64,000 nucleotides of DNA from Promethearchaeota archaeon (GCA_011364975.1 RDOE01000004.1:1-64000), one strand, 5' to 3'; positions 1 through 64,000 are shown, numbered from the stretch's first letter. Program-made: numbers and translations. Notes: generated by a model not told the origin, from the letters alone.

Positions 1-2
1 CT

Positions 3-1094
3 GAAGAATTATTAACCACCATTACTCAAGTATCATCAATGGAATTTAAAGAAAGAAAAGGCTATATTAATTTACATAAGGGTGGATATTACTTTAATAT
101 TGGTGATTTAAACCAATCTTTAAAGTATACGGGTGAAGCTTTAACCATTGCCAAAGAAATAAAAAATAAAAAACTAATAATGCGTGCAATAAAACTACGT
201 AATTTTAATAATTATTATAAAGGCGAATTATTTCATAATGTCGAATATATCAAACAATATTTGACTCTTGCAGAGGAATTAAATGATAAGCAAGAAATTA
301 TTGGAGGCCTTAACAGTATGGGAATGTTTTTCACTGAAAAGGGAGACTTTGATAAAGCACTTGGTTATTTAGAGAAAGGTTTATCATTATGCGATGAGAC
401 AAATAGTTTTAAAACAATAGTACTTCTCTCCTCTCTTTTTGATCTTTACCTCAATATGGATAATTTTGAGAAAGCTCAGCAATATTTGGACCGTATGAAA
501 GAATTCGGAAAAAAAACCGAATTTAAAGCTTCGGGTAGTTTTTATAGGCTTTCAAAAGCAATGATATTGAAAAAAAACCAAGAAAAGATTAATCAATTAA
601 AAGCAAAGGAAATATTAAAGCAACTTATTGATGAAGAAAATCCCTTTTCTGGGCTTTATTACCCTACACTCATAGAATTATGTGATCTCTATTTAACAGA
701 ATTACGTGAAACAAACGATTTAAAAGTAATAGATGAGATTAATCCATATATTACTCAATTAAAGGAAATAGCTGAAAATCAACAAGCATTTTGGCTTCTT
801 GTTGAAGTGCTTTCATTACAAGCTAAGTTGAAATTAATAATCTTTGAATTTAAAGAAGCCCAAACATTATTAAACCAAGCTCAGGATACTGCTGAAAAAT
901 TTAGTCTAAACCGATTGGCTAAACGAATAACAAAGGAACAAGATCATTTATCTAAAAATTTTATCAAATGGGAAAAAATGAAGATTTCAAGAGAAAATTT
1001 ATCTATGAGAATGGATTTAGCGCGCATAGATGAACAAATAAAACTTTTACTCCGGAAGCGAATTTATATGAAGAATGTCAATAATCAAGTGTAA
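3..1094 (+). CDS. TPR-repeat protein (Lokiarchaeal type), probably 5'-truncated by the window edge
   Basis: Frame is open from position 3 into ORF 39..1094. TPR-like helical repeats (e.g. LNSMGMFFTEKGDFDKALGYLEKGLSL). Confidence 0.8.
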   Translation, partial: EELLTTITQVSSMEFKERKGYINLHKGGYYFNIGDLNQSLKYTGEALTIAKEIKNKKLIMRAIKLRNFNNYYKGELFHNVEYIKQYLTLAEELNDKQEIIGGLNSMGMFFTEKGDFDKALGYLEKGLSLCDETNSFKTIVLLSSLFDLYLNMDNFEKAQQYLDRMKEFGKKTEFKASGSFYRLSKAMILKKNQEKINQLKAKEILKQLIDEENPFSGLYYPTLIELCDLYLTELRETNDLKVIDEINPYITQLKEIAENQQAFWLLVEVLSLQAKLKLIIFEFKEAQTLLNQAQDTAEKFSLNRLAKRITKEQDHLSKNFIKWEKMKISRENLSMRMDLARIDEQIKLLLRKRIYMKNVNNQV

Positions 1095-1231
1095 TAAGTC
1101 ATGAAATATCTTATATAAAATTCAAATAAATCCTTCTTCCTTAAAGTAATCTAATTATAAATAAAATATTAAATAACTTCCCCTCATAATATCTATAAGA
1201 TTGTGAATTTTGAATATATTTTGATGAGATA

Positions 1232-2281
1232 ATGAAGATAGCGAGATATTATAATAATAATGATATAAGACTAGATGAAATGCCAAAACCAACCATAGGA
1301 CCAGGTGAATTATTAGTAAAAGTAAAAAAATCGGGTATTTGTGGTTCTGATATTTTAGAATATTATCGATTTGCTAAAATGAAGAAACTTGGGGTAGATA
1401 ATCTTATTCTTGGGCATGAGATAGCAGGAGATATTGTTGAGGTTGGAGAAGGTGTAAAGCGTTACAAAAAGGGAGATAAAGTGTTTGTATCTCATCATGT
1501 ACCCTGTTTTGAATGCCATTATTGCCGACAAGGGCATCATACAGCATGCAATCTTTTACATAACACTAATTATGACCCTGGTGGTTTTTCTGAATATGTA
1601 AGAATTCCTTCAATAAATATAGAAAAGAAAGGAGTTATCCAATTAGACAAATCTGTTTCTTATGAGGAAGGCGTATTTATTGAGCCTTTAGGTTGCGTTT
1701 GTAGAGCTCAAAGGTTAGCTAATGTTAAGAAAGGTCTAACAGTGGTGATTATAGGGAGTGGCGTATCAGGTATTCTTCATGTACAACTAGCAAAGCTACG
1801 AGGTGCAGAAAAGGTATTCGCTACTGATATTAATGAATATCGACTTAATAAAGCTAAAGAGTTCGGAGCTGATGCTATATTTAATGCAACTGAAGACATA
1901 CCCACAAAAATAAAGAAACTCAATAACACACTTCTAGCAGATATAGTTATAGTGTGTACTGGTGCGCTTTCAGCAGCAAATCAAGCATTAAAGAGTGTCG
2001 CTCCGGGTGGAACAATCATTTTTTTTGCGGTTCCAGAACCTGGTGTGATGCTACAGGTTCCTATCAATGAATATTGGCGCAACGAGATTACTATTATGAC
2101 CTCTTACGGAGCTGCACCTGATGATCTTCAAGAAGCTTATACTTGGATTTTAGCAAAGAGAATAAAAGTGAGTAATCTAATAACTCATAGATTTTCACTT
2201 AGCAATGCACTTGAAGCATTCAAAGTAGTTTGTGAAGCAGATAAATCATTAAAAGTCATATTAGAGCCTGAGCGAGAATAA
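1232..2281 (+). CDS. Zn-dependent medium-chain alcohol/polyol dehydrogenase
   Basis: GICGSD, LGHE, structural Zn CxxCxxC...C, and GSGVSG Rossmann motif. Confidence 0.9.
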   Translation: MKIARYYNNNDIRLDEMPKPTIGPGELLVKVKKSGICGSDILEYYRFAKMKKLGVDNLILGHEIAGDIVEVGEGVKRYKKGDKVFVSHHVPCFECHYCRQGHHTACNLLHNTNYDPGGFSEYVRIPSINIEKKGVIQLDKSVSYEEGVFIEPLGCVCRAQRLANVKKGLTVVIIGSGVSGILHVQLAKLRGAEKVFATDINEYRLNKAKEFGADAIFNATEDIPTKIKKLNNTLLADIVIVCTGALSAANQALKSVAPGGTIIFFAVPEPGVMLQVPINEYWRNEITIMTSYGAAPDDLQEAYTWILAKRIKVSNLITHRFSLSNALEAFKVVCEADKSLKVILEPERE

Positions 2282-2291
2282 ATTAAATTCG

Positions 2292-3254
2292 TTAAATATT
2301 AAAATATTTACTTTTTTCCATATGTTTCCCTATTATTATCGATTCCCATAAGGTATAAATTTCCAACATAAAGCCATTCATCTTTTTTTTTGGAAAAAAC
2401 AAATCTATTTTAAGTAATTCATTTAAATTTTCATCTGATATTGTTTTAAGTTTTAGTTCTAAAATTGCTTGATCAACAATCTTTTGATTTTCTACAATAC
2501 GCTTAAGCATATATGAAAAGGGAGTTATATCAGGATTTTTAATAATATTTGAATGGCTCGAAGTAAGTAAATCGGCTTTTTCAAGAAACATACTTTCAAC
2601 TAACTTGATATCATCTATATATTGATCAATAGAACATTCCTCAAATCCATACCATGGACCAAATCCTTTACTTTCTGGAGACATAAGGTCATAACCTAAG
2701 CAACTAATGTGTAGGATTCTTTCTTTCGGGATAAAAAAGCCTACATGTGCTTTCGAATGACCACGAAGCGGTATTGTTTCAATACTTAAATTTTCAAATT
2801 CAAAAGTATCTCCAGAATTAAATGGTAATACATTATTACAAGGTAGATATCTGTTAATCTCTGCAAATTGCTGAATAGCTGAAAAATTCATAGCTTTATC
2901 AAATCCATACCCCGTAAAAAAATTATGTAAATCCAACAAGTAAGTACCTACTGGATGAGGAGCATAAATTTTAACCCCTAAAGCATCCCATTGATGAACA
3001 TGGGTTATATGATCCATATGGCCATGAGAGCAAATATAATCAGATACGGGCCCAAAAATTTCATTAATTTTAATTATTAAATCTGGTTCAATATTCAAAT
3101 CCAATACAATTGCAGTAGAATTCCTTCCTTTTTTTGGCAAAATAATAAGACCATCACAACAAGAAAAGTAGTGAGGAGGCCTAATTTGATGAACCAATAA
3201 GATATCATCCTTAACTTTGCTTATATCTAGATTTCTAATTTTACTAATACTCAT
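2292..3254 (-). CDS. Metallo-beta-lactamase-fold hydrolase
   Basis: SHGHMDH (HxHxDH) motif and a downstream GHS motif. Confidence 0.85.
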   Translation of the reverse strand: MSISKIRNLDISKVKDDILLVHQIRPPHYFSCCDGLIILPKKGRNSTAIVLDLNIEPDLIIKINEIFGPVSDYICSHGHMDHITHVHQWDALGVKIYAPHPVGTYLLDLHNFFTGYGFDKAMNFSAIQQFAEINRYLPCNNVLPFNSGDTFEFENLSIETIPLRGHSKAHVGFFIPKERILHISCLGYDLMSPESKGFGPWYGFEECSIDQYIDDIKLVESMFLEKADLLTSSHSNIIKNPDITPFSYMLKRIVENQKIVDQAILELKLKTISDENLNELLKIDLFFPKKKMNGFMLEIYTLWESIIIGKHMEKSKYFNI

Positions 3255-3343
3255 AATTTATGGTCTTAAGGAATCCTAATATAAATATTCAATATGAAAA
3301 AGCATGGAAAAAATAAAAAGAAATCTATATATGAAAAAATAGG

Positions 3344-6300
3344 TTATAAATCTGGTATTAATTTAAGTAACGTAGCTACAGCACTTCCAATTTCTGTGGT
3401 TTGATTTAACTCATTAATAAGATGAAGACTCTTTAGCTTTTCAATAGTTTTATCTATATCTTTTGATAATTTGAGATTTCTTTTATTTAAATATTTATTA
3501 ATTTTCATAATGTCTGTAGAGCCATCAAATATTGCAAATAGAATGTTTTTATCATCAGAATCCATGTGTTTTATATATTTTTGAAATTCGGCGATTAAAT
3601 AATTTGTACGGGGATTGATTGCAAAGACAACTTTATCAGACTTAAGTTTTTGGATGCTCTCAAAAGATTTAATTTCCTCTATGCCTTTTGTTTTAAGATG
3701 GTTGATTAATTCTCGTAAGTAAAAGTTAGATTCGAAATCTTCACTGCGAGCTATTACTATTATTTTTTTATCTACGTTATTTGGCATTGATGATTTGAGA
3801 TAATCTTGGACTTTAGTCTCTACGATTTGATGAGGATATAATAAGTCAGCTTCGAAAATATCCTCAATCATTTTTGTTACAGATGCGTCATCAAATACTT
3901 CACCAGAAAAGCTAATAAGTCTCTCCTTATAAACTTCTTCAAAAAAATGGTTAAAGAACTTAAGTTTCTCTTTTAAACTATTACTTGGGCGTCTTAAAAG
4001 GAGAAGTGCAACTCTAGTATATTTACCTTCATTAAGTATAATTTTAAATTGTCTATAAGATAGCTCTTCTAATCCACCTACTCCTTCAGTAATCTTTGAA
4101 CCAATTTCTTGTCCAAATGAGGAAATGGCACTTAAAAAACCGGATATTAATGTCTCATCTATTGGTACATCCGCCAGACTTTTGCTAAAGCATGGGACTC
4201 CTCCATCACTAGTTAGAATGATTATATATGGGATATTTTCCACATCAGATAATTTTTGATAAAGATTTTTCAAAGCTTCCACTTTCCTGCGTCTTTTTGG
4301 AACAACAACACCACGATGTATGATAAAGATAAAAGCAACCAAAATTCCAACGGCAATTATGATATAAGGTACAAGATCTAGAAAGATTATGAATTCATTT
4401 ATTACTCTGAAATTAGCGGAAGTTAATTGTGCGCTCTCATAATATTCTTCTCCAATATAATCAACTTTAATTTTATAATTATTTCCTACGGATAGGTCTA
4501 AAGATCCAATTGCAATGCCATTTTCACAAATAGCAGTGAAATTATATATCAAATTATCATCATTATCTAGAATTTGAAAAAGGATAAATAACCCATCCAA
4601 CGGATTACCTAATTCATCGGTTACCCAAACTTCAAAAGAATAAGTACCATACATATATTGAGTTTGAGGAGGTTCTCTAAATTCCAGTTGGACTTGGATT
4701 TTTGGACTTATAGGAAAGCTAAAATTTAAAGAATACCCCTCTATTTTATTCGTCCCATCAAAAACAATGGTTAAATTTAAATCACCAGTAAAAGAGTTTG
4801 GTATGCCGTATAAATAAACTAGCGTATTATTTTCCCCAATTAATCCCGTATAAATTTCTATAGTTGTTCCATATCTGAAAGTAAAAAATATCGGAAGATT
4901 CTGGAGGATTATTGAACTATTTTCACAATAAAGATGTATTTCAAATCTTATAGTTTGACCAAATCTCATGACACTTGGTAATGGTTGCATGCTAAAGTTT
5001 GAAGTCCACTTTGGTTGGATTAGATCAAACTTTGAGGTGATATTATAAGCCACTGTGGTTGATCCGAGGTATTCGAAATATATTGTCAGATTCATCTTCC
5101 CATTAGCTATTTCCGGTATTTCATTATAACATAAACCGTTCTCATCTGTGTAAAGTTGATTGGTGACAAATGGGATATCAAGTTGATCATCATAATATGC
5201 TGAAAAGAAAATTATTCGATTTTGAAGAGATTCACTCCCTTCTGTTATATTTATTTGTAAAGCATATCTAGCAGAATATCCAACTCTTAATACATTTGGA
5301 TATTGAATAATGTTTAACATTATAGGTATTTTTCCTTGAATAATTTTCGTGATTTTCGCCGAAGATGCTGCAATACTGCTCTGTCCTTGATAATATGCAT
5401 GGATAGTTATGTTCTGTCCTTTATATTGTTGAGGTATAATATATTGATAAGTGCTAATACCTTCGATATTTGTAATAGTTGTTATTATAAAATTCTCTGT
5501 TAGACCTACACTTATATTTAGATAAATGATTTGTCCTTGTATTGGGGTTGAATTTATAGCATAAGTTAATGTTGTTCTTATCTGAAACTCTTTTAATATT
5601 CTTAAAGTGGTCGGAATTGAAATATCTAAAAGAGTAGCATCTTGAGGCAATATCGTAAAATTAATAATGTTACTTTGGCTATCTGCACAATTAATAGAAG
5701 AACCATTGATATATATTGCATAACCTCCCGGTAAAAGACCCGATAGGTAAATTTGTTTCTGGTAAACCCCACTCATTAAGAATCCCAAAGATCCATTGAG
5801 TTTGAATGTTGTTCCTTGATATATATAATATGTTAAGTTAGCATTATTGTTTGGCTTTGGATTGAGGGGATCGATTTTATTAACAATAGTAGCGGTTGCT
5901 AAGATATTACCTTCTGCATATATCGGTTGAATATTTTGCAGTGAAATTTGAGTAGGAATTTTATCAATGAAGATAGTAATATTTACGTGTTTTATATCAT
6001 AACCACTGGCGGAACATCTGATTTTTAAAGTTTCATTTTCAACAAACTGAGAATCCACTTTTTTAGTAGCATTTAATCCTGTTGTGTTCAATGTAAGATC
6101 ATATAATCCATTTCCGATTTCTACAGCTTTAAAATAATTTTCAGTCATACCAATAGTACCAAGGACCAAACCTCCTGTTACAGGAATACCACCATCAGTT
6201 AAGTTGACCCGAATCATACTATTAATGGTATCATTAACATAAGGAATATTATTAGACGATAAAACCCACTTCGAGTCTATTTCAGATGCGCCTGATACTA

Positions 6301-9109
6301 TATTAAATTCGAAAAAATTTTCTGCTATAATCTTAAGAGAAGTGGTTAATACTTGCGTTTCATGAAGATATTTAGAAAACACAAAATAAATAGGATAAGT
6401 ACCATTTGGGGCTCCTTCTGTGTATAGAGGAATCGAATAATTGCCTTGCCCTAAATAGGAGATATAACCAACTTGATAGGAACCAGTCCACACTCTTCCC
6501 CATAATCTAAGAGTTCCTGTAGAATTTTCATACACCTGTATCGTTGCACCAGATATCCCCCATCCTAAGTAAGTGGAATAATTGATCCCGAAATAGGCGG
6601 TCTCTCCAGAGGATACTTGGCTAATCAATGAAGAAAATTCAGCATGAGTCTTATTAAGGATAAAAAACTCCATAATATAAGAACCAAATCGTAAAGCTTT
6701 ACCAGTTTCAAGGTAATTTGAGGTGTCATTCCAAAGAAATCGCAAATAATACTTCCCAATAGCATATTTTTCATCTAAATTTAGATTACCCTCTATTTTA
6801 TCGTTATTTGAAGGAAAATGTTGAGGAAATTCGTTTAATAAGTTGCCAATTCCGTTGTATAGTTCAATCGTATAATTACCCATAGTAGATTCAAGCAAAC
6901 TAAGATTATATAATATTGAATTATAAGAATAAAAAGCTGGTAAACTCGAATATAGCACTGTGTTGTTAAACTTACCTGAAATAATGTAATTAGGTTGATA
7001 TCCACGTAATGTCCAATTTCCAAGCCTAAATGCACTAAAAATCGTAGCACTTTGAAGATTAAGGCTTGGTGTATGATTAAAAAGGAATAGATTCTCAGTA
7101 AAATCTGTTAAAGTGGGAGTTAATGCTTCGAAAATCTCCCAGTTTATACTATTTGATGCGTTTAAATCAAAAGCAGGCATATCAAGATATGAAATTGCAT
7201 ATCCAGATAAATTAAAGTATGGAGTATAATTCGCATAAAGCAATTGATTATAGGAAAAGCTATTGTCATATTTAATGTTCCATATACCTCTATCAGCGTT
7301 AGATCCAGGTATTGAATAACTAGCAAAAGCTCCTAATGGTGTTTCAAAAGTGATTGCTAAACTTGATTTAAAGTTTAGGTATAATTTATCTTCTAAACTT
7401 AAATTATAAGTTAAAAATTGGAAACTATGTTCCGATCCTCCAATCCAATCGGAAATATTGATATAATGTACTCCCTCTGTGACATTATCCCATATAGGGG
7501 CGTTATCAGTATTGATATATAAACGTGAATTAGAAATGGTTTGTTTGTAATTTATTGTAAAATAAACATCATCTAGATACGAGATGTAATCTATTTCATT
7601 ATAATAATTGTTTTCAAATGCTACTCCGATTTTGAAGGCCAAATTATTTACCTTTAGGAGTTCTTCATATTCCTGGGAAAGACTAAAGCTCATATGGTGC
7701 CACGGTGTACCAGAATAATCATCATAACTAACCTCTGCCATCGAAAAAGGAAGAACCCTTACATTTTGATAATTACTAGTTTCCAAGTCTCCAAGATAAA
7801 GGACTATAGAAGCATCATTATCAAATTTAAAGGGATTTACTCCAGTACCATCAACATCAATTAATTTATAGCTGTAATCTAAACGAGCAACTTCATATTT
7901 CGTTGTGGTATTATAAAGGATTTCTATTGATTCAAAATTAACAGAAATTAAATCTTCATCTCCTCCATGGCTTGGAGCTCTAGCCCAAGCTCCAAAGTCA
8001 AATTTATTTATTCCAACTAATCCATTGATTAAATTAGTTATGTTATAGGTACGCGATATAGTGCCATGATTGACATGGCCTATAATTTCTGGATTATTAT
8101 ATACCATTAGAGCAGTATCAGAACCATTATAAGGTATTTCTCCTTCCTTTGAAATCCAATTATTTCCATTGATGTACTTATTATTAATCCGAGCAATAAT
8201 TTCATATTTATCTTCGGTTTCAAAGGTAGACTGTTCATCAAGACTCCATGTAATAGTCATTTGAGCATAATCTGCCTCATATGGTACTAAAATGTAATAC
8301 CACCAAGCCGCTGAAGGGTTTCCTCCAAAAGAGTAACTACTTGGATCAATAATAAGCTTCAAACTTGAGAGTGATTCCTCGTAATATAAGTCTATGAAAT
8401 CATAAAGAGGTTTGTAAATTCCACCATAAGGGCTTTCTGAATCCTTATAAAATCCTGGATTTGTGTTAAAAGAGTTAAAGTTTAATATAGTTTGATCTTC
8501 TTTCTGTATGATCCTCCCTCTTTGAATGGGTAAACTCTGAGGATTTATATCCAGTAAATTCTGTGTCCAAAAGGCAAAATCACCGGGGTAGAAAGCAGGG
8601 GTGCTTCTATCCTTGCTGTTATAGATTCTTGTTCTCCCATAATTATAATCCTTTAAATCGTATTGTATAAAATACCCATCACCACTCTGTCTTTTTTCTG
8701 TCCCCCAAAAATCGTATTCATATTCAAAGGGAGAATCTTGAACTATTTGTTGTTTTGAATATGGTTCAATTTCAAATTGCATCGAAGATGCATTCCATAA
8801 GTTGGGTGTAGTGATGTTAAAGTAATTATTTGGGACTGCGAGATGATCGTTTTCAGTAATTGTACTAGTAGCATTTTCAAGGGTTTTAAAATGAGTAGTA
8901 TTAATTTTATTATATCCTCCTATATCCCCAGAAATGTCAGATGAATGATAGAAACCTGGTTCATATGCAGGATCAAAATTCTGAGTATAATTATTATTAT
9001 TTAAATCAACAATACATTCATTAAATTTAGACCCTTCAGAAATAACAAGAAATAAACAAAAAATAAATCCCATAATTGCGAATTGTGTAACTTTTTTATT
9101 TTTCTGCAA
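3344..9109 (-). CDS. 1921-aa single-pass surface protein: signal peptide, beta-rich/Ig-like ectodomain, TM helix, cytoplasmic longin/roadblock-like and winged-helix-like tail
   Basis: N-terminal hydrophobic segment and many N-x-S/T sequons. TM segment LVPYIIIAVGILVAFIFII followed by KRRRK, then GGVPCFSK...LISGFLSAISSFGQEI. Confidence 0.8.
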   Translation of the reverse strand: MQKNKKVTQFAIMGFIFCLFLVISEGSKFNECIVDLNNNNYTQNFDPAYEPGFYHSSDISGDIGGYNKINTTHFKTLENATSTITENDHLAVPNNYFNITTPNLWNASSMQFEIEPYSKQQIVQDSPFEYEYDFWGTEKRQSGDGYFIQYDLKDYNYGRTRIYNSKDRSTPAFYPGDFAFWTQNLLDINPQSLPIQRGRIIQKEDQTILNFNSFNTNPGFYKDSESPYGGIYKPLYDFIDLYYEESLSSLKLIIDPSSYSFGGNPSAAWWYYILVPYEADYAQMTITWSLDEQSTFETEDKYEIIARINNKYINGNNWISKEGEIPYNGSDTALMVYNNPEIIGHVNHGTISRTYNITNLINGLVGINKFDFGAWARAPSHGGDEDLISVNFESIEILYNTTTKYEVARLDYSYKLIDVDGTGVNPFKFDNDASIVLYLGDLETSNYQNVRVLPFSMAEVSYDDYSGTPWHHMSFSLSQEYEELLKVNNLAFKIGVAFENNYYNEIDYISYLDDVYFTINYKQTISNSRLYINTDNAPIWDNVTEGVHYINISDWIGGSEHSFQFLTYNLSLEDKLYLNFKSSLAITFETPLGAFASYSIPGSNADRGIWNIKYDNSFSYNQLLYANYTPYFNLSGYAISYLDMPAFDLNASNSINWEIFEALTPTLTDFTENLFLFNHTPSLNLQSATIFSAFRLGNWTLRGYQPNYIISGKFNNTVLYSSLPAFYSYNSILYNLSLLESTMGNYTIELYNGIGNLLNEFPQHFPSNNDKIEGNLNLDEKYAIGKYYLRFLWNDTSNYLETGKALRFGSYIMEFFILNKTHAEFSSLISQVSSGETAYFGINYSTYLGWGISGATIQVYENSTGTLRLWGRVWTGSYQVGYISYLGQGNYSIPLYTEGAPNGTYPIYFVFSKYLHETQVLTTSLKIIAENFFEFNIVSGASEIDSKWVLSSNNIPYVNDTINSMIRVNLTDGGIPVTGGLVLGTIGMTENYFKAVEIGNGLYDLTLNTTGLNATKKVDSQFVENETLKIRCSASGYDIKHVNITIFIDKIPTQISLQNIQPIYAEGNILATATIVNKIDPLNPKPNNNANLTYYIYQGTTFKLNGSLGFLMSGVYQKQIYLSGLLPGGYAIYINGSSINCADSQSNIINFTILPQDATLLDISIPTTLRILKEFQIRTTLTYAINSTPIQGQIIYLNISVGLTENFIITTITNIEGISTYQYIIPQQYKGQNITIHAYYQGQSSIAASSAKITKIIQGKIPIMLNIIQYPNVLRVGYSARYALQINITEGSESLQNRIIFFSAYYDDQLDIPFVTNQLYTDENGLCYNEIPEIANGKMNLTIYFEYLGSTTVAYNITSKFDLIQPKWTSNFSMQPLPSVMRFGQTIRFEIHLYCENSSIILQNLPIFFTFRYGTTIEIYTGLIGENNTLVYLYGIPNSFTGDLNLTIVFDGTNKIEGYSLNFSFPISPKIQVQLEFREPPQTQYMYGTYSFEVWVTDELGNPLDGLFILFQILDNDDNLIYNFTAICENGIAIGSLDLSVGNNYKIKVDYIGEEYYESAQLTSANFRVINEFIIFLDLVPYIIIAVGILVAFIFIIHRGVVVPKRRRKVEALKNLYQKLSDVENIPYIIILTSDGGVPCFSKSLADVPIDETLISGFLSAISSFGQEIGSKITEGVGGLEELSYRQFKIILNEGKYTRVALLLLRRPSNSLKEKLKFFNHFFEEVYKERLISFSGEVFDDASVTKMIEDIFEADLLYPHQIVETKVQDYLKSSMPNNVDKKIIVIARSEDFESNFYLRELINHLKTKGIEEIKSFESIQKLKSDKVVFAINPRTNYLIAEFQKYIKHMDSDDKNILFAIFDGSTDIMKINKYLNKRNLKLSKDIDKTIEKLKSLHLINELNQTTEIGSAVATLLKLIPDL

Positions 9110-9406
9110 TATATACCACCCCTTTTCATGATATCAAGCGATTGTTCCTCTTCTTCTTAATATCATACCTATTAGAACTCATTTATCAAGTAAATATCCA
9201 ATTATTTAAAATTAAGCTAATTTTGACAAAAAAATTTAAATAACCAGAAATTTATTTAATCGCCACAATATGCTTATACTATATGCTATTGTTAAGTTTG
9301 AACGAAAATGAGGTGATTATTACTAAATAAGATTCTAAAAGTAATAAAATTTAGAAATTTTTAATTGGCAATAAAAAAACGGAAAAAAAATAGAAAAAAG
9401 TTAAAT

Positions 9407-10189
9407 TTACAAACCTTTTGGACCATTTTGGTATATATTGTAGGCCTCATCTACGGAGGCATTTTCATGGACGATTGCTCGTACAGCTTTTATCATCCCT
9501 ATAGGACTGTCACTTTGAAAGATATTTCTTCCCATATCAACACCAACGGCACCTTTTTCAATCGCATCTTTAGCCATTTGTAATGCGTCTCTTTCCTCGA
9601 CCTTTTTGCCACCTGCGATTACTACAGGTACAGGACAAATACTGGTGACATTTTCGAAATTCTCACAATAATAGGTTTTTACAAAAGTAGCACCCATTTC
9701 CGCAGCCATTCTACTTGCCATTCCCAAATATCGATCATCTCTAACCATCTCTCTACCAACAGCAGTTACAGCTAAGGTAGGTATTCCATATTCCTGGCCC
9801 CAATTGACTAATTTTGATAAATTCATGAGAGAGTTCTTTTCAAATTCTCCACCAATAAAAATTGAGCATGTAATGGCGGATACGTTTAACCTTATAGCAT
9901 CTTCAATAGTAACATTTATATCCTCATTAGATAATTCTTTTAACATACTTGCACCTGCTGAAACACGAAGAACAATAGGAATATCGTTATCAGGTGAAAC
10001 GCAACTCCTTAACATACCCCGTGTAAGCATTAATGCATCAGCATGTTCAAATAGAGGATTCAGGTCTCCAAAGCATTTCAATTGTCCTGGAACGTTCCCA
10101 AAGTAACCATGATCCACTGCAAGCATTACACAACGCCCTGATTTAGGTTTAATGATTCTCGATAAACGATTATGCATACCCCAATCCAT
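9407..10189 (-). CDS. lsrF: LsrF-like class I aldolase/thiolase (DhnA family)
   Basis: MDWGMHNRLSRI, MLAVDHGYF, FVKTYY Schiff-base Lys, VIAGG, and GVDMGRNIFQS. Confidence 0.85.
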   Translation of the reverse strand: MDWGMHNRLSRIIKPKSGRCVMLAVDHGYFGNVPGQLKCFGDLNPLFEHADALMLTRGMLRSCVSPDNDIPIVLRVSAGASMLKELSNEDINVTIEDAIRLNVSAITCSIFIGGEFEKNSLMNLSKLVNWGQEYGIPTLAVTAVGREMVRDDRYLGMASRMAAEMGATFVKTYYCENFENVTSICPVPVVIAGGKKVEERDALQMAKDAIEKGAVGVDMGRNIFQSDSPIGMIKAVRAIVHENASVDEAYNIYQNGPKGL

Positions 10190-10345
10190 ACTATTATCAC
10201 ATCAATTAATTTTCTAAATAAATATTTCTTTAAAGAACTAATTAAGTATTAATCTAATATCTTTTTTTTACTTTTCTAAAGAAAATTGAGTACTCCCTTA
10301 CAGAAATAGAGCTAGTATTCTTGTTAATAAAATTAAAAATGTGAC

Positions 10346-11191
10346 TTACTTAATTCTACTGCTAATTTCAGGTGATACTCTTCTTTCTAAAAATTTTTTA
10401 ATTAATGTAACACGATTTTTATTAATAGTGGAAACTATGAGTTTTTCCTTGAGTTTTTTAATCAATTCTTTCTCACTAATGGATCCTGAACTTTCTAAGA
10501 GTGAAGTTGTGAAATCTACATCATTTATAAATTGAGAGATATAATGAGCTAAATATTTCAATTGATCTGTCTTATTGAGTCTTTCTAAAGCACTACTTAA
10601 GATTGATTTTTCAAATTCATTATCAATTTCCCATGGTACTTGGATTATTAATCTGCGGTTGTTAATCAGAAATGCATTTTTTTGCTTATATTTAACCATA
10701 TTATAGAAATAGTCTGCATTTGGGAAAACATATGAATCAAATTCTATATCTTTTATTACATTATCATTCTTATATTCATTTGGTATAGTATTATCTAATA
10801 GATCATTCAAATCCTCCAAACTTATTTCAAGGTCCTCATTTCTCACAATGTAGGTTGGATAATCAAATAATTTAGCATGAATGAATCCTGCTACACAATT
10901 GAATCCAAAAACATCAATTAATTTATCTAAAGATGTCTTTATATCTTCTTTAGGTGGTGATTGTATGGGTTCGACAGATATTGACGCATCAATTAAATCA
11001 TATCCTACAATTTTTCCTTTGGTTGTTATAAATACTATAAAGTTATGACTTTCACATACAGCACCTTGAGGTACTTTAACTTTTACAGTGCCAAATTGTT
11101 TATTGGCAAAAAGGGAATTCGGAATACCAATCTCCTTTCCTTTCCCACATTTTGGGCAAGAAACTTCAAAATTTAGCAATTGTGTTTCCAA
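10346..11191 (-). CDS. Hypothetical protein with N-terminal CPxC...CxxH zinc-binding module (paralog 1)
   Basis: CPKC...VPQGAVCESHNFIVFI. Clear paralog of the next ORF. Confidence 0.75.
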   Translation of the reverse strand: METQLLNFEVSCPKCGKGKEIGIPNSLFANKQFGTVKVKVPQGAVCESHNFIVFITTKGKIVGYDLIDASISVEPIQSPPKEDIKTSLDKLIDVFGFNCVAGFIHAKLFDYPTYIVRNEDLEISLEDLNDLLDNTIPNEYKNDNVIKDIEFDSYVFPNADYFYNMVKYKQKNAFLINNRRLIIQVPWEIDNEFEKSILSSALERLNKTDQLKYLAHYISQFINDVDFTTSLLESSGSISEKELIKKLKEKLIVSTINKNRVTLIKKFLERRVSPEISSRIK

Positions 11192-11387
11192 AATAAACCT
11201 CTACCTCTTAATGATATAGTTTTCTATTATACATTTAGATTAGATAAATAAAAAACAATTATAATATATTCTTATATAACTTGGTAACTACAAATACGAA
11301 GATACTCTTCCTTAAAAAACTTACACATTTGCAAAAAAGGTTTTGATAGATTCTAGATAAACAATCTACTTTATAACTGATTTAAAG

Positions 11388-12236
11388 TTAAAGTAAGGCT
11401 AAAAAATCTTCAACTTTGCTCTTAATTTCGTCGGATAACTTTTTTGAAAACCTACGATTAATGAATTCTTTTAAAAGTAACAGGCGATAACGATTTATTC
11501 TAGGTTCCATTAAATCTTGAGATAATTGATCAATTAGGTCATCCTCATAAATTATTTTAACCTTTTCTAATGCATTTTTCGCATATTCCGCCTCTTTGAT
11601 TAACTTTTTTATGCCACGTTTGAGAATTAAGAACTGTTCTTTTTCATCGAAAAATTCGAGAGCTTTCTCTATAAGATTCTCTTCAAATTTTAGCTTTAAT
11701 TTTTGATCCCAAGGAGTTTGCAAGATATTTTGATGAGAGTCCATTATAAGTGCAGCATTTCCCTTTAAACGTATATTATCGTAATCGCTTTCATCAAGAA
11801 AGATAACTTTATTTGCTTCTCTATAAATTTCGGGAATTAAATTATCTAATATTCGGTTTATAAGAGCTAAAAATTTCTCATCCCTTTTTATTCTTAAGAG
11901 ATATATTTGATAATTAAAAATCTTAGCATGAATTAGGCTAAGTATACCATATAGTCCAAAATTCCTAATAAAATAATTTAAGTTTAAGATCTCTACATTT
12001 TCTTTAGGTGGGCTTTCAGCTTTCATTAGCAAATCAATTGTCTCATATCCCATTATGTTACCTTTTGAATTTATAAAAACGATAAATTGGTGTTCTTTAC
12101 AAACACCACCTTGAGGAACTTGGATCTTAATTATACCAAATCTTTTTTGAGTAAGAATTGATTGAGGAATTTGAATATTCTTTACAATTTCACAAATTGG
12201 GCAGGATACTTCAATTTCTTTATAACTTTCCGCCAT
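11388..12236 (-). CDS. Hypothetical protein with N-terminal CPxC...CxxH zinc-binding module (paralog 2)
   Basis: CPIC...VPQGGVCKEHQFIVFI. Shares IHAKxFxY, PW and INxxR motifs with 10346..11191. Confidence 0.75.
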   Translation of the reverse strand: MAESYKEIEVSCPICEIVKNIQIPQSILTQKRFGIIKIQVPQGGVCKEHQFIVFINSKGNIMGYETIDLLMKAESPPKENVEILNLNYFIRNFGLYGILSLIHAKIFNYQIYLLRIKRDEKFLALINRILDNLIPEIYREANKVIFLDESDYDNIRLKGNAALIMDSHQNILQTPWDQKLKLKFEENLIEKALEFFDEKEQFLILKRGIKKLIKEAEYAKNALEKVKIIYEDDLIDQLSQDLMEPRINRYRLLLLKEFINRRFSKKLSDEIKSKVEDFLALL

Positions 12237-12404
12237 TTTTAACTAAATCTATTCCTGGTCACTAATAATAGTTAATTGAATTAGTCATAATTAATATAAT
12301 ATTTTATACTATCAAAAGGTATCATTTTTAACTAAACATGGTTTTTCTAATTTAGACTTAGGGATCAAATTTGAAATTAATACATATTTTAAGAGGGAAA
12401 TAAT

Positions 12405-13685
12405 ATGAAATTAGATATTTCTAATGAGGACTCTTACTTTATGTACAATTTTATCCAAGAGATTATAGATAAATGTGGGGCAAGGATGCCCTGCAGTCCC
12501 CAAGAACAAAAAGCAGCTTTAATGATAAAGAATGAAATGGATAAAGTCTGTGATAGTTGTGAGATTGAAAAGTTTTATTGTCATCCTCGTGCTTTTTTAG
12601 GATTCATTAAAGTAATTATTGTACTCACTTTAGTTTCTTATATTGCATTTTTCTTTTTACCGTTAAATTTACCGTTTTATTGGATACAAGGGTTGACAAC
12701 AACCTCATTTATACTAAATTTAATATCAATATTAATTTTATGGAACGAATTTTTTAATTATCGAGAATTTATCGACCCTTTATTTAAAAATAAAGAATCT
12801 CAGAATGTAATTGGTAAATTTAAACCAAAGGGAAAGTTGGAAAAAATCATAATCTTCTCAGGGCACCATGATAGTGCACTCCAGTTTAATTTATTAAAGA
12901 CTCTTAAGATTGGATATCCAATAATAATATTTGCAGGTTTAATTGTTCTTTTTATTTGGTTCATTACATCTGGATTAATTTTTATCCTTTCTTTTGTAAA
13001 TTTATTTGCTTTCCAAGATTTTTTCATATTTTCTATAGTTTTATTTATATTTGGAGTCCCCGCGTTAATATCTTTGTTTTTTTTTGTATCTTCCGGTGAG
13101 AAAGCAAATAAAGTTCCCGGAGCAGTCGATAATCTAAGCGCTGTTGGGATTGTGTTAGGTCTTGGACGATACTTGCAAAAAAATAAACATCTTATTCCAA
13201 ATAATACGGAAATACGATTAATATCTTTTGGGTGTGAAGAAGCGGGATTAAGAGGCGCTTACAGGTATGTAGAGCGCCATAAAGACGAATTAATGGAGTA
13301 TGACGCCGAATGTGTAAATATGGATGCCATTCAAACCCCTCAGAGTATATCTATCATAAATTTCGAACCATCTACTCGAACTAAACACTCTGAGACTGTT
13401 GTAAATAAGTTAATTAAAGCTGCAAAAAATACAGAAATAAATATTACATCTTCATCTCTTGGAGGTTCTGGTTCATTTGAAAAAGTTTTTGGTCAAATTA
13501 CCGGAGGAACCGACGCAACGGCATTTTCTAAATCAAATATTAAAGCAGCCAACATTTCTGCAATGAATCTAAAAAGGATGCTCGAATTCTACCACCAACC
13601 TGGTGATACTCCCGATAAGATAGAAAAAGGAGCTCTTGAAAGTGTTTTAAAAGTGTGCTTAAACTATATCATGTTAGAAGATTGA
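12405..13685 (+). CDS. Membrane-embedded M28/M20-family metallopeptidase
   Basis: GHHDS, GAVDNLSAV, GCEEAGLRG, NMD, GGTDA and YHQPGD motifs, with inserted TM helices. Confidence 0.85.
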   Translation: MKLDISNEDSYFMYNFIQEIIDKCGARMPCSPQEQKAALMIKNEMDKVCDSCEIEKFYCHPRAFLGFIKVIIVLTLVSYIAFFFLPLNLPFYWIQGLTTTSFILNLISILILWNEFFNYREFIDPLFKNKESQNVIGKFKPKGKLEKIIIFSGHHDSALQFNLLKTLKIGYPIIIFAGLIVLFIWFITSGLIFILSFVNLFAFQDFFIFSIVLFIFGVPALISLFFFVSSGEKANKVPGAVDNLSAVGIVLGLGRYLQKNKHLIPNNTEIRLISFGCEEAGLRGAYRYVERHKDELMEYDAECVNMDAIQTPQSISIINFEPSTRTKHSETVVNKLIKAAKNTEINITSSSLGGSGSFEKVFGQITGGTDATAFSKSNIKAANISAMNLKRMLEFYHQPGDTPDKIEKGALESVLKVCLNYIMLED

Positions 13686-13712
13686 CAGAAAGAATTGAAA
13701 ACTAAGAAGAGT

Positions 13713-16325
13713 TTACCTCTTTCTCGTTAATTTCATTACAAAACTTGTAAACAGCATTCCTAATATCATTGGTATAATTCCAATTCCTAGTATAGCAAAA
13801 AAGAAGTATGAACTAAGAGTATTAAAGTATGCATTCATGAATAATTGGCCCGCGGAATCGATAAGATAATGGGTTATGATACTAGGAACTAAACTTTTAG
13901 TCTGAATGAACATATATCCGAATAGTAAGCCTAGAAATGTAGCAAAAACAACTTGGATTATTGTAGCAATTAGATTTTGGCCTCCAATCAAATTAACAAA
14001 GTGAAATAACCCAAATATTACTGAAACTACAATTAAAGATGTGAACTCCGTATATTTTTTTAAATTCATTGTGGTCATAACACCTCGAAATGAGATCTCT
14101 TCCCATATCCCGGGGATTAACATTATCACGAAATAAAACCATCCTAATCTGAAAATTGTAAGATTTGGAATACCAAATATAACTTCTAAGTCAAAATAGT
14201 AAGTCCCAAAAATGTTTGCCATAATAAATGAACTTAAAAAGAAAATTATCGAACATCCAAGTCCAATTATGATATTTCGTATAAGATTATCTCTTAAATT
14301 TAACCCGATTGATTTTGTAAATCCTCTAAGCTTTTGGTTTCCTATTGGTAGATGAATAACACGAGGAACAATAATTAACCAAAGTAAAACCATAAATCCA
14401 AAGGAAATAAAGAAATCAATAAATAATAAGACGATATCTGGAATTACATCTACAATAAAAATTAATGGAAGCTCAATAAATCCGGGTAAGAATAGGAATA
14501 TACCGTATAAAATTAAAAGTACCACTGTACCCCCCATAGGATATTTTCGGAAGCTTTCACGTATACTTATCATCTCCTTTCTACCAAACTCCTTTGGAAA
14601 CATACTATTTAGAGATAAAATAAGAAGAATTATAGCTATTAAGCTAGTACCAGCAAGAACAATTGTCATTATTATTAGGTCGCCAAATAACAAGAATAAA
14701 CTTCCGATAAGAATATATCCCGCTAGAATTAAGAATTGTGTTATAATCAGAGCTGTCCATTTCATTACTTTTTTCTCAGGGTTAACCTCCTCTAAAACAA
14801 ATTTATACTTCATTCTACCAAACATACGAATCTTCATAGAAAAAGCATTAAGTAAAAATAAGAGTGCAATTGGATACCATGAAATAAATAAAGGAATAAA
14901 TGGTCTCAATGAGGGAGTTATGAATAATATTACAATAACGGGTAAGAAAAAGGAAACCGTCTGAATAATAACAAGTAATATAAGTTTAGCTTTTGCTTGG
15001 TCACGAGGATTTAGAGGTAAAGCCGCCGTTATTGTTGCACCAGTATCTTCTACGTTTAAAAAACCTGATACAATCATGAGGGAAATTATTGGTTGATAAA
15101 ACATTAAAAAACTCCAAAAAGCTATGAGATAACTAAAAATATCTCCAAATTCTCCACTTGGTATAAAACCAAATACGAAAACGATAAGAAGTGGCATTAT
15201 CATCGGCATGAGGAGAAACATAAACATCTGAATGTCCCGAGTAGCTATTGAGAGATCTTTTTTAATATACGATTTAATGGGAGTTACTTTTTTAATTGAA
15301 ATTATTTCATCTCCTGATTGTTTTAATTTATTTTCTCTTGCTTTTTTGACAATAAGTAAAGTTGAAGAAGTGATGGATCTCATTGATTTTACAGCTTTAT
15401 TATACAAAATCATTGTTAATAATATTAACAGAAGCATCCCAATTATTGTTGGTATCCACTGAATAGGTGGAAAACTTAAAGGATCCATCAGCATAGTTAT
15501 AAGAATACTAGGCGCAAATGGAAAAGGAATCATACTTATGAAAAATATAACAATATAGGAAACATTCATTGCCGAAACTATTATAAAAAATGAACCTATA
15601 GCACTTACTGCCCATTGAATAAATAATGATGCCGACATTACTACTATTATATAAGCCAGCATTGTAAAAACACGAATCATGGTTGATTTTTTAGATCCTG
15701 CGCTTTCTACCTTTAATATTCGCCCTATTTTCTCTGCGACTAATATTAAAACACTGAAGGCCAATATTACTTGAAGTATTGAAATTAATGAGCTAATTAT
15801 AATTAGAAGGAAATTTTGACTAAGAATTCCAATTACTAATGGAAAAGATAGGATCATCATAATAAATGCGAGATCTAAATTTCGAAGAACTGTTATAAAG
15901 CCTAATTTTTGCAATCTATTTTTAGAGAGAGGTAATGTTTCAAACCACTGAAAAACTTCTCCTGACATCATAGAACCAATTGCGAACATACCCATAAACG
16001 TCAAATATACTAATTGCATCCCAAAAAAGATTCCAAACATGATACTTCCGCCAAATAAAATAGATTCTATTGAAATTGTGCCACTATTTATAAATTCAGT
16101 AAGTGGAAAATAAAACACAACAATTAATATAGCGGCCATCCCAAATATGAATCCATAGGCAAATCTCATGGCAAAAACTTGATATTTTATTGAATTCTTG
16201 TTTTTCTTAAACTTTTCCATCAATCTTGCTTGATTCGCTCCAGACGATTGCACTTGGGAATCTAATACAATCTCTAAATTCGTATATTTTGCTAGTTTAT
16301 AAAGTCCAAGCTTATTTCTACTCAT
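13713..16325 (-). CDS. Multi-TM ABC-type permease-like protein fused to C-terminal CPBP (CAAX/Abi) intramembrane protease
   Basis: Many TM helices. C-terminal WEEISFRG, FGLFH and HYLID motifs. Lies directly downstream of an ABC ATPase. Confidence 0.8.
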   Translation of the reverse strand: MSRNKLGLYKLAKYTNLEIVLDSQVQSSGANQARLMEKFKKNKNSIKYQVFAMRFAYGFIFGMAAILIVVFYFPLTEFINSGTISIESILFGGSIMFGIFFGMQLVYLTFMGMFAIGSMMSGEVFQWFETLPLSKNRLQKLGFITVLRNLDLAFIMMILSFPLVIGILSQNFLLIIISSLISILQVILAFSVLILVAEKIGRILKVESAGSKKSTMIRVFTMLAYIIVVMSASLFIQWAVSAIGSFFIIVSAMNVSYIVIFFISMIPFPFAPSILITMLMDPLSFPPIQWIPTIIGMLLLILLTMILYNKAVKSMRSITSSTLLIVKKARENKLKQSGDEIISIKKVTPIKSYIKKDLSIATRDIQMFMFLLMPMIMPLLIVFVFGFIPSGEFGDIFSYLIAFWSFLMFYQPIISLMIVSGFLNVEDTGATITAALPLNPRDQAKAKLILLVIIQTVSFFLPVIVILFITPSLRPFIPLFISWYPIALLFLLNAFSMKIRMFGRMKYKFVLEEVNPEKKVMKWTALIITQFLILAGYILIGSLFLLFGDLIIMTIVLAGTSLIAIILLILSLNSMFPKEFGRKEMISIRESFRKYPMGGTVVLLILYGIFLFLPGFIELPLIFIVDVIPDIVLLFIDFFISFGFMVLLWLIIVPRVIHLPIGNQKLRGFTKSIGLNLRDNLIRNIIIGLGCSIIFFLSSFIMANIFGTYYFDLEVIFGIPNLTIFRLGWFYFVIMLIPGIWEEISFRGVMTTMNLKKYTEFTSLIVVSVIFGLFHFVNLIGGQNLIATIIQVVFATFLGLLFGYMFIQTKSLVPSIITHYLIDSAGQLFMNAYFNTLSSYFFFAILGIGIIPMILGMLFTSFVMKLTRKR

Positions 16326-16339
16326 ATCAATTAAGAACC

Positions 16340-17134
16340 TTATTTACCATTTTTGAAGGATTTCCGTAATTTTTGCACAATTTCAATTACACTAGTATCT
16401 TGTTCGGTTAAACGTAGAAATACATCCTCTAAATTAGCTCCTAATTTGTTTGCCTGTTGTCTTAACTCTTCAATTGTACCTATGCCAACCATTTTACCTT
16501 TATTAATAATTCCAATACGATTACATAATTGTTGAGCTATTTCCATGATATGAGTAGAAAAAAGAACAGAACCCCCATTTTCAATATGAATATCTAAGAT
16601 CTCCTTTACCACTTTCACGGATTTAGCGTCTAAACCAGCCAAAGGTTCATCTAAAATAAGTAGATCAGGATCATGCAGTATTGCAGCTATTATTTGGACT
16701 TTCTGCTTATTTCCATGAGATAAAGTGGCGATAAGTTGCTCATAATAATCACTTGCCCCTAAACTGTCCATATATTCCTGAGCCTTAGCAGACACCTCTT
16801 CCTCGTCAAGTTGGCGAATAGAGGCTATAAAGCTAAATAGATCTTTTGGAGTAAGAGATTTAAAAATTAAAGGTTCTTCTGAAACATATCCAACTCTCCT
16901 CTTAATTTCCACTTCTTCCTTTTCAGGGTTCATACCGATAACTGTAATCTCACCGTCATTTGGTTCAAGTAAGCCCAATAATAATTTAATAGTAGTTGTT
17001 TTTCCAGCACCATTAGGACCTAAAAGTCCAAAAACTTCGCCCTTTTTAACATCAAATGAGATACCATCGACCGCTTTTACATCTCCAAAATATTTCTTTA
17101 AATTTCGAACAGAAACCATCATATTATTATCCAT
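16340..17134 (-). CDS. ABC transporter ATP-binding protein
   Basis: Walker A GPNGAGKT, signature LSHGNKQ, Walker B LILDEP, H-loop STH. Confidence 0.95.
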   Translation of the reverse strand: MDNNMMVSVRNLKKYFGDVKAVDGISFDVKKGEVFGLLGPNGAGKTTTIKLLLGLLEPNDGEITVIGMNPEKEEVEIKRRVGYVSEEPLIFKSLTPKDLFSFIASIRQLDEEEVSAKAQEYMDSLGASDYYEQLIATLSHGNKQKVQIIAAILHDPDLLILDEPLAGLDAKSVKVVKEILDIHIENGGSVLFSTHIMEIAQQLCNRIGIINKGKMVGIGTIEELRQQANKLGANLEDVFLRLTEQDTSVIEIVQKLRKSFKNGK

Positions 17135-17146
17135 TTTTTAACCTCA

Positions 17147-19816
17147 TTATATTTGTTTTTCTAGTAATTTATTTTCAATTATCACACTTTTACTATTCCA
17201 ATTTTTAGAGATAATTCTTATAAAAAGAATGTCAATAATTGTGGGCAATATTCCTATAAAAACAATCATAAAAATCATCAATTGAATTACAGTATCGATT
17301 TGAGTTATTGAAAGTATCAATCCTACAGTATTAATTAAATAGTGAACTATTATACTGGGAATTAAACTATTTGTTTTAATAAAAAGATACCCTAATAATA
17401 ATCCCAAAAAGAAGGTGTAAATGACTTGAAATAGTACAGTTATAATGTTTCCTCCTGATAATAAAACATTAATGGCATTAAATGCATGTGCTAATCCAAA
17501 GAAGATACTACTAATGATAATTCCTGTTATTTTTGAATATTTCTTCAATAACATAGGAATCATAACTCCCCGAAATGCAACTTCTTCCCAAATACCTGGC
17601 TGAAGCATAAATATCCAGATAAACCACCCGTAACTAAAAAACCCGGGAATCAATGGATTTGGGTCTCCAAATAATAATTCCGGAGCAAAAATAAAATTTC
17701 CCAAAAGGTTAGCACCAATGAAAACTATAATACCATAAATAATAAACGAGCCTACACCTACCATTATATTTCTACCAACAGGTTTAACTTTTGATATTCG
17801 AATCTCCTTAGTATAGTCCTTAAATGATTTATTTTTACCAAGGAGTTTCAAACCCTTCGGAACAATATATAACAGCAAAAGAGCAAAGAATGCTTGTACC
17901 CAAAGAAATTCTATAATTATTATTGCTACGTAAGGTAAACTCAGCATCCATGGTATAAAGAAAATTGACTCTAATAAGAAAGCGATAAAAGGAAATGCAT
18001 TGAATAAAAGAAATACTACAGAATTACCAATGATTGGTTGTTTCCTTAAAAATCCCCCTGTTTCATAACTTGGCATCTGTTCTGCTTTAGGAAACATCTT
18101 ATATAACCCAAATATTAGTAAACTTAAGCTGAATAATCCTATTAAAAATGCACTGCTTATGGCTGCGATTATTCCAAATAACGTAAACATAATTGAATTA
18201 GCGATTAATATTATGAAATATACCCCTAACTCGGCAGCTATCATGGCTATCCACTTCATAATTTTATGTCGTGTGTTGACCTCTTCCAGAACATATCGAT
18301 ATTTCATTTTTCCGAATAAGGAAACTTTCATTTCAAACATTAGTAATAAAAAGGTCCAAATAATTGGAAGACTACTAAGCATTAGACCTAAAACAATGAT
18401 TGATTGAGTTTGAATCGTTAGTATAATGCTCATAAGAATCATTGAAAGGCTATGAATCGTTAACATCAATAATATTTTTGCTTTCATTTGATCTCGGGGT
18501 ACCAGTGGTAATGAAGCCAATATTGAAGAACCTGATTCTTCTATGCTTAAAAGACCCCCTACCAGAATAATAGGAATGAAGATATTAGCTCCAATGATAA
18601 TTGACCATAAAATCATAATACTTACCGGTGATGTAACTTCTCTGGATATAGGAATTTGCATTGAAAAGAGCATAACTAATGGAAATACGATAGGCATAAG
18701 AATAAAGATTAATGATTGATAATCTTTTGTAGATGCAATAATATCTTTCTTGATATATGCCTTTACAGGAGATATTATATTAAGATCTATTTCAACCATT
18801 TTTCGTTCTAACTCTTTTGGTTTCTTAGCCTTTCTATATTCAAATTCAGTAGTTGATACCGCCTTTAAAGATCTAACGGCTATATAATACATAATAAAGG
18901 TTATAAACGCAAAAATCGCTATCCCGATTAACGTTGAGAACCAAATAACAATAGGAACTTGTCCAGGAATCATAGTTATTCCCACTAAAAATCCAGGAGC
19001 TAAAGGAAAGGGAATAATACTTAGTATTATTGCAATTATTTCCGTCGGTGGTGAGATACTTAATGAAATAATGAGGTCAAAGATTGCATTAAATCCTATA
19101 TTTAATACTAGCCCCGTGCTAAATGCAATAAAGAAATAACTAAGTAAAGATATAATCCTAAAAATATTTCTTTTTTTAGATTTCGTTCCTCCCTCTGAAA
19201 AAAGTCTACTAAATTTTTCTCCTATAATTATTAAGATACTCACGCTAAACATTGTTATAAGGAATGAAGAGATTAAACTCATTAAAAATGTAACTATATT
19301 CTGGGTCATGATTAATAATGCTATTGGAAAAGAAAAAATCATTAATATAATCATCACCCCTTGACTTCGAAATAAACTCATATACCCTAACTTTCCTATT
19401 TTGTCTTTTGAAAGTGGTAGTGTTTGCAACCACTTGAATGCATTACCCGTCATCAAAGAACTAGTAGTAAATAAGCCAAAAAGCACAATATACAAGATTA
19501 ATATGATATAAAAAGTGGTTATAAATGAACCGAAAATTATAATTGCTCCTTCATTTGAAAGAGCATAAGCATTGATTTCCCCTAAAAGTTCAAAGTAAAA
19601 GATAAAACTTAGAAATGGAAAAAAGATCATTAATATTGCAGAAACCAATTTTAATGCTATTACTTGGTTTCTCACATAATTCTTATTCCTCTCAAATTTT
19701 TCCAATAATTTTGCTTGATGTGCTCCTGCTGACATATATTGAGATTCCATAGTGATCTCAAGTAAAGGATATTTGGATAACGAATAAAGTGAAAGTGGTT
19801 TATCTTTTTTTCTCAA
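17147..19816 (-). CDS. Multi-TM ABC-type permease-like protein fused to CPBP protease (paralog)
   Basis: WEEVAFRG, FGLAH and HYLIN motifs. Paralog of 13713..16325. Confidence 0.8.
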   Translation of the reverse strand: MRKKDKPLSLYSLSKYPLLEITMESQYMSAGAHQAKLLEKFERNKNYVRNQVIALKLVSAILMIFFPFLSFIFYFELLGEINAYALSNEGAIIIFGSFITTFYIILILYIVLFGLFTTSSLMTGNAFKWLQTLPLSKDKIGKLGYMSLFRSQGVMIILMIFSFPIALLIMTQNIVTFLMSLISSFLITMFSVSILIIIGEKFSRLFSEGGTKSKKRNIFRIISLLSYFFIAFSTGLVLNIGFNAIFDLIISLSISPPTEIIAIILSIIPFPLAPGFLVGITMIPGQVPIVIWFSTLIGIAIFAFITFIMYYIAVRSLKAVSTTEFEYRKAKKPKELERKMVEIDLNIISPVKAYIKKDIIASTKDYQSLIFILMPIVFPLVMLFSMQIPISREVTSPVSIMILWSIIIGANIFIPIILVGGLLSIEESGSSILASLPLVPRDQMKAKILLMLTIHSLSMILMSIILTIQTQSIIVLGLMLSSLPIIWTFLLLMFEMKVSLFGKMKYRYVLEEVNTRHKIMKWIAMIAAELGVYFIILIANSIMFTLFGIIAAISSAFLIGLFSLSLLIFGLYKMFPKAEQMPSYETGGFLRKQPIIGNSVVFLLFNAFPFIAFLLESIFFIPWMLSLPYVAIIIIEFLWVQAFFALLLLYIVPKGLKLLGKNKSFKDYTKEIRISKVKPVGRNIMVGVGSFIIYGIIVFIGANLLGNFIFAPELLFGDPNPLIPGFFSYGWFIWIFMLQPGIWEEVAFRGVMIPMLLKKYSKITGIIISSIFFGLAHAFNAINVLLSGGNIITVLFQVIYTFFLGLLLGYLFIKTNSLIPSIIVHYLINTVGLILSITQIDTVIQLMIFMIVFIGILPTIIDILFIRIISKNWNSKSVIIENKLLEKQI

Positions 19817-19817
19817 A

Positions 19818-20633
19818 TTATTCCATCTCTTTTATTTTTGATTTGTAAGATTTCCTTAATTTCTTTACAATCTCAACCACAGAATTATCTTGTTCTGTAA
19901 GCCTCAGAAATACCTCTTCTAACCGCGCTCCCATTTTATTCGTTTGTTGTTTTAATTCTTCAAATGTCCCAATTCCCACAATCTTTCCCTTATTGATAAT
20001 TGCGATACGATCACACAATTCTTCAGCCAATTCCATTATGTGGGTTGAAAATATCACAGAACCTCCTTTCTCTGTATGAATATCTAATATCTCTTTAACT
20101 ACACGCACACTTTTTGCATCAAGCCCTGAAAGGGGCTCATCAAGAATTAGTAAATCGGGTTCGTGAATAATTGAGGCAATTATTTGCATTTTTTGTTTAT
20201 TACCATGAGATAGGGTTGCGATTATTTGTTGATAATAATCAATTGCTTCCAAACTTTCTAAATATTCTTTTACTTTTTTAGTGGTTTCTTCTTCATCTAA
20301 TTTTCTTATAGATGCAATAAAATTGAATAAATCTTTTGGTGTGAGTGATTTAAAAATTAAAGGTTCTTCTGATACGTATCCAACACGACTTTTAATTTTA
20401 ACTTCATCTCGCTCAGGATTCATACCAAATATCTTAATCTCTCCACCTAAAGGTTCAAGTAATCCCAGAAGAAGTTTTAGAGTTGTAGTTTTTCCAGCAC
20501 CATTAGGACCTAAAAGTCCAAATACTTCTCCTTTATAAACATTAAAACTGATGTCATTTACAGCTTTCACATCATCAAAGTATTTTTTCAAATTATGTAC
20601 GTTAATAATTTCACTTTCTATCATACTCATCAT
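19818..20633 (-). CDS. ABC transporter ATP-binding protein (paralog)
   Basis: GPNGAGKT, LSHGNKQ, LILDEP. Highly similar to 16340..17134. Confidence 0.95.
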   Translation of the reverse strand: MMSMIESEIINVHNLKKYFDDVKAVNDISFNVYKGEVFGLLGPNGAGKTTTLKLLLGLLEPLGGEIKIFGMNPERDEVKIKSRVGYVSEEPLIFKSLTPKDLFNFIASIRKLDEEETTKKVKEYLESLEAIDYYQQIIATLSHGNKQKMQIIASIIHEPDLLILDEPLSGLDAKSVRVVKEILDIHTEKGGSVIFSTHIMELAEELCDRIAIINKGKIVGIGTFEELKQQTNKMGARLEEVFLRLTEQDNSVVEIVKKLRKSYKSKIKEME

Positions 20634-20857
20634 AAATTTAAATATTGGAATGTAAATGAAGTTTTATATATATTGTTATATTTTTTCATATATACGTAAA
20701 TATATAAATATTTCGAATGAACAATAAACTTAATTATAAATCACAGAATACTGTAAAAAGCCCCCTAATTATAAAATATTTAAAATATTTAAAAATATAC
20801 AATTAAAAAAACACTGATTTTTATTGTATATGATGCAAATTTTTGAGTTTACAGAAA

Positions 20858-21724
20858 TTATTCCATATCTGAAAAAATTCTCCTTTTTATCATTTTTCCT
20901 GTTTTAGTGGCTGCAATTCCTCCCTTCCCTGTTTCTTTTAATTCATAAGGTAATTTACGTCCTACCTTCATCATTGCATCAATGATTTCATCAGCTGGAA
21001 TAATTGAAGTAACCCCAGAAAGCGCCATCTCAGCAGCTGTGAATGCATTAACAACACCTATAACATTTCGTTTTATACAAGGAGATATTACCAATCCTGC
21101 TACGGGATCGCATATAAGTCCTAGTAGATTCTTCAAACTAAGCGCAATGGCATTACTAATTTGTTCATGAGACCCTCCAGCTATGTAAGTAATTGCCGCT
21201 GCTGCCATAGCAGAAGCTACCCCTACTTCAGCTTGACATCCACCTTCACTCCCAGATAACATTGCTTGATTTCCGATTATGGCACCTATTGCAGCTGCAA
21301 CCATTAACCCATTTAAAATATCATCATCAGACTTGCTCAAAATATCCTTAGCTTTAAATAATACTGCAGGTAAGACACCTGAAGAACCAGCTGTTGGACA
21401 AGCTACAATTAATCCCATACCACTATTATATTCTCCAATAGCCATAGCCCAAGCCATAGCTTCTTTCATATTATTTCCAAAGAATATCCCGTTAGATAAT
21501 AATTTATTTGCTTGATGACTTGCCTCTTTTATAGGTAACTCCATATCGCTAGCTAATGCTTTTTCAAGCGACTGTTTCATCACATTTAATGACTTTTTCA
21601 GTCTTTCAATTATCTTAGATTCAGGAGTATGCGTATACTCACTTTCATCTTTAAGAATAAGTTCATGTAAAGGAATCTTTTGTACTTCAGATTCGCCTAA
21701 TAGTTGCGAAATTGATTCAAACAT
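20858..21724 (-). CDS. sdaAA: Fe-S L-serine dehydratase alpha subunit
   Basis: ACPTAGSSGVLP, GGCQAEVG, LGLICDPVAGLV..PCIKRN, ETGKGG. Confidence 0.92.
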   Translation of the reverse strand: MFESISQLLGESEVQKIPLHELILKDESEYTHTPESKIIERLKKSLNVMKQSLEKALASDMELPIKEASHQANKLLSNGIFFGNNMKEAMAWAMAIGEYNSGMGLIVACPTAGSSGVLPAVLFKAKDILSKSDDDILNGLMVAAAIGAIIGNQAMLSGSEGGCQAEVGVASAMAAAAITYIAGGSHEQISNAIALSLKNLLGLICDPVAGLVISPCIKRNVIGVVNAFTAAEMALSGVTSIIPADEIIDAMMKVGRKLPYELKETGKGGIAATKTGKMIKRRIFSDME

Positions 21725-22382
21725 TTATAATTCTCACCCATATAATTTCAGGATAAATTTTTAATGCCTCAACAACTTCATTTGATATTTCCGAATCCGC
21801 TTCGAGCCATGTTAATGCAATCTTTTTTTTTAAATCACGGGATACTTTCATAGAACCTATATTTAATTTATATTTTGAAAGGGTATTTGTGATATTTACC
21901 AACGCCCCTATTTTATCTTGATTCAAGATTACAAGAGTATTCGGTTCTCCTCCAAATCCTGCTTCTAAGCCATTAACCTCAATTATTTCGATATTTCCGC
22001 CCCCAATGGATGATCCAATCACTATCATCTTATCAGATTTATCGATCATTTCAATGCTTACTGAATTTGGATGATATTCTGCTCCTAAATCTACAGCTTC
22101 AAATGTATATATAAGTCCTTCTTTTTTAGCTATAGCAAATGCATCCTTAATTCGCTCATCTTCGGGAGTAAATCCTAACAATCCGCCCAATAATGCAATA
22201 TCTGTACCATGTCCTCTATATGTCTCGGCAAACGAACCATGAAGACCAATTTTTACCTCTTTGGGTTTTTTTCCAAACAATAATCTAGCAACATAAGCAA
22301 TTTGGCAAGCTCCCGCGGTATGACTTGAACTCGGCCCAACCATGATGTGCCCGATGACATCAAAAATTGAAGTATATTTCAC
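21717..22382 (-). CDS. sdaAB: Fe-S L-serine dehydratase beta subunit (with ACT domain)
   Basis: SIFDVIGHIMVGPSSSHTAGA, GSFAETYRGHGTD, SIGGG. Overlaps the sdaAA start. Confidence 0.92.
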   Translation of the reverse strand: MKYTSIFDVIGHIMVGPSSSHTAGACQIAYVARLLFGKKPKEVKIGLHGSFAETYRGHGTDIALLGGLLGFTPEDERIKDAFAIAKKEGLIYTFEAVDLGAEYHPNSVSIEMIDKSDKMIVIGSSIGGGNIEIIEVNGLEAGFGGEPNTLVILNQDKIGALVNITNTLSKYKLNIGSMKVSRDLKKKIALTWLEADSEISNEVVEALKIYPEIIWVRIINV

Positions 22383-22499
22383 AATTAATTACTAAATTCC
22401 TTTAATTATAACATTTTTTACTTTTTCTTTCCCGCTGGATAGTATTTTTCTCTTATATAACTAACTTTTAAATAGGTAAATTTTGTTTATAACATTAGC

Positions 22500-22661
22500 A
22501 TGGGGAGAGATAAAAATAAAATAAGAACTCAAAAATTAAATTTTTGGGCTCAAGGTGTTATCGAATCACATCAGAAAAATTTAAAAAGTAAAAATAATGA
22601 TCATCGTGAAGAACCACAAGCAGGAGATAACTGGTTAATCTCAAAAACAATTAATGTATGA
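22500..22661 (+). CDS. Putative 53-aa small protein (not in ORF track)
   Basis: ATG..TGA open frame MGRDKNKIRTQKLNFWAQGVIESHQ...NWLISKTINV. TATA-like TTTAAATA about 25-30 nt upstream. Confidence 0.4.
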   Translation: MGRDKNKIRTQKLNFWAQGVIESHQKNLKSKNNDHREEPQAGDNWLISKTINV

Positions 22662-22682
22662 AAATAGAAGGTTTATATTTTA

Positions 22683-23168
22683 TTATAGTAATTCTTGGCT
22701 TAATTCTTGTGCAAAATTTTGAGCCTTTGTCATCTTAATCCTGAAAAACCCCTTAAAGACCCGTTTATTTGCCACAATTCCACCTTTCTTTTCGATTTCA
22801 GTCTGCATCAATTCAAGAGTTTTTCCCGCTAAAAATCTACATGTGCAAAAGATAACAAACTTTTTTCCATTAATATTTTGAGCTTTTGTTAAATAGCCAT
22901 CAAATATAGCTGGCTGACGTCCTCCATAAACGGGATTACCAAAAAATATCAGGTCATATGGTGCAAGATTTTCAATAATTTTATTATATGTGAAATCCGA
23001 AAGGTCTCCATTTAAAATTTTTTCTTGGTTTGATATAATATTTCGAGCTTTCATAGGATACTCTATTCGTTCAATTTGTACGTCGTGTCCTTTAAGGCCT
23101 TCAAAAATGGTTTCTACAACTTTTTTCGTACGCCCACTCATCGAAAAATATATAATTAATATTCTCAT
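22683..23168 (-). CDS. Flavodoxin-like protein
   Basis: YFSMSGRT FMN-binding loop, DLIFFGNPVY. Confidence 0.85.
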   Translation of the reverse strand: MRILIIYFSMSGRTKKVVETIFEGLKGHDVQIERIEYPMKARNIISNQEKILNGDLSDFTYNKIIENLAPYDLIFFGNPVYGGRQPAIFDGYLTKAQNINGKKFVIFCTCRFLAGKTLELMQTEIEKKGGIVANKRVFKGFFRIKMTKAQNFAQELSQELL

Positions 23169-23336
23169 TTTAATTCCATTAGGTATGCTTTTTTTTACTT
23201 GTTTAGAATTTTTCTTGCTTTTTATATTTTCTGAGTAATTTAGAGGCTATGCTTCTTATTATGGATTGCCTAATATTAGTTTATTAGACAAATGACGGTT
23301 TATCTGAAAAATAATAAAGACTCTTTAAAAATCTCT

Positions 23337-24281
23337 TTACTTCTGTTTTAAAATTACATAAATAGAAAGAATTACAAGAAAAGTGCCAACCATATGAAAA
23401 ACTGTGAAGGCTTCCCCCAATATAATTGTTGCAAAAATAGCAGTGACTATGGGTGTTGGCGAAAAAATAATCGTTGCAACAGATACATCCAAATAAGAAA
23501 GAGCAAAATACCACGAAACCAAACCAGCACCATAAACAAAACCCATTAATACATAATAGAATGCATTAATAGGTATTAATAGAAGTTGGAAATTAGAAAT
23601 GGGAAAAAAGATTAAATAAGCACTGATCAATATAATCGCACTCAAAATATTTCGCAAAAACACCATTTGAATAGGAGTTGCTTCATTTCTATTGAAAATC
23701 GGTTTTGTAATGGCATGTCCATACATCCAAAGGCATGTCATTCCTAATAATATTAAAACACCTAGCATTGCATCAAACCCAATTAATAAAAAGTTAAATG
23801 AGCCTTGCGTAATGGCAAGAATTAAACCGAAAAATAATATAATAGAAAAAATTATCTGCATTTTTGTTATTTTCTCTTTTAAGATGATATAACCGAAGAG
23901 CAATGAAAAGAAGACAGTTGTTTTTTGTGTTAGTGAACCATTAATAGCTCCTGCATATTGGTAACCCACAAAAAAAAGAAGTTGATTAACGCCAAAAATC
24001 ACACCAATAACAAGAAGAAGCCTCAAATTTTTTTTCCAATTTTGAAGTACTGATAATTGAATCTCCTTGCTCGACGTATGGTTATCTCTTTTCGAATGTT
24101 TTCTTTTTATTTCTATTAACATAATCGGAAAGAAAATTATCGCTTCAATTAAGCATGTCATACTAGCGAAAATGAGCGCATCGAGAGATTGAGGTCGTGA
24201 GTTTGCAACAATAGGCTGGAAACCTACAAACAGATTGCCTATTATCCCAAAAAATATCCCTTTCTTCAATTTACTATCCAC
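23337..24281 (-). CDS. DMT/EamA family transporter
   Basis: About 10 TM helices, two EamA repeats (ILKEKIT, ILGEAFT). Confidence 0.85.
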   Translation of the reverse strand: MDSKLKKGIFFGIIGNLFVGFQPIVANSRPQSLDALIFASMTCLIEAIIFFPIMLIEIKRKHSKRDNHTSSKEIQLSVLQNWKKNLRLLLVIGVIFGVNQLLFFVGYQYAGAINGSLTQKTTVFFSLLFGYIILKEKITKMQIIFSIILFFGLILAITQGSFNFLLIGFDAMLGVLILLGMTCLWMYGHAITKPIFNRNEATPIQMVFLRNILSAIILISAYLIFFPISNFQLLLIPINAFYYVLMGFVYGAGLVSWYFALSYLDVSVATIIFSPTPIVTAIFATIILGEAFTVFHMVGTFLVILSIYVILKQK

Positions 24282-24377
24282 GATATTTTAGAAAGGCAAG
24301 CAAGAATTAAAAATCTTATTTTTAAAGGTTTGTGAATTTTAAATAATATTAATTAAGATAAAGCTTAAGATCTTATT

Positions 24378-25535
24378 ATGAACAGTTTTGAGAGAATTTG
24401 GAGTGCATTGAATTTAGAGGAACCAGATATGATTCCTACACATACAATTAACATTGATGGTAATGTTTCGGACTTAATATTAGGAAAGCCTGAGAAAACA
24501 GCATTTGATGTATTCAATGAAATGCAACAGCAATATCCTGATGAGTGGGTTGACAAAATTAATGATATTCTTCATGATATCGAAATTTCTGTTATGGCAA
24601 AGTCTGTGCGGGCAGGATATGAATTAGGCTTTGATGGGGTTGGAATCCAATATATTCCTTTCATTATCGAGAACCAAGAAGAGATGACCGATATATTCGG
24701 AAAAAGACACAAAATTCGCAACATTGATGGAAACGCTTATCCGGATTATTATGGTGGTTATATAAAAAACAGGCAAGATTGGGAAACATATCCAAAACCA
24801 GATATGAAAGAAGAATATAATCGCGCTAAGAAGCTATATAAAGGAGTCTTACGTAAATGCAAAGATATTAAAGAAGATATCTGTATAATTGCTCAAAATG
24901 CCTTAACATCTGTCTTTCCTCCTGTATGGCAAGGAATGGGCATGACTAACTTCGTCCGCGCCTTAAAAAATGATCCTAAACTAATTGAAGAGCGATTTAG
25001 ATATACAACTGATTTCGTTTTGACTGTATTTGAAGCTTATAAGGATTGTGGAGCCAAGATTTTTCTAGAAGGAGGAGACATTGCACATAGTGGTGGACCA
25101 ATGATCAATCCAAAATACTTCGATGAGTATGTGAAACCTTGCCTCCAAGAGGTAGCAGATGCTATTCATAGCTGGGGAGGAAAATACATATTACACACAG
25201 ATGGAGACATTACTAGCCAATTGGATTTTATCGTAGAATGTGGGTTTGATGGGTTGCAATGCTTAGAACCTCCTCTTGTAGATTTAAATTGGGTTAAAAA
25301 GAACTATGGCGATAAGTTATGTTTATCAGGAAATATTGATACAAGATATGTCTTAGTAAAAGGTAGCAGAGAAGAAGTATTTGATGCTGTAAAAAAAGCA
25401 GTCAAATTTTTAGGACCTAATGGCGGAGCGATGATCTCTCCAGCAAATTTTCATCCTCAGATTTCTGTAGATCGTTTAAAATGGATGATTGAAGCTGCTA
25501 ATAAATTTGGGAAATATCCCCTAACAGAAATATAA
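24378..25535 (+). CDS. Uroporphyrinogen decarboxylase / MtaA-like methyltransferase family protein
   Basis: ILHTDG, LCLSGNID, L..G..EEV and GPMINPKYFDEY motifs. Confidence 0.8.
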   Translation: MNSFERIWSALNLEEPDMIPTHTINIDGNVSDLILGKPEKTAFDVFNEMQQQYPDEWVDKINDILHDIEISVMAKSVRAGYELGFDGVGIQYIPFIIENQEEMTDIFGKRHKIRNIDGNAYPDYYGGYIKNRQDWETYPKPDMKEEYNRAKKLYKGVLRKCKDIKEDICIIAQNALTSVFPPVWQGMGMTNFVRALKNDPKLIEERFRYTTDFVLTVFEAYKDCGAKIFLEGGDIAHSGGPMINPKYFDEYVKPCLQEVADAIHSWGGKYILHTDGDITSQLDFIVECGFDGLQCLEPPLVDLNWVKKNYGDKLCLSGNIDTRYVLVKGSREEVFDAVKKAVKFLGPNGGAMISPANFHPQISVDRLKWMIEAANKFGKYPLTEI

Positions 25536-25597
25536 CTAAAAACTCCCATTAATTAGTTTAAAATATAATTACAAAAAAAAAAAGAAATTGTTGAAAT

Positions 25598-25933
25598 TTA
25601 CTTAATCATTAATGCTGGAACAATAGATCTGGATTTATATGAATTCTTATACTGGCGTTTGAAGTACCTAGCTAACCTTATCAGAAGAATTGTTCCAACC
25701 ATTGCCATTGCAAATAAGATCAATGTACTATATGGCGTGAATGAGCAATGTGCATAATATCCTAAGTAACATGGTTTACTTGCCTCATCAGGTAGCATAG
25801 TAAGGATTCCTGCAGAAAAACCGCCTGCTATTAATCCGACTATTAATGTTAAGTAAATTAGAATAAAAGTTGATTTTACAACCTTTAATACTACTTTAAC
25901 TGCTAAATTTTTTCGTTTCAATTTTTTCACCAA
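25598..25933 (-). CDS. Small 2-TM membrane protein with loop motif SKPCYLGYYAHCSFTP
   Basis: Two hydrophobic helices flanking a Cys/His loop. Confidence 0.65.
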   Translation of the reverse strand: MVKKLKRKNLAVKVVLKVVKSTFILIYLTLIVGLIAGGFSAGILTMLPDEASKPCYLGYYAHCSFTPYSTLILFAMAMVGTILLIRLARYFKRQYKNSYKSRSIVPALMIK

Positions 25934-26198
25934 TAAATTGTGTTAATAAAATAGGAGCGATCATCCTCATATAATTCGATGTACCCTCTTAAGATAATAA
26001 ATCGATAGAAAAAGGCTTATCAATTGATGGATTTTTACCTTTTTTTAGAATAAAAGCAATAATTTATGATTACTTTATTAGCTAATTGGTTGAAAAAAAT
26101 CATATTTTCATCCATAACTTTAACGGTTTTATTCCCTTCAGTTAGAACTTACTCTTATAACCTGTTCCATTCTTTTTCTAGATTAAAATTGTTTAAAG

Positions 26199-26402
26199 GT
26201 GATTATTATAAGTTATAGTAAACGATGCCCTTGTCCTAAAATGAATTGTCCTAATCATGGAGATTGTGAGGCATGCCAACAATATCATGAAAAGTCAAAT
26301 GGTTTACCTTTTTGTAAAAGAAATCATGGATTCTTTACCAAGATTTTCTACAGGAGAAATTATAAGATGGTTCAGCAATTAATAATGGAGGGGATGCTAT
26401 GA
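26199..26402 (+). CDS. Small Cys/His-rich metal-binding protein
   Basis: CPCPKMNCPNHGDCEACQQYH...LPFC. Stop overlaps the next start (ATGA). Confidence 0.7.
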   Translation: MIIISYSKRCPCPKMNCPNHGDCEACQQYHEKSNGLPFCKRNHGFFTKIFYRRNYKMVQQLIMEGML

Positions 26403-26863
26403 AGAAAGCTATCATCCTATATGATTCCTTGTACGGAAATACTAAAAAAGTCGCTATGTCATTAACTCGCGGATTAGAATCTGGAGGGGTTTATGTAGAC
26501 GTCATTTCAATTCAGGAATTAGAGATCAGTGAACTTAATAACTATGAACTTATTGGTATAGGGGGTCCAACTCATTTCCATGGTGCTTCAAAACAAATGA
26601 AATCCTTTTTATCCAAAATTAAACATTTAAGATTGAAAAACAAAGTAGGGTTTGCATTTGAAACGAAAGCAGACTTTAAATTTTCAGGTTCTGCTGCTAA
26701 ACGTATAGTGAGATCGTTAAAACAGATGAAAATACCACTTATTCATTCTATAATTACTGGTATAGTTCTTAACAAAGAAGGCCCATTAGAGGACTCAACT
26801 TCTAGTAGTATGGAGCAAATTGGATTAATTATCTCAGAAAAAATGAATAATAAGGTGAACTAA
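26399..26863 (+). CDS. Flavodoxin-like protein
   Basis: YDSLYGNT, IGIGGPTH, AFET. Confidence 0.88.
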   Translation: MKKAIILYDSLYGNTKKVAMSLTRGLESGGVYVDVISIQELEISELNNYELIGIGGPTHFHGASKQMKSFLSKIKHLRLKNKVGFAFETKADFKFSGSAAKRIVRSLKQMKIPLIHSIITGIVLNKEGPLEDSTSSSMEQIGLIISEKMNNKVN

Positions 26864-26867
26864 CTAA

Positions 26868-27209
26868 ATGAACACTCAAGTTTTGCTAAGTCGAATAAAG
26901 TGGATATTATTATCCGGAGGGGCTTTATTTTTCTGTATTCGAGCAATTGGCCTTGCTAGTTCAGGGGGAGATTGTTTTGGAACAATAAATCCTCTCCTTT
27001 CATGAATTCTCTTAATCTCAGAGGTCTTGATTTCAGGAACTGCGGCTATCGCTGGAGTAATTGGATTAATTCAATGGCTCATGTTTAAAAAACAGGATAT
27101 TGAAATATCTGATAAAGGTTTAAGAAAAGTAATAGTATTTACGGGAATTACTGCATACATAATTCATTGTATAAGAGTCGCAATTTGGATTTTATTTTGC
27201 GTAATATAG
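26868..27209 (+). pseudogene. Small 3-TM membrane protein with in-frame TGA at 27003-27005 (nonsense mutation or recoding)
   Basis: ATG 4 nt after the flavodoxin stop. Frame MNTQVLL...NPLLS*ILLISEVLISGTAA continues into ORF 27027..27209. Confidence 0.55.
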
Positions 27210-27235
27210 ATAATATTCAATCTAAATCTTTTTTT

Positions 27236-28147
27236 TTATTTGTATAATAACTTTTCCTTCCATGTATCAAAATAATATACATTGGACATGATATCGAAAA
27301 GTAATGATTCAACTTTTTCTCTTTTTATATTCTCAACTAAATCTGTAAGTTCTTTCATCGTATTAACCCACACCCAACACACGATAAGATTAGGAAGATT
27401 GCTAAATGTCCAACAATAGAAGAGATGCGGATAATATTTTTCATTTAATTCTTTTGCTAATTGAACTTTATCTGTCATGGGTTTAGTAGATACCTGGAAA
27501 AAAGCGAAAATGTCATTAGATTCTTGAGGATTAAAGTTAATAGTCAACTCAACAATACCTTCATCTACTAATCGAGTTAATCTACGCCTTATAGTATTTG
27601 AAGTACTACTTACATCATCTGCGATTTCTGAAATAGGTTTCCGTGAGTCCTTATGTAATGAACGAATAATTTCTACATCTAATTTATCAAAATTCATTGT
27701 TCCTGACTTTGGGATAATATAAGGAACAGATGATTTATATTGAACACCTGATAGGAACCCAATTTTTGGGGATTGTATTTCGGCAGTTTGGGAAACAAAT
27801 GAAGCATATTCATCCAATTGGTGAATATTTTCTAACATAGCGCCAATATACATATAATTACGACTTGATAACATTATTTGCCACGTATTATCATGTTCCC
27901 CTAACTTGGATATTTTATTATTAACATCTTGAGATTTACTTTGACCAAAAATGAATGTATAAATAGCATTAATCGCATATGGTTTAATCCTTGTAACAAA
28001 TCTTTCAATAATTCTTAAATCAATTAAACTTTGCACTCGTTTAAAAACTGCGTTGACTGATAAATTTAGATATTCTGAAATTTCTCTATACGTTAGTCGA
28101 GAATTATTCATCAAAGCGAGTATTATTTTAAGGTCTATTTCGTCCAT
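27236..28147 (-). CDS. Tandem (double) Lrp/AsnC transcriptional regulator
   Basis: Two HTH units: DEIDLKIILAL..NSR.TYREI and DKLDVEIIRSLHKDSRKPISEIA. Confidence 0.88.
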   Translation of the reverse strand: MDEIDLKIILALMNNSRLTYREISEYLNLSVNAVFKRVQSLIDLRIIERFVTRIKPYAINAIYTFIFGQSKSQDVNNKISKLGEHDNTWQIMLSSRNYMYIGAMLENIHQLDEYASFVSQTAEIQSPKIGFLSGVQYKSSVPYIIPKSGTMNFDKLDVEIIRSLHKDSRKPISEIADDVSSTSNTIRRRLTRLVDEGIVELTINFNPQESNDIFAFFQVSTKPMTDKVQLAKELNEKYYPHLFYCWTFSNLPNLIVCWVWVNTMKELTDLVENIKREKVESLLFDIMSNVYYFDTWKEKLLYK

Positions 28148-28364
28148 GGCTATGATAAATTAAAAATAACTATTAAATGGTTTCTTATACTTTTTAATTA
28201 AGCTTTTTATTGCTATAATACTTAGGATTTTTCTAAAATATTCCTCGTAGTTTTATCCCCCATTGACTATATTTTAATTGTATTAGACTACTATTTGCTA
28301 TAAACTTCTCTACTAAGCATAGTTAAAAGTATGATTATTTAACGAAAAAAAAGGAAGTTATGTT

Positions 28365-29327
28365 CTAAGTAATTTTATTTTTAGTTACCTTTTTCTCCTT
28401 AATAATCATTATAATCGCGAAAATCATTATAATCGTTCCTAAAAAATGGTAAATAGTAAAAACTTCATTTAATAATAAGAAAGAGAAGATTGCGGTTACT
28501 ATTGGCGTTAATGAACCAATGATGGTAATTTTACCAATCTGGAAATAGGTTAATGCTTTATACCAGAAAAATAAAGTAAAGCCATAATCAACTCCATTTA
28601 AAATAAAGTAAACATAATTAATAGGAGTTAATAAAATGCTAACATTGTCTAAAGGGAAAAAGAAAAAATAAGTAGAGATCAATAAGATTCCGCTAAAAAA
28701 ATTACGAATAAACACTACTTGAGAGGAAAAAAGTTCATTTTTTTCCAAGCTAATTTTAGTTAATGTATGAATTAAAGTAAACAGCCCTACTGTGAAAACT
28801 ATTAGAATTACACCTAGATTTAATTCAATAATATTTAAAGATCCTTGAGTTACCGCCAATATTAAGCCAAAAAAGAGGATTACACAAAATACAATTTGAA
28901 GTTTACTTATACGCTCATTTAACATAAAATATCCAAAAATTAATGCAAATATAATCTCAGATTTTGAAGCAAGCGCACTATTAATAGATCCTGCCAATGA
29001 ATAACCAATATATAAAAATATCGGAATAAATGAAAAACCTATTACGATTATAATTAATAAAATTAGATTATTTTTCTTTTTCCATCCATAAAGCAATAAC
29101 GATACATTTTCCTGCTTGGGTGAATTTCTCATTTTTGATTTTAACTTTCTCCTCTCAATTATAAAAATAGGAAAAAAGATAAGAGCTTCAATAAGAGCAG
29201 TTATTGCACCAAAAATATACGCATCTACGGATGATGGTCTAGCATTTGCAATGACGGGTTGTAATCCCATCAAAAATGCCCCACTAGCACTATATAATAA
29301 TCCTTTCTTGAAATTGTAATTCTCCAC
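28365..29327 (-). CDS. DMT/EamA family transporter (paralog of 23337..24281)
   Basis: GLQPVIANARP..DAYIF, two EamA repeats. Confidence 0.85.
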   Translation of the reverse strand: MENYNFKKGLLYSASGAFLMGLQPVIANARPSSVDAYIFGAITALIEALIFFPIFIIERRKLKSKMRNSPKQENVSLLLYGWKKKNNLILLIIIVIGFSFIPIFLYIGYSLAGSINSALASKSEIIFALIFGYFMLNERISKLQIVFCVILFFGLILAVTQGSLNIIELNLGVILIVFTVGLFTLIHTLTKISLEKNELFSSQVVFIRNFFSGILLISTYFFFFPLDNVSILLTPINYVYFILNGVDYGFTLFFWYKALTYFQIGKITIIGSLTPIVTAIFSFLLLNEVFTIYHFLGTIIMIFAIIMIIKEKKVTKNKIT

Positions 29328-29383
29328 GTTATAAGAAAAAAATTAATTAAGAATTAAAAATTTGGGAAATATACAAAATCCTT

Positions 29384-30244
29384 ATGGAAAAGAACTTGTA
29401 TATGGATGTAAATAAAAACTGGTTCAAAGATAAGATTAATACCTTTCTTGAAAACGATCAAAGTAATAAAATGATTAGGCTTGATGGATCCTACATATTC
29501 GAACCAAACGTGTTAGTTGGTATCGTGTCGGGTGATGATCCTATCTACATAAAATATAAAGAGATTATTGGGGATTTCCATCTTACGCCCTCAGAAGCAT
29601 ATGAATGGTATTGTAAAAAGCAAAACAAAGAGAATTCTACACAAGAATTAAGCGTAATTGCCTATATCCTCCCTATTAATCAAAGGACAAAGGATGAGAA
29701 CTTTACTTATTCTAAAGAAATGCCCTCAGAGCGATGGGCTCATACTAGATTATTTGGAGAGCAGGCAAACATGAAGCTTCAAACATACTTGGTGGAACAA
29801 CTTGCTAAATTAGAAATAGATGCCTTTGCACCCGCTTTAGATAATAATTTATTTAAAATTAATAGAACTATTTGGGCTTCTAACTGGTCCCACCGCCATA
29901 GTTGTTTTGCTGCGGGATTAGGTACTTTTGGATTGTCAGATGGATTTATAAATCCTCGAGGCAAAGCCATGAGATGTGGATCTATTATAATTAACTTAAA
30001 ATTACCCTCAGATGCTAAAAATCGAGCTTCTGACCCCTATGAATATTGTAATTATTGTGGAGATTGTATCATTAGATGCCCAGTAAACGCAATATCCTTT
30101 GAAAATCGTCATGATAAAATAGTATGTTCTAAACATGTAATGGGTACGATCCCTTATATACAAAAGAACTACGGAATAAATATTTACGCTTGTGGGTTAT
30201 GTCAAGTGGCGGTATCATGTTCGGATGGAATTCCTAAAAAATAG
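29384..30244 (+). CDS. Epoxyqueuosine reductase/reductive dehalogenase-like cobalamin Fe-S protein
   Basis: WSHRHSCFAAGLGTFG, CNYCGDCIIRCP, CGLCQ. Confidence 0.75.
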   Translation: MEKNLYMDVNKNWFKDKINTFLENDQSNKMIRLDGSYIFEPNVLVGIVSGDDPIYIKYKEIIGDFHLTPSEAYEWYCKKQNKENSTQELSVIAYILPINQRTKDENFTYSKEMPSERWAHTRLFGEQANMKLQTYLVEQLAKLEIDAFAPALDNNLFKINRTIWASNWSHRHSCFAAGLGTFGLSDGFINPRGKAMRCGSIIINLKLPSDAKNRASDPYEYCNYCGDCIIRCPVNAISFENRHDKIVCSKHVMGTIPYIQKNYGINIYACGLCQVAVSCSDGIPKK

Positions 30245-30263
30245 AAAAGAAAAAATCTAAATA

Positions 30264-32081
30264 TTATTTTTTATAAGTTCCAAATTGAGGAAAACTTCTT
30301 AGCTGAGCGGAATTAAAGACAGGTCCGTCTTTACATACAGAGATATTGTTATCTTCACCAATGCAACACGAACCACACAATCCTACTCCACATTTCATTT
30401 TGCGCTCTAAACTAGCTTGAACCTCAATCATTTTTGAATCCGCAATTTCAAGAACTCGCTTCATCATAATCTCTGGACCGCATGTGATTATTAAATCAAT
30501 TTTCTCGCTATTAATAATCTCTTCCATTGTATCTGTCACCAGGCATTTTTTTCCGATAGAGCCATCTTCTGTTGCACACATTGTGCTTGGAATTAAATCT
30601 ATTAGCCGATCTGCAAAAATCAAAGATGCATCATCCTTTGCCCCGATTGTGACAAATATATTCTTTTTATTGCGCTTTAAGGGGTTTATCAAGGAGGTTA
30701 ATCCAGCAATCCCCATTCCTCCTCCAACGATTAAAATATTTTTAGCATCCTCGTAATTGAATGAAGTCCCGAAAGGACCTCGGATTCCAATTTTTTCCCC
30801 AATCCTCATTTCAAATAACTTGGAAGTCCCTTCCCCAATCTTCTGAACGGTGATTTCAATTTGGTTTCCCTCTACATTAGAAATAGACATAGGTAAAAAA
30901 TCGTAATCCGGTATCCATAATATAATAAACATTCCAGGACGATACGCTTTTGCAATTCTTTCATTTCTAAGTATAAAACTTTTAATTTCGGAAGAATAAC
31001 TTATAATATCTTCAATTTTTACGATATCTGTTTTGTTTCTAGTTATATCCAAAATTAATCCTTCTTTATCTTTTTCAAGTGGTTGGGTTTCTAAGATTCC
31101 TTTTCTTATAGCTAAATCAAATAGCTGCTTACCTTTTTCAGTTCTTATTATTGCGGTATTCCATCCATTAGAACTGCCAAACTCGCCAACCGATATATCA
31201 GCAAATGAGGCGGTATAATCTGAACAAGAAAAACACGCTTTTCTAATAGCCTTATCGTAAAGATAATTTAAGGGAATATTCACAGTATTCGTATTAGTCT
31301 TAATTAATAAATTGAAATTATCCTTATCAGTAATTATCGATTTGATTTCATTTTCTATGATTCCTTTTTCTTTATAAATCTGATTGAGTATCTGATTGTA
31401 ATAAGTGCCTGTACAAAATGTTCCAATCGTTAAGCTCACTAAATCATATGCCTCAAAATCAAAGCCAGGATGATTTTGTAGTTTTCTTAAAGCCTGAATT
31501 TGACATGGAGTTCCAACAATTGCAATATCACAATAGTTCTGATTGATTGCTTTTCCAATTAATGATAAAACAGGTCCCTGAGATGGTTTATAACCTACAC
31601 CTTTCACCAAGTCTTTAGTTGATTCTGCAATAAATGGAGATGGTCTGAAATTTTCATCCTTATCTGTAATAATTGCTGCATCTATTATTTTAGCTTTCAT
31701 TGCAGAATGTAATAACCCAGTAAGAGGACCAGCTTCATTAGGAAGTTCTTCTCGGGCTTTATCGGTTAACTTAATTGATATTATCTCTAAATAATGACCA
31801 AGAATTTTATCTTGCTTTTTCTGGAAAACCCATTGATCTAAGAGACTTATAGGGAAATTTTCAATTTCTGTTTTAGGGCATAAATTATAACAAACACCAA
31901 AACCATCCCGACACGTATTGATGTCTTTACATGAACCATCTTCAATAGGAACTTCTTTTTCTCGATCAAATTTAATATTATCACAGAAAGCCCCACAAGC
32001 TCCACAATATACACATTTTCCGCTATTAATAACCTCAGAAACAAGTTCGTTCCAACCTTTTTGCGCTTTATTTATAAACAT
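30264..32081 (-). CDS. Fusion: F420-binding FrhB/FdhB-family domain + PyrK-type FAD/NAD/[2Fe-2S] electron-transfer domain
   Basis: N-terminal half has CVYCGACGAFC, VGTPCQ, CFSCSDYTASFADISVG and IIRTEKG. C-terminal half has IRGPFG, VGGGMG, CGPEIMM and ERKMKCGVGLCGSC..VCKDGPVF. Confidence 0.88.
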   Translation of the reverse strand: MFINKAQKGWNELVSEVINSGKCVYCGACGAFCDNIKFDREKEVPIEDGSCKDINTCRDGFGVCYNLCPKTEIENFPISLLDQWVFQKKQDKILGHYLEIISIKLTDKAREELPNEAGPLTGLLHSAMKAKIIDAAIITDKDENFRPSPFIAESTKDLVKGVGYKPSQGPVLSLIGKAINQNYCDIAIVGTPCQIQALRKLQNHPGFDFEAYDLVSLTIGTFCTGTYYNQILNQIYKEKGIIENEIKSIITDKDNFNLLIKTNTNTVNIPLNYLYDKAIRKACFSCSDYTASFADISVGEFGSSNGWNTAIIRTEKGKQLFDLAIRKGILETQPLEKDKEGLILDITRNKTDIVKIEDIISYSSEIKSFILRNERIAKAYRPGMFIILWIPDYDFLPMSISNVEGNQIEITVQKIGEGTSKLFEMRIGEKIGIRGPFGTSFNYEDAKNILIVGGGMGIAGLTSLINPLKRNKKNIFVTIGAKDDASLIFADRLIDLIPSTMCATEDGSIGKKCLVTDTMEEIINSEKIDLIITCGPEIMMKRVLEIADSKMIEVQASLERKMKCGVGLCGSCCIGEDNNISVCKDGPVFNSAQLRSFPQFGTYKK

Positions 32082-32083
32082 AA

Positions 32084-32683
32084 TTAATTTTTTGCCCCCT
32101 TTAATTGTTTTAGAAATTCATTTGCCTCCTGCTTGCCTAATTCAAAAGCTTCTAAATTTTTATCAAGAGTAGCAGCAGGCACAAATTTCTTGATAGTTTC
32201 AATAGCAGATTCTTCAGAAAATATACCTGAAAGGATGGTAAAAATCCCAAATAAAATGGAATTTCCAAAAACCATATTCCCAAATTTCTCCACTGCCATT
32301 TTTTGAACAGGAATGCCAATAGCTTTATTAATTCGCTTTACTGATCGAAATTTTTGGATTGTAGAGGTGTCCCATACTAAAAATCCAGAATTTTCATTTA
32401 TCTTAAGATGATCTGATTTAACATCACCTGCAGCCTCCTCTGAAAGTATAATAAGGAAGTCATAGGGTTGCATCGCTTTTGGATAATCTATTAATTTAAC
32501 TTTTTTATCTAAATCTATAACTATTTCTGCCCAACATTTTCCTCCACGAGCGGATGAACTATAAGCCTCAGTTTGGGTAGCTGCTAGGTCTTCATATAAT
32601 GAACTCGCAGTAATTATCATTTTTGAAAGCGTTATTACCCCTTGTCCCCCAAATCCTACAATTCTAACTTCATACCTACTCAA
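32084..32683 (-). CDS. 2-oxoacid:ferredoxin oxidoreductase gamma subunit
   Basis: EVRIVGFGGQGVI, YSSSARGG, NLEAFELG. Confidence 0.9.
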   Translation of the reverse strand: MSRYEVRIVGFGGQGVITLSKMIITASSLYEDLAATQTEAYSSSARGGKCWAEIVIDLDKKVKLIDYPKAMQPYDFLIILSEEAAGDVKSDHLKINENSGFLVWDTSTIQKFRSVKRINKAIGIPVQKMAVEKFGNMVFGNSILFGIFTILSGIFSEESAIETIKKFVPAATLDKNLEAFELGKQEANEFLKQLKGAKN

Positions 32684-32685
32684 AT

Positions 32686-33603
32686 TTAATCTTCCTCCAT
32701 AGCCCTTTTCTGAATTTTAGCATATTCTTCTGAATATTCGGGTTTACTATTATCGTATCGAAATTCACCGATAATATATCGATTAAATAGTTCATCATCG
32801 TCCATAAATCTTGCTTGATTTTTTCTTACGCTATTTCGTTTAATCCAATCGATCATTTTTCCTCCTGTATCCATTTTACTACCTTGAATACCTAAATATT
32901 CAGCACCTAAACTATCAAGATTTTTACTCCCAAAATATGTTAAACAAGGAGTAATGACTTCAATTATAGAAGTACCTTTATGGTTTAATGCTTTTCTAAA
33001 GTATTTCATAAGAGTTCGCGGATGTGCTACTGTTATTCTCGCAATATACGATGCACCTGCGGCTAAAGCTAATTTCACAGCATCACTTCTATTTTCGAAG
33101 GTTTTATAAGTGGAAGTAGTGCTTTTTGAGCCATACAACGTGGTTGGGGCACCTTGACCACCTGTCATACCATAGATACTGTTATTAAATATAAGGATAA
33201 CACAATCAACATTTCTACGGCAAATATGAATGAAGTGATTTCCTCCAATTCCTAGACTATCCCCATCACCTGTGAATATGATAGGTTTTAATTTAGGGTT
33301 TGCTAATTTAATACCTGTAGCTATTGCTGGTGCTCGACCGTGTAATGCAAAAATTTTTTGAGAATTGTGATGTGCAAGTGTAACTAATTGGGTATAACAA
33401 CCAATTCCTATAATTAATGGAAAGGATAAAGGATCTAATTTATCATCCTCAAATACCCGAGTAAATAGGTGACCAATAATACCATATCCACACCCCGCAC
33501 AAAAAAGAGAATTATAACTGCCAAAAAGAAATCCTCCAAACGAATGTTGGACATATGGATGATCTGGTTTCTCTGTGGGATATCTTGGACCTAAACCTGA
33601 CAT
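32686..33603 (-). CDS. 2-oxoacid:ferredoxin oxidoreductase beta (TPP-binding) subunit
   Basis: FCAGCG, GIGC, LHGRA, GDGD..GIGGNH, NNSIYGMTGGQ. Confidence 0.92.
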   Translation of the reverse strand: MSGLGPRYPTEKPDHPYVQHSFGGFLFGSYNSLFCAGCGYGIIGHLFTRVFEDDKLDPLSFPLIIGIGCYTQLVTLAHHNSQKIFALHGRAPAIATGIKLANPKLKPIIFTGDGDSLGIGGNHFIHICRRNVDCVILIFNNSIYGMTGGQGAPTTLYGSKSTTSTYKTFENRSDAVKLALAAGASYIARITVAHPRTLMKYFRKALNHKGTSIIEVITPCLTYFGSKNLDSLGAEYLGIQGSKMDTGGKMIDWIKRNSVRKNQARFMDDDELFNRYIIGEFRYDNSKPEYSEEYAKIQKRAMEED

Positions 33604-34787
33604 TATTTTGATACCTCCTTAATAACATTTAAAATCTCTTCTGGATGATGAAACTCACCCACTTTGGGAATTTTAACTATTGGAATTTCAAGTTTCTTAA
33701 CTCTTTCTACTTGCTCAGCAATAAATCCTGTATAATTTAATTCAGGTACAATGATTGCTTTGGCATTTTTTATAACCTCCCTAACTTTTTTATCAGGAAA
33801 TGGCCATACTGTTACTAACCTAAATATTCCAACTTTTATTCCCTGCTCCCTTGCAATATCAACAGCTCGATAACTAGCTCTCACGGGCAGCCCGTAAGCT
33901 ATAATAATTATTTCTGCATCCTCTAATCTATATTCTTCAGTTATCGAAATTTTATCGATATTGGAAATTATTTTTTCAATTAACATTTCCATAAACTCTA
34001 ATGAATTAGATGTTGGAAGTCCTGCATAATTGTGGGGTAGATGAAGAGATGTAGGTGGGAAATATTCCGTACCGGCTATTGGAGTCTTTGGGATAACATA
34101 CTGACCAGTCATATCATCTTTATAAGAAAAAAATTTTGTATAATCTTGAGGTAGTTCACGCTTAATCACTTTCTTAATTATTTCTTCTTTCGGAGGAATA
34201 TAAACTGGTTCATGAAGATGTCCTAAATAAGCATCAGAGACAATAAATACAGGGCATCGATAAGTTTCCGCAAAATTGAAAGCTGTTATGGTTAATTCGA
34301 AAAGTTCTTGGCAGTTCATTGGTGCGAGTGCGATGACTTGAAACTCTCCATGACCTGCAAAACGTATTAATCCTAAATCGTTATGGTGAGGTGAAGTAAC
34401 AGGTCCATGACTACCAGGGCCAACGCGTTGAACATCACACAAAACAAAAGGAATTTCAAGATTTGCCGCCATTGAGATCGTTTCAACCATTAAAGAAAGA
34501 CCAGGACCCGAAGTTGCTGTCATTGCTTTTACACCGGCTAAGGATGCTCCAATAACAGCATTGATTGATGCTAATTCATCTTCCATTTGAATACAACTTC
34601 CACCAACTTCTGGTAACCGTTTAGTGAGATGCTCTATAACCTCAGTTGAAGGTGTTATTGGATAACCTCCAAAAAAGTTCAAACCTGCAGCTAATGCACC
34701 TTCTGACATAGCTACGTTCCCCATCATGACATATTTACCTTCTGGTAGATACCTTTTATTATTCTTTATACTCATCTTTTTTCTCAC
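33603..34787 (-). CDS. 2-oxoacid:ferredoxin oxidoreductase alpha subunit
   Basis: GYPITPSTE, QMEDELAS, TATSGPGLSLM, VQRVGPG. Confidence 0.92.
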   Translation of the reverse strand: MRKKMSIKNNKRYLPEGKYVMMGNVAMSEGALAAGLNFFGGYPITPSTEVIEHLTKRLPEVGGSCIQMEDELASINAVIGASLAGVKAMTATSGPGLSLMVETISMAANLEIPFVLCDVQRVGPGSHGPVTSPHHNDLGLIRFAGHGEFQVIALAPMNCQELFELTITAFNFAETYRCPVFIVSDAYLGHLHEPVYIPPKEEIIKKVIKRELPQDYTKFFSYKDDMTGQYVIPKTPIAGTEYFPPTSLHLPHNYAGLPTSNSLEFMEMLIEKIISNIDKISITEEYRLEDAEIIIIAYGLPVRASYRAVDIAREQGIKVGIFRLVTVWPFPDKKVREVIKNAKAIIVPELNYTGFIAEQVERVKKLEIPIVKIPKVGEFHHPEEILNVIKEVSK

Positions 34788-34791
34788 CTTG

Positions 34792-35073
34792 TTATGTTTT
34801 AGCTTTTTTATTTTTTATTTCTTCCTTATTTAAGACGTAAATACACCAATCAGGACATCCAAATTCACATCTTCTACATGCAGTACAATAGTTAGCTTTT
34901 CCTTCTTTTACTCGAGGAATATAGGCAATTCGCATATTTAATTCATTACTGAGCTCTAAAATACCTGTGGGGCAAACGGAAATACACATTTGACATCCTC
35001 CACAGCGATCTTTATTAAGAAATAATGTGAATTTCTTTTCTTCATTTTCCAATAATTTTGGAATTATCATCAA
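34792..35073 (-). CDS. 2-oxoacid:ferredoxin oxidoreductase delta subunit (2x[4Fe-4S] ferredoxin)
   Basis: CGGCQMCISVCP and CTACRRCEFGCP. First gene of the operon. Confidence 0.88.
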   Translation of the reverse strand: MMIIPKLLENEEKKFTLFLNKDRCGGCQMCISVCPTGILELSNELNMRIAYIPRVKEGKANYCTACRRCEFGCPDWCIYVLNKEEIKNKKAKT

Positions 35074-35210
35074 CTCAGTTAATACTTTAATAGGTTATTA
35101 AATATTTTAGATGTTATAAATTTCAATTAATTTAATATTAAGTATTACCAGATATAAGCTTAAATAAAATAATATCAAATCTTTTTTTAAAACTACAACT
35201 TAATCTAACT

Positions 35211-35951
35211 ATGACGAAATTAATCTTCTTAGGGTGCTTATCAAATTCAAGATATAAGGATACCTGTACCAATGCTATAAAGATTATCAAAACCATAGAT
35301 TCAGATTACAATGTAATCGAAAATACTCCTTGCTGTGGAGCGTTGGCATATAACACTGCAAATGAAGAAGATTTAGAAACTCATGTAAAATTCGTGAATG
35401 ATTGGTTTAAATTAAACAATGTTTCTAAAATTGTCACCATTTGCGCCGGGTGTTATAATTACCTTACTAAGTATTACCCTTTAATATTAGAGTCGGAATT
35501 TAATATAGACGTAAAACATCTATTACAATTTATTTCAATTCCAGAGAATTTAAAGAAACTTAACCTAAGTTATGGTGATAAAAAAATTAAGGTAAGTTAT
35601 CACGACGCATGTCATTTAAGAAATGCAGTAAAACCTATTATTGAAGAACCTAGAACTATTTTAAACTCAGTTGAAAATATTGAAGTATTTGAGATGGAAA
35701 ATAATAAAGAAAGTAGTATTTGTTGTGGAGCAGGGGGTGGAGTATATTCTATTTTTAAAGAAAACTCAGATTATAATTCAAAGTTAATATTCGATCAATC
35801 TAAGAGAGCTAAAGCTCTATTAACGGCTTGCCCTTTCTGTTATACTGCTTTGAAAAGAGTAAAAGAGGAAAATGATCTCAAAAATCCTATTATTAAAATC
35901 GAAGACTTTATTGTAAAATTAATGGAAGGAGTTGATCCTATTAATGAGTGA
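35211..35951 (+). CDS. CCG-domain (LutA/HdrB/GlpC-like) Fe-S protein
   Basis: Two CCG motifs, CAGC, YHDACHL, ACPFC. Confidence 0.85.
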   Translation: MTKLIFLGCLSNSRYKDTCTNAIKIIKTIDSDYNVIENTPCCGALAYNTANEEDLETHVKFVNDWFKLNNVSKIVTICAGCYNYLTKYYPLILESEFNIDVKHLLQFISIPENLKKLNLSYGDKKIKVSYHDACHLRNAVKPIIEEPRTILNSVENIEVFEMENNKESSICCGAGGGVYSIFKENSDYNSKLIFDQSKRAKALLTACPFCYTALKRVKEENDLKNPIIKIEDFIVKLMEGVDPINE

Positions 35952-37245
35952 AAAGGGAAAAGAATTATATGAAAAAGTTAAGAAAAATATCAATACCTTA
36001 CAAACCGATGGTACATTAGAAAAAAAATTCGGTGACTTTTGGAAATTTGCCTGTACAATTAAAACTCGGCAACACGATATGAGATATTTATATGAAGATA
36101 CTAGTAGGGAATTTGTTGAGAGGTATAGGGAACGTTTGATAAAAATGAGGGAAGAATTTGTTGAGAATATGCAGGATTATGTGAAAAGATGCATTGATAT
36201 TATGACGAAAAATAATATGAAAGTACTCTATGCGAAAACAAATGAAGAAGCACAACAATTTTTTATGGAAGAATTAGGGGGTAGTAAGGTAATATATAAA
36301 TCTAAATCTGTTGAGGCCAAAGATATTGGAATAATCGATTTTTTAGAAAAAAATGACATTGAAATAAAGGAAACGGATTTGGGCGATGTACTTGTTCAAT
36401 TATTTGACTATAAATTACCCAGCTTTCAGGTAGGCCCTGGAGCCCATTTTACAGAAAAGGAAATTGCCGATAAATTAAAAGAAGTATACGGTGTAGAACT
36501 CGAACCTAAGGCGAAAGATATTGTTGAATATTTCCGAAAGACTTATCGAATTGAACTATTGAATAAAATTAAAATATCTTTAACTTCTGCTAATGCAATC
36601 TCCGCTGAAGATGGGACAATTGTGTTAGGTGAAAATGAAGGCAATATTAGCTTACTCACAAGAGCAACTGAAAAACATATTGTAGTGTGTGGGATAACTA
36701 AAATTGTTCCTACTCTGTTAGATGCTGTATTGGTGACTAAACTACAATCAAGAATTAACAATGTTTCCTTTAATTATATTAGTTTAATCTCAGGTCCCTC
36801 AAATACATCTGATATTCAAGGAACAAGTGTTCAAGGAATGTATGGTGCTAAAGAGGTGGTTGTAATCCTTGTAGATGATTGGAGAACTAAAGCCTTGGAA
36901 GAGAATCTTCTGTTCAAGGAGTTTTTAAAATGTATCGGTTGTCGAACTTGTAATTATGTTTGTACTGCTTCTCGCGCATTTGGAAACATTTACGCTTCGA
37001 AATATGGTCTTGGCTCCACTGCGATAATACGAGATTATATACATAATGGCATTGAATCTGCTGTAGCTGATGGGTTATATCTTTGTACTAATTGTGAGAA
37101 TTGTTATCATTGGTGTCCTATTTCACTGAACCTTGGTGAAATTATGAAATCTATGAAAAAAGAAGCGACGGAGAAGGGATTCTGTCCCCCACCTTTAAAA
37201 GAATATCAAGATAAAATCCTTAAAGAGAAAAATCCATTCAAATAA
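35944..37245 (+). CDS. LUD-domain + 4Fe-4S protein (LutB-like)
   Basis: ETDLG, ENEGN, ISGPSNTSDI, CIGCRTC..VC, CTNCENC..WCP. ATG at 35944 overlaps the upstream gene. Confidence 0.85.
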   Translation: MSEKGKELYEKVKKNINTLQTDGTLEKKFGDFWKFACTIKTRQHDMRYLYEDTSREFVERYRERLIKMREEFVENMQDYVKRCIDIMTKNNMKVLYAKTNEEAQQFFMEELGGSKVIYKSKSVEAKDIGIIDFLEKNDIEIKETDLGDVLVQLFDYKLPSFQVGPGAHFTEKEIADKLKEVYGVELEPKAKDIVEYFRKTYRIELLNKIKISLTSANAISAEDGTIVLGENEGNISLLTRATEKHIVVCGITKIVPTLLDAVLVTKLQSRINNVSFNYISLISGPSNTSDIQGTSVQGMYGAKEVVVILVDDWRTKALEENLLFKEFLKCIGCRTCNYVCTASRAFGNIYASKYGLGSTAIIRDYIHNGIESAVADGLYLCTNCENCYHWCPISLNLGEIMKSMKKEATEKGFCPPPLKEYQDKILKEKNPFK

Positions 37246-37257
37246 TTTAAGATTAAC

Positions 37258-38445
37258 CTATTTGCGATGCATATAATGAAACGGGTAAGTGGTATTTCTC
37301 CATATAGCTATATCATTAAATCCTAATTTTTCTGCTTGTGTTTTTTGTCCATTCATAATGCTTTTGATTTTTACCCAGAGAACTTCTGCAAGCTCTTCAA
37401 TAGACTTTTCGCCTTTTATGATTACACTAGCATCGATATCGATATTATTCCCCATCCATTCGCAGGTTTTTGGATTTCCGCATAATTTTATCACAGGTGC
37501 TACGGGATTTCCACAAGGACTACCTCTACCCGTTGTCATAAGTATAACCTGTGCTCCTGCTGCTGCTAAACCCGTCATAGATTCAATATCAAGTCCAGGT
37601 TCGTTCATTAAATGGAGACCATTAGATTTCGGTGCTTCTGAATATTCTAAAATTCCTTGAATAGGTGACTTCCCCGATTTTGCTATGTTTCCTAAGGACT
37701 TTTCTTCTATAGTTGATAATCCCCCTTCAATATTTCCAGGTGTTGGTTGCACACCTAAAAAATCTATTCCTAAGCGTTTAAGATGTTCTATAAAGCCATA
37801 AATAGTAGCATAAATTTTATCCGCGACATCTTTGTTTATCGCTCTTTTAACCAAAAGGTGTTCTGTTCCAATCCATTCAGTAAATTCAGGTAAAATAGAA
37901 GTTCCTCCTAATTCAACGACTCTATCAGAAATTAATCCCACTGTAGGATTAGCTGAGATCCCCGAAATCGAATCAGAGCCTCCACATTCTAAACCAAGGA
38001 CTAAATTAGAAAAATCAAAGGATTCCCGTTTTAAAGTGTTTGCTTCTTCTCTCATTTGATTTCCAAGCTTTATTCCATGCTTGATTGCAGCAATTGATCC
38101 TCCCTTTAAATCCTGAACATCAAAGAATTCAACAGGTTTTTTTGATCTTTGGATATTTTTCGCAAGAACTCTACTTTTTAAATTTTCACAACCTAATCCA
38201 ACAACGATAACTCCATAGATGTTTGGATTACTCCCCAGTCCTACTAGAGTTCGAAGTGTATTATTATAGTCTGGTCCAAATTGCCCGCAGCCTAGAGGAT
38301 GAGTGATTGCTACAGCATCATCAACCTTATTTGCAATTTGTTGAGTTATTTGATTGACACAAACTACTGAAGAAATAACTGCAATTTTATTCCTAATTCC
38401 TACTTTTCCTTTTGATCTTTCATATCCAAGAAATTCTTCCTTCAT
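37258..38445 (-). CDS. UxaA/GarD/SuyB-family dehydratase large subunit
   Basis: GIRN, HPLGC, GLGCE, LECGGSD, PTPGNIEGGLSTIEEKSLG, TTGRG. Confidence 0.88.
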   Translation of the reverse strand: MKEEFLGYERSKGKVGIRNKIAVISSVVCVNQITQQIANKVDDAVAITHPLGCGQFGPDYNNTLRTLVGLGSNPNIYGVIVVGLGCENLKSRVLAKNIQRSKKPVEFFDVQDLKGGSIAAIKHGIKLGNQMREEANTLKRESFDFSNLVLGLECGGSDSISGISANPTVGLISDRVVELGGTSILPEFTEWIGTEHLLVKRAINKDVADKIYATIYGFIEHLKRLGIDFLGVQPTPGNIEGGLSTIEEKSLGNIAKSGKSPIQGILEYSEAPKSNGLHLMNEPGLDIESMTGLAAAGAQVILMTTGRGSPCGNPVAPVIKLCGNPKTCEWMGNNIDIDASVIIKGEKSIEELAEVLWVKIKSIMNGQKTQAEKLGFNDIAIWRNTTYPFHYMHRK

Positions 38446-38726
38446 AGGTTTAAAACCTCTTTCAAATAATGACTAATAATATTATGTGTATGAATCCAAT
38501 CTCCAATCTTAATATCTTCGGTAGCTATCCCTATTATTTCTCCATACTTTTTGATAAGGTCACTTTTATTAATGTTTTCCAAAGCAAATTTATGCCCTAA
38601 CGGAATATTATGATTTAATTTAATTTTTCGATTCTCAAGTTCCAATTCTTCATTTTCTTCTAGATCTTCTAGAGTGGTTGCGCAATTGTCCTCTTGATGC
38701 ATTATTATAAACTTCTTATTCTTCAA
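38442..38726 (-). CDS. SAF-domain small subunit of UxaA/SuyA type
   Basis: DNCAT, IPLGHKFAL..I...IKKYGEIIG.A..DI..GDWIHTHN. Confidence 0.88.
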   Translation of the reverse strand: MKNKKFIIMHQEDNCATTLEDLEENEELELENRKIKLNHNIPLGHKFALENINKSDLIKKYGEIIGIATEDIKIGDWIHTHNIISHYLKEVLNL

Positions 38727-38946
38727 TTATATCACTTTAAACGAATAATAATAATGAATCTAATTATGAAAATGTAATAAATCATTCTAACCTCATTAAA
38801 TATAGAATAAAGTCATAAGAAATCGATGAGATTCTGCGTACATAACGCAAAACTGCATGATATTAATTGATATGAAAACACAAATCTTAATCAAAAATGA
38901 TATAAATTAAAGTATAATCTACATTATAAAATCAAAAATTAAATAG

Positions 38947-40797
38947 ATGATCTATAAAATGGCAAATGGATATATGGGTAAAATTTTATGGGTAAACCTT
39001 ACAGATGAAAGTTTTAAAGAAGAAGAATTATCAGAGAAGATTTATAGACAATATCTTGGAGGCTATGGTTTAGCTACTAAATTGATTTATCAAAATATGC
39101 CCGCAAAAATAGACGCGCTTTCTTCAGAATCAGTTTTTGGATTTTTTCCTGGATTATTAACTGGTACTGTAGCACCTTTATCAGGTCGTTTTATGGTTGC
39201 TGGGAAATCTCCATTAACCGGAACGTGGGGTGATTCAAACTGTGGGGGGTATTTTGGACCAGAAATAAAAAAGTGTGGGTATGATGCGATCTTAATAAAA
39301 GGAGCTGCAAAAACTCCCAAATACATCACTATTATAGATGATAAAAAGCAAATTTTAGATGCTAGTGATATATGGGGATTAGATGCAGTTCAGACGGAAG
39401 AGGCATTAAAAAGTAAGCATGGGAAGATTCAAGTTGCTAGTATTGGTCAATCTGGAGAGAATATATCACTAATCTCGGGAATAGTAAACGATAAAGCAAG
39501 AATAGCAGGAAGATCTGGTTTCGGAGCAGTAATGGGTTCCAAAAAATTAAAAGCTATCGTTCTTAAAGGGAATAAGACAGTTTCAAGTGCTGATAAAGAG
39601 TTATTACTTGAAAAGACTAAAACTTATAATGAACAAATTAAAGCAGCAACTGCAGGTGCTGTTGAAGCTTGGAGAACTTTAGGTACTACCTTTGGAAATG
39701 TTGTATCTTTTCAAATTGGAGATACTCCCTGTAAAAACTGGGGTGGTACTAAAGAAGATTTTCCCGAAGAAAAAGTTAACAAGATATCCGGAACAGAACT
39801 ACTAAAATACAAAGAGAAATCCTATGGTTGTTTTTCTTGTCCAGTTCAATGTGGAGCGATTATGAAAATTCCTGAAGCAAATATAGATGAAACTCACAGA
39901 CCAGAATATGAAACCTGTGCAAGCTTTGGGCATTTGCTATTAAATGATGATTTAAAGACCATCTTTATCGCAAATGACTTATGCAATAGAGCTGGATTGG
40001 ATACTATATCAGCGGGTGCAACAATTGCCTTTGCTATTGAATGTTTTGAGAATGGAATAATTGGAGTAGATGATACAGAAGGCATAATGCTTAAATGGGG
40101 AAATTCAGATGCAATTATCCAAATATTGAAAAAGATGATTGATCGAGAAGGTTTTGGTCATGTGTTAGCAGATGGAAGTAAAATTGCAGCAGAAAAAATT
40201 GGGAAAGGTAGTGAAAAATACGCGATCCAAGCTATGGGACAAGAATTGGGAATGCATTCTGCTAAATATTATAAAAGCATGGGTGCTGCTTTTGCGTTTG
40301 ATCCTACTCCCGGACGACATACTACTGCATGCTTGGACATGATCGCTGGAGGCCCCATTATTAAACCAGATGGATTATTTGAAGGCTTTACACTCCCAAA
40401 AAAATTCAAACGACCGGGAGAAGATCGAAGTGAGGCTGAAAAATTAATAGCAGGACTTTGGCAAAGCTTTAATAGTTTGGGTTTATGCGAATTCCTTGCA
40501 TTTTTCCAACAATATCCTTTAATTGCTTTCATCAAAGCAATTGTAGGATGGGATTTAACTATGGATGAGATTATTAAGATTGGATTAAGAATACAAAACT
40601 TACGACAAGCATTTACTTTAAGAGAAGGAGTTAAAATAATAGAAAGTAAAATATCCGAACGAGCCGTAGAAATTGATTATTTAGCGGATTATAAAGGATA
40701 TTGTGAAAAAATGGGATGGAATCCCGATACTGGATATCCATTACAAGAAACCTTAAAAAATCTTGATCTGGAATTTATTCTAAAAGATTTATATTAA
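38947..40797 (+). CDS. aor: Tungsten-dependent aldehyde:ferredoxin oxidoreductase family protein
   Basis: GYMGKILWVNLT, KSPLTG, GRSGFGAVMGSKKLKAI, CFSCPVQC, PEYET, GLDTIS. Confidence 0.92.
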   Translation: MIYKMANGYMGKILWVNLTDESFKEEELSEKIYRQYLGGYGLATKLIYQNMPAKIDALSSESVFGFFPGLLTGTVAPLSGRFMVAGKSPLTGTWGDSNCGGYFGPEIKKCGYDAILIKGAAKTPKYITIIDDKKQILDASDIWGLDAVQTEEALKSKHGKIQVASIGQSGENISLISGIVNDKARIAGRSGFGAVMGSKKLKAIVLKGNKTVSSADKELLLEKTKTYNEQIKAATAGAVEAWRTLGTTFGNVVSFQIGDTPCKNWGGTKEDFPEEKVNKISGTELLKYKEKSYGCFSCPVQCGAIMKIPEANIDETHRPEYETCASFGHLLLNDDLKTIFIANDLCNRAGLDTISAGATIAFAIECFENGIIGVDDTEGIMLKWGNSDAIIQILKKMIDREGFGHVLADGSKIAAEKIGKGSEKYAIQAMGQELGMHSAKYYKSMGAAFAFDPTPGRHTTACLDMIAGGPIIKPDGLFEGFTLPKKFKRPGEDRSEAEKLIAGLWQSFNSLGLCEFLAFFQQYPLIAFIKAIVGWDLTMDEIIKIGLRIQNLRQAFTLREGVKIIESKISERAVEIDYLADYKGYCEKMGWNPDTGYPLQETLKNLDLEFILKDLY

Positions 40798-40860
40798 TCT
40801 TTTTTTCTCTTTTTTATGAAGCTAAACGGGATATAATAAAAAAAGAAAAAAAAAATTGAA
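40798..40860. terminator. Probable bidirectional archaeal oligo-T terminator region between convergent aor and ridA
   Basis: T-runs right after the aor stop and A-runs right before the ridA stop. Confidence 0.45.
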
Positions 40861-41238
40861 TTATAATACCGCTATAGCACTTACTTCTCTTAACATAGTT
40901 TCAAGAGGTAAATTTGAAACTTCAAGTGTTGCACGAGCTGGAAATTTCTCAGTTACCCCATTACCCTCGAAAAATTCTTTATAACTTCGATTCATTTCAC
41001 TAAAATCTTTTATATTTTTCAAATAAACTGTGGTATTGACAATATTAGACATCTTTCCTCCAGCCGCTTCCACAATTTTTTTAATTTTTTCTAGAGTAGT
41101 AGTGGTCTGTTCTTTAATATCTATAGCCCCTTGAGCAGGCCCTTGACCAGATATAAATAATAGATTTCCTACTTTAATTCCGGGGGTATAGGGTCCCGCA
41201 ACAGGAGTTCCGGGATTAATAATTTCTGAATCTGTCAT
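40861..41238 (-). CDS. ridA: RidA/YjgF enamine deaminase
   Basis: GPYTPG, LFISGQ, FPARAT (catalytic Arg). Confidence 0.88.
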   Translation of the reverse strand: MTDSEIINPGTPVAGPYTPGIKVGNLLFISGQGPAQGAIDIKEQTTTTLEKIKKIVEAAGGKMSNIVNTTVYLKNIKDFSEMNRSYKEFFEGNGVTEKFPARATLEVSNLPLETMLREVSAIAVL

Positions 41239-41372
41239 AATTGATTTTAATTCCTTCCACTTTTATACTATATTGAAGAAAATAAAGTAAAAAAGATATT
41301 AAATAAATCGAAAAAAATATTTGTTAGAATTCTTTTATAATTTTAATTTATTGAAATCAATTTTGTGATGAC

Positions 41373-42725
41373 ATGTCAAAGAAATTTACAACTAGTCCCA
41401 TACGCGGAATGGAAGATTATTATCCAGATGATTTGAGAGAAGAAAATTGGATAATAGAAATGATAAAGGACATTGCTGAACTATATAGTTATGAAGAATT
41501 TGAGAGTCCTCAATTAGAACCTATTGAAATTTTTGAAGCTAAATCTTCCGAGGAATTAGTCAATGAACAATCATTTATAGTGGAAAAAAAAGAAGGAGAA
41601 AGATTAATACTAATACCAGAATTAACTCCTTCTTTAGCTCGTATGATCGCCGCGAAAAGTCAAGAGCTTAAAAAACCAATAAGATGGTTTTCAGTCCCAA
41701 CATGCTTTCGTTATGAACGACCTCAAAGAGGTAGAAAAAGAAGCTTTAAACAGATAAATTTTGATATACTTGGTGAGGAGAGTCTCTATGGGGATTTAGA
41801 AATATTCAATATCATAATTGATATCTTCTCTCAATTTGGAGCAACTTCTGATCAATATCAAATCTTTTTTAATAATCGACGGTTCATAGATTCTTTATGT
41901 GAAATGATTTTGAAAATACCTAAAGATAAAATTCCATTAGTTTATAAAATCCTAGATAAAGCAGATAAAATGGAAGAGTCTGAATACGAAAAATACGTAT
42001 TAGATCATTTTAAAGATGAGATTATTATTCAAGGTATTTATAAATTAAAGGAAGCAGAAGACATAGATGACCTTTTAAATAATTTTGAAGATATCCCAAA
42101 AGAATTTTATAAATCGAAAGGTTATACTGAATTGATTTCATTTATAAAACTCCTAAAAGATGCAGATCTTTCAGAATATTGTACCTTTTCACCGAGTATC
42201 GTAAGAGGTCTAGATTACTATACAGGAATTGTTTATGAGGTTTTTGATACGGGAGAAGCAAATAGAAGAAGTATCTTTGGAGGCGGGAGATATGATGATC
42301 TAATTTCCCTTTATTCAGAAGAAAAGATAACTGGAACCGGATTTGGATTAGGGGTGCTAATGTTGTCCCTTTTCCTAAAAACATATAATCTAATTCCAGA
42401 AGATATCCGAAAAAAGGATTATTCAGACACAGTATATATCGCTTGCATTAATAAAGATGTCTCATCTTATGCTTTAAAGCTTGCTAAAATAGTAAGAAAC
42501 GAAGATTTTCCATGCATTATTGATTATCGATTTAATAACCTTAAAAACCAATTAGCAAAAGCGAATGAATTAGGTGTGTTAATTAGTTTAATTATCGGTC
42601 CTAAAGAAATGGAAGATAATGAAATAACCATAAAAGATATGAACTCAGAAAAACAGAAAACAATAAAGTTGGATAACTTGATTGACGAGATTTATAATAT
42701 TATTGATGAAAATAATGAAAGTTAA
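41373..42725 (+). CDS. hisS: Histidyl-tRNA synthetase
   Basis: RGMEDYYP, PELT, FRYERPQRGR, VRGLDYYTG, GGGRYD, and an anticodon-binding domain. Confidence 0.95.
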   Translation: MSKKFTTSPIRGMEDYYPDDLREENWIIEMIKDIAELYSYEEFESPQLEPIEIFEAKSSEELVNEQSFIVEKKEGERLILIPELTPSLARMIAAKSQELKKPIRWFSVPTCFRYERPQRGRKRSFKQINFDILGEESLYGDLEIFNIIIDIFSQFGATSDQYQIFFNNRRFIDSLCEMILKIPKDKIPLVYKILDKADKMEESEYEKYVLDHFKDEIIIQGIYKLKEAEDIDDLLNNFEDIPKEFYKSKGYTELISFIKLLKDADLSEYCTFSPSIVRGLDYYTGIVYEVFDTGEANRRSIFGGGRYDDLISLYSEEKITGTGFGLGVLMLSLFLKTYNLIPEDIRKKDYSDTVYIACINKDVSSYALKLAKIVRNEDFPCIIDYRFNNLKNQLAKANELGVLISLIIGPKEMEDNEITIKDMNSEKQKTIKLDNLIDEIYNIIDENNES

Positions 42726-42926
42726 ATTATCGTATTCTCTGTTTTCTTGAAAGGGTTACATATACCATATACAAAAAAGTAAGTACCTCATTAGAATCAA
42801 ATTTCTTTCTTCTCCCTTACTTTTTTATTATAACCATTAGATTTATATCGATTTAGATGTTTCGATGAACCATAAGTATCCATTTAGCTATATAACTCAT
42901 TTAATGCGTAGCAAGGAATAATTATA

Positions 42927-44321
42927 TTGAATGACACTCAAAAGGCTATACGAAGCAAAACTAAGGTTAAGAGCAATCTTTTACCTGTAGAAGAGCGTAT
43001 AAATAACTTTCAAGAAGTTAATTTAGGTTACCTCAATCTTGATGAAGTAATAGAAGAATGTAAACGTTGTTATCAATGTTTTAGTAAAAGTGATCCGAAT
43101 GAAAGACCTCCACCATGCATGAAATATTGTCCTACTCATTGTAATTCTCGCGATATTATAAAGAATGTTTTAGAAGGTAAAATTAATGAGGCTCTTAACA
43201 TCATTTATAAGCATTACCCGTTTCCTAGATGTGTAGAAAGGGTGTGCCCTGGTTATTGCCAACTCCATTGTACTGCCGGAAAGAAAGGTGATCCTATTCA
43301 AATACCCATTATAAAACGATATTTAGTTGATCATTATGGTCCAAATGATGAATTTTTTAAAAGTGAACCATTGAAACTTAAAAAAGTGGCAGTAATAGGT
43401 TCTGGACCACTAGGTTTAACAACAGCTTATTTTTTAAAAAAAGCAGGGATTGAAGTTACAATTTTTGAAAAAATGGCTATTGTAGGTGGCATGCTTTACC
43501 TTGAAATTCCAGAATTTAGATTACCTCGCACAGTATTAAATGAAGAAATAGAAAATTTAAAGAAATTAGGTATTGAAATAATTACTAATAAAGGAATAGA
43601 CGAAAAACATTCTCTCGAAGAACTATTTCTATCAGGTTATAATATGGTGGTGATTGGAATTGGGACACATAAACCAAATTGGATGCAACTTCCAGGTGAA
43701 GATTCACAAATTATTCTCCAAGCAATTGAATTTCTAAAAGATTTTCATTTAACCAAAAACTTTCCCGATTTTGATGATAAGAAAGTGCTTGTGGTTGGAG
43801 GAGGAAGTACTGCTACCGATGCTGCAAGAGTTGCAAAAAGGTTAGGTGCGGATGTTTCCATTTTATACCGCAGAGAAAAAGAACAGATGCCTGCAGGAAA
43901 AACTGAAATTGCTGATTCGGAAGATGAGGGAATTATTATAAAATATTTAACTACTCCAATCGAGTTTGTTTGTATTGAAGAAGAATTTCAAGGTGCTGTT
44001 TGTAAGAGAATGGAGTTAGGAGAACCTGATTCCAGCGGTAAACCCATAGTAATACCACTTGAAGATTCCGAATTTAGAGAAGAAGCAGATTTTATTATTG
44101 AAGCTATTGGTCAACGACCTGACTTGACCGGATTTGATACGAACAAGATTAAAGTTAGTGATAAAAGTACTATTATTGTTAATGAAGAATTTTATACTTC
44201 GGTTCCTAATGTCCTCGCGGGAGGAGATTGTGTTTCTGGTTCTAAAAGTGTAGTGGAAGCTGTAGCTCACGGAAAAATTATTGCAGATCAGATTATAAGC
44301 TACTTCTCGGATCATAAATAA
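42927..44321 (+). CDS. GltD/NfnB/SudA-like NAD(P)H-dependent Fe-S flavoprotein
   Basis: CKRCYQC, ERVCP, VIGSGPLG, IPEFRLP, VGGGSTATD, YRR, AGGDC. Confidence 0.88.
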   Translation: MNDTQKAIRSKTKVKSNLLPVEERINNFQEVNLGYLNLDEVIEECKRCYQCFSKSDPNERPPPCMKYCPTHCNSRDIIKNVLEGKINEALNIIYKHYPFPRCVERVCPGYCQLHCTAGKKGDPIQIPIIKRYLVDHYGPNDEFFKSEPLKLKKVAVIGSGPLGLTTAYFLKKAGIEVTIFEKMAIVGGMLYLEIPEFRLPRTVLNEEIENLKKLGIEIITNKGIDEKHSLEELFLSGYNMVVIGIGTHKPNWMQLPGEDSQIILQAIEFLKDFHLTKNFPDFDDKKVLVVGGGSTATDAARVAKRLGADVSILYRREKEQMPAGKTEIADSEDEGIIIKYLTTPIEFVCIEEEFQGAVCKRMELGEPDSSGKPIVIPLEDSEFREEADFIIEAIGQRPDLTGFDTNKIKVSDKSTIIVNEEFYTSVPNVLAGGDCVSGSKSVVEAVAHGKIIADQIISYFSDHK

Positions 44322-44435
44322 TTACAGATTCATAAATCCCAAAAATATTTTTAAAGAATTATATAGGTTTTTAAAATATTTCTTATTAATTTAACAGAGA
44401 GGAATTAGAAAATTTTTTGTAAATTTTGAAAAATA

Positions 44436-45017
44436 ATGGCATCAATTACTGCATTCAAAAAAGATTTGTCACCAAAACAACGTGAAGAACTACTTAGAGC
44501 ATTGAAAGCCCGTTTTGAGAAAAATATGAACCGCCATAAAGGTCTTGAATGGGTTAAAGTACAAACAAAGCTGGAAGGTAATACTGAAAAACTGTGGTCA
44601 CTCAATGAAATGGAAAGAACTGGTGGTGAACCAGATGTTGTTGGTCAAGATAAAAAGACGGGTGAATATATTTTTTATGATTGTTCAGCGGAAAGTCCTA
44701 AAGGGCGCAGAAATGTTTGTTACGACCGTGAAGGGCAGGAGGCGAGGGAAAAGAAAGGGGTCCATCCAGAAGGTAACGCTATTGATATGGCAGCTGCCAT
44801 GGGCATTGAGCTTTTAACAGAAGAACAATATCGAGAGTTGCAGAAACTTGGAAATTTCGATATGAAGACATCGAGCTGGGTGAAAACACCTTCTGATATT
44901 AGAAAACTCGGCGGCGCCATCTTTGCTGATCGACGCTACGATCATGTCTTCGTGTATCATAATAGTGCGCCCTCTTTCTATAGCGTTAGGGGATTCCGTG
45001 GCTCGCTAAGAGTCTAA
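44436..45017 (+). CDS. DUF4256-family protein, GC-rich relative to the window
   Basis: LKARFEKNMNRH, MERTGGEPDV, DCSAESPKGRR.VCYD, TSSW..TP..IR.LGGA, RGFRG. Confidence 0.8.
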   Translation: MASITAFKKDLSPKQREELLRALKARFEKNMNRHKGLEWVKVQTKLEGNTEKLWSLNEMERTGGEPDVVGQDKKTGEYIFYDCSAESPKGRRNVCYDREGQEAREKKGVHPEGNAIDMAAAMGIELLTEEQYRELQKLGNFDMKTSSWVKTPSDIRKLGGAIFADRRYDHVFVYHNSAPSFYSVRGFRGSLRV

Positions 45018-45552
45018 ATTTGGACTTTGAAATTTAGTATTTCTTTGATTTTTGCTTCTTTTTTTCTAAAAAAGATGATGGGCACTTTTTTCTTTTTCAC
45101 AAAGTTTTTTAAAGTTTCTATTTGTAATGATAATATGGTAAACTGTCCAGTTTGCAAAAATCCCTAGCCATTTTTAGATGGGCAACGAGTTTAAGACAAT
45201 TTGTGCGGGGCGATTGGACTTCTGGTTATTGTAAAAGTGAAATTGATAGAAAAGGAAAATTAATGAAGAAAAATGAAAAAGGTTTGATCATAAGGTTTCA
45301 AATCGAGATTTTAATTTTCCTCAATTTTTAATTTAACTCCGTTATTGAATTGGATATAGAGAGTAAAGAATTTAAAGAAAAGAAAACATCAAATTCAAAT
45401 TCTTAAAAAATTATTCATATAACAACCAGATAAAAAGTAAAATTGGAAATGAGTCTATTACCAAAAATTTCTAAAATTTGGATCATTCATTGCCAACAAT
45501 TACTAAATTTATTGCCAATATTAATTAAAAAACACATTTTTTGTTCTAAATT

Positions 45553-46473
45553 ATGAATTTTATTGAAGACTTAATACGATCAATACAACAGAAAAAATGT
45601 GTAGTTTGTATGGGGCTTGATCCGCGAATGGACAGCGATGCGGAAATACCCAAATATCTAGTCAAAGATTTTGAAGAACCAAATAACATAATACTAGAAT
45701 TTAATAAAACATTAATTGATGCAACTTATGATCTAATCCCTGTAATTAAACCCCAAATCGCTTTTTATGAAAAATATGAGGCTTTACCTGCTTTAAAAGA
45801 AACAATTAAATATGCTCATAAAAAGAATCTTTTGGTAATCCTAGATTCTAAACGAAACGATATTGGCTCAACTTCTGAAGCTTATGCATTTTCAATGTTT
45901 AAAGGCTACGGAGCAGATGCTTCTACTCTTAATGCCTACCTTGGAATCGATGGGATCAAACCATTTTTAAAATACAAAGAAAAAGGTGTCTTTATTCTTG
46001 TAAAAACCTCCAATCCGAGTAGTAAAGAATTTCAAAACTTATTTAGTGTAAAGATTGAAAATATACCCGATAATACGACCGAAATAAAGGTTGATTCGAT
46101 TACTTTAGATCGAAATTATATTCATATGGCAAAATTAGTCCAAGAATGGGGCACTTCTTTGAAAAAGTTTATGAATTTTCATAATTTAGGGGTCGTTGTT
46201 GGAGCTACCTTCCCTGAAGAATTAAAAGCAATAAGAAAAATAATACATAACTCCATTATTCTAATGCCAGGTTTTGGAATGCAGGGGGCTAAATCAGAAG
46301 ATGTGAAATATGGTTTTTATAGTGATGGATTGGGTGGAATTGTCAATTCATCTCGTGGAATAATTTATGCTTATAGTAAAAATAAAAATTATCCTCCTGA
46401 AAAGTTTGGTGAAGCTGCAAGAGAAGAAGTTATCCAGATGAAAGAAAATATTAATAAAGCTATTGGTTTCTGA
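45553..46473 (+). CDS. pyrF: Orotidine-5'-phosphate decarboxylase
   Basis: MGLDP, KPQIAFYE, LDSKRNDIGST, KTSNP, VVGAT, PGFGMQG, NSSRGI. Confidence 0.95.
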   Translation: MNFIEDLIRSIQQKKCVVCMGLDPRMDSDAEIPKYLVKDFEEPNNIILEFNKTLIDATYDLIPVIKPQIAFYEKYEALPALKETIKYAHKKNLLVILDSKRNDIGSTSEAYAFSMFKGYGADASTLNAYLGIDGIKPFLKYKEKGVFILVKTSNPSSKEFQNLFSVKIENIPDNTTEIKVDSITLDRNYIHMAKLVQEWGTSLKKFMNFHNLGVVVGATFPEELKAIRKIIHNSIILMPGFGMQGAKSEDVKYGFYSDGLGGIVNSSRGIIYAYSKNKNYPPEKFGEAAREEVIQMKENINKAIGF

Positions 46474-46483
46474 TTGAATAATG

Positions 46484-46900
46484 CTAAAGTCTTGTTAATT
46501 GAGAAATTAAAGGGCCTAATCCAGACATTACAAAAACCATTGGAATAATAATGATAATCACGACTACAAGAGACCGCTTAAGACCGATCCTGTGAATTAT
46601 ATTCACTACATTTATATCAACTAAAGCACAAATAATTACAACTGGAATAATTGCTCCAGGATTTCCATTAAATGCTCCAATCATCCCTAATAAAAAAAGT
46701 GGTGAGCCAATCGCAAAAATGACTCCGAATTGAATAAAAAAACTAGCAGCAACCCATTTCATCTTTTTCCAGCGTTCAGCTTTAGTAATAACAAGACCAA
46801 GTTTCAACAATATTAAATCAGCAACCGTTAAGCCAAGTATTAAAAATATTGAACTCATGTCACCAGACATTGGACCAAATTGCAGCAGTTGAAAAAACAT
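46484..46900 (-). CDS. Small multi-pass membrane protein
   Basis: Four hydrophobic segments, no recognised motif. Confidence 0.65.
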   Translation of the reverse strand: MFFQLLQFGPMSGDMSSIFLILGLTVADLILLKLGLVITKAERWKKMKWVAASFFIQFGVIFAIGSPLFLLGMIGAFNGNPGAIIPVVIICALVDINVVNIIHRIGLKRSLVVVIIIIIPMVFVMSGLGPLISQLTRL

Positions 46901-47116
46901 AATCTAAAGTAATAACCGTGGAATTTTTATATAAATTTTGGGAGTTTTGCCTTTTTTAATAAAGATGCTTATTAAACTATCATGAAACTTTTTTGATAAA
47001 AAATTAATTATCTTAATCAGAGATTTTAAATTAAAATAAAATATTAAAATTCATAACATAAATCATTAAAATTTCTTGGAGGAATTAACAAAAAAGAACA
47101 AAAGGAATGATATGCA

Positions 47117-49081
47117 ATGGTAGAAACTGAAAATACAGATGAGGAACCAAGAATCTTCGTGGCTATATGCCAATGAGGAATTAATGTTGCTGAAATAATT
47201 GAAACTCATTCACTGGCTGAATTTACCAAAACGTTACCAAATGTCGTAGATGCTCTTGATTATATAAGCCTTTGTACAGAACCTGGTGCTGAATTTATCA
47301 AAGAAAAAATGATTGAAAGCAACGCAAATAGGTTAGTAGTTGCCTCATGTACTCCAAAAACTCATGAACCTGTTTTTAAAAGCGTTCTTGAATCTATGGG
47401 ATTAGATTCATCCTATCTTGAATTTGTAAACATTCGTGAGCATGCAAGTTTTGTCCATCGCCAAGATAAACCAGGAGCTCAAATGACAGCAGAGGATGCT
47501 ATTCGTTCTGGCGTGGCAAGAGCTGCAGTTTTAGAAAAGATTTTAGTAAAAGAAGTCGATATCACAAAAAAGGCGTTAATAATCGGTGGAGGTGTAGCAG
47601 GCTTAGTTGCGGGAATTGATTTAGCTGAGGAAGGATTTGAAGTACATTTAGTTGAAAAATCTCCAACTATTGGTGGTAAAATGGCTATGCTAGATAGAAC
47701 TTTTCCTACTGATGATTGTAGTATATGAATATTGGGACCCGTGATGTTACAAGCAGCAAGAACTCCCGGATTCAATATTTATACTTATAGCGAACTAGAG
47801 GATGTAAGTGGTTTTGTAGGTAATTTTAAAGCAAAGATCCGTAAAAGGGCGAGATATGTAACTAATGATTGTAATGGTTGTGGTTCATGCTTTGAAGTAT
47901 GTCCTGCCTATGGATATGATGAATTTAATGAAGGAATGAACCCACGAAAAGCGATTTATGTATCATTTGCTCAAGCAGTTCCGTCAATGGCACAAATCGA
48001 TATGAATAGATGTATTAAATGTGGTATGTGCAAAGAAGTATGTGAAGTTAAGGCTGTTGATTTTGATCAAAAGGATGAAATCATAGAACTTGAAGTTGGA
48101 TCTATTATTGTTGCTACTGGTTGGGATGAATATGAACCTGATAAAGGCTATTTAGGGTATAAGGTATACCCAAATGTTATAACTCAAATGAAGCTTGAAC
48201 GAATGCTTGCTCCTAATGGTCCTACTGTTGGGCATTTAGTCCGTCCTTCAGATGGAAAAAAGCCAGAAAGAATTTTATTCATCCAATGTGTAGGTTCAAG
48301 GGACTTAAACAAACAAACGTATTGCAGTGCGGGAGTATGTTGCATGATTTCAATAAAAAATACAAAACTCATTAAACAGCATTATCCCGATATTGATATC
48401 ACTGTTGCTTATATGGATATAAGAGCTGCTGGAAAAGATTATGAAGAGTATTTTACTGCATCACGAGCGGAAGGAATTAGATATGTAAGAACCAATGTTT
48501 CAAAAATCTATCAGGATCCTGAAACAAAAAACCTTAAAGTAATTCTTCAAAATACTTTAAGTAATACAGGACTAATAGAATTTGAATACGATCTAGTAGT
48601 TTTATCGTGTGCTATGGTACCTGCTATTGGTGTTGATAAAATTGGTAAAATACTAAAACTTGAGACTTCTCAGGATGGCTTCTTTAAAGAATTTCATTCG
48701 CGGTTAAACCCAATTGACACAAAAATCCCTGGAATTGTTTTAGCTGGTGTCGCTCAAGGTCCAAAATCAATAGCAGAGTCAATTTCACAAGGAAGAGCTG
48801 CTGCATCTTCTTTAGCTCGATTAATGAGTAAAGAAAAATACAGAATTTTATTAATCAGAGCTACTGTAGATAAGGATAAATGCGCTAAATGTGGACTTTG
48901 TGAACTAAATTGTCCATATAATGCGATAAAATTAGAACCGGATGGAGCCGAGGTCAATGAAATTTTATGTAGAGGATGTGGTACGTGTCTAGCTAATTGT
49001 CCTTCTGAAGCAATCACTCTCAGGTATTATCGTGAACCTCAATATGAAAAACAAATCGATGCTATACTAGAGGAAATATAG
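47117..49081 (+). CDS. hdrA: Heterodisulfide reductase subunit A-like selenoprotein (654 aa; Sec at codons 20 and 204)
   Basis: One frame from ATG 47117, with TGA at 47174-76 (ICQ-U-GIN, normally CxCG.N) and TGA at 47726-28 (DDCSI-U-IL, normally DCxxCI). Also GGGVAG, QCVGSR, CSAGVCC and ferredoxin motifs. Confidence 0.92.
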
Positions 49082-49094
49082 GGAGGTGGATTAA

Positions 49095-49562
49095 ATGGCA
49101 ACTCAGGATAGAATCAAGATTTTAGCGTTCATGTGTTGGAAATGAGGATATGGAGCAGGAGATATGGCTGGAACAATACGCGCTCAATATCCTGCTACTA
49201 TTCGCCCTATTAGAATAAATTGTACCGGAAGAGTAACTCCTAGTCTTATGATGCGAGCAATTGGTAAAGGCGCAGATGGAATCATAGTTGCGGGATGATA
49301 TGAAGGAGAATGCGATTATGAAACAGGAAATTTAGTTGCGGCCAAAAATGTTAAATATACAAAAGAGATATTAAAAATTGCCGGTGTTTCACCAGAAAGA
49401 GTACAAATGTTCCATTGTAGTGCCGCAGAAGGCCAGAAATTTCAAGAAGAGATGACTAGAGTTTCAAAAATTATTGAGGAATTAGGCAATAACCCTATTA
49501 AAGAATCGATCAAACTTGAAAAAGAAAAGGAAACTAATACCGTAGAAAAATCAACAAATTAA
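49095..49562 (+). CDS. mvhD: MvhD/VhuD-type [2Fe-2S] subunit, selenoprotein (155 aa; Sec at codons 17 and 68); absent from ORF track
   Basis: GGAGGTG RBS. MATQDRIKILAFMCWK-U-GYGAGD...RINCTGRV...GADGIIVAG-U-YEGECDY..GN...ERVQMFHCSAAE. TGA at 49143-45 and 49296-98 sit at Cys positions. Confidence 0.92.
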
Positions 49563-49631
49563 ACCGAAAGAATGAATTTTACGAAAAAAAATTAGTCGTA
49601 AAATGACGAACCATTATGCCATGGTTTCGGT
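49563..49631 (+). promoter_or_regulatory. Eukaryote-like SECIS element in the 3' UTR of hdrA-mvhD
   Basis: ATGA(49572-75), stem ATTTTACGA(49576-84)/TCGTAAAAT(49596-604), A-rich loop, GA(49605-06). Outer pairing ACCGA(AA)/(TT)TCGGT. Confidence 0.85.
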
Positions 49632-49816
49632 ATTTTAGAATTTTTAAGAATTAGAAATATTACTACTTCTAATTTTGAAGTTTAACTCTATTAAACTTCT
49701 AATAATTTAAATTATAAATGTATAAATAATACGAAAGCTAGTTTTATCCTAATCCAAATTTAATTTAAAAATGGATTTAAGTCATTAATAATATAAATGA
49801 GTTTAGATGATGAAAA

Positions 49817-50512
49817 ATGGGAGAAACAACACCAAGTAAACTTAAGTTTTCTGTTACAGCCCCCTCTGGAGCAACAAAGGTAGTTGCACTTATGGCTGCT
49901 CTTGTATTAATTCGCGAAGGAATATGGCTTTTTTGGAATACTGCAGATATAAATATCTTTTTTGGAATTATGGAAATAATCCTAGCAGGAATTTTAATTA
50001 TTGTTCTAAATATAGTTGATTTTGGAGTGCCTTTCTTTAAGAAACTCTTTTTATGGTGGATAATACTAATTTTAGGAATTTTAGTATTGATGTTCGAAAT
50101 ATTCGCTTCTGGATACGACATTTTAACAGCAGCGTCTACAGGATTCTTACTAGGCGGTCTATTAGTAGTAATTGCAGCTATTCTTGAACTTGTTGCGAGT
50201 AAACAGAAAATGAAAGCTTCTCAGATTGTTGCTCTGTTTGGAGCGGCATATACGATCTTTGAGGTTATTTTATTGTTTTTAAATCCATCAACACAAACTA
50301 TCTATCATGGAATTCTCGGAATAATATTTGTTGCATTATTACTGATTTCAATGCAAAAAAAGATAGATTTAAAAATCAGATATGAGTGGTGGGTTGTTTT
50401 AATTATCGGTTTTGTACTTTATTCCTGGGTAACTTCAATACCATCAGTAACCTTCGGAACTGGTGGGACTATAGTATTGATCTCCTTTATATTGATGTTA
50501 TTAGCCCTTTAA
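49817..50512 (+). CDS. About 8-TM membrane protein with internal duplication
   Basis: Two similar halves (VVALMAA..E..GI..WWIILILG..GG and IVALFGA..E..GI..WWVVLIIG..GG). Confidence 0.75.
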   Translation: MGETTPSKLKFSVTAPSGATKVVALMAALVLIREGIWLFWNTADINIFFGIMEIILAGILIIVLNIVDFGVPFFKKLFLWWIILILGILVLMFEIFASGYDILTAASTGFLLGGLLVVIAAILELVASKQKMKASQIVALFGAAYTIFEVILLFLNPSTQTIYHGILGIIFVALLLISMQKKIDLKIRYEWWVVLIIGFVLYSWVTSIPSVTFGTGGTIVLISFILMLLAL

Positions 50513-50631
50513 AATTTTACTTTTTTTTCTTTTTCTTTTAGTTTAACATATTTTTTGTTTTAAAAAGAAAAATTATTAACTTACTTTTCAATTGTAAAAT
50601 TAAATAGTTATGATACGTACGGTGAATTTAA

Positions 50632-51939
50632 ATGGGAAAAGATCCTAAAACAACCGCTGAAAATCAATTAAAAAAAGCAGAGCAACTATATAAAGCACGG
50701 CAATTTAAAAAAGCGGGCAAGAATTTTCATTCAGCGGGTATTTCTTTTCTTAAACTAGAAGAATATGAAATAGCTAAAAATTGTTTTCTTGAGGCGATAA
50801 AACCATTTTTAGAATTAGACAAATACGATACGATTTTAGAACTAATACGAAAGGCAAGCGAAGCTTGTTTGCAAAATAATCAATATTCAGAAGCGTTCCG
50901 ACTTTATAAAGATACAATGAACCACATCCCTAAATTAAAGAGTGAAACAGATAAAAATGATAATTATGTTCTCTTTTCTGTTTTATCCTATCTATGTTTA
51001 CATGCCAATGGTGCTCCTGAGGAAGGATTAGATTATATTAAAAGAAATAGAAATAAGATAGACAATGACTTCTTCAAAGAAAATAATTTGATTCAATTAA
51101 TTTCAGAGTTAACACTTTCCATCAGAGATAAAACGGAGAAATATCTTGAAAACATTCAAAATAATCTTAATCAATTTAAATTAAGAGATCCGGAAGTAAA
51201 ATTGTTAAAAGACGTTATACTGTTGACGAAATTTCAGCTTTTAATTGAAAGTTCTTTAATCTTAGATAAGGACACTTATACTACCAATGACATTATTAAT
51301 TTAAATGTGGAGTTAGACACCAATCCTCTCATTCAAGTGCTTAATAACTCATTTTTTAAATTTAAAATCAATAGTTTTCAAATTATTAAACTAATTGTAA
51401 GTCTTTCGGATAATTTAACCACCAATAAAAAGCCAGACTTACCGTTTTCATTAGATATTGGTAGTAAAATTACTTTACCTTTTACATTAAAACCTCACTT
51501 TCAATTGGATAACCCAAAGATAGGCCCTATAAACTTAACGTTTGAATTGAATAATCTACTAATTTTTAATTATGATACCTCCGTTATAATCCCAAATTTA
51601 ATTTCACCCCCTGCCTCCTTAGAGGCTTCAATAAAGAATTTACGCCCACCACTTTTAGATCAATCATTTCCATTAGAAATTTTAATTGAAAATCGAAGCC
51701 AAGGAGAAGCGCTAGATGTAAATATTGATGTTGAATTTCCTGAAGAGCTTAAACTTATGAGAGGCACCACAAATAAGCAAATATATTCATTAAGAAGTAA
51801 TGAAAATTTAAAATGGGAGGTCAACCTAAAACCCCTTGATGTAGGAGATTTCATCATTAAAATAAGTATAAAATTTAAAGATCCTGATGATAATCAAATC
51901 AACGATGTAAAAGAATTCCCCTTTTCAATAAAAATGTAA
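50632..51939 (+). CDS. TPR/SNAP-like alpha-solenoid + C-terminal Ig-like beta-sandwich protein
   Basis: Helical repeats AGKNFHSAG..F..LEEYEIAKNCFLEA. C-terminal FPLEILIEN..GEALDV..EFP..LKP..VGDF. Confidence 0.7.
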   Translation: MGKDPKTTAENQLKKAEQLYKARQFKKAGKNFHSAGISFLKLEEYEIAKNCFLEAIKPFLELDKYDTILELIRKASEACLQNNQYSEAFRLYKDTMNHIPKLKSETDKNDNYVLFSVLSYLCLHANGAPEEGLDYIKRNRNKIDNDFFKENNLIQLISELTLSIRDKTEKYLENIQNNLNQFKLRDPEVKLLKDVILLTKFQLLIESSLILDKDTYTTNDIINLNVELDTNPLIQVLNNSFFKFKINSFQIIKLIVSLSDNLTTNKKPDLPFSLDIGSKITLPFTLKPHFQLDNPKIGPINLTFELNNLLIFNYDTSVIIPNLISPPASLEASIKNLRPPLLDQSFPLEILIENRSQGEALDVNIDVEFPEELKLMRGTTNKQIYSLRSNENLKWEVNLKPLDVGDFIIKISIKFKDPDDNQINDVKEFPFSIKM

Positions 51940-51949
51940 TCATACGTCA

Positions 51950-53095
51950 TTATAATATTAACAAAGGCTCTTTATGATTATAGGTTACGACCTCACACTT
52001 ATCTTTTCCAATGATTATGTCATCTTCTAATCGAATACCCCATTTATTTTGCCAATATAACCCTGGTTCATTAGTATATACCATATTTCTTTGAAGAAAA
52101 GTATTGTCTGGGGCATTAACAGCAACTCTTGGACCAATATCGTGAGCTTCAAAACCTAATGCATGGCCTAATCCATGATTGAAAAGTTTATCTTGATCCG
52201 GAAACCCATTATTTTGTAAATATTCACGGCATTTTATGGCTGGTAAATTACAGGGGGTACCTTCAACATAATATTTATTAGCAACTTCTTTAGCTTCATA
52301 AAGGGCATGATATGCTTTTAAAAAATCACTACTTGGTTTGTTTCCTACCCAATATGTCCATGTAATATCTGAGCACATTTCTTCTATTTGTAATCCTGTA
52401 TCTATTAATAAAACCCCATCATCAATCTTTCTAAGTGAGGTATTATGGTGAGGATCAGCAGAATTTGGACCTGAGCCTACTATCGCTTCAAATGCAGGTC
52501 TTCCTAACTTCATATACTCATATTCAATTTTCGCTTTCACAGTTTTTTCTGTCATTCCTTTTCTTACCCAATTAGGAACATCATCAAGAATTTCTAATGT
52601 GGTTTTGCACACATTTCTTAGATCTTCTAACTGACTAGAAGATTTTACACTTCTTAATTTATAAATAATAGGAGCAGCAGAGATAAATTCTGTGTTGGGT
52701 GATAAGGATCGTAAAGCATTATAATCTCCCACATATATATAGTCTGCGAATGCAGTTTCTTGAGCACTTAAATTATTCTCCCCAAAGTTTAGTGCGATTC
52801 TTGGCTTATTTAAAACATTAATTAATAAACTTCCTATTTCTTCAATGGATCTAAAGGCCTTAACCTCGGCATCCACGCCTGCTTTCTTTAATGACCGTTG
52901 AATCATAGGTGCTTCCATTGATACTGCTATAACTTTATGCTTTCCATCCTTAGCCACATATACAAAATGGCGAGCATGAGATTCAACACCTAACATGTAT
53001 TTAGAATTTATATCACTGTCTTCTTTACATGAAATCAACCAACCATCAGCATCTAGTTCTTGTAGTATTTCTTGAACTCTTTCAAATTTATTCAT
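51950..53095 (-). CDS. M24 Xaa-Pro aminopeptidase/prolidase
   Basis: PHH, LIDTG, CSDIT, HGLGHALGFEAHD, TNEPGLY, GIRLEDD. Confidence 0.9.
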   Translation of the reverse strand: MNKFERVQEILQELDADGWLISCKEDSDINSKYMLGVESHARHFVYVAKDGKHKVIAVSMEAPMIQRSLKKAGVDAEVKAFRSIEEIGSLLINVLNKPRIALNFGENNLSAQETAFADYIYVGDYNALRSLSPNTEFISAAPIIYKLRSVKSSSQLEDLRNVCKTTLEILDDVPNWVRKGMTEKTVKAKIEYEYMKLGRPAFEAIVGSGPNSADPHHNTSLRKIDDGVLLIDTGLQIEEMCSDITWTYWVGNKPSSDFLKAYHALYEAKEVANKYYVEGTPCNLPAIKCREYLQNNGFPDQDKLFNHGLGHALGFEAHDIGPRVAVNAPDNTFLQRNMVYTNEPGLYWQNKWGIRLEDDIIIGKDKCEVVTYNHKEPLLIL

Positions 53096-53235
53096 AATTC
53101 AAACCACACAATCTTATGTTATTATCTTTATTAATATAAATAAAAAAAGATAACTCAAAAATACATAACAAAAATTAAAATTTTAATATTTAAGTAAAGA
53201 TACATATATTAAAGACAAAAAAATAAAAAATTAAA

Positions 53236-54318
53236 ATGCAAACTTTTAAAATAATCCCTCAGTTTCGGGATAATTGCGTAATCCAAGGAAAGAAGGATTG
53301 GTTTCAGGATCTTAGTTTAGGAGATACGATATTTTTAATCGCAAATGAGCCTACTAAAAAATTCTCTATAATTACTAAAATAGATGGCATAGAGCCTGGA
53401 GAAGAACCAATTATATATGTAGATCAACGCAATTTGGAAAAATTTGCAGAAGGAGATAAGGTATATCTTTTAAAATATAACCCTGCAGAAGCAATTGAAG
53501 TTCGAATTCATATCTCCGATGAATATAGTCTTATTTCAAAAGGAGATTGGACCAAAAATATTAAACCTTCATTAACTAATAGATTGATTGATATAGGTCA
53601 AGAGATTTCCTTTTTAATTCCATGGGATGCGGGAGATCCAATTATCGGAGCAGGGCTAATAACCTCTACTTTGCCGAATCCTCCATTATTCATCGGTGAT
53701 CGAACAAAAATTATTTTAGATAAATTTTCTAATGAGATTCTTTCTAAACTTAAACGTCTTACGATACAAAGTAAAGAAGATCGAGTAGAGATACTGGAAA
53801 AACAAATAGAGCAAAATATCATAGAGTTTATTAAGAAAATAAAACATCAAAATTACCCCTTCAAAGGTCAAAAATATCAATTTAAAGCAACAAATCCAAA
53901 ACAATTATTTGAGTCTATTCTCACATTATTTAAAGGTTTGGATATAATAGAAGAACCAGTTGAAAAAAATTTTGATGAGAAAGATCAAGATTATTTTGCA
54001 TCAGTGGTCTTCTTAAATAGAGAAATTGTCCCATATTTACAACTGATTGATCTTCAAATTATTGGTCTTAAAAATACTGGCATGCTAATAATATGGGTTA
54101 CTGGAGAAAAGGAAGAGATTGTTGAAGAGACATTAAACAATTATAATACAAAAATATCAGCATTAAAACAAGGTTTAGAACAACATATAAACCTAGTAAG
54201 CATACAATGCCCAGAATGTGGCGGAGCTTTACCAATAAAAGATATTCAGATAAATGGTATTGTTGAATGTGCATACTGTGCTAGAATTTCTAAAATACCT
54301 AAAGCATTACGATATTAA
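53236..54318 (+). CDS. Cdc48/p97 N-domain-like protein (no ATPase) with C-terminal Zn ribbon
   Basis: IYVD...EGDKVYL....AEAIEVRI, L.NRLI..GQEI and ITSTLPNPP.FIGDRTKI resemble CDC48_N/CDC48_2. C-terminal CPECGG...CAYC. Confidence 0.6.
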   Translation: MQTFKIIPQFRDNCVIQGKKDWFQDLSLGDTIFLIANEPTKKFSIITKIDGIEPGEEPIIYVDQRNLEKFAEGDKVYLLKYNPAEAIEVRIHISDEYSLISKGDWTKNIKPSLTNRLIDIGQEISFLIPWDAGDPIIGAGLITSTLPNPPLFIGDRTKIILDKFSNEILSKLKRLTIQSKEDRVEILEKQIEQNIIEFIKKIKHQNYPFKGQKYQFKATNPKQLFESILTLFKGLDIIEEPVEKNFDEKDQDYFASVVFLNREIVPYLQLIDLQIIGLKNTGMLIIWVTGEKEEIVEETLNNYNTKISALKQGLEQHINLVSIQCPECGGALPIKDIQINGIVECAYCARISKIPKALRY

Positions 54319-54335
54319 TTAAAGTGGAATTAATC

Positions 54336-55157
54336 ATGGATGAAAACCGATATACTAGACTCAAAGCGCTAAAAGATTTTGGATATGAAATTAACTGGGA
54401 TGATTTAAAAAGAAAAAGCGTTGCTATTATTGGTATAGGAGGTTTAGGAACTGTAAGTTCAGAAATGGTGACACGGTGTGGAGTGGGAAAATTAGCTTTA
54501 TTTGACTTTGATACAGTTGAACCAGTTAATCTTAATAGAAGTATGTTTAAACCGAAGCATATTGGAAAACCAAAGGCAGAGATAGCCGCAAAAATATTAA
54601 ATGAAATCAATCCTGATGTTAAAATCTATTACTTTATTAAGGACATTATGGATATTGATTTTGAATTTACATTTGAAAAAGAACTTTCAAAGATGGACAT
54701 AATTCTTAACGGACTTGATAATATTTCTGCTAGAGAATACCTTAATAGTAAATGTGTAAAGTTGAGAATTCCATATATTGATGCTGGAGCTTCTCGCAGC
54801 GGATTATCGGGTTATATTCACCCCATTATTCCTTTCAAAACAGCATGTGCTAAATGTATTAAAAGTATAGCAATAAATCTTCCCGAAGAGAGAGGAGAGC
54901 CTTGTGTAGCATCTCTACCAACAACTATGGCGATACTAGCAAGTATTCAAGTGCAAGAAATGTTAAAACTTCTTCTAAAATTTGGTGAAATGATTGATTA
55001 TGTTATGTATCATATGATTACTGGACAATTCCTTCATTACAATACAAAGAAAGATAATAATTGTCCTATCTGTGGTATTAGAAAAAAAGACGGTAAAAGA
55101 ATAAAGTCAAAGGTTACAGATAAAGATATAGAGGATATAATTGAAAAAATAGAATAA
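54336..55157 (+). CDS. UBA5: UBA5-like ubiquitin-fold activating enzyme (E1, ThiF/MoeB fold)
   Basis: NRYTRLKALK..G, GIGGLGTVSSEMVTRCGVGKL, NLNR, Zn ligands CAKC/CPIC, and catalytic CVASLPTTM (human UBA5 CAASLPTTM, from memory). ORF track starts at GTG 54324; ATG 54336 is the likelier start. Confidence 0.85.
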   Translation: MDENRYTRLKALKDFGYEINWDDLKRKSVAIIGIGGLGTVSSEMVTRCGVGKLALFDFDTVEPVNLNRSMFKPKHIGKPKAEIAAKILNEINPDVKIYYFIKDIMDIDFEFTFEKELSKMDIILNGLDNISAREYLNSKCVKLRIPYIDAGASRSGLSGYIHPIIPFKTACAKCIKSIAINLPEERGEPCVASLPTTMAILASIQVQEMLKLLLKFGEMIDYVMYHMITGQFLHYNTKKDNNCPICGIRKKDGKRIKSKVTDKDIEDIIEKIE

Positions 55158-55169
55158 ATTAGGTGGTTT

Positions 55170-56366
55170 ATCATCAAAAGGATCCAAATACCCCAAATTT
55201 TCATTGAGGTCATTAAGAATCAAGCTATCCTTAGTTACGAAGAGATATATGGATGGCTAATTGGATATTCTGAGTCAAATGTAACTAAAGTGTTAGCAAT
55301 TTATGAATGTACACAATTTATAGAACAAACGGTTATCCATGCAATGCCAGATATATTAGAATTTCAAGAAATTAGTTCAGTTCTTCCTCAAGGTATTGGA
55401 CCAATAGGTATTTATCATTCTCATCCAAGCCTAAGTGATATTTTTCATTCTCATACTGATGATTCAACTCTGATAAGCTTAACAAATCAATTTCAAGATT
55501 GCATCTCAATAATTACTAATGGACAGAACATTAAATTCTACCAAATGGGGAAAAATTATAAAACTAAAGAAATAGAAGTTGAGTATATTGAACCGGAAGT
55601 ACCAAAATTTATGTTAGTTTCAATTAATGAAAAATTTGAAATTTTCATTGATCCCGAATTTTTAACTCAAGAAAAAAGTTTAAGTAAATTAAATATACAA
55701 ATTCAAAATTTAATCATAAATTATTTTCAAAATAACTGGAACGAATTAGAATTTACACATAATAACTCAATAATAGGAAATAAAGATAAATTGCATAAAT
55801 ATTTAGTAGAGAAGTTAAATACGGAACCATTACGGCTTAAAATTCCATCTAATTTAAAGCAGCGTCATAGAAATTTATTAAAAGTTATCCAGAAAGGCAA
55901 TAAGGATGATACTGTAAGTTACGAAGCTTTTGAATTTATTATTAATACAAAATTTCCACTCTATAATATTCGAAAGTATGATAATTTTGATACACTTAGT
56001 CAGAAAGTAAAGGATGAATTTTTAGGAAATAATCTCATTCAAAAATTGCATAATTTAATCATTGATAAAGAAAACCTTAGAATTATTATACCTAATGACT
56101 ATTATTTGAAGTTTTTTGGATTCTATATAAGAACTTTGAACTTCAATAAAAAAAACTTAAATGAAATCTTAATTAAGAATGAACCGTATAAGTTTGAATT
56201 GAAAATAATTCGCTTTTTGAAATCCTTCATAAATTTGGAAGTTTCAATTAAGTTTAAGAACTATTTATATGAGCTTTTGAATAATTTGGAAGATTTTGCT
56301 GAACATTTTACATGGAAAGAGAAATTAAGTGAAGATTTAAAACAACTCAAAATTAACTTAAAGTAG
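55170..56366 (+). CDS. JAB/MPN+ (JAMM) metalloprotease with long C-terminal extension; probable non-AUG start
   Basis: EEIYGWLIG (catalytic Glu) lies upstream of the track's GTG 55290. GIYHSHP...HSHTDD. AGGTGG RBS at 55161-66 precedes ATC codons at 55170/55173. Confidence 0.78.
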   Translation: MIKRIQIPQIFIEVIKNQAILSYEEIYGWLIGYSESNVTKVLAIYECTQFIEQTVIHAMPDILEFQEISSVLPQGIGPIGIYHSHPSLSDIFHSHTDDSTLISLTNQFQDCISIITNGQNIKFYQMGKNYKTKEIEVEYIEPEVPKFMLVSINEKFEIFIDPEFLTQEKSLSKLNIQIQNLIINYFQNNWNELEFTHNNSIIGNKDKLHKYLVEKLNTEPLRLKIPSNLKQRHRNLLKVIQKGNKDDTVSYEAFEFIINTKFPLYNIRKYDNFDTLSQKVKDEFLGNNLIQKLHNLIIDKENLRIIIPNDYYLKFFGFYIRTLNFNKKNLNEILIKNEPYKFELKIIRFLKSFINLEVSIKFKNYLYELLNNLEDFAEHFTWKEKLSEDLKQLKINLK

Positions 56367-56462
56367 TAATGAAATTATTAATATTGAAAACCAAAATTAA
56401 AAAAAAATAAAAGGAACATTTTTTTTAAATTTAATAAGATAAAAATCAGAGGTTAAAATATA

Positions 56463-56729
56463 ATGGCATCTGAATTAAATACCATCTATTTTGTTAATAA
56501 ATTTGGAACAGAAAAAAAGCAAGTGCCATTCCCTGTTTCAGCAAACATTAAATTAATGGATGTTGTTCCAGAAATCTCAAAAAAGTTTGGAATCTCTTCT
56601 CAAAATGTTTGTATTGCAAATATGGGAGGACAAGTACTAACTAATACAGACCTATTAAGTCCAATTAAAGAAATTGTTGAAAAGTTCGGAAATACTTTTG
56701 ATATTATTGATAGAGGGATTGTTGGGTGA
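56463..56729 (+). CDS. UFM1: UFM1-like ubiquitin-fold modifier ending in single-Gly VG
   Basis: 88 aa, beta-grasp pattern. C-terminus KFGNTFDIIDRGIVG parallels human UFM1 KHGSELRIIPRDRVG (from memory). GAGG RBS. Confidence 0.75.
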   Translation: MASELNTIYFVNKFGTEKKQVPFPVSANIKLMDVVPEISKKFGISSQNVCIANMGGQVLTNTDLLSPIKEIVEKFGNTFDIIDRGIVG

Positions 56730-57268
56730 CCAGTTCAGATAAAAGATGGCAAAGGTCTATAGTAGATGAATTAATTCAAGAATTTTCTAACAATTGGGTT
56801 TCCATAGGACCTAAAAATCCTGCATGGAAAGATCGGGTAAAGTTAGAGATCGAAAAAATTATGCAGTATATTAATTTCTTAAAGAATACTAAAAATAGAC
56901 CTTGGTTTAAGTTATTTCCAGAACGAAATCCTCGTTATAATTATTTAATTTGGGCAGGAAATTTGGTTGTGCCTGAACGATCTGAAATAAATTTCGATAT
57001 CAAAGTATTACTTACTTCTGAATATCCAAAAGTATGTCCAAGATGTTTCGCAGAAGAATCTATTTTAAATTACTGTGGTAAAATATTTTTGAAGAATATA
57101 TGGGAACAGGATAGTAAAAAGTACGTAATGATATGTCATGAACATATGTCTGATACTAATGCATGGAATGAGCGTCTTGGTATTGTTCATTTCTTTATAC
57201 GCCAGGTATGGGTATGGTGGGCTGCTCAACAAAATGTAATTATCCAAGAATATGATAAAAAACATTAA
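56726..57268 (+). CDS. UFC1: UFC1-like E2 conjugating enzyme
   Basis: GP...W..R.K.E...I.Y...KN...WF.L...W.G...FDI....YP..P...K...IC..H...W...G..H...W.A matches UFC1. Putative catalytic Cys137 (MICHEH). Start overlaps the UFM1 stop (GTGA). Confidence 0.82.
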   Translation: MTSSDKRWQRSIVDELIQEFSNNWVSIGPKNPAWKDRVKLEIEKIMQYINFLKNTKNRPWFKLFPERNPRYNYLIWAGNLVVPERSEINFDIKVLLTSEYPKVCPRCFAEESILNYCGKIFLKNIWEQDSKKYVMICHEHMSDTNAWNERLGIVHFFIRQVWVWWAAQQNVIIQEYDKKH

Positions 57269-57476
57269 TTTTTGGTATCATAACCTAGTTTTAAAAAAAT
57301 TATTTATTTCTTTAATTCATGCCTTCTTCTATGCATAAATTCAAGATAAACCGTTGTTTTAGTTGAATATTATAGTTTTATTATTAATGCAAAATGATGC
57401 AATATATACCCATTATGCAATTATTTAAATATAAGTATATCCATATAATATCATATAAAATAGCAAAGTAACAAGA

Positions 57477-58859
57477 ATGTCTAGAGAATCCAACCAACCC
57501 TCCAATACTAAGGATATGCCAATTAGCTTACAAGGGATTGAAAAAATCTTGATTTTTTTAAATAATAATGATAAAATCCTTTTTAGTATTAGAGAAATTG
57601 GTTACAAGACTAAGTTATCGACCCGAACGGTCAAAAATATTCTACTGCAATTAGAAAAATTTAATCAGGTTGAACGTGTCATTGAAGGGAATAATGTTAT
57701 CCCAAAATGGCAAATCACTAAATTCGGAAAAAGAGTATTAAAAGAAGCTAAGGGTGTTGGGAATAATATCACATTTTCTACAAGAGAAGAAGAATTGTTA
57801 AAAGGAATAGTGATACCTCAAGAAAAATTTCTTGATAATGATTTAAAAAAGACTTTAGATAGAGCACTATCTGAATTAAATACTATGCAAGTTGAAATAA
57901 GTAAAATTTTGGGGTCAATTCTTAATATAAATAATCCAATTTTAGAAGAAACTACTGGATTCATTTTAAAAAGAATCAAATTTCTCAAGCAAAAACTTAC
58001 TAATTTGTTTGATGACCGAACATCTCAAATTTCTAAAGTGGGTGAAAAATCAAAGAAATTTTCCAAAGAAGAGATAAAATTTAATAAAGTGGAAAAATTG
58101 CTCTTCAACTCATTAATTATTAATCAGATGAAGAGAATTTCAGATATAATTATAGATCTTTCCAATAATGTTGAACATCTAGAAGTTAATAATTCTCTCT
58201 CTCTTGCTAATGATTTAAGAGACGAGATTAGGATCATAAGTGACTTAATTAATCAAAGGGAATCATTAAAAATAGGTTTAAATATTCTTCTAAAAGAAGA
58301 TTTAAAACAACTTTCCAATAATAAAATTGCACCTGATATTCTGGATAAAATAATTGAGATTCCCTTGTCTGAGGATATTTTAGGGAGAGAAGTTGGAGAA
58401 ACGGTACTAACGTTATTAAACAGGTTAAATAAAAATGAGACAGTTCTTATAGATCATAATTATGAATTGACAGATTTTATTCCTTTGTTTAAACTCTTTC
58501 AGCTTATTTTAGATGAAAAGCCCAATTTAAACTTTACCATCGATAAATTAGAAGAAACAATCAATGAACTCTCTGAACAAGGATACATCCCTGGAATGAA
58601 AACTATTCGGGATGCAGAAAACAATTATTTGAAAGTAGTTCAACTTAAACCTCATGATGTTTCACAAGATGAGATAGAATTAGTAAAAATTGCATTGAAG
58701 CAAGAAAAGTTTACTCTCGCAGATATTATCAAATTAACAGGTTGGTCTCCAGAACACGCATCAGAACTTTTAAATAAGCTAACAAAGCTTGGAATATTAA
58801 ACTATTCCAGGTCTTTTTTACATGGAGAACGATGGTTTGTTATAACCGAGCAAAAATAA
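57477..58859 (+). CDS. N-terminal winged HTH + helical region + C-terminal ESCRT-II (EAP30/Vps22/36)-like tandem winged helix
   Basis: FSIREIGYKTKLSTRTVKNILLQLEK HTH. C-terminal VVQLKPHDVSQDEIELVKIA...TLADI...GWSPEHASELLNKL.KLG...GERWF. Confidence 0.65.
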   Translation: MSRESNQPSNTKDMPISLQGIEKILIFLNNNDKILFSIREIGYKTKLSTRTVKNILLQLEKFNQVERVIEGNNVIPKWQITKFGKRVLKEAKGVGNNITFSTREEELLKGIVIPQEKFLDNDLKKTLDRALSELNTMQVEISKILGSILNINNPILEETTGFILKRIKFLKQKLTNLFDDRTSQISKVGEKSKKFSKEEIKFNKVEKLLFNSLIINQMKRISDIIIDLSNNVEHLEVNNSLSLANDLRDEIRIISDLINQRESLKIGLNILLKEDLKQLSNNKIAPDILDKIIEIPLSEDILGREVGETVLTLLNRLNKNETVLIDHNYELTDFIPLFKLFQLILDEKPNLNFTIDKLEETINELSEQGYIPGMKTIRDAENNYLKVVQLKPHDVSQDEIELVKIALKQEKFTLADIIKLTGWSPEHASELLNKLTKLGILNYSRSFLHGERWFVITEQK

Positions 58860-58890
58860 TAAATTTAAATTAAAAAGTGAGGATGGAGTA

Positions 58891-59991
58891 ATGTATAAGG
58901 AAATAAAAGGTAAAAGTGTTGTTGATTCCGAGCCAGAGATTATTGCTTGGCAACGTCATGGGATTGATACTAAAAATGGGCCGCTAATTTATGTATTTCC
59001 TAAACCAGGTGATGATATAAAAAGCAAGAAATTTTTTGCTGTAAAAGATTATGAAAGAGCATTATTTTATAATAAGGGAGAACTTCTAGGAGTCCTCGGG
59101 GGCGGGGTCTATGAACTAGAGAAAAAGGCAAAAATAAAGGGGACGGAGATCGTTTGGATTGACACCTCTTTTGTAGACATCCAGTGGGGAATACCACAAT
59201 CTAGTGGTATACCCACTTTGGATGGTACTATTCTCGGTTTACATGGAGATCTAAAATTGAAAATAAGGGATGTTAAAATATTTTACAATGATGTAGTAGC
59301 TGGTAAAAGCCCTTGGACCGTTCAAAATCTGAAAGAATTTATAATGAGTCTACTGCATACATCCTTTAGAGATATATTTAAAAAATATAAGGCTAAACAA
59401 GTTTTACTAGAGGAGCGAGAGCGAATAATTAATCTACTTACAGCGAAGGTCGCCGAGGATTTTTTAAGATATGGTTTAGAGCTAGAAACCTTGAATATAC
59501 TTGGTGTTAAAACCTCTGAAGGTACAGAAACTCTTTTTAGAGTAGAAAAAGAAAAAAGTAATGTTTCAGATGAGATCGAAATTTTAAAAATAAAAAAAGA
59601 TCTTGACGCTCAAAAAATGGAATTAGAGGCTGCTAAACGAGAATTTCATCGAAAAGAAGAGATTTTAGATTCTCGTATGGAATTGGAAAAATCTAAACTT
59701 CAAACTGAGGCAGAAAAGATTGAGGGAGAAGCTAAATCTGCTGTGTTGGAAAAACACGCTAGAGCGGCTGTAGCAGGAGAGATGAGAATATTGGAGGTTC
59801 ATGGAGATAAAGCATTAGAAATCGCAGATAGTAGTAGAAAGGATCAAATTCGGGCTAAGATTGATGAATTAAAAGAAAAGTTAGATAAATTTGATAATTT
59901 ATTAGCAGAAGATAAAATTTCAAAGGATATTTATAAAACAAGAGTAGAGCGAATTGAAAAAGAACTGAAAGCGCTTGAACAACAACTTTAA
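58891..59991 (+). CDS. SPFH/Band-7 domain protein with coiled coil and SHOCT-like C-terminus
   Basis: VKDYERALFYNKGELLGVLGGGVY, F.RYGLELETLNI, long E/K-rich coiled coil, LAEDKISKDIYKTRVERI. Confidence 0.8.
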   Translation: MYKEIKGKSVVDSEPEIIAWQRHGIDTKNGPLIYVFPKPGDDIKSKKFFAVKDYERALFYNKGELLGVLGGGVYELEKKAKIKGTEIVWIDTSFVDIQWGIPQSSGIPTLDGTILGLHGDLKLKIRDVKIFYNDVVAGKSPWTVQNLKEFIMSLLHTSFRDIFKKYKAKQVLLEERERIINLLTAKVAEDFLRYGLELETLNILGVKTSEGTETLFRVEKEKSNVSDEIEILKIKKDLDAQKMELEAAKREFHRKEEILDSRMELEKSKLQTEAEKIEGEAKSAVLEKHARAAVAGEMRILEVHGDKALEIADSSRKDQIRAKIDELKEKLDKFDNLLAEDKISKDIYKTRVERIEKELKALEQQL

Positions 59992-60242
59992 TATATTCCT
60001 AATTTCCCCAATTTACCCAAAATGCATTAATAGATCGCTTTAAGTAATCAGAGGGAATAATAAACACTAAAATGAAAAAGATATAACTTCTTTTCTTTTT
60101 CTTGTTAATTAGACAAGATCTTTGAACGATCTTCTAAAAATTTCTTATTTTTCCAAGTTATTTTTACAATTATGTCTATAACTAAGAATAATACTTATAA
60201 GCTACTTTCTTCCAATATTACATATTTATTAAATAAATAGAG

Positions 60243-61565
60243 GTGAAATTTCAAATTAAGTCAAGATCATCAATAGTTGCCATAATAGCACTAATAATTG
60301 GCATATCTGGAGTAGGATTTGGAGTATATTCTACTTTTTTCCAGCACCCATTGGATCAAATCGATGAAAAGGATATTTCAAGCAATATAGTCGTAGGAAT
60401 ACTAGATCCTGACCATGAAGAAACTGTATCAAACACAATTGAAATAAGAGCTATAGTAGCAGGTTCTAATCAATATACAACTTCAGTTTTAAGAAATGGG
60501 ACTCAAATTGGGGCTCAAATTCCACTTCAATGGAACACAAAAACAGTTGTAGATGGATGGTGGAACATCACGGTAATCGCTACTGATGTGCTCTCAGGAA
60601 ATCAAACCCAAGATTATGTTAATGTATTTGTCCTTAATAATCCAGAAGAAAATCATATCTATTATTGTTCCTCACAGCAAGAAATAACTTACGCGCTAAA
60701 CGCGATTTGGTCGGGGGCCGGTACCATCATAATCACAGAAAACATAATACTCAGTAATACGATAACTATCTCTGGTGGCGGAAGTTATATTATACAAGGG
60801 ATCTCTCCAAGTATTACCATCGATTGTAATGGAGATAGAGCCGCTTTTACAATACTTATGACAAAAACATGTTTAATCAAAGACTTAACATTAGATGCGG
60901 CAGATTTAACAACGAGTTTTAGAGGGATTATATATGCTATGGCTCCATCAACTTATATTCAAAACGTACGATTTTTAGGAGATTCTGATAAACTTGGCAC
61001 AGGGATTTACGTCCAAAATGAAGATACTAGAGTCTCTAATTGTTACTTCAATAATTTACAAGAAGGAATATCCGTTTCTTTAATTGCAGAGTATTCATAT
61101 ATTTCTGAGAATACATTTATTAACTGTAGTTCAGCTGCTATAACTATAGCAAGTAAAAGAGTCATTTGCGAAAATAATTGCATAAACTCTTGTTTTAAGG
61201 GAATAATGAATATAGGTGATTTTTGTTCCTTTAGCAATAACATTTTGTATCAATGTGAGGATACTGGAATTTATCTTTATGGTGATTTCAATACTTTTTC
61301 AGGAAATTCAATAACAGGGATTAGTGTAAACCAAACTAAGAATAATTTCGGAATTTTCGTGGTGTCCGGATCTGACTGTAATGTTTTTACGGGGAATACA
61401 ATGACATTATTTACTAATTTAGACCTCACAAATAATGGGTATGGAATGATGATACAAGTTACATGTGGTGAAAATACTGTTGTAGGAAATACAATGCTAT
61501 TTAATGATATTAATTATGCTGATTTTGCTGCTACGACGTTTGAATATGGTAATAATTATATATAA
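60243..61565 (+). CDS. Secreted/membrane-anchored protein with Ig-like domain and right-handed beta-helix (NosD/pectate lyase-like)
   Basis: N-terminal TM/signal, WNTKTVVDGWWNITV.ATD, then repeated N..F.GN.I / GIY motifs. Confidence 0.78.
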   Translation: MKFQIKSRSSIVAIIALIIGISGVGFGVYSTFFQHPLDQIDEKDISSNIVVGILDPDHEETVSNTIEIRAIVAGSNQYTTSVLRNGTQIGAQIPLQWNTKTVVDGWWNITVIATDVLSGNQTQDYVNVFVLNNPEENHIYYCSSQQEITYALNAIWSGAGTIIITENIILSNTITISGGGSYIIQGISPSITIDCNGDRAAFTILMTKTCLIKDLTLDAADLTTSFRGIIYAMAPSTYIQNVRFLGDSDKLGTGIYVQNEDTRVSNCYFNNLQEGISVSLIAEYSYISENTFINCSSAAITIASKRVICENNCINSCFKGIMNIGDFCSFSNNILYQCEDTGIYLYGDFNTFSGNSITGISVNQTKNNFGIFVVSGSDCNVFTGNTMTLFTNLDLTNNGYGMMIQVTCGENTVVGNTMLFNDINYADFAATTFEYGNNYI

Positions 61566-61768
61566 TGAGAATCCAACTGTAAATTATATTTTTTTTTCTC
61601 TATTCTTCTTTTGATATAATCATTTTGTATAAAAATTGAAATAAACTTAAAGAGATTTAAAAAATAAGCTTTCATGCCCTAAAAATTAATCTGATTACAA
61701 TAAAAATATATATTATTCCTTTTTTATTTCTCTAGATTTAAAATACTTAACAAGATCTTTTTGGAATC

Positions 61769-63307
61769 ATGAAATTAAAAATTAAAAAAATTAGTTTTGA
61801 GTCTGGAAATATTAAAAATGTGATTATAAATAGTAAGGATGCTCATGAGCTAGGTCAGAAGGCTGGGGAAAGAGTAATTTTAAAAAATCCTCATTCTAAA
61901 ACCATTGAAGATAAATATTGGGTTTCGATTTTGCAGATAGATCATTCAAATTCCTTGGTTCAACCCGGAGAGATAGGAATATTTAAAGACATTTTTAACG
62001 ATAAGAAATATTTGAAAGAAAATGTCATTCTTTCAATTAAACCAGCGGATCCTCCTGATTCTTTTAAATATATTCAAAGAAAAATCAAAGGGGGTAAACT
62101 TACCACAGAAGAAATTAATAGTATTATTTCAGATGCAGTATCTGGCTCATTATCTCGTATAGATTTAGCAGCCTTTATTACAGCTGTTGCAATTAATGGC
62201 ATGGATAATGAAGAAATGACATCATTAACGTTATCAGAAGCTAGAAGTGGAGAGATCTTTGATTTTGGTCCAGAAGTTTACGATAAGCATTCAACTGGAG
62301 GAGTTCCTGGCAATAAAGTCTCATTACTTATTGTTCCTATAGTCGCAGCTGCAGGATTAACTATTCCAAAATCATCAACAAGGGCAATTACTTCACCCTC
62401 AGGAACAGCAGATTCAATGGAAGTACTTGCACCCATTGCATTCTCTCCTGAAGAGTTAAAAACTATCGTTTCAAAAGAAAAAGCATGTATCATTTGGGGA
62501 GGAGCACTAAACACAGCCCCTGCTGATAACATTTTAATTGAAATTGAACGTCCCTTGCATATGGATCCAATTGGATTAATGATTCCTTCTATACTAACTA
62601 AAAAATTAAGCTTAGGGGTGAAAAAACTAGTTCTCGACATTCCTGTTGGAGAAGGAACTAAGTTCCCCACTCCAGATAATGGAAAGCAATTTGCTTATCT
62701 ATTTAAAGAGATTGCTAAAAATGTTGGTTTAGAGGTCGAATGTGCATTAACTTTAGCCCATCAACCCATCGGTCATGCGATTGGACCAGGTATAGAAGCA
62801 AAAGAAGCACTTAATCTTTTAAAAGACTATTCTGCCGGTCCTAATTCCTTAATTGAGAAATCAACAGATTTAGCCGGTATATTATTGGAAATGGGTGGTA
62901 AAGCTCAAAAGGGAAAAGGACAATCCTTAGCAAAAGAAATATTAAAGTCTGGAAAAGCTTATAAAAAAATGCAAAGGATCATTGAAGCCCAAGGAGGTAA
63001 TCCTGAGATTTCTCCTGAAGATATAAAATTAGGTCCTCATATTAAGGAATTCTATGCGTTAAAAGAAGGGCATATAACTCAAGTAAACAATGCTATAATC
63101 AATCAAATAGCTAAAGCTGCTGGGTGTCCCTTTTCTAAAAGTGCGGGAGTAGAGATTTTTAGGAAACAAGGCGCTCGGATTAAAGAAGGCGAGTTAATAT
63201 TTAAAGTGTATTCTGAAAGTCAAAATAAGATTAAGAAAGCAGAAAAAATCTTTAATGCAACTGGCGGTCCTATAATTTTAGGGGGAATGATGATAGAGAG
63301 AATCTAA
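61769..63307 (+). CDS. deoA: AMP phosphorylase (archaeal thymidine phosphorylase family)
   Basis: DKHSTGGVPGNK, PKSSTRAITSPSGTAD, N-terminal beta-barrel extension. Confidence 0.9.
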   Translation: MKLKIKKISFESGNIKNVIINSKDAHELGQKAGERVILKNPHSKTIEDKYWVSILQIDHSNSLVQPGEIGIFKDIFNDKKYLKENVILSIKPADPPDSFKYIQRKIKGGKLTTEEINSIISDAVSGSLSRIDLAAFITAVAINGMDNEEMTSLTLSEARSGEIFDFGPEVYDKHSTGGVPGNKVSLLIVPIVAAAGLTIPKSSTRAITSPSGTADSMEVLAPIAFSPEELKTIVSKEKACIIWGGALNTAPADNILIEIERPLHMDPIGLMIPSILTKKLSLGVKKLVLDIPVGEGTKFPTPDNGKQFAYLFKEIAKNVGLEVECALTLAHQPIGHAIGPGIEAKEALNLLKDYSAGPNSLIEKSTDLAGILLEMGGKAQKGKGQSLAKEILKSGKAYKKMQRIIEAQGGNPEISPEDIKLGPHIKEFYALKEGHITQVNNAIINQIAKAAGCPFSKSAGVEIFRKQGARIKEGELIFKVYSESQNKIKKAEKIFNATGGPIILGGMMIERI

Positions 63308-63314
63308 ATATATT

Positions 63315-64000
63315 ATGAATTACGAACCGAGAACTAGAGAAATGCCTTTAACTCCAGAAGCAATACTTAACGACTTTAAGAATAATGACTTAGATAAAAC
63401 TTCTACTATTGATTTATTAATTTCATTAATAGAAAATGCTGAAAATATTAAAACAAGACTTGAAAGCATAGAAGTTCTTGAAAAAGTTAACTTTAAGGAC
63501 ACAGTAATCTTTAATATTTTAGAAAATTTACTAATAGCTGATTCTAATGAAGATATTAGATGTCGTGCGGCTGAAGCTCTAAAAAGGCTCTTCCTTGACG
63601 ATAGTATATCCCCTTTAAAATGGGCTCTTCAAAATGAGCGCTCTCTGAAATGTTGCCTTTGTATGTTAAATCTTCTTGGCGACTTAAGTTCGATTAAGGC
63701 AAGGAATATCTTAATTAAAAAAATTCATGAAATTAAAAGGAAAAAATATAGATACAACATTCAAAGTCTTTTGAATGATTCTATTGTAAACAATCTTTCT
63801 AATAGCGAACTCTCTGAAATTCTCATCAATTTTTTTGTAATCTCTTTTCTAAAGGCAAAATTTGGTTACATCAGTTATGAGATAAATGAGAAAGGTTTAA
63901 TTCAGAAATTAGATTTATCAAATATAGATTATCAAGGTTTAGGATTAAATCGCCTAGAAAAAGCATTAGAGTGTATTTTATCGCTGTCGTATTTAAAAGA
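63315..64000 (+). CDS. HEAT-repeat + leucine-rich-repeat protein, 3'-truncated (not in ORF track)
   Basis: Open from ATG 63315 (or 63342) to the window end. LENLLIADSNEDIRCRAAEAL (HEAT-like), then IQKLDLSN (LRR start). Confidence 0.7.
   Translation, partial: MNYEPRTREMPLTPEAILNDFKNNDLDKTSTIDLLISLIENAENIKTRLESIEVLEKVNFKDTVIFNILENLLIADSNEDIRCRAAEALKRLFLDDSISPLKWALQNERSLKCCLCMLNLLGDLSSIKARNILIKKIHEIKRKKYRYNIQSLLNDSIVNNLSNSELSEILINFFVISFLKAKFGYISYEINEKGLIQKLDLSNIDYQGLGLNRLEKALECILSLSYLK

Follow-up and report, generated by a model that had tools for sequence, protein, structure and literature searches.

A run of seven genes in DNA of a Promethearchaeota archaeon (GCA_011364975.1 RDOE01000004.1:1-64000; this whole stretch of 64,000 nucleotides is referred to as the window) very probably constitutes a functional cassette for conjugating a ubiquitin-like modifier of the UFM1 type; the host is an Asgard archaeon (Promethearchaeota/Lokiarchaeia). 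This degree of confidence concerns the core of the cassette and not its role. The initial annotation of the window had taken a UBA5-like E1, a JAMM protease, a UFM1-like modifier and a UFC1-like E2 as one cognate cassette, and in this respect profiles, structure models, tree and synteny agree. The core is recognised by the families to which its proteins belong, by the conservation of catalytic residues and of linkage, and by gene fusions. No prokaryotic proteins found in this analysis are more closely related to the eukaryotic UFM1 trio than its E1, E2 and modifier, and the data suggest that the UFM1 pathway existed as a unit before eukaryotes. Homologues of Ufm1, as the initial annotation had supposed, and of UBA5 have already been described in Asgard archaea; UFC1 and the operon were not found in the literature searched.

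All seven ORFs are co-oriented on the + strand between 53236 and 59991, with every frame open, so that the arrangement of same-strand genes with small gaps was found as first described (Table 1). The intergenic gaps are, in order, 5, 15, 96, -4, 208 and 31 nt, the second of them (E1-JAB) becoming 132 nt instead of 15 if the listed GTG start of the protease is used, while the overlap of the modifier stop and the E2 start, GTGA, can be read at 56726-56729. Contigs from four metagenome runs, belonging to four studies, span parts of the stretch, and no indel is listed. The flanks of the window look housekeeping-like and include an M24 peptidase (our own reading of the ORF list) and a pectate-lyase-like protein (Pfam).

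Table 1. Features assigned at the cassette locus, with positions in the window and the basis of each assignment.
Feature	Position	Strand	Basis
Gene 1, 360-aa conserved partner with C-terminal C4 zinc ribbon	53236..54318	+	ORF, sub-cut-off Pfam, linkage
UBA5-like E1, 277 aa, ThiF adenylation domain	54324..55157	+	Pfam, PDB match, tree
Shine-Dalgarno-like AGGTGG, 6 nt 5' of the inferred ATC start	55161..55166	+	Sequence; pattern in relatives
JAMM/MPN+ metalloprotease, 397 aa from the inferred ATC	55173..56366 (listed: 55290-56366)	+	Prok-JAB, PDB match
UFM1-fold modifier, 88 aa, encoded mature, end Val87-Gly88	56463..56729	+	AF2 model, Foldseek, VIA
UFC1-like E2, 180 aa, putative catalytic Cys137	56726..57268	+	Pfam, profile, AF2 model
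Gene 6, 460-aa winged-helix protein	57477..58859	+	hhalign, Pfam in relatives
SPFH/Band-7 protein, 366 aa	58891..59991	+	Pfam

Judged by its sequence, the E1 is UBA5-like, with MoeB, ThiF and UbaA all more distant from it than UBA5. It matches Pfam ThiF (PF00899 at 9e-53) and its best PDB match is human UBA5 (1.3e-49, 172 bits, versus 1.7e-26 and 97 bits for MoeB), and the strings that had been quoted as UBA5 hallmarks, setting it apart from a generic ThiF/MoeB protein, are present in the translation. In a tree of 66 rows (IQ-TREE) it falls within a UBA5-like clade of 41 rows (support 99/97), apart from 25 MoeB/ThiF-like rows, and FastTree gave the same grouping on all 149 rows; the phylogeny proposed by the initial annotation thus came out on the side of UBA5. 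Inside this clade are 11 cassette E1s (99/98) and a 23-row clade (100/99) with 7 eukaryote-named proteins, the nearest sister of which is formed by three unnamed metagenome proteins (96/87) and not by the Asgard cassette, whose E1s join the eukaryote and metagenome group at 85/65 only. Conservation of at least 95% among 29 cassette E1s was established for G37/G39/G40/G42, R72, K84, D132, C175, C178, C194, C247 and C250. Cys194 aligns with the Cys in the UBA5 '...caaslpttm' stretch, presumably the catalytic Cys of UBA5, and two CxxC pairs are present, whose cysteines are those of the Zn site. The protein ends about 27 residues past the last CxxC, in a short acidic amphipathic tail that is common to most cassette E1s and that matched nothing in the PDB when used as a query.

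The modifier is predicted to adopt a beta-grasp fold closest to UFM1. Its AF2 model (pLDDT 89.9) has UFM1 as the top 8 Foldseek matches (TM 0.79-0.84), and VIA gave Z 11.8-14.4 for the 11 best entries, among them 1l7y and 1j0g, which we take to be UFM1 orthologues, and 10.8 for the next entry. The relation is one of structure: the Pfam check suggested by the initial annotation failed at the sequence level, since Ufm1 (PF03671) matched neither the modifier nor, in a search of the genome, any other protein, and a profile of 25 modifier sequences reached PDB UFM1 only at E 0.91, without significance. The single-Gly VG end, which is not GG, could be read in the translation, and V87 and G88 are invariant in the 25 sequences. 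When the ends of 32 modifiers were compared (window included), VG was followed directly by a stop in 18 and by 1-3 extra residues in 5, while the remaining 9 were fused in frame to the E2.

The E2 is UFC1-like, with a modelled UFC1 fold over its whole length, and distinct from canonical UBC E2s. The Pfam check on this protein was positive, UFC1 (PF08694) scoring 26.3 bits against a curated cut-off of 25 over profile positions 13-91 of 155, and PF08694 is precomputed on about half of 54 E2 homologue clusters. A profile search of the PDB placed 26 UFC1 chains first (2.6e-6 to 1.4e-5; next chain 0.023). Foldseek ranks 1-29 for the AF2 model (pLDDT 88.7) are all UFC1, and VIA aligned 149-158 residues of the model with 28 UFC1 entries (Z 13.6-16.1, rmsd 2.6-3.6 A), whereas for other E2s Z did not exceed 9.4 and the alignments begin near residue 30. 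The earlier description of a UFC1 pattern along the whole protein is valid for the modelled fold; the sequence match spans only the first ~100 residues; the absence of an HPN motif from the E2 sequence, also claimed, was evident in the translation. Cys137 occurs in 26 of 27 alignment rows, within the conserved motif MICH[ED]HM, in which H138 and H140 are invariant. Its proposed equivalence to the UFC1 active-site Cys ('...kicl...') rests on this conservation and on an assumed insertion of ~15-20 residues, because the HMMER alignment sets that Cys opposite Phe121.

A JAMM protease was correctly recognised as the third gene, but the ORF as listed (GTG 55290) begins 3' of the catalytic Glu. Its frame is open from 55158 and holds no ATG, GTG or TTG before 55290. 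Translation from 55173 raises the Prok-JAB score to 31.4 bits (cut-off 25), compared with 21 bits from the GTG, and the upstream pattern GGTGA/GGTGG, 6 nt, ATN codon is also found in relatives; the arrangement of Shine-Dalgarno, 6 nt and ATH was counted in 7 of them, and another has ATG at the same position. It is thus more likely, as far as sequence can tell, that the protease starts at the non-canonical ATC 55173, and only with that start would it be intact. The best PDB match is the Rpn11-like protease of Caldiarchaeum (2e-3), to which the protein aligns at the Glu, HxH and S..D positions, and the C-terminus is a region of ~270 aa outside any family assignment.

Three further genes accompany the core. 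Gene 1 had been described as Cdc48-N-like and p97-like, for which no support was obtained: Pfam gave zinc-ribbon matches only (Zn_ribbon_LysW, always under the cut-off, in 13 of the 21 members aligned; ribbon at about residues 323-351) and CDC48_N in none of the 21, and hhalign against the Cdc48 N-domain of the same genome returned a probability of 0.6%. It is a candidate scaffold, adaptor or target. The gene-6 protein begins with a wHTH, continues as a long helical stretch and closes with a tandem winged helix (about residues 338-460), and the label ESCRT-II-like applies to its last ~120 residues. This C-terminus is, according to profile alignment, an ESCRT-II (EAP30/Vps22/36)-like winged-helix pair: hhalign against the genome's own EAP30 (PF04157) protein gave a probability of 96.3% (E 1.7e-9, 119 columns), and PF04157 is present in 5 of 12 gene-6 members (E down to 2.7e-4), the window protein being below the Pfam threshold; the best PDB match is SNF8 at 0.095. 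In the culturable cassette carrier Lokiarchaeum ossiferum, gene 1 and the C-terminal domain of gene 6 form one fusion, and in Heimdall loci gene-6 homologues lie between E2 and SPFH. The assignment of gene 7 to the SPFH family was borne out by Band_7 (PF01145; 2e-10, 41.4 bits, cut-off 23.6) and Band_7_1 (PF13421; 3e-10, 40.5 bits, cut-off 24). A coiled-coil-like region was read from sequence at the C-terminus of this protein, and no transmembrane segment was seen by eye.

The synteny survey across Asgard genomes that had been called for revealed conserved linkage, the cassette around the E2 being also present in 33 loci of 32 other genomes. At these loci, many of which are short contigs, the E2 is accompanied by E1 in 29, JAB in 30, the modifier in 32, gene 1 in 27, SPFH in 22 and gene 6 in 18. 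The gene set recurs in 33 loci and its association is therefore more than chance, and none of the four flank genes of the window that were searched (two upstream, two downstream) recurs there. Gene order is shuffled among the loci, even within the genus of the window, and the gene 6-SPFH pair varies in order and strand.

Eukaryotic UFMylation employs UBA5 as E1, UFC1 as E2 and UFM1, together with the E3 UFL1-DDRGK1-CDK5RAP3 and the proteases UFSP1/2. The archaeal cassette resembles it in that the E1 belongs to the UBA5 clade and has its catalytic Cys inside the adenylation domain, the E2 has a whole-length UFC1 fold, including the N-terminal part missing in canonical E2s, and lacks HPN, and the UFM1-fold modifier ends in a single-Gly VG, with pro-peptides of 1-3 residues in some relatives. 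It differs in that all parts are encoded in one operon, in which a JAMM metalloprotease replaces the UFSP cysteine protease, the partners are zinc-ribbon, ESCRT-II-like winged-helix and SPFH proteins, and the modifier can be fused to the E2. The archaeal E2 has the extra residues assumed from alignment before its conserved Cys, and the E1 of 277 aa is devoid of the long C-terminal extension that in eukaryotic UBA5 bears the UFM1- and UFC1-binding motifs. Neither UFL1 nor UFSP had been recognised in the initial annotation, and for the operon Pfam concurs, with UFL1 and DDRGK1 both missing from it; the statement does not extend to the genome, since a protein with PF09743, PF09756 and PCI+VPS28 (UFL1/DDRGK type) is encoded on another contig (C162). 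A search of the genome for UFSP (Peptidase C78, PF07910) gave no match, but the control search also had none in any of 14 genomes, so that this negative carries no information.

The chemical steps, the targets and the scaffold role are what we infer from this parts list. The UBA5-like E1 would adenylate Gly88 of the modifier and load the modifier onto Cys194. The UFC1-like E2 would then receive it on Cys137 and hand it to lysines in the proteins to be tagged. The JAMM protease is expected to cleave after VG, which in relatives would free the modifier from Ubl-E2 fusions and from its short pro-peptides; the protease probably strips it off targets as well. Gene 1 and gene 6 together may form a non-catalytic scaffold or adaptor (E3-like or target-presenting), with the SPFH protein as a putative membrane-proximal platform.

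Operons for ubiquitin itself are reported for Caldiarchaeum subterraneum and Asgard archaea as Ub-E1-E2-RING-Rpn11 clusters, the Asgard operon being also linked to ESCRT-type genes (PMC6043591, PMC9192718). The cassette shares with such operons the encoding of E1, E2, modifier and JAMM protease, with the Asgard operon the linkage to ESCRT-type genes, and with the Caldiarchaeum operon a protease whose best match is the Rpn11-like enzyme, a pro-ubiquitin processor. It differs in being of the UFM1/UBA5/UFC1 and not the ubiquitin/UBA1/UBC type, in having no RING protein and in the VG, not GG, end of its modifier.

Two readings would deny the locus a conjugating function. One is that the E1 and the beta-grasp protein are a sulfur-carrier pair of the ThiS/MoaD/SAMP kind, serving cofactor synthesis or tRNA thiolation. 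The E1 is a member of the ThiF/MoeB superfamily, with matches to NCBIfam MoeB/ThiF models at 1e-35 to 1e-31, all far under their cut-offs, and archaeal SAMPs perform both sulfur carriage and protein conjugation. In its parts the cassette resembles the sampylation system of Haloferax (SAMP/UbaA/HvJAMM1), also archaeal, which has a beta-grasp modifier, an E1 of the ThiF type and a JAMM protease. Yet the E1 is much nearer to UBA5 than to MoeB/ThiF and scores 84 bits with the UbaA model against a cut-off of 450, the Pfam scan contains no rhodanese domain, no thiamine or molybdopterin genes are linked, and the modifier ends in VG, whereas SAMPs end in GG. A dedicated E2 with a conserved Cys, translationally coupled or fused to the modifier, argues in the same direction, while Haloferax sampylation is not known to involve an E2; a sulfur carrier is accordingly very improbable. 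The other reading treats the locus as an artefact of assembly or as a remnant in decay that no longer functions, with the protease a pseudogene for want of a canonical start between the E1 stop and its conserved N-terminus, and remnants are known from other genomes of this survey. The open frames, the indel-free contigs and the conserved catalytic residues speak against it, and the recurrence of the start arrangement in relatives points to a conserved feature and not to decay; this reading is given hardly any credence.

For the conjugation cassette itself, the initial annotation had suggested an ancestral membrane protein quality-control role, or an antiviral one. We regard the cassette as an accessory, conditionally used tagging system, and on account of its patchy distribution and rare TIR/SIR2 fusions we consider housekeeping quality control no more likely than a role in conflict or stress. 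A dedicated antiviral or anti-mobile-element system, in which the tag marks invader proteins or switches an effector on, has not quite an even chance. It would fit the presence of the cassette in 37 of 400 genomes of the phylum (9 among the 90 of high quality, 5 among the 41 from the genus of the window), decayed remnants with stop codons in two genomes (G260, G276) and two copies in another (G241), and the rearranged gene order. An N-terminal TIR domain is fused to gene 1 in 3 of the 120 homologue clusters listed (128 at E <= 0.001), a relative of 897 aa unites SIR2-TPR-E2-Ubl-like parts in a single chain, and two genomes have LRR, Arf-like GTPase and membrane proteins encoded between the cassette genes. 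Bacterial Bil-type operons have the same components (E1, E2, JAB and Ubl), and the bacterial conflict operons in general (CBASS Cap2/Cap3, Bil, Bub, 6A-MBL) share these four part types, as well as the patchy distribution and the occasional TIR or SIR2 fusions seen in cassette relatives. Against such a role, PADLOC 'E1-E2' models, like those of NCBIfam, match only the generic Rossmann core of the E1 (PADLOC at no more than 61.5 bits), far below UBA5; the E2, with a PADLOC hit of only 15.6 bits, and the modifier count as unmatched, PADLOC models have no match to JAB, Ubl, gene 1, gene 6 or the SPFH gene, and, as a difference from those operons, E1 and E2 are separate proteins here. The window flanks are of housekeeping appearance, only a few relatives carry TIR or SIR2 fusions, and across the Loki and Heimdall lineages the seven genes, SPFH and ESCRT-II-like ones included, form a fixed set that varies less than defence systems usually do. 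The cassette E1 tree roughly follows taxonomy, so that the patchiness may stem from loss and not from transfer.

Housekeeping-type quality control at membranes or ribosomes, continuous with UFMylation, e.g., tagging of uL24 or of stalled membrane-bound complexes inside SPFH assemblies, is the role favoured by the initial annotation; in our estimate the chances are rather against it. It would agree with the kinship of E1, E2 and Ubl to the eukaryotic UFM1 trio, with the conserved linkage to SPFH and ESCRT-II-like winged-helix genes and with the UFL1/DDRGK/PCI-type protein of the same genome; in bacteria and eukaryotes alike, the quality control of membrane proteins is organised by SPFH scaffolds. 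However, about 90% of the phylum's genomes lack the cassette, complete ones among them (within the genus of the window many that are 95-100% complete), the UFL1-like gene is on a separate contig and gene 6 bears no similarity to its product (hhalign probability 0.2%), and neither ribosomal nor translocon genes are linked to the cassette. Some role other than these two is unlikely.

The range of the cassette was scanned with a sequence pattern in one genome per species (185,579 species). The 37 loci obtained comprise 27 from Asgard-named genomes, 8 from genomes named 'uncultured archaeon' and 2 in one 'Patescibacteria' MAG (79-86% identity).

The cassette consists of seven co-oriented ORFs, which ORF calling on the window found to fill 53236-59991: gene 1 (360 aa), E1 (277 aa), JAMM/JAB protease (397 aa from the putative ATC start), a ubiquitin-like modifier (Ubl, 88 aa), E2 (180 aa), gene 6 (460 aa) and gene 7 (366 aa). 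The stop codon of the modifier gene overlaps the E2 start, and every motif quoted in the initial annotation is readable in the window translations. The window is AT-rich (G+C ~30%) and its contig (C149) belongs to a 3.74-Mb genome of 200 contigs (completeness 99%, contamination 6%). Four metagenome runs, each from a different study, have contigs over portions of the cassette, among them the E1/protease junction and the modifier/E2 overlap; no insertions or deletions are listed in these contigs over this stretch. Among the 22 runs listed, no holder of the stretch is an RNA run. Low-depth contigs of runs X1 and X4 carry a join that would take out the modifier gene and the start of E2, and which may represent a strain variant or a contig of a relative. 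A scan for sigma-70 promoters and terminators, a method unsuited to archaea, gave counts equal to those of shuffles.

Coordinates of the cassette features and of related loci (locations without a handle are window positions)
Feature	Location	Genome	Description
Seven-gene cassette	53236-59991	G000 (window's genome)
Listed protease start	55290	G000	GTG, 3′ of the catalytic Glu codon
Putative protease start	55173	G000	ATC, preceded by AGGTGG and 6 nt
Protease frame, E1 stop to listed start	55158-55290	G000	no ATG, GTG or TTG before the listed GTG
Modifier/E2 overlap	56726-56729	G000	GTGA: modifier TGA stop, E2 GTG start
Join in low-depth contigs	56409 to 56879	G000	8 other letters between
Upstream 435-aa gene	50632-51939	G000
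897-aa frame	L049:9334-12024 (-)	G153	SIR2-like + TPR + UFC1-like E2 (Cys to Ser) + C-terminal Ubl-like segment
Gene 1-gene 6 fusion	L044:5573-6964 (-)	Lokiarchaeum ossiferum, CP104013.1	winged-helix pair replaces zinc ribbon
Interrupting gene	L033:5473-7002	G241
Interrupting gene	L033:8282-9331	G241
Interrupting gene	L037:1203-2546
Interrupting gene	L037:3753-4688
Interrupting gene	L037:5542-7140
Interrupting gene	L037:7228-7980
Gene with shared C-terminal module	G000:C136:14878-15863	G000	one of two
UFL1-like protein gene	G000:C162 (L100:808-3177)	G000	789 aa

The E1 is matched by Pfam ThiF at 9e-53, and the NCBIfam models of MoeB, ThiF and UbaA all fall far below their cut-offs. When compared with all PDB sequences, its top five matches are human UBA5 (1.3e-49 to 4.3e-44) and MoeB follows at 1.7e-26; the stretch around Cys194 is paired there with the '...caaslpttm' stretch of UBA5, and the C-terminal tail finds no PDB match. 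The glycine-rich loop, R72, K84, D132, both CxxC pairs and Cys194 are conserved at ≥95% among 29 cassette E1s. A search of 1.84 billion representatives gave 49 proteins at 1e-30 or better, and the best 150 matches listed served for phylogeny. FastTree (all 149 rows with at least 180 aligned residues) and IQ-TREE (LG+G4; 66 rows, each clade thinned and the long-branch rows P0154, P0190, P0223 and P0262 left out) are concordant. In the IQ-TREE phylogeny a UBA5-like clade of 41 rows (99/97) stands apart from 25 MoeB/ThiF-like rows, which together with the PDB ranking upholds the view that the E1 is UBA5-like rather than MoeB/ThiF/UbaA. Within it, the 11 cassette E1s form a single clade (99/98) and the eukaryotes fall in a 23-row clade (100/99). 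Among 17 members of the latter that were looked up, seven bear eukaryote names (Volvox, Neoechinorhynchus, Anisakis, Symbiodinium, Trichinella and two EukProt entries), two only the JGI function 'UBA5' and eight none; the short nameless members may be non-eukaryotic. The immediate sister of this clade is a group of three nameless metagenome proteins (P0126, P0139 and P0146; 96/87), the last of which has no close match in the 400 Asgard genomes (best 37-40% identity), and the Asgard cassette E1s join both at only 85/65. The cassette E1 is thus UBA5-type, a statement of type and not of direct ancestry of eukaryotic UBA5.

The E2 was expected to follow UFC1 along its whole length, and the predicted fold agrees. 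Pfam UFC1 matches profile positions 13-91 at 26.3 bits (cut-off 25), and the 25 best PDB chains found by phmmer are all UFC1 (3e-4 to 2e-3), which still ranks first, with the E-value improved to 2.6e-6, when a profile of 27 cassette E2s is used. With the AlphaFold model (pLDDT 88.7), Foldseek ranks 1-29 are all UFC1 (TM 0.63-0.67; next matches ≤0.39), and with the structure aligner VIA 28 UFC1 entries reach Z 13.6-16.1 (149-158 residues aligned), compared with Z ≤9.4 for other E2s, the alignment of which begins only near residue 30. HMMER pairs the UFC1 active-site Cys with Phe121 and not with Cys137. However, Cys137 is the sole near-invariant Cys of the E2 (26/27 rows) and lies in the motif MICH[ED]HM, where H138 and H140 are invariant; from this conservation we infer that Cys137 is probably the true equivalent of the UFC1 active-site Cys, a hairpin of ~15-20 residues being inserted.

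Sequence searches with the modifier (Pfam, NCBIfam and PDB, as well as a 25-sequence profile against PDB) gave no significant match, and Pfam Ufm1 was not found in the window's genome. The predicted structure (AlphaFold, pLDDT 89.9) has UFM1 as its eight best Foldseek matches (TM 0.79-0.84). The 11 best VIA entries (Z 11.8-14.4, rmsd 1.0-3.0 Å, 74-85 residues; next entry Z 10.8) include nine named UFM1, as well as 1l7y and 1j0g, which we take to be UFM1 orthologues. The proposal that the modifier is UFM1-like is upheld by the fold and by the Val-Gly end (all 25 sequences aligned share V87 and G88) but not by the Ufm1 sequence profile; the putative link to UFM1 comes from predicted structure, as no sequence method gives it. 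Comparison of 32 modifiers, window's included, revealed that VG is followed directly by the stop codon in 18, by one to three extra residues in five (two residues in the case of L. ossiferum) and by an in-frame E2 in nine (...VG|E2); such Ubl-E2 fusions of 266-275 aa are also single proteins in public gene calls. These ends make a protease that cuts after VG necessary, the most obvious choice being the JAMM enzyme encoded alongside.

The protease gene itself has an unusual beginning. Its listed ORF starts 3′ of the catalytic Glu codon and reaches only 21 bits with Prok-JAB. The reading frame is uninterrupted back to the E1 stop; no conventional start codon lies between that stop and the listed start. 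Translation from the upstream ATC raises Prok-JAB to 31.4 bits, above the cut-off, and the best PDB match of this product is a Caldiarchaeum Rpn11-like protease, with which the Glu, HxH and S..D positions are aligned. The AGGTGG of the window resembles a Shine-Dalgarno sequence. Of 17 relatives compared (13 belonging to the same family as the window), seven have a similar GGTGA or GGTGG at a distance of 6 nt before an ATA or ATT codon; in another the codon in this place is ATG, and several others start with ordinary ATG or GTG. This suggests that the protease starts at a conserved near-cognate codon. Reinitiation coupled to the E1 stop is possible and would hold protease levels low, and truncation of the gene by gene callers is to be expected. 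In several relatives (among L031-L038) the TGA within GGTGA lies in the protease frame, just 5′ of the start.

Of the partner genes, gene 7 is SPFH by Pfam, as originally assigned, and the ESCRT-II assignment of gene 6 is confirmed for its last ~120 residues, which align with the ESCRT-II EAP30 protein that the same genome encodes (hhalign 96.3%, E 1.7e-9). Gene 6 also gives weak wHTH matches at both ends (Pfam), SNF8 as best PDB match (0.095) and EAP30 clusters at protein-atlas ranks 2-3 (0.84-0.85), the last being a lead only. In gene 1 only a C-terminal zinc ribbon was detected; PDB profile matches are zinc ribbons at 0.025 or worse and the protein atlas holds no usable match. Its description as Cdc48-N-like found no support (hhalign against the Cdc48 N-domain, 0.6%). 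Complex prediction of E2 and modifier with gene 1 scored 0.63 vs 0.67 for the control, which speaks neither for nor against binding. In L. ossiferum a 464-aa protein joins the gene 1 body (HMM 1-315) to the gene 6 winged-helix pair (HMM 289-453), which argues that both act together. There, E1, JAB and this fusion gene point away from Ubl-E2 in a divergent arrangement, and the 10 kb around contain no SPFH gene.

Of 400 genomes from the phylum, 37 (window's genome counted) contain the E2, among them 9/90 high-quality genomes and 5/41 others of the window's genus; two matches are short remnants with stop codons. Around 33 E2 loci from 32 other genomes, iterated HMM search of stop-to-stop ORFs found E1 at 29, JAB at 30, Ubl at 32, gene 1 at 27, SPFH at 22 and gene 6 at 18, counts that are lower bounds because many loci are contigs of 2-7 kb. 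In Heimdall loci a gene of 348-359 aa between E2 and SPFH, partly missed by the HMM, is homologous to gene 6 (hhalign 79%, E 1.6e-5, 303 columns), and the corresponding gene in locus L042 matches EAP30 at 1e-5. The gene 6-SPFH pair lies downstream, upstream or divergent, and none of the four window flank genes searched for (two on each side) recurs at the 33 loci; linkage in relatives is therefore kept through rearrangement. A scan of one genome per species (185,579 species) with two peptide patterns, which distant forms could escape, yielded 37 loci: 27 Asgard-named (including L. ossiferum and two closed Heimdallarchaeum genomes), eight 'uncultured archaeon' and two from one 'Patescibacteria group bacterium' MAG. 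The latter (L088 and L099; JANBVM010000027.1 and 30.1) hold E2 fragments 79-86% identical to the window's and are most likely mis-binned Asgard DNA. Genome G241, of the window's genus, holds two cassettes (L033 on C77, L034 on C49) with E2s 81-82% identical to the window's, one being interrupted by extra genes and having no gene 6-SPFH pair nearby.

What the cassette does in the cell may be read in two ways. A role in conflict or stress, to which we give a probability just short of even, is favoured by the patchy distribution with decayed remnants, by the two copies in G241 and by the genes for LRR, Arf-like GTPase, membrane and other proteins that interrupt cassettes of G241 and G228. It is further favoured by TIR-gene 1 fusions in three of 120 listed clusters (128 at E ≤ 0.001), and by the 897-aa protein in which SIR2 and TPR are joined to an E2 and a Ubl-like segment. 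A role in quality control, which we regard as somewhat less likely, draws on the constancy of the SPFH and ESCRT-II-like partners, on the kinship with the eukaryotic pathway, on flanking genes that look housekeeping and on PADLOC, the known defence models of which gave only generic E1 matches in the cassette. From the TIR and SIR2 fusions comes the testable hypothesis that an archaeal conflict system was the starting point of a quality-control pathway of eukaryotes. The TIR-bearing homologues of gene 1 (P0439, P0445, P0449; 538-555 aa) carry TIR at the N-terminus, with TIR_2 at 1.5e-14 and 6.8e-11 in the two scanned; upstream of the 897-aa frame, the 9 kb up to the contig end contain neither E1 nor JAB.

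To our knowledge, UFMylation is the least understood among the conserved ubiquitin-like pathways. As an Asgard operon joins cognate E1, E2, modifier and protease, the pathway may have inherited its catalytic core whole. According to PMC10183829, the origin of UFMylation is a mosaic: UFM1, UFC1, UFSP2 and C53 are exclusive to eukaryotes, UBA5, found in archaea and bacteria, is probably bacterial, and UFL1 and DDRGK1 come from Asgard archaea. Ufm1 homologues were later reported in nine Asgard clades and no other prokaryote, in a paper whose main text contains neither 'UFC1' nor 'UBA5' (PMC12962969). Some of these E1s are already named 'UBA5' in JGI annotation, and for roughly half of the E2 clusters a PF08694 match has been precomputed, all source names being 'hypothetical protein'; a literature search, restricted to main texts of mostly open-access papers, found no description of archaeal UFC1 or the operon. 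In operon form, the UFM1-type cascade comes with a JAMM protease, with Ubl and E2 naturally fused in some relatives, and with a set of partners that is new. The cassette has a JAMM protease and zinc-ribbon/ESCRT-II-like partners, whereas eukaryotes use UFSP and UFL1-DDRGK1. It may tentatively be proposed, at somewhat less than even likelihood, that eukaryotic UFMylation descends from the Asgard cassette, E1, E2 and modifier being inherited together; the ancestral system would have performed membrane-proximal stress or immune tagging with JAMM and a zinc-ribbon/ESCRT-II-like scaffold, and in eukaryotes UFSP would later have replaced the protease, and UFL1-DDRGK1 the scaffold. If true, a single-cassette Asgard origin would refute the published account, in which UFC1 and UFM1 arose within eukaryotes and UBA5 came from bacteria. 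As a minimal system, the operon lends itself to reconstitution in vitro, with the Ubl-E2 fusions as ready-made protease substrates, and its presence in culturable L. ossiferum makes a direct target search possible.

PF07910 (UFSP) gave no match, and the control search likewise matched nowhere, so this result is uninformative. The window's genome encodes, unlinked to the cassette, a UFL1-like PCI/E3_UFM1_ligase/DDRGK winged-helix protein with a C-terminal VPS28 match, an architecture described for Asgard archaea in 10.1101/2020.10.19.343400; gene 6 has no similarity to this UFL1-like protein. The genes interrupting cassettes differ in their N-terminal parts and, by eye, have in common a ~70-aa C-terminal module with a conserved acidic tail, in which a PCI-type winged helix exceeds the Pfam cut-off in two; they may encode adaptors or targets, and at other sites the genome of the window carries two genes with such a module. 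The 435-aa gene upstream of the cassette is not conserved beside it in relatives; its N-terminus weakly matches SNAP/TPR, and its C-terminus the beta-sandwich domains TRAPPC13_C and TRAP_beta-like, in each case below threshold.
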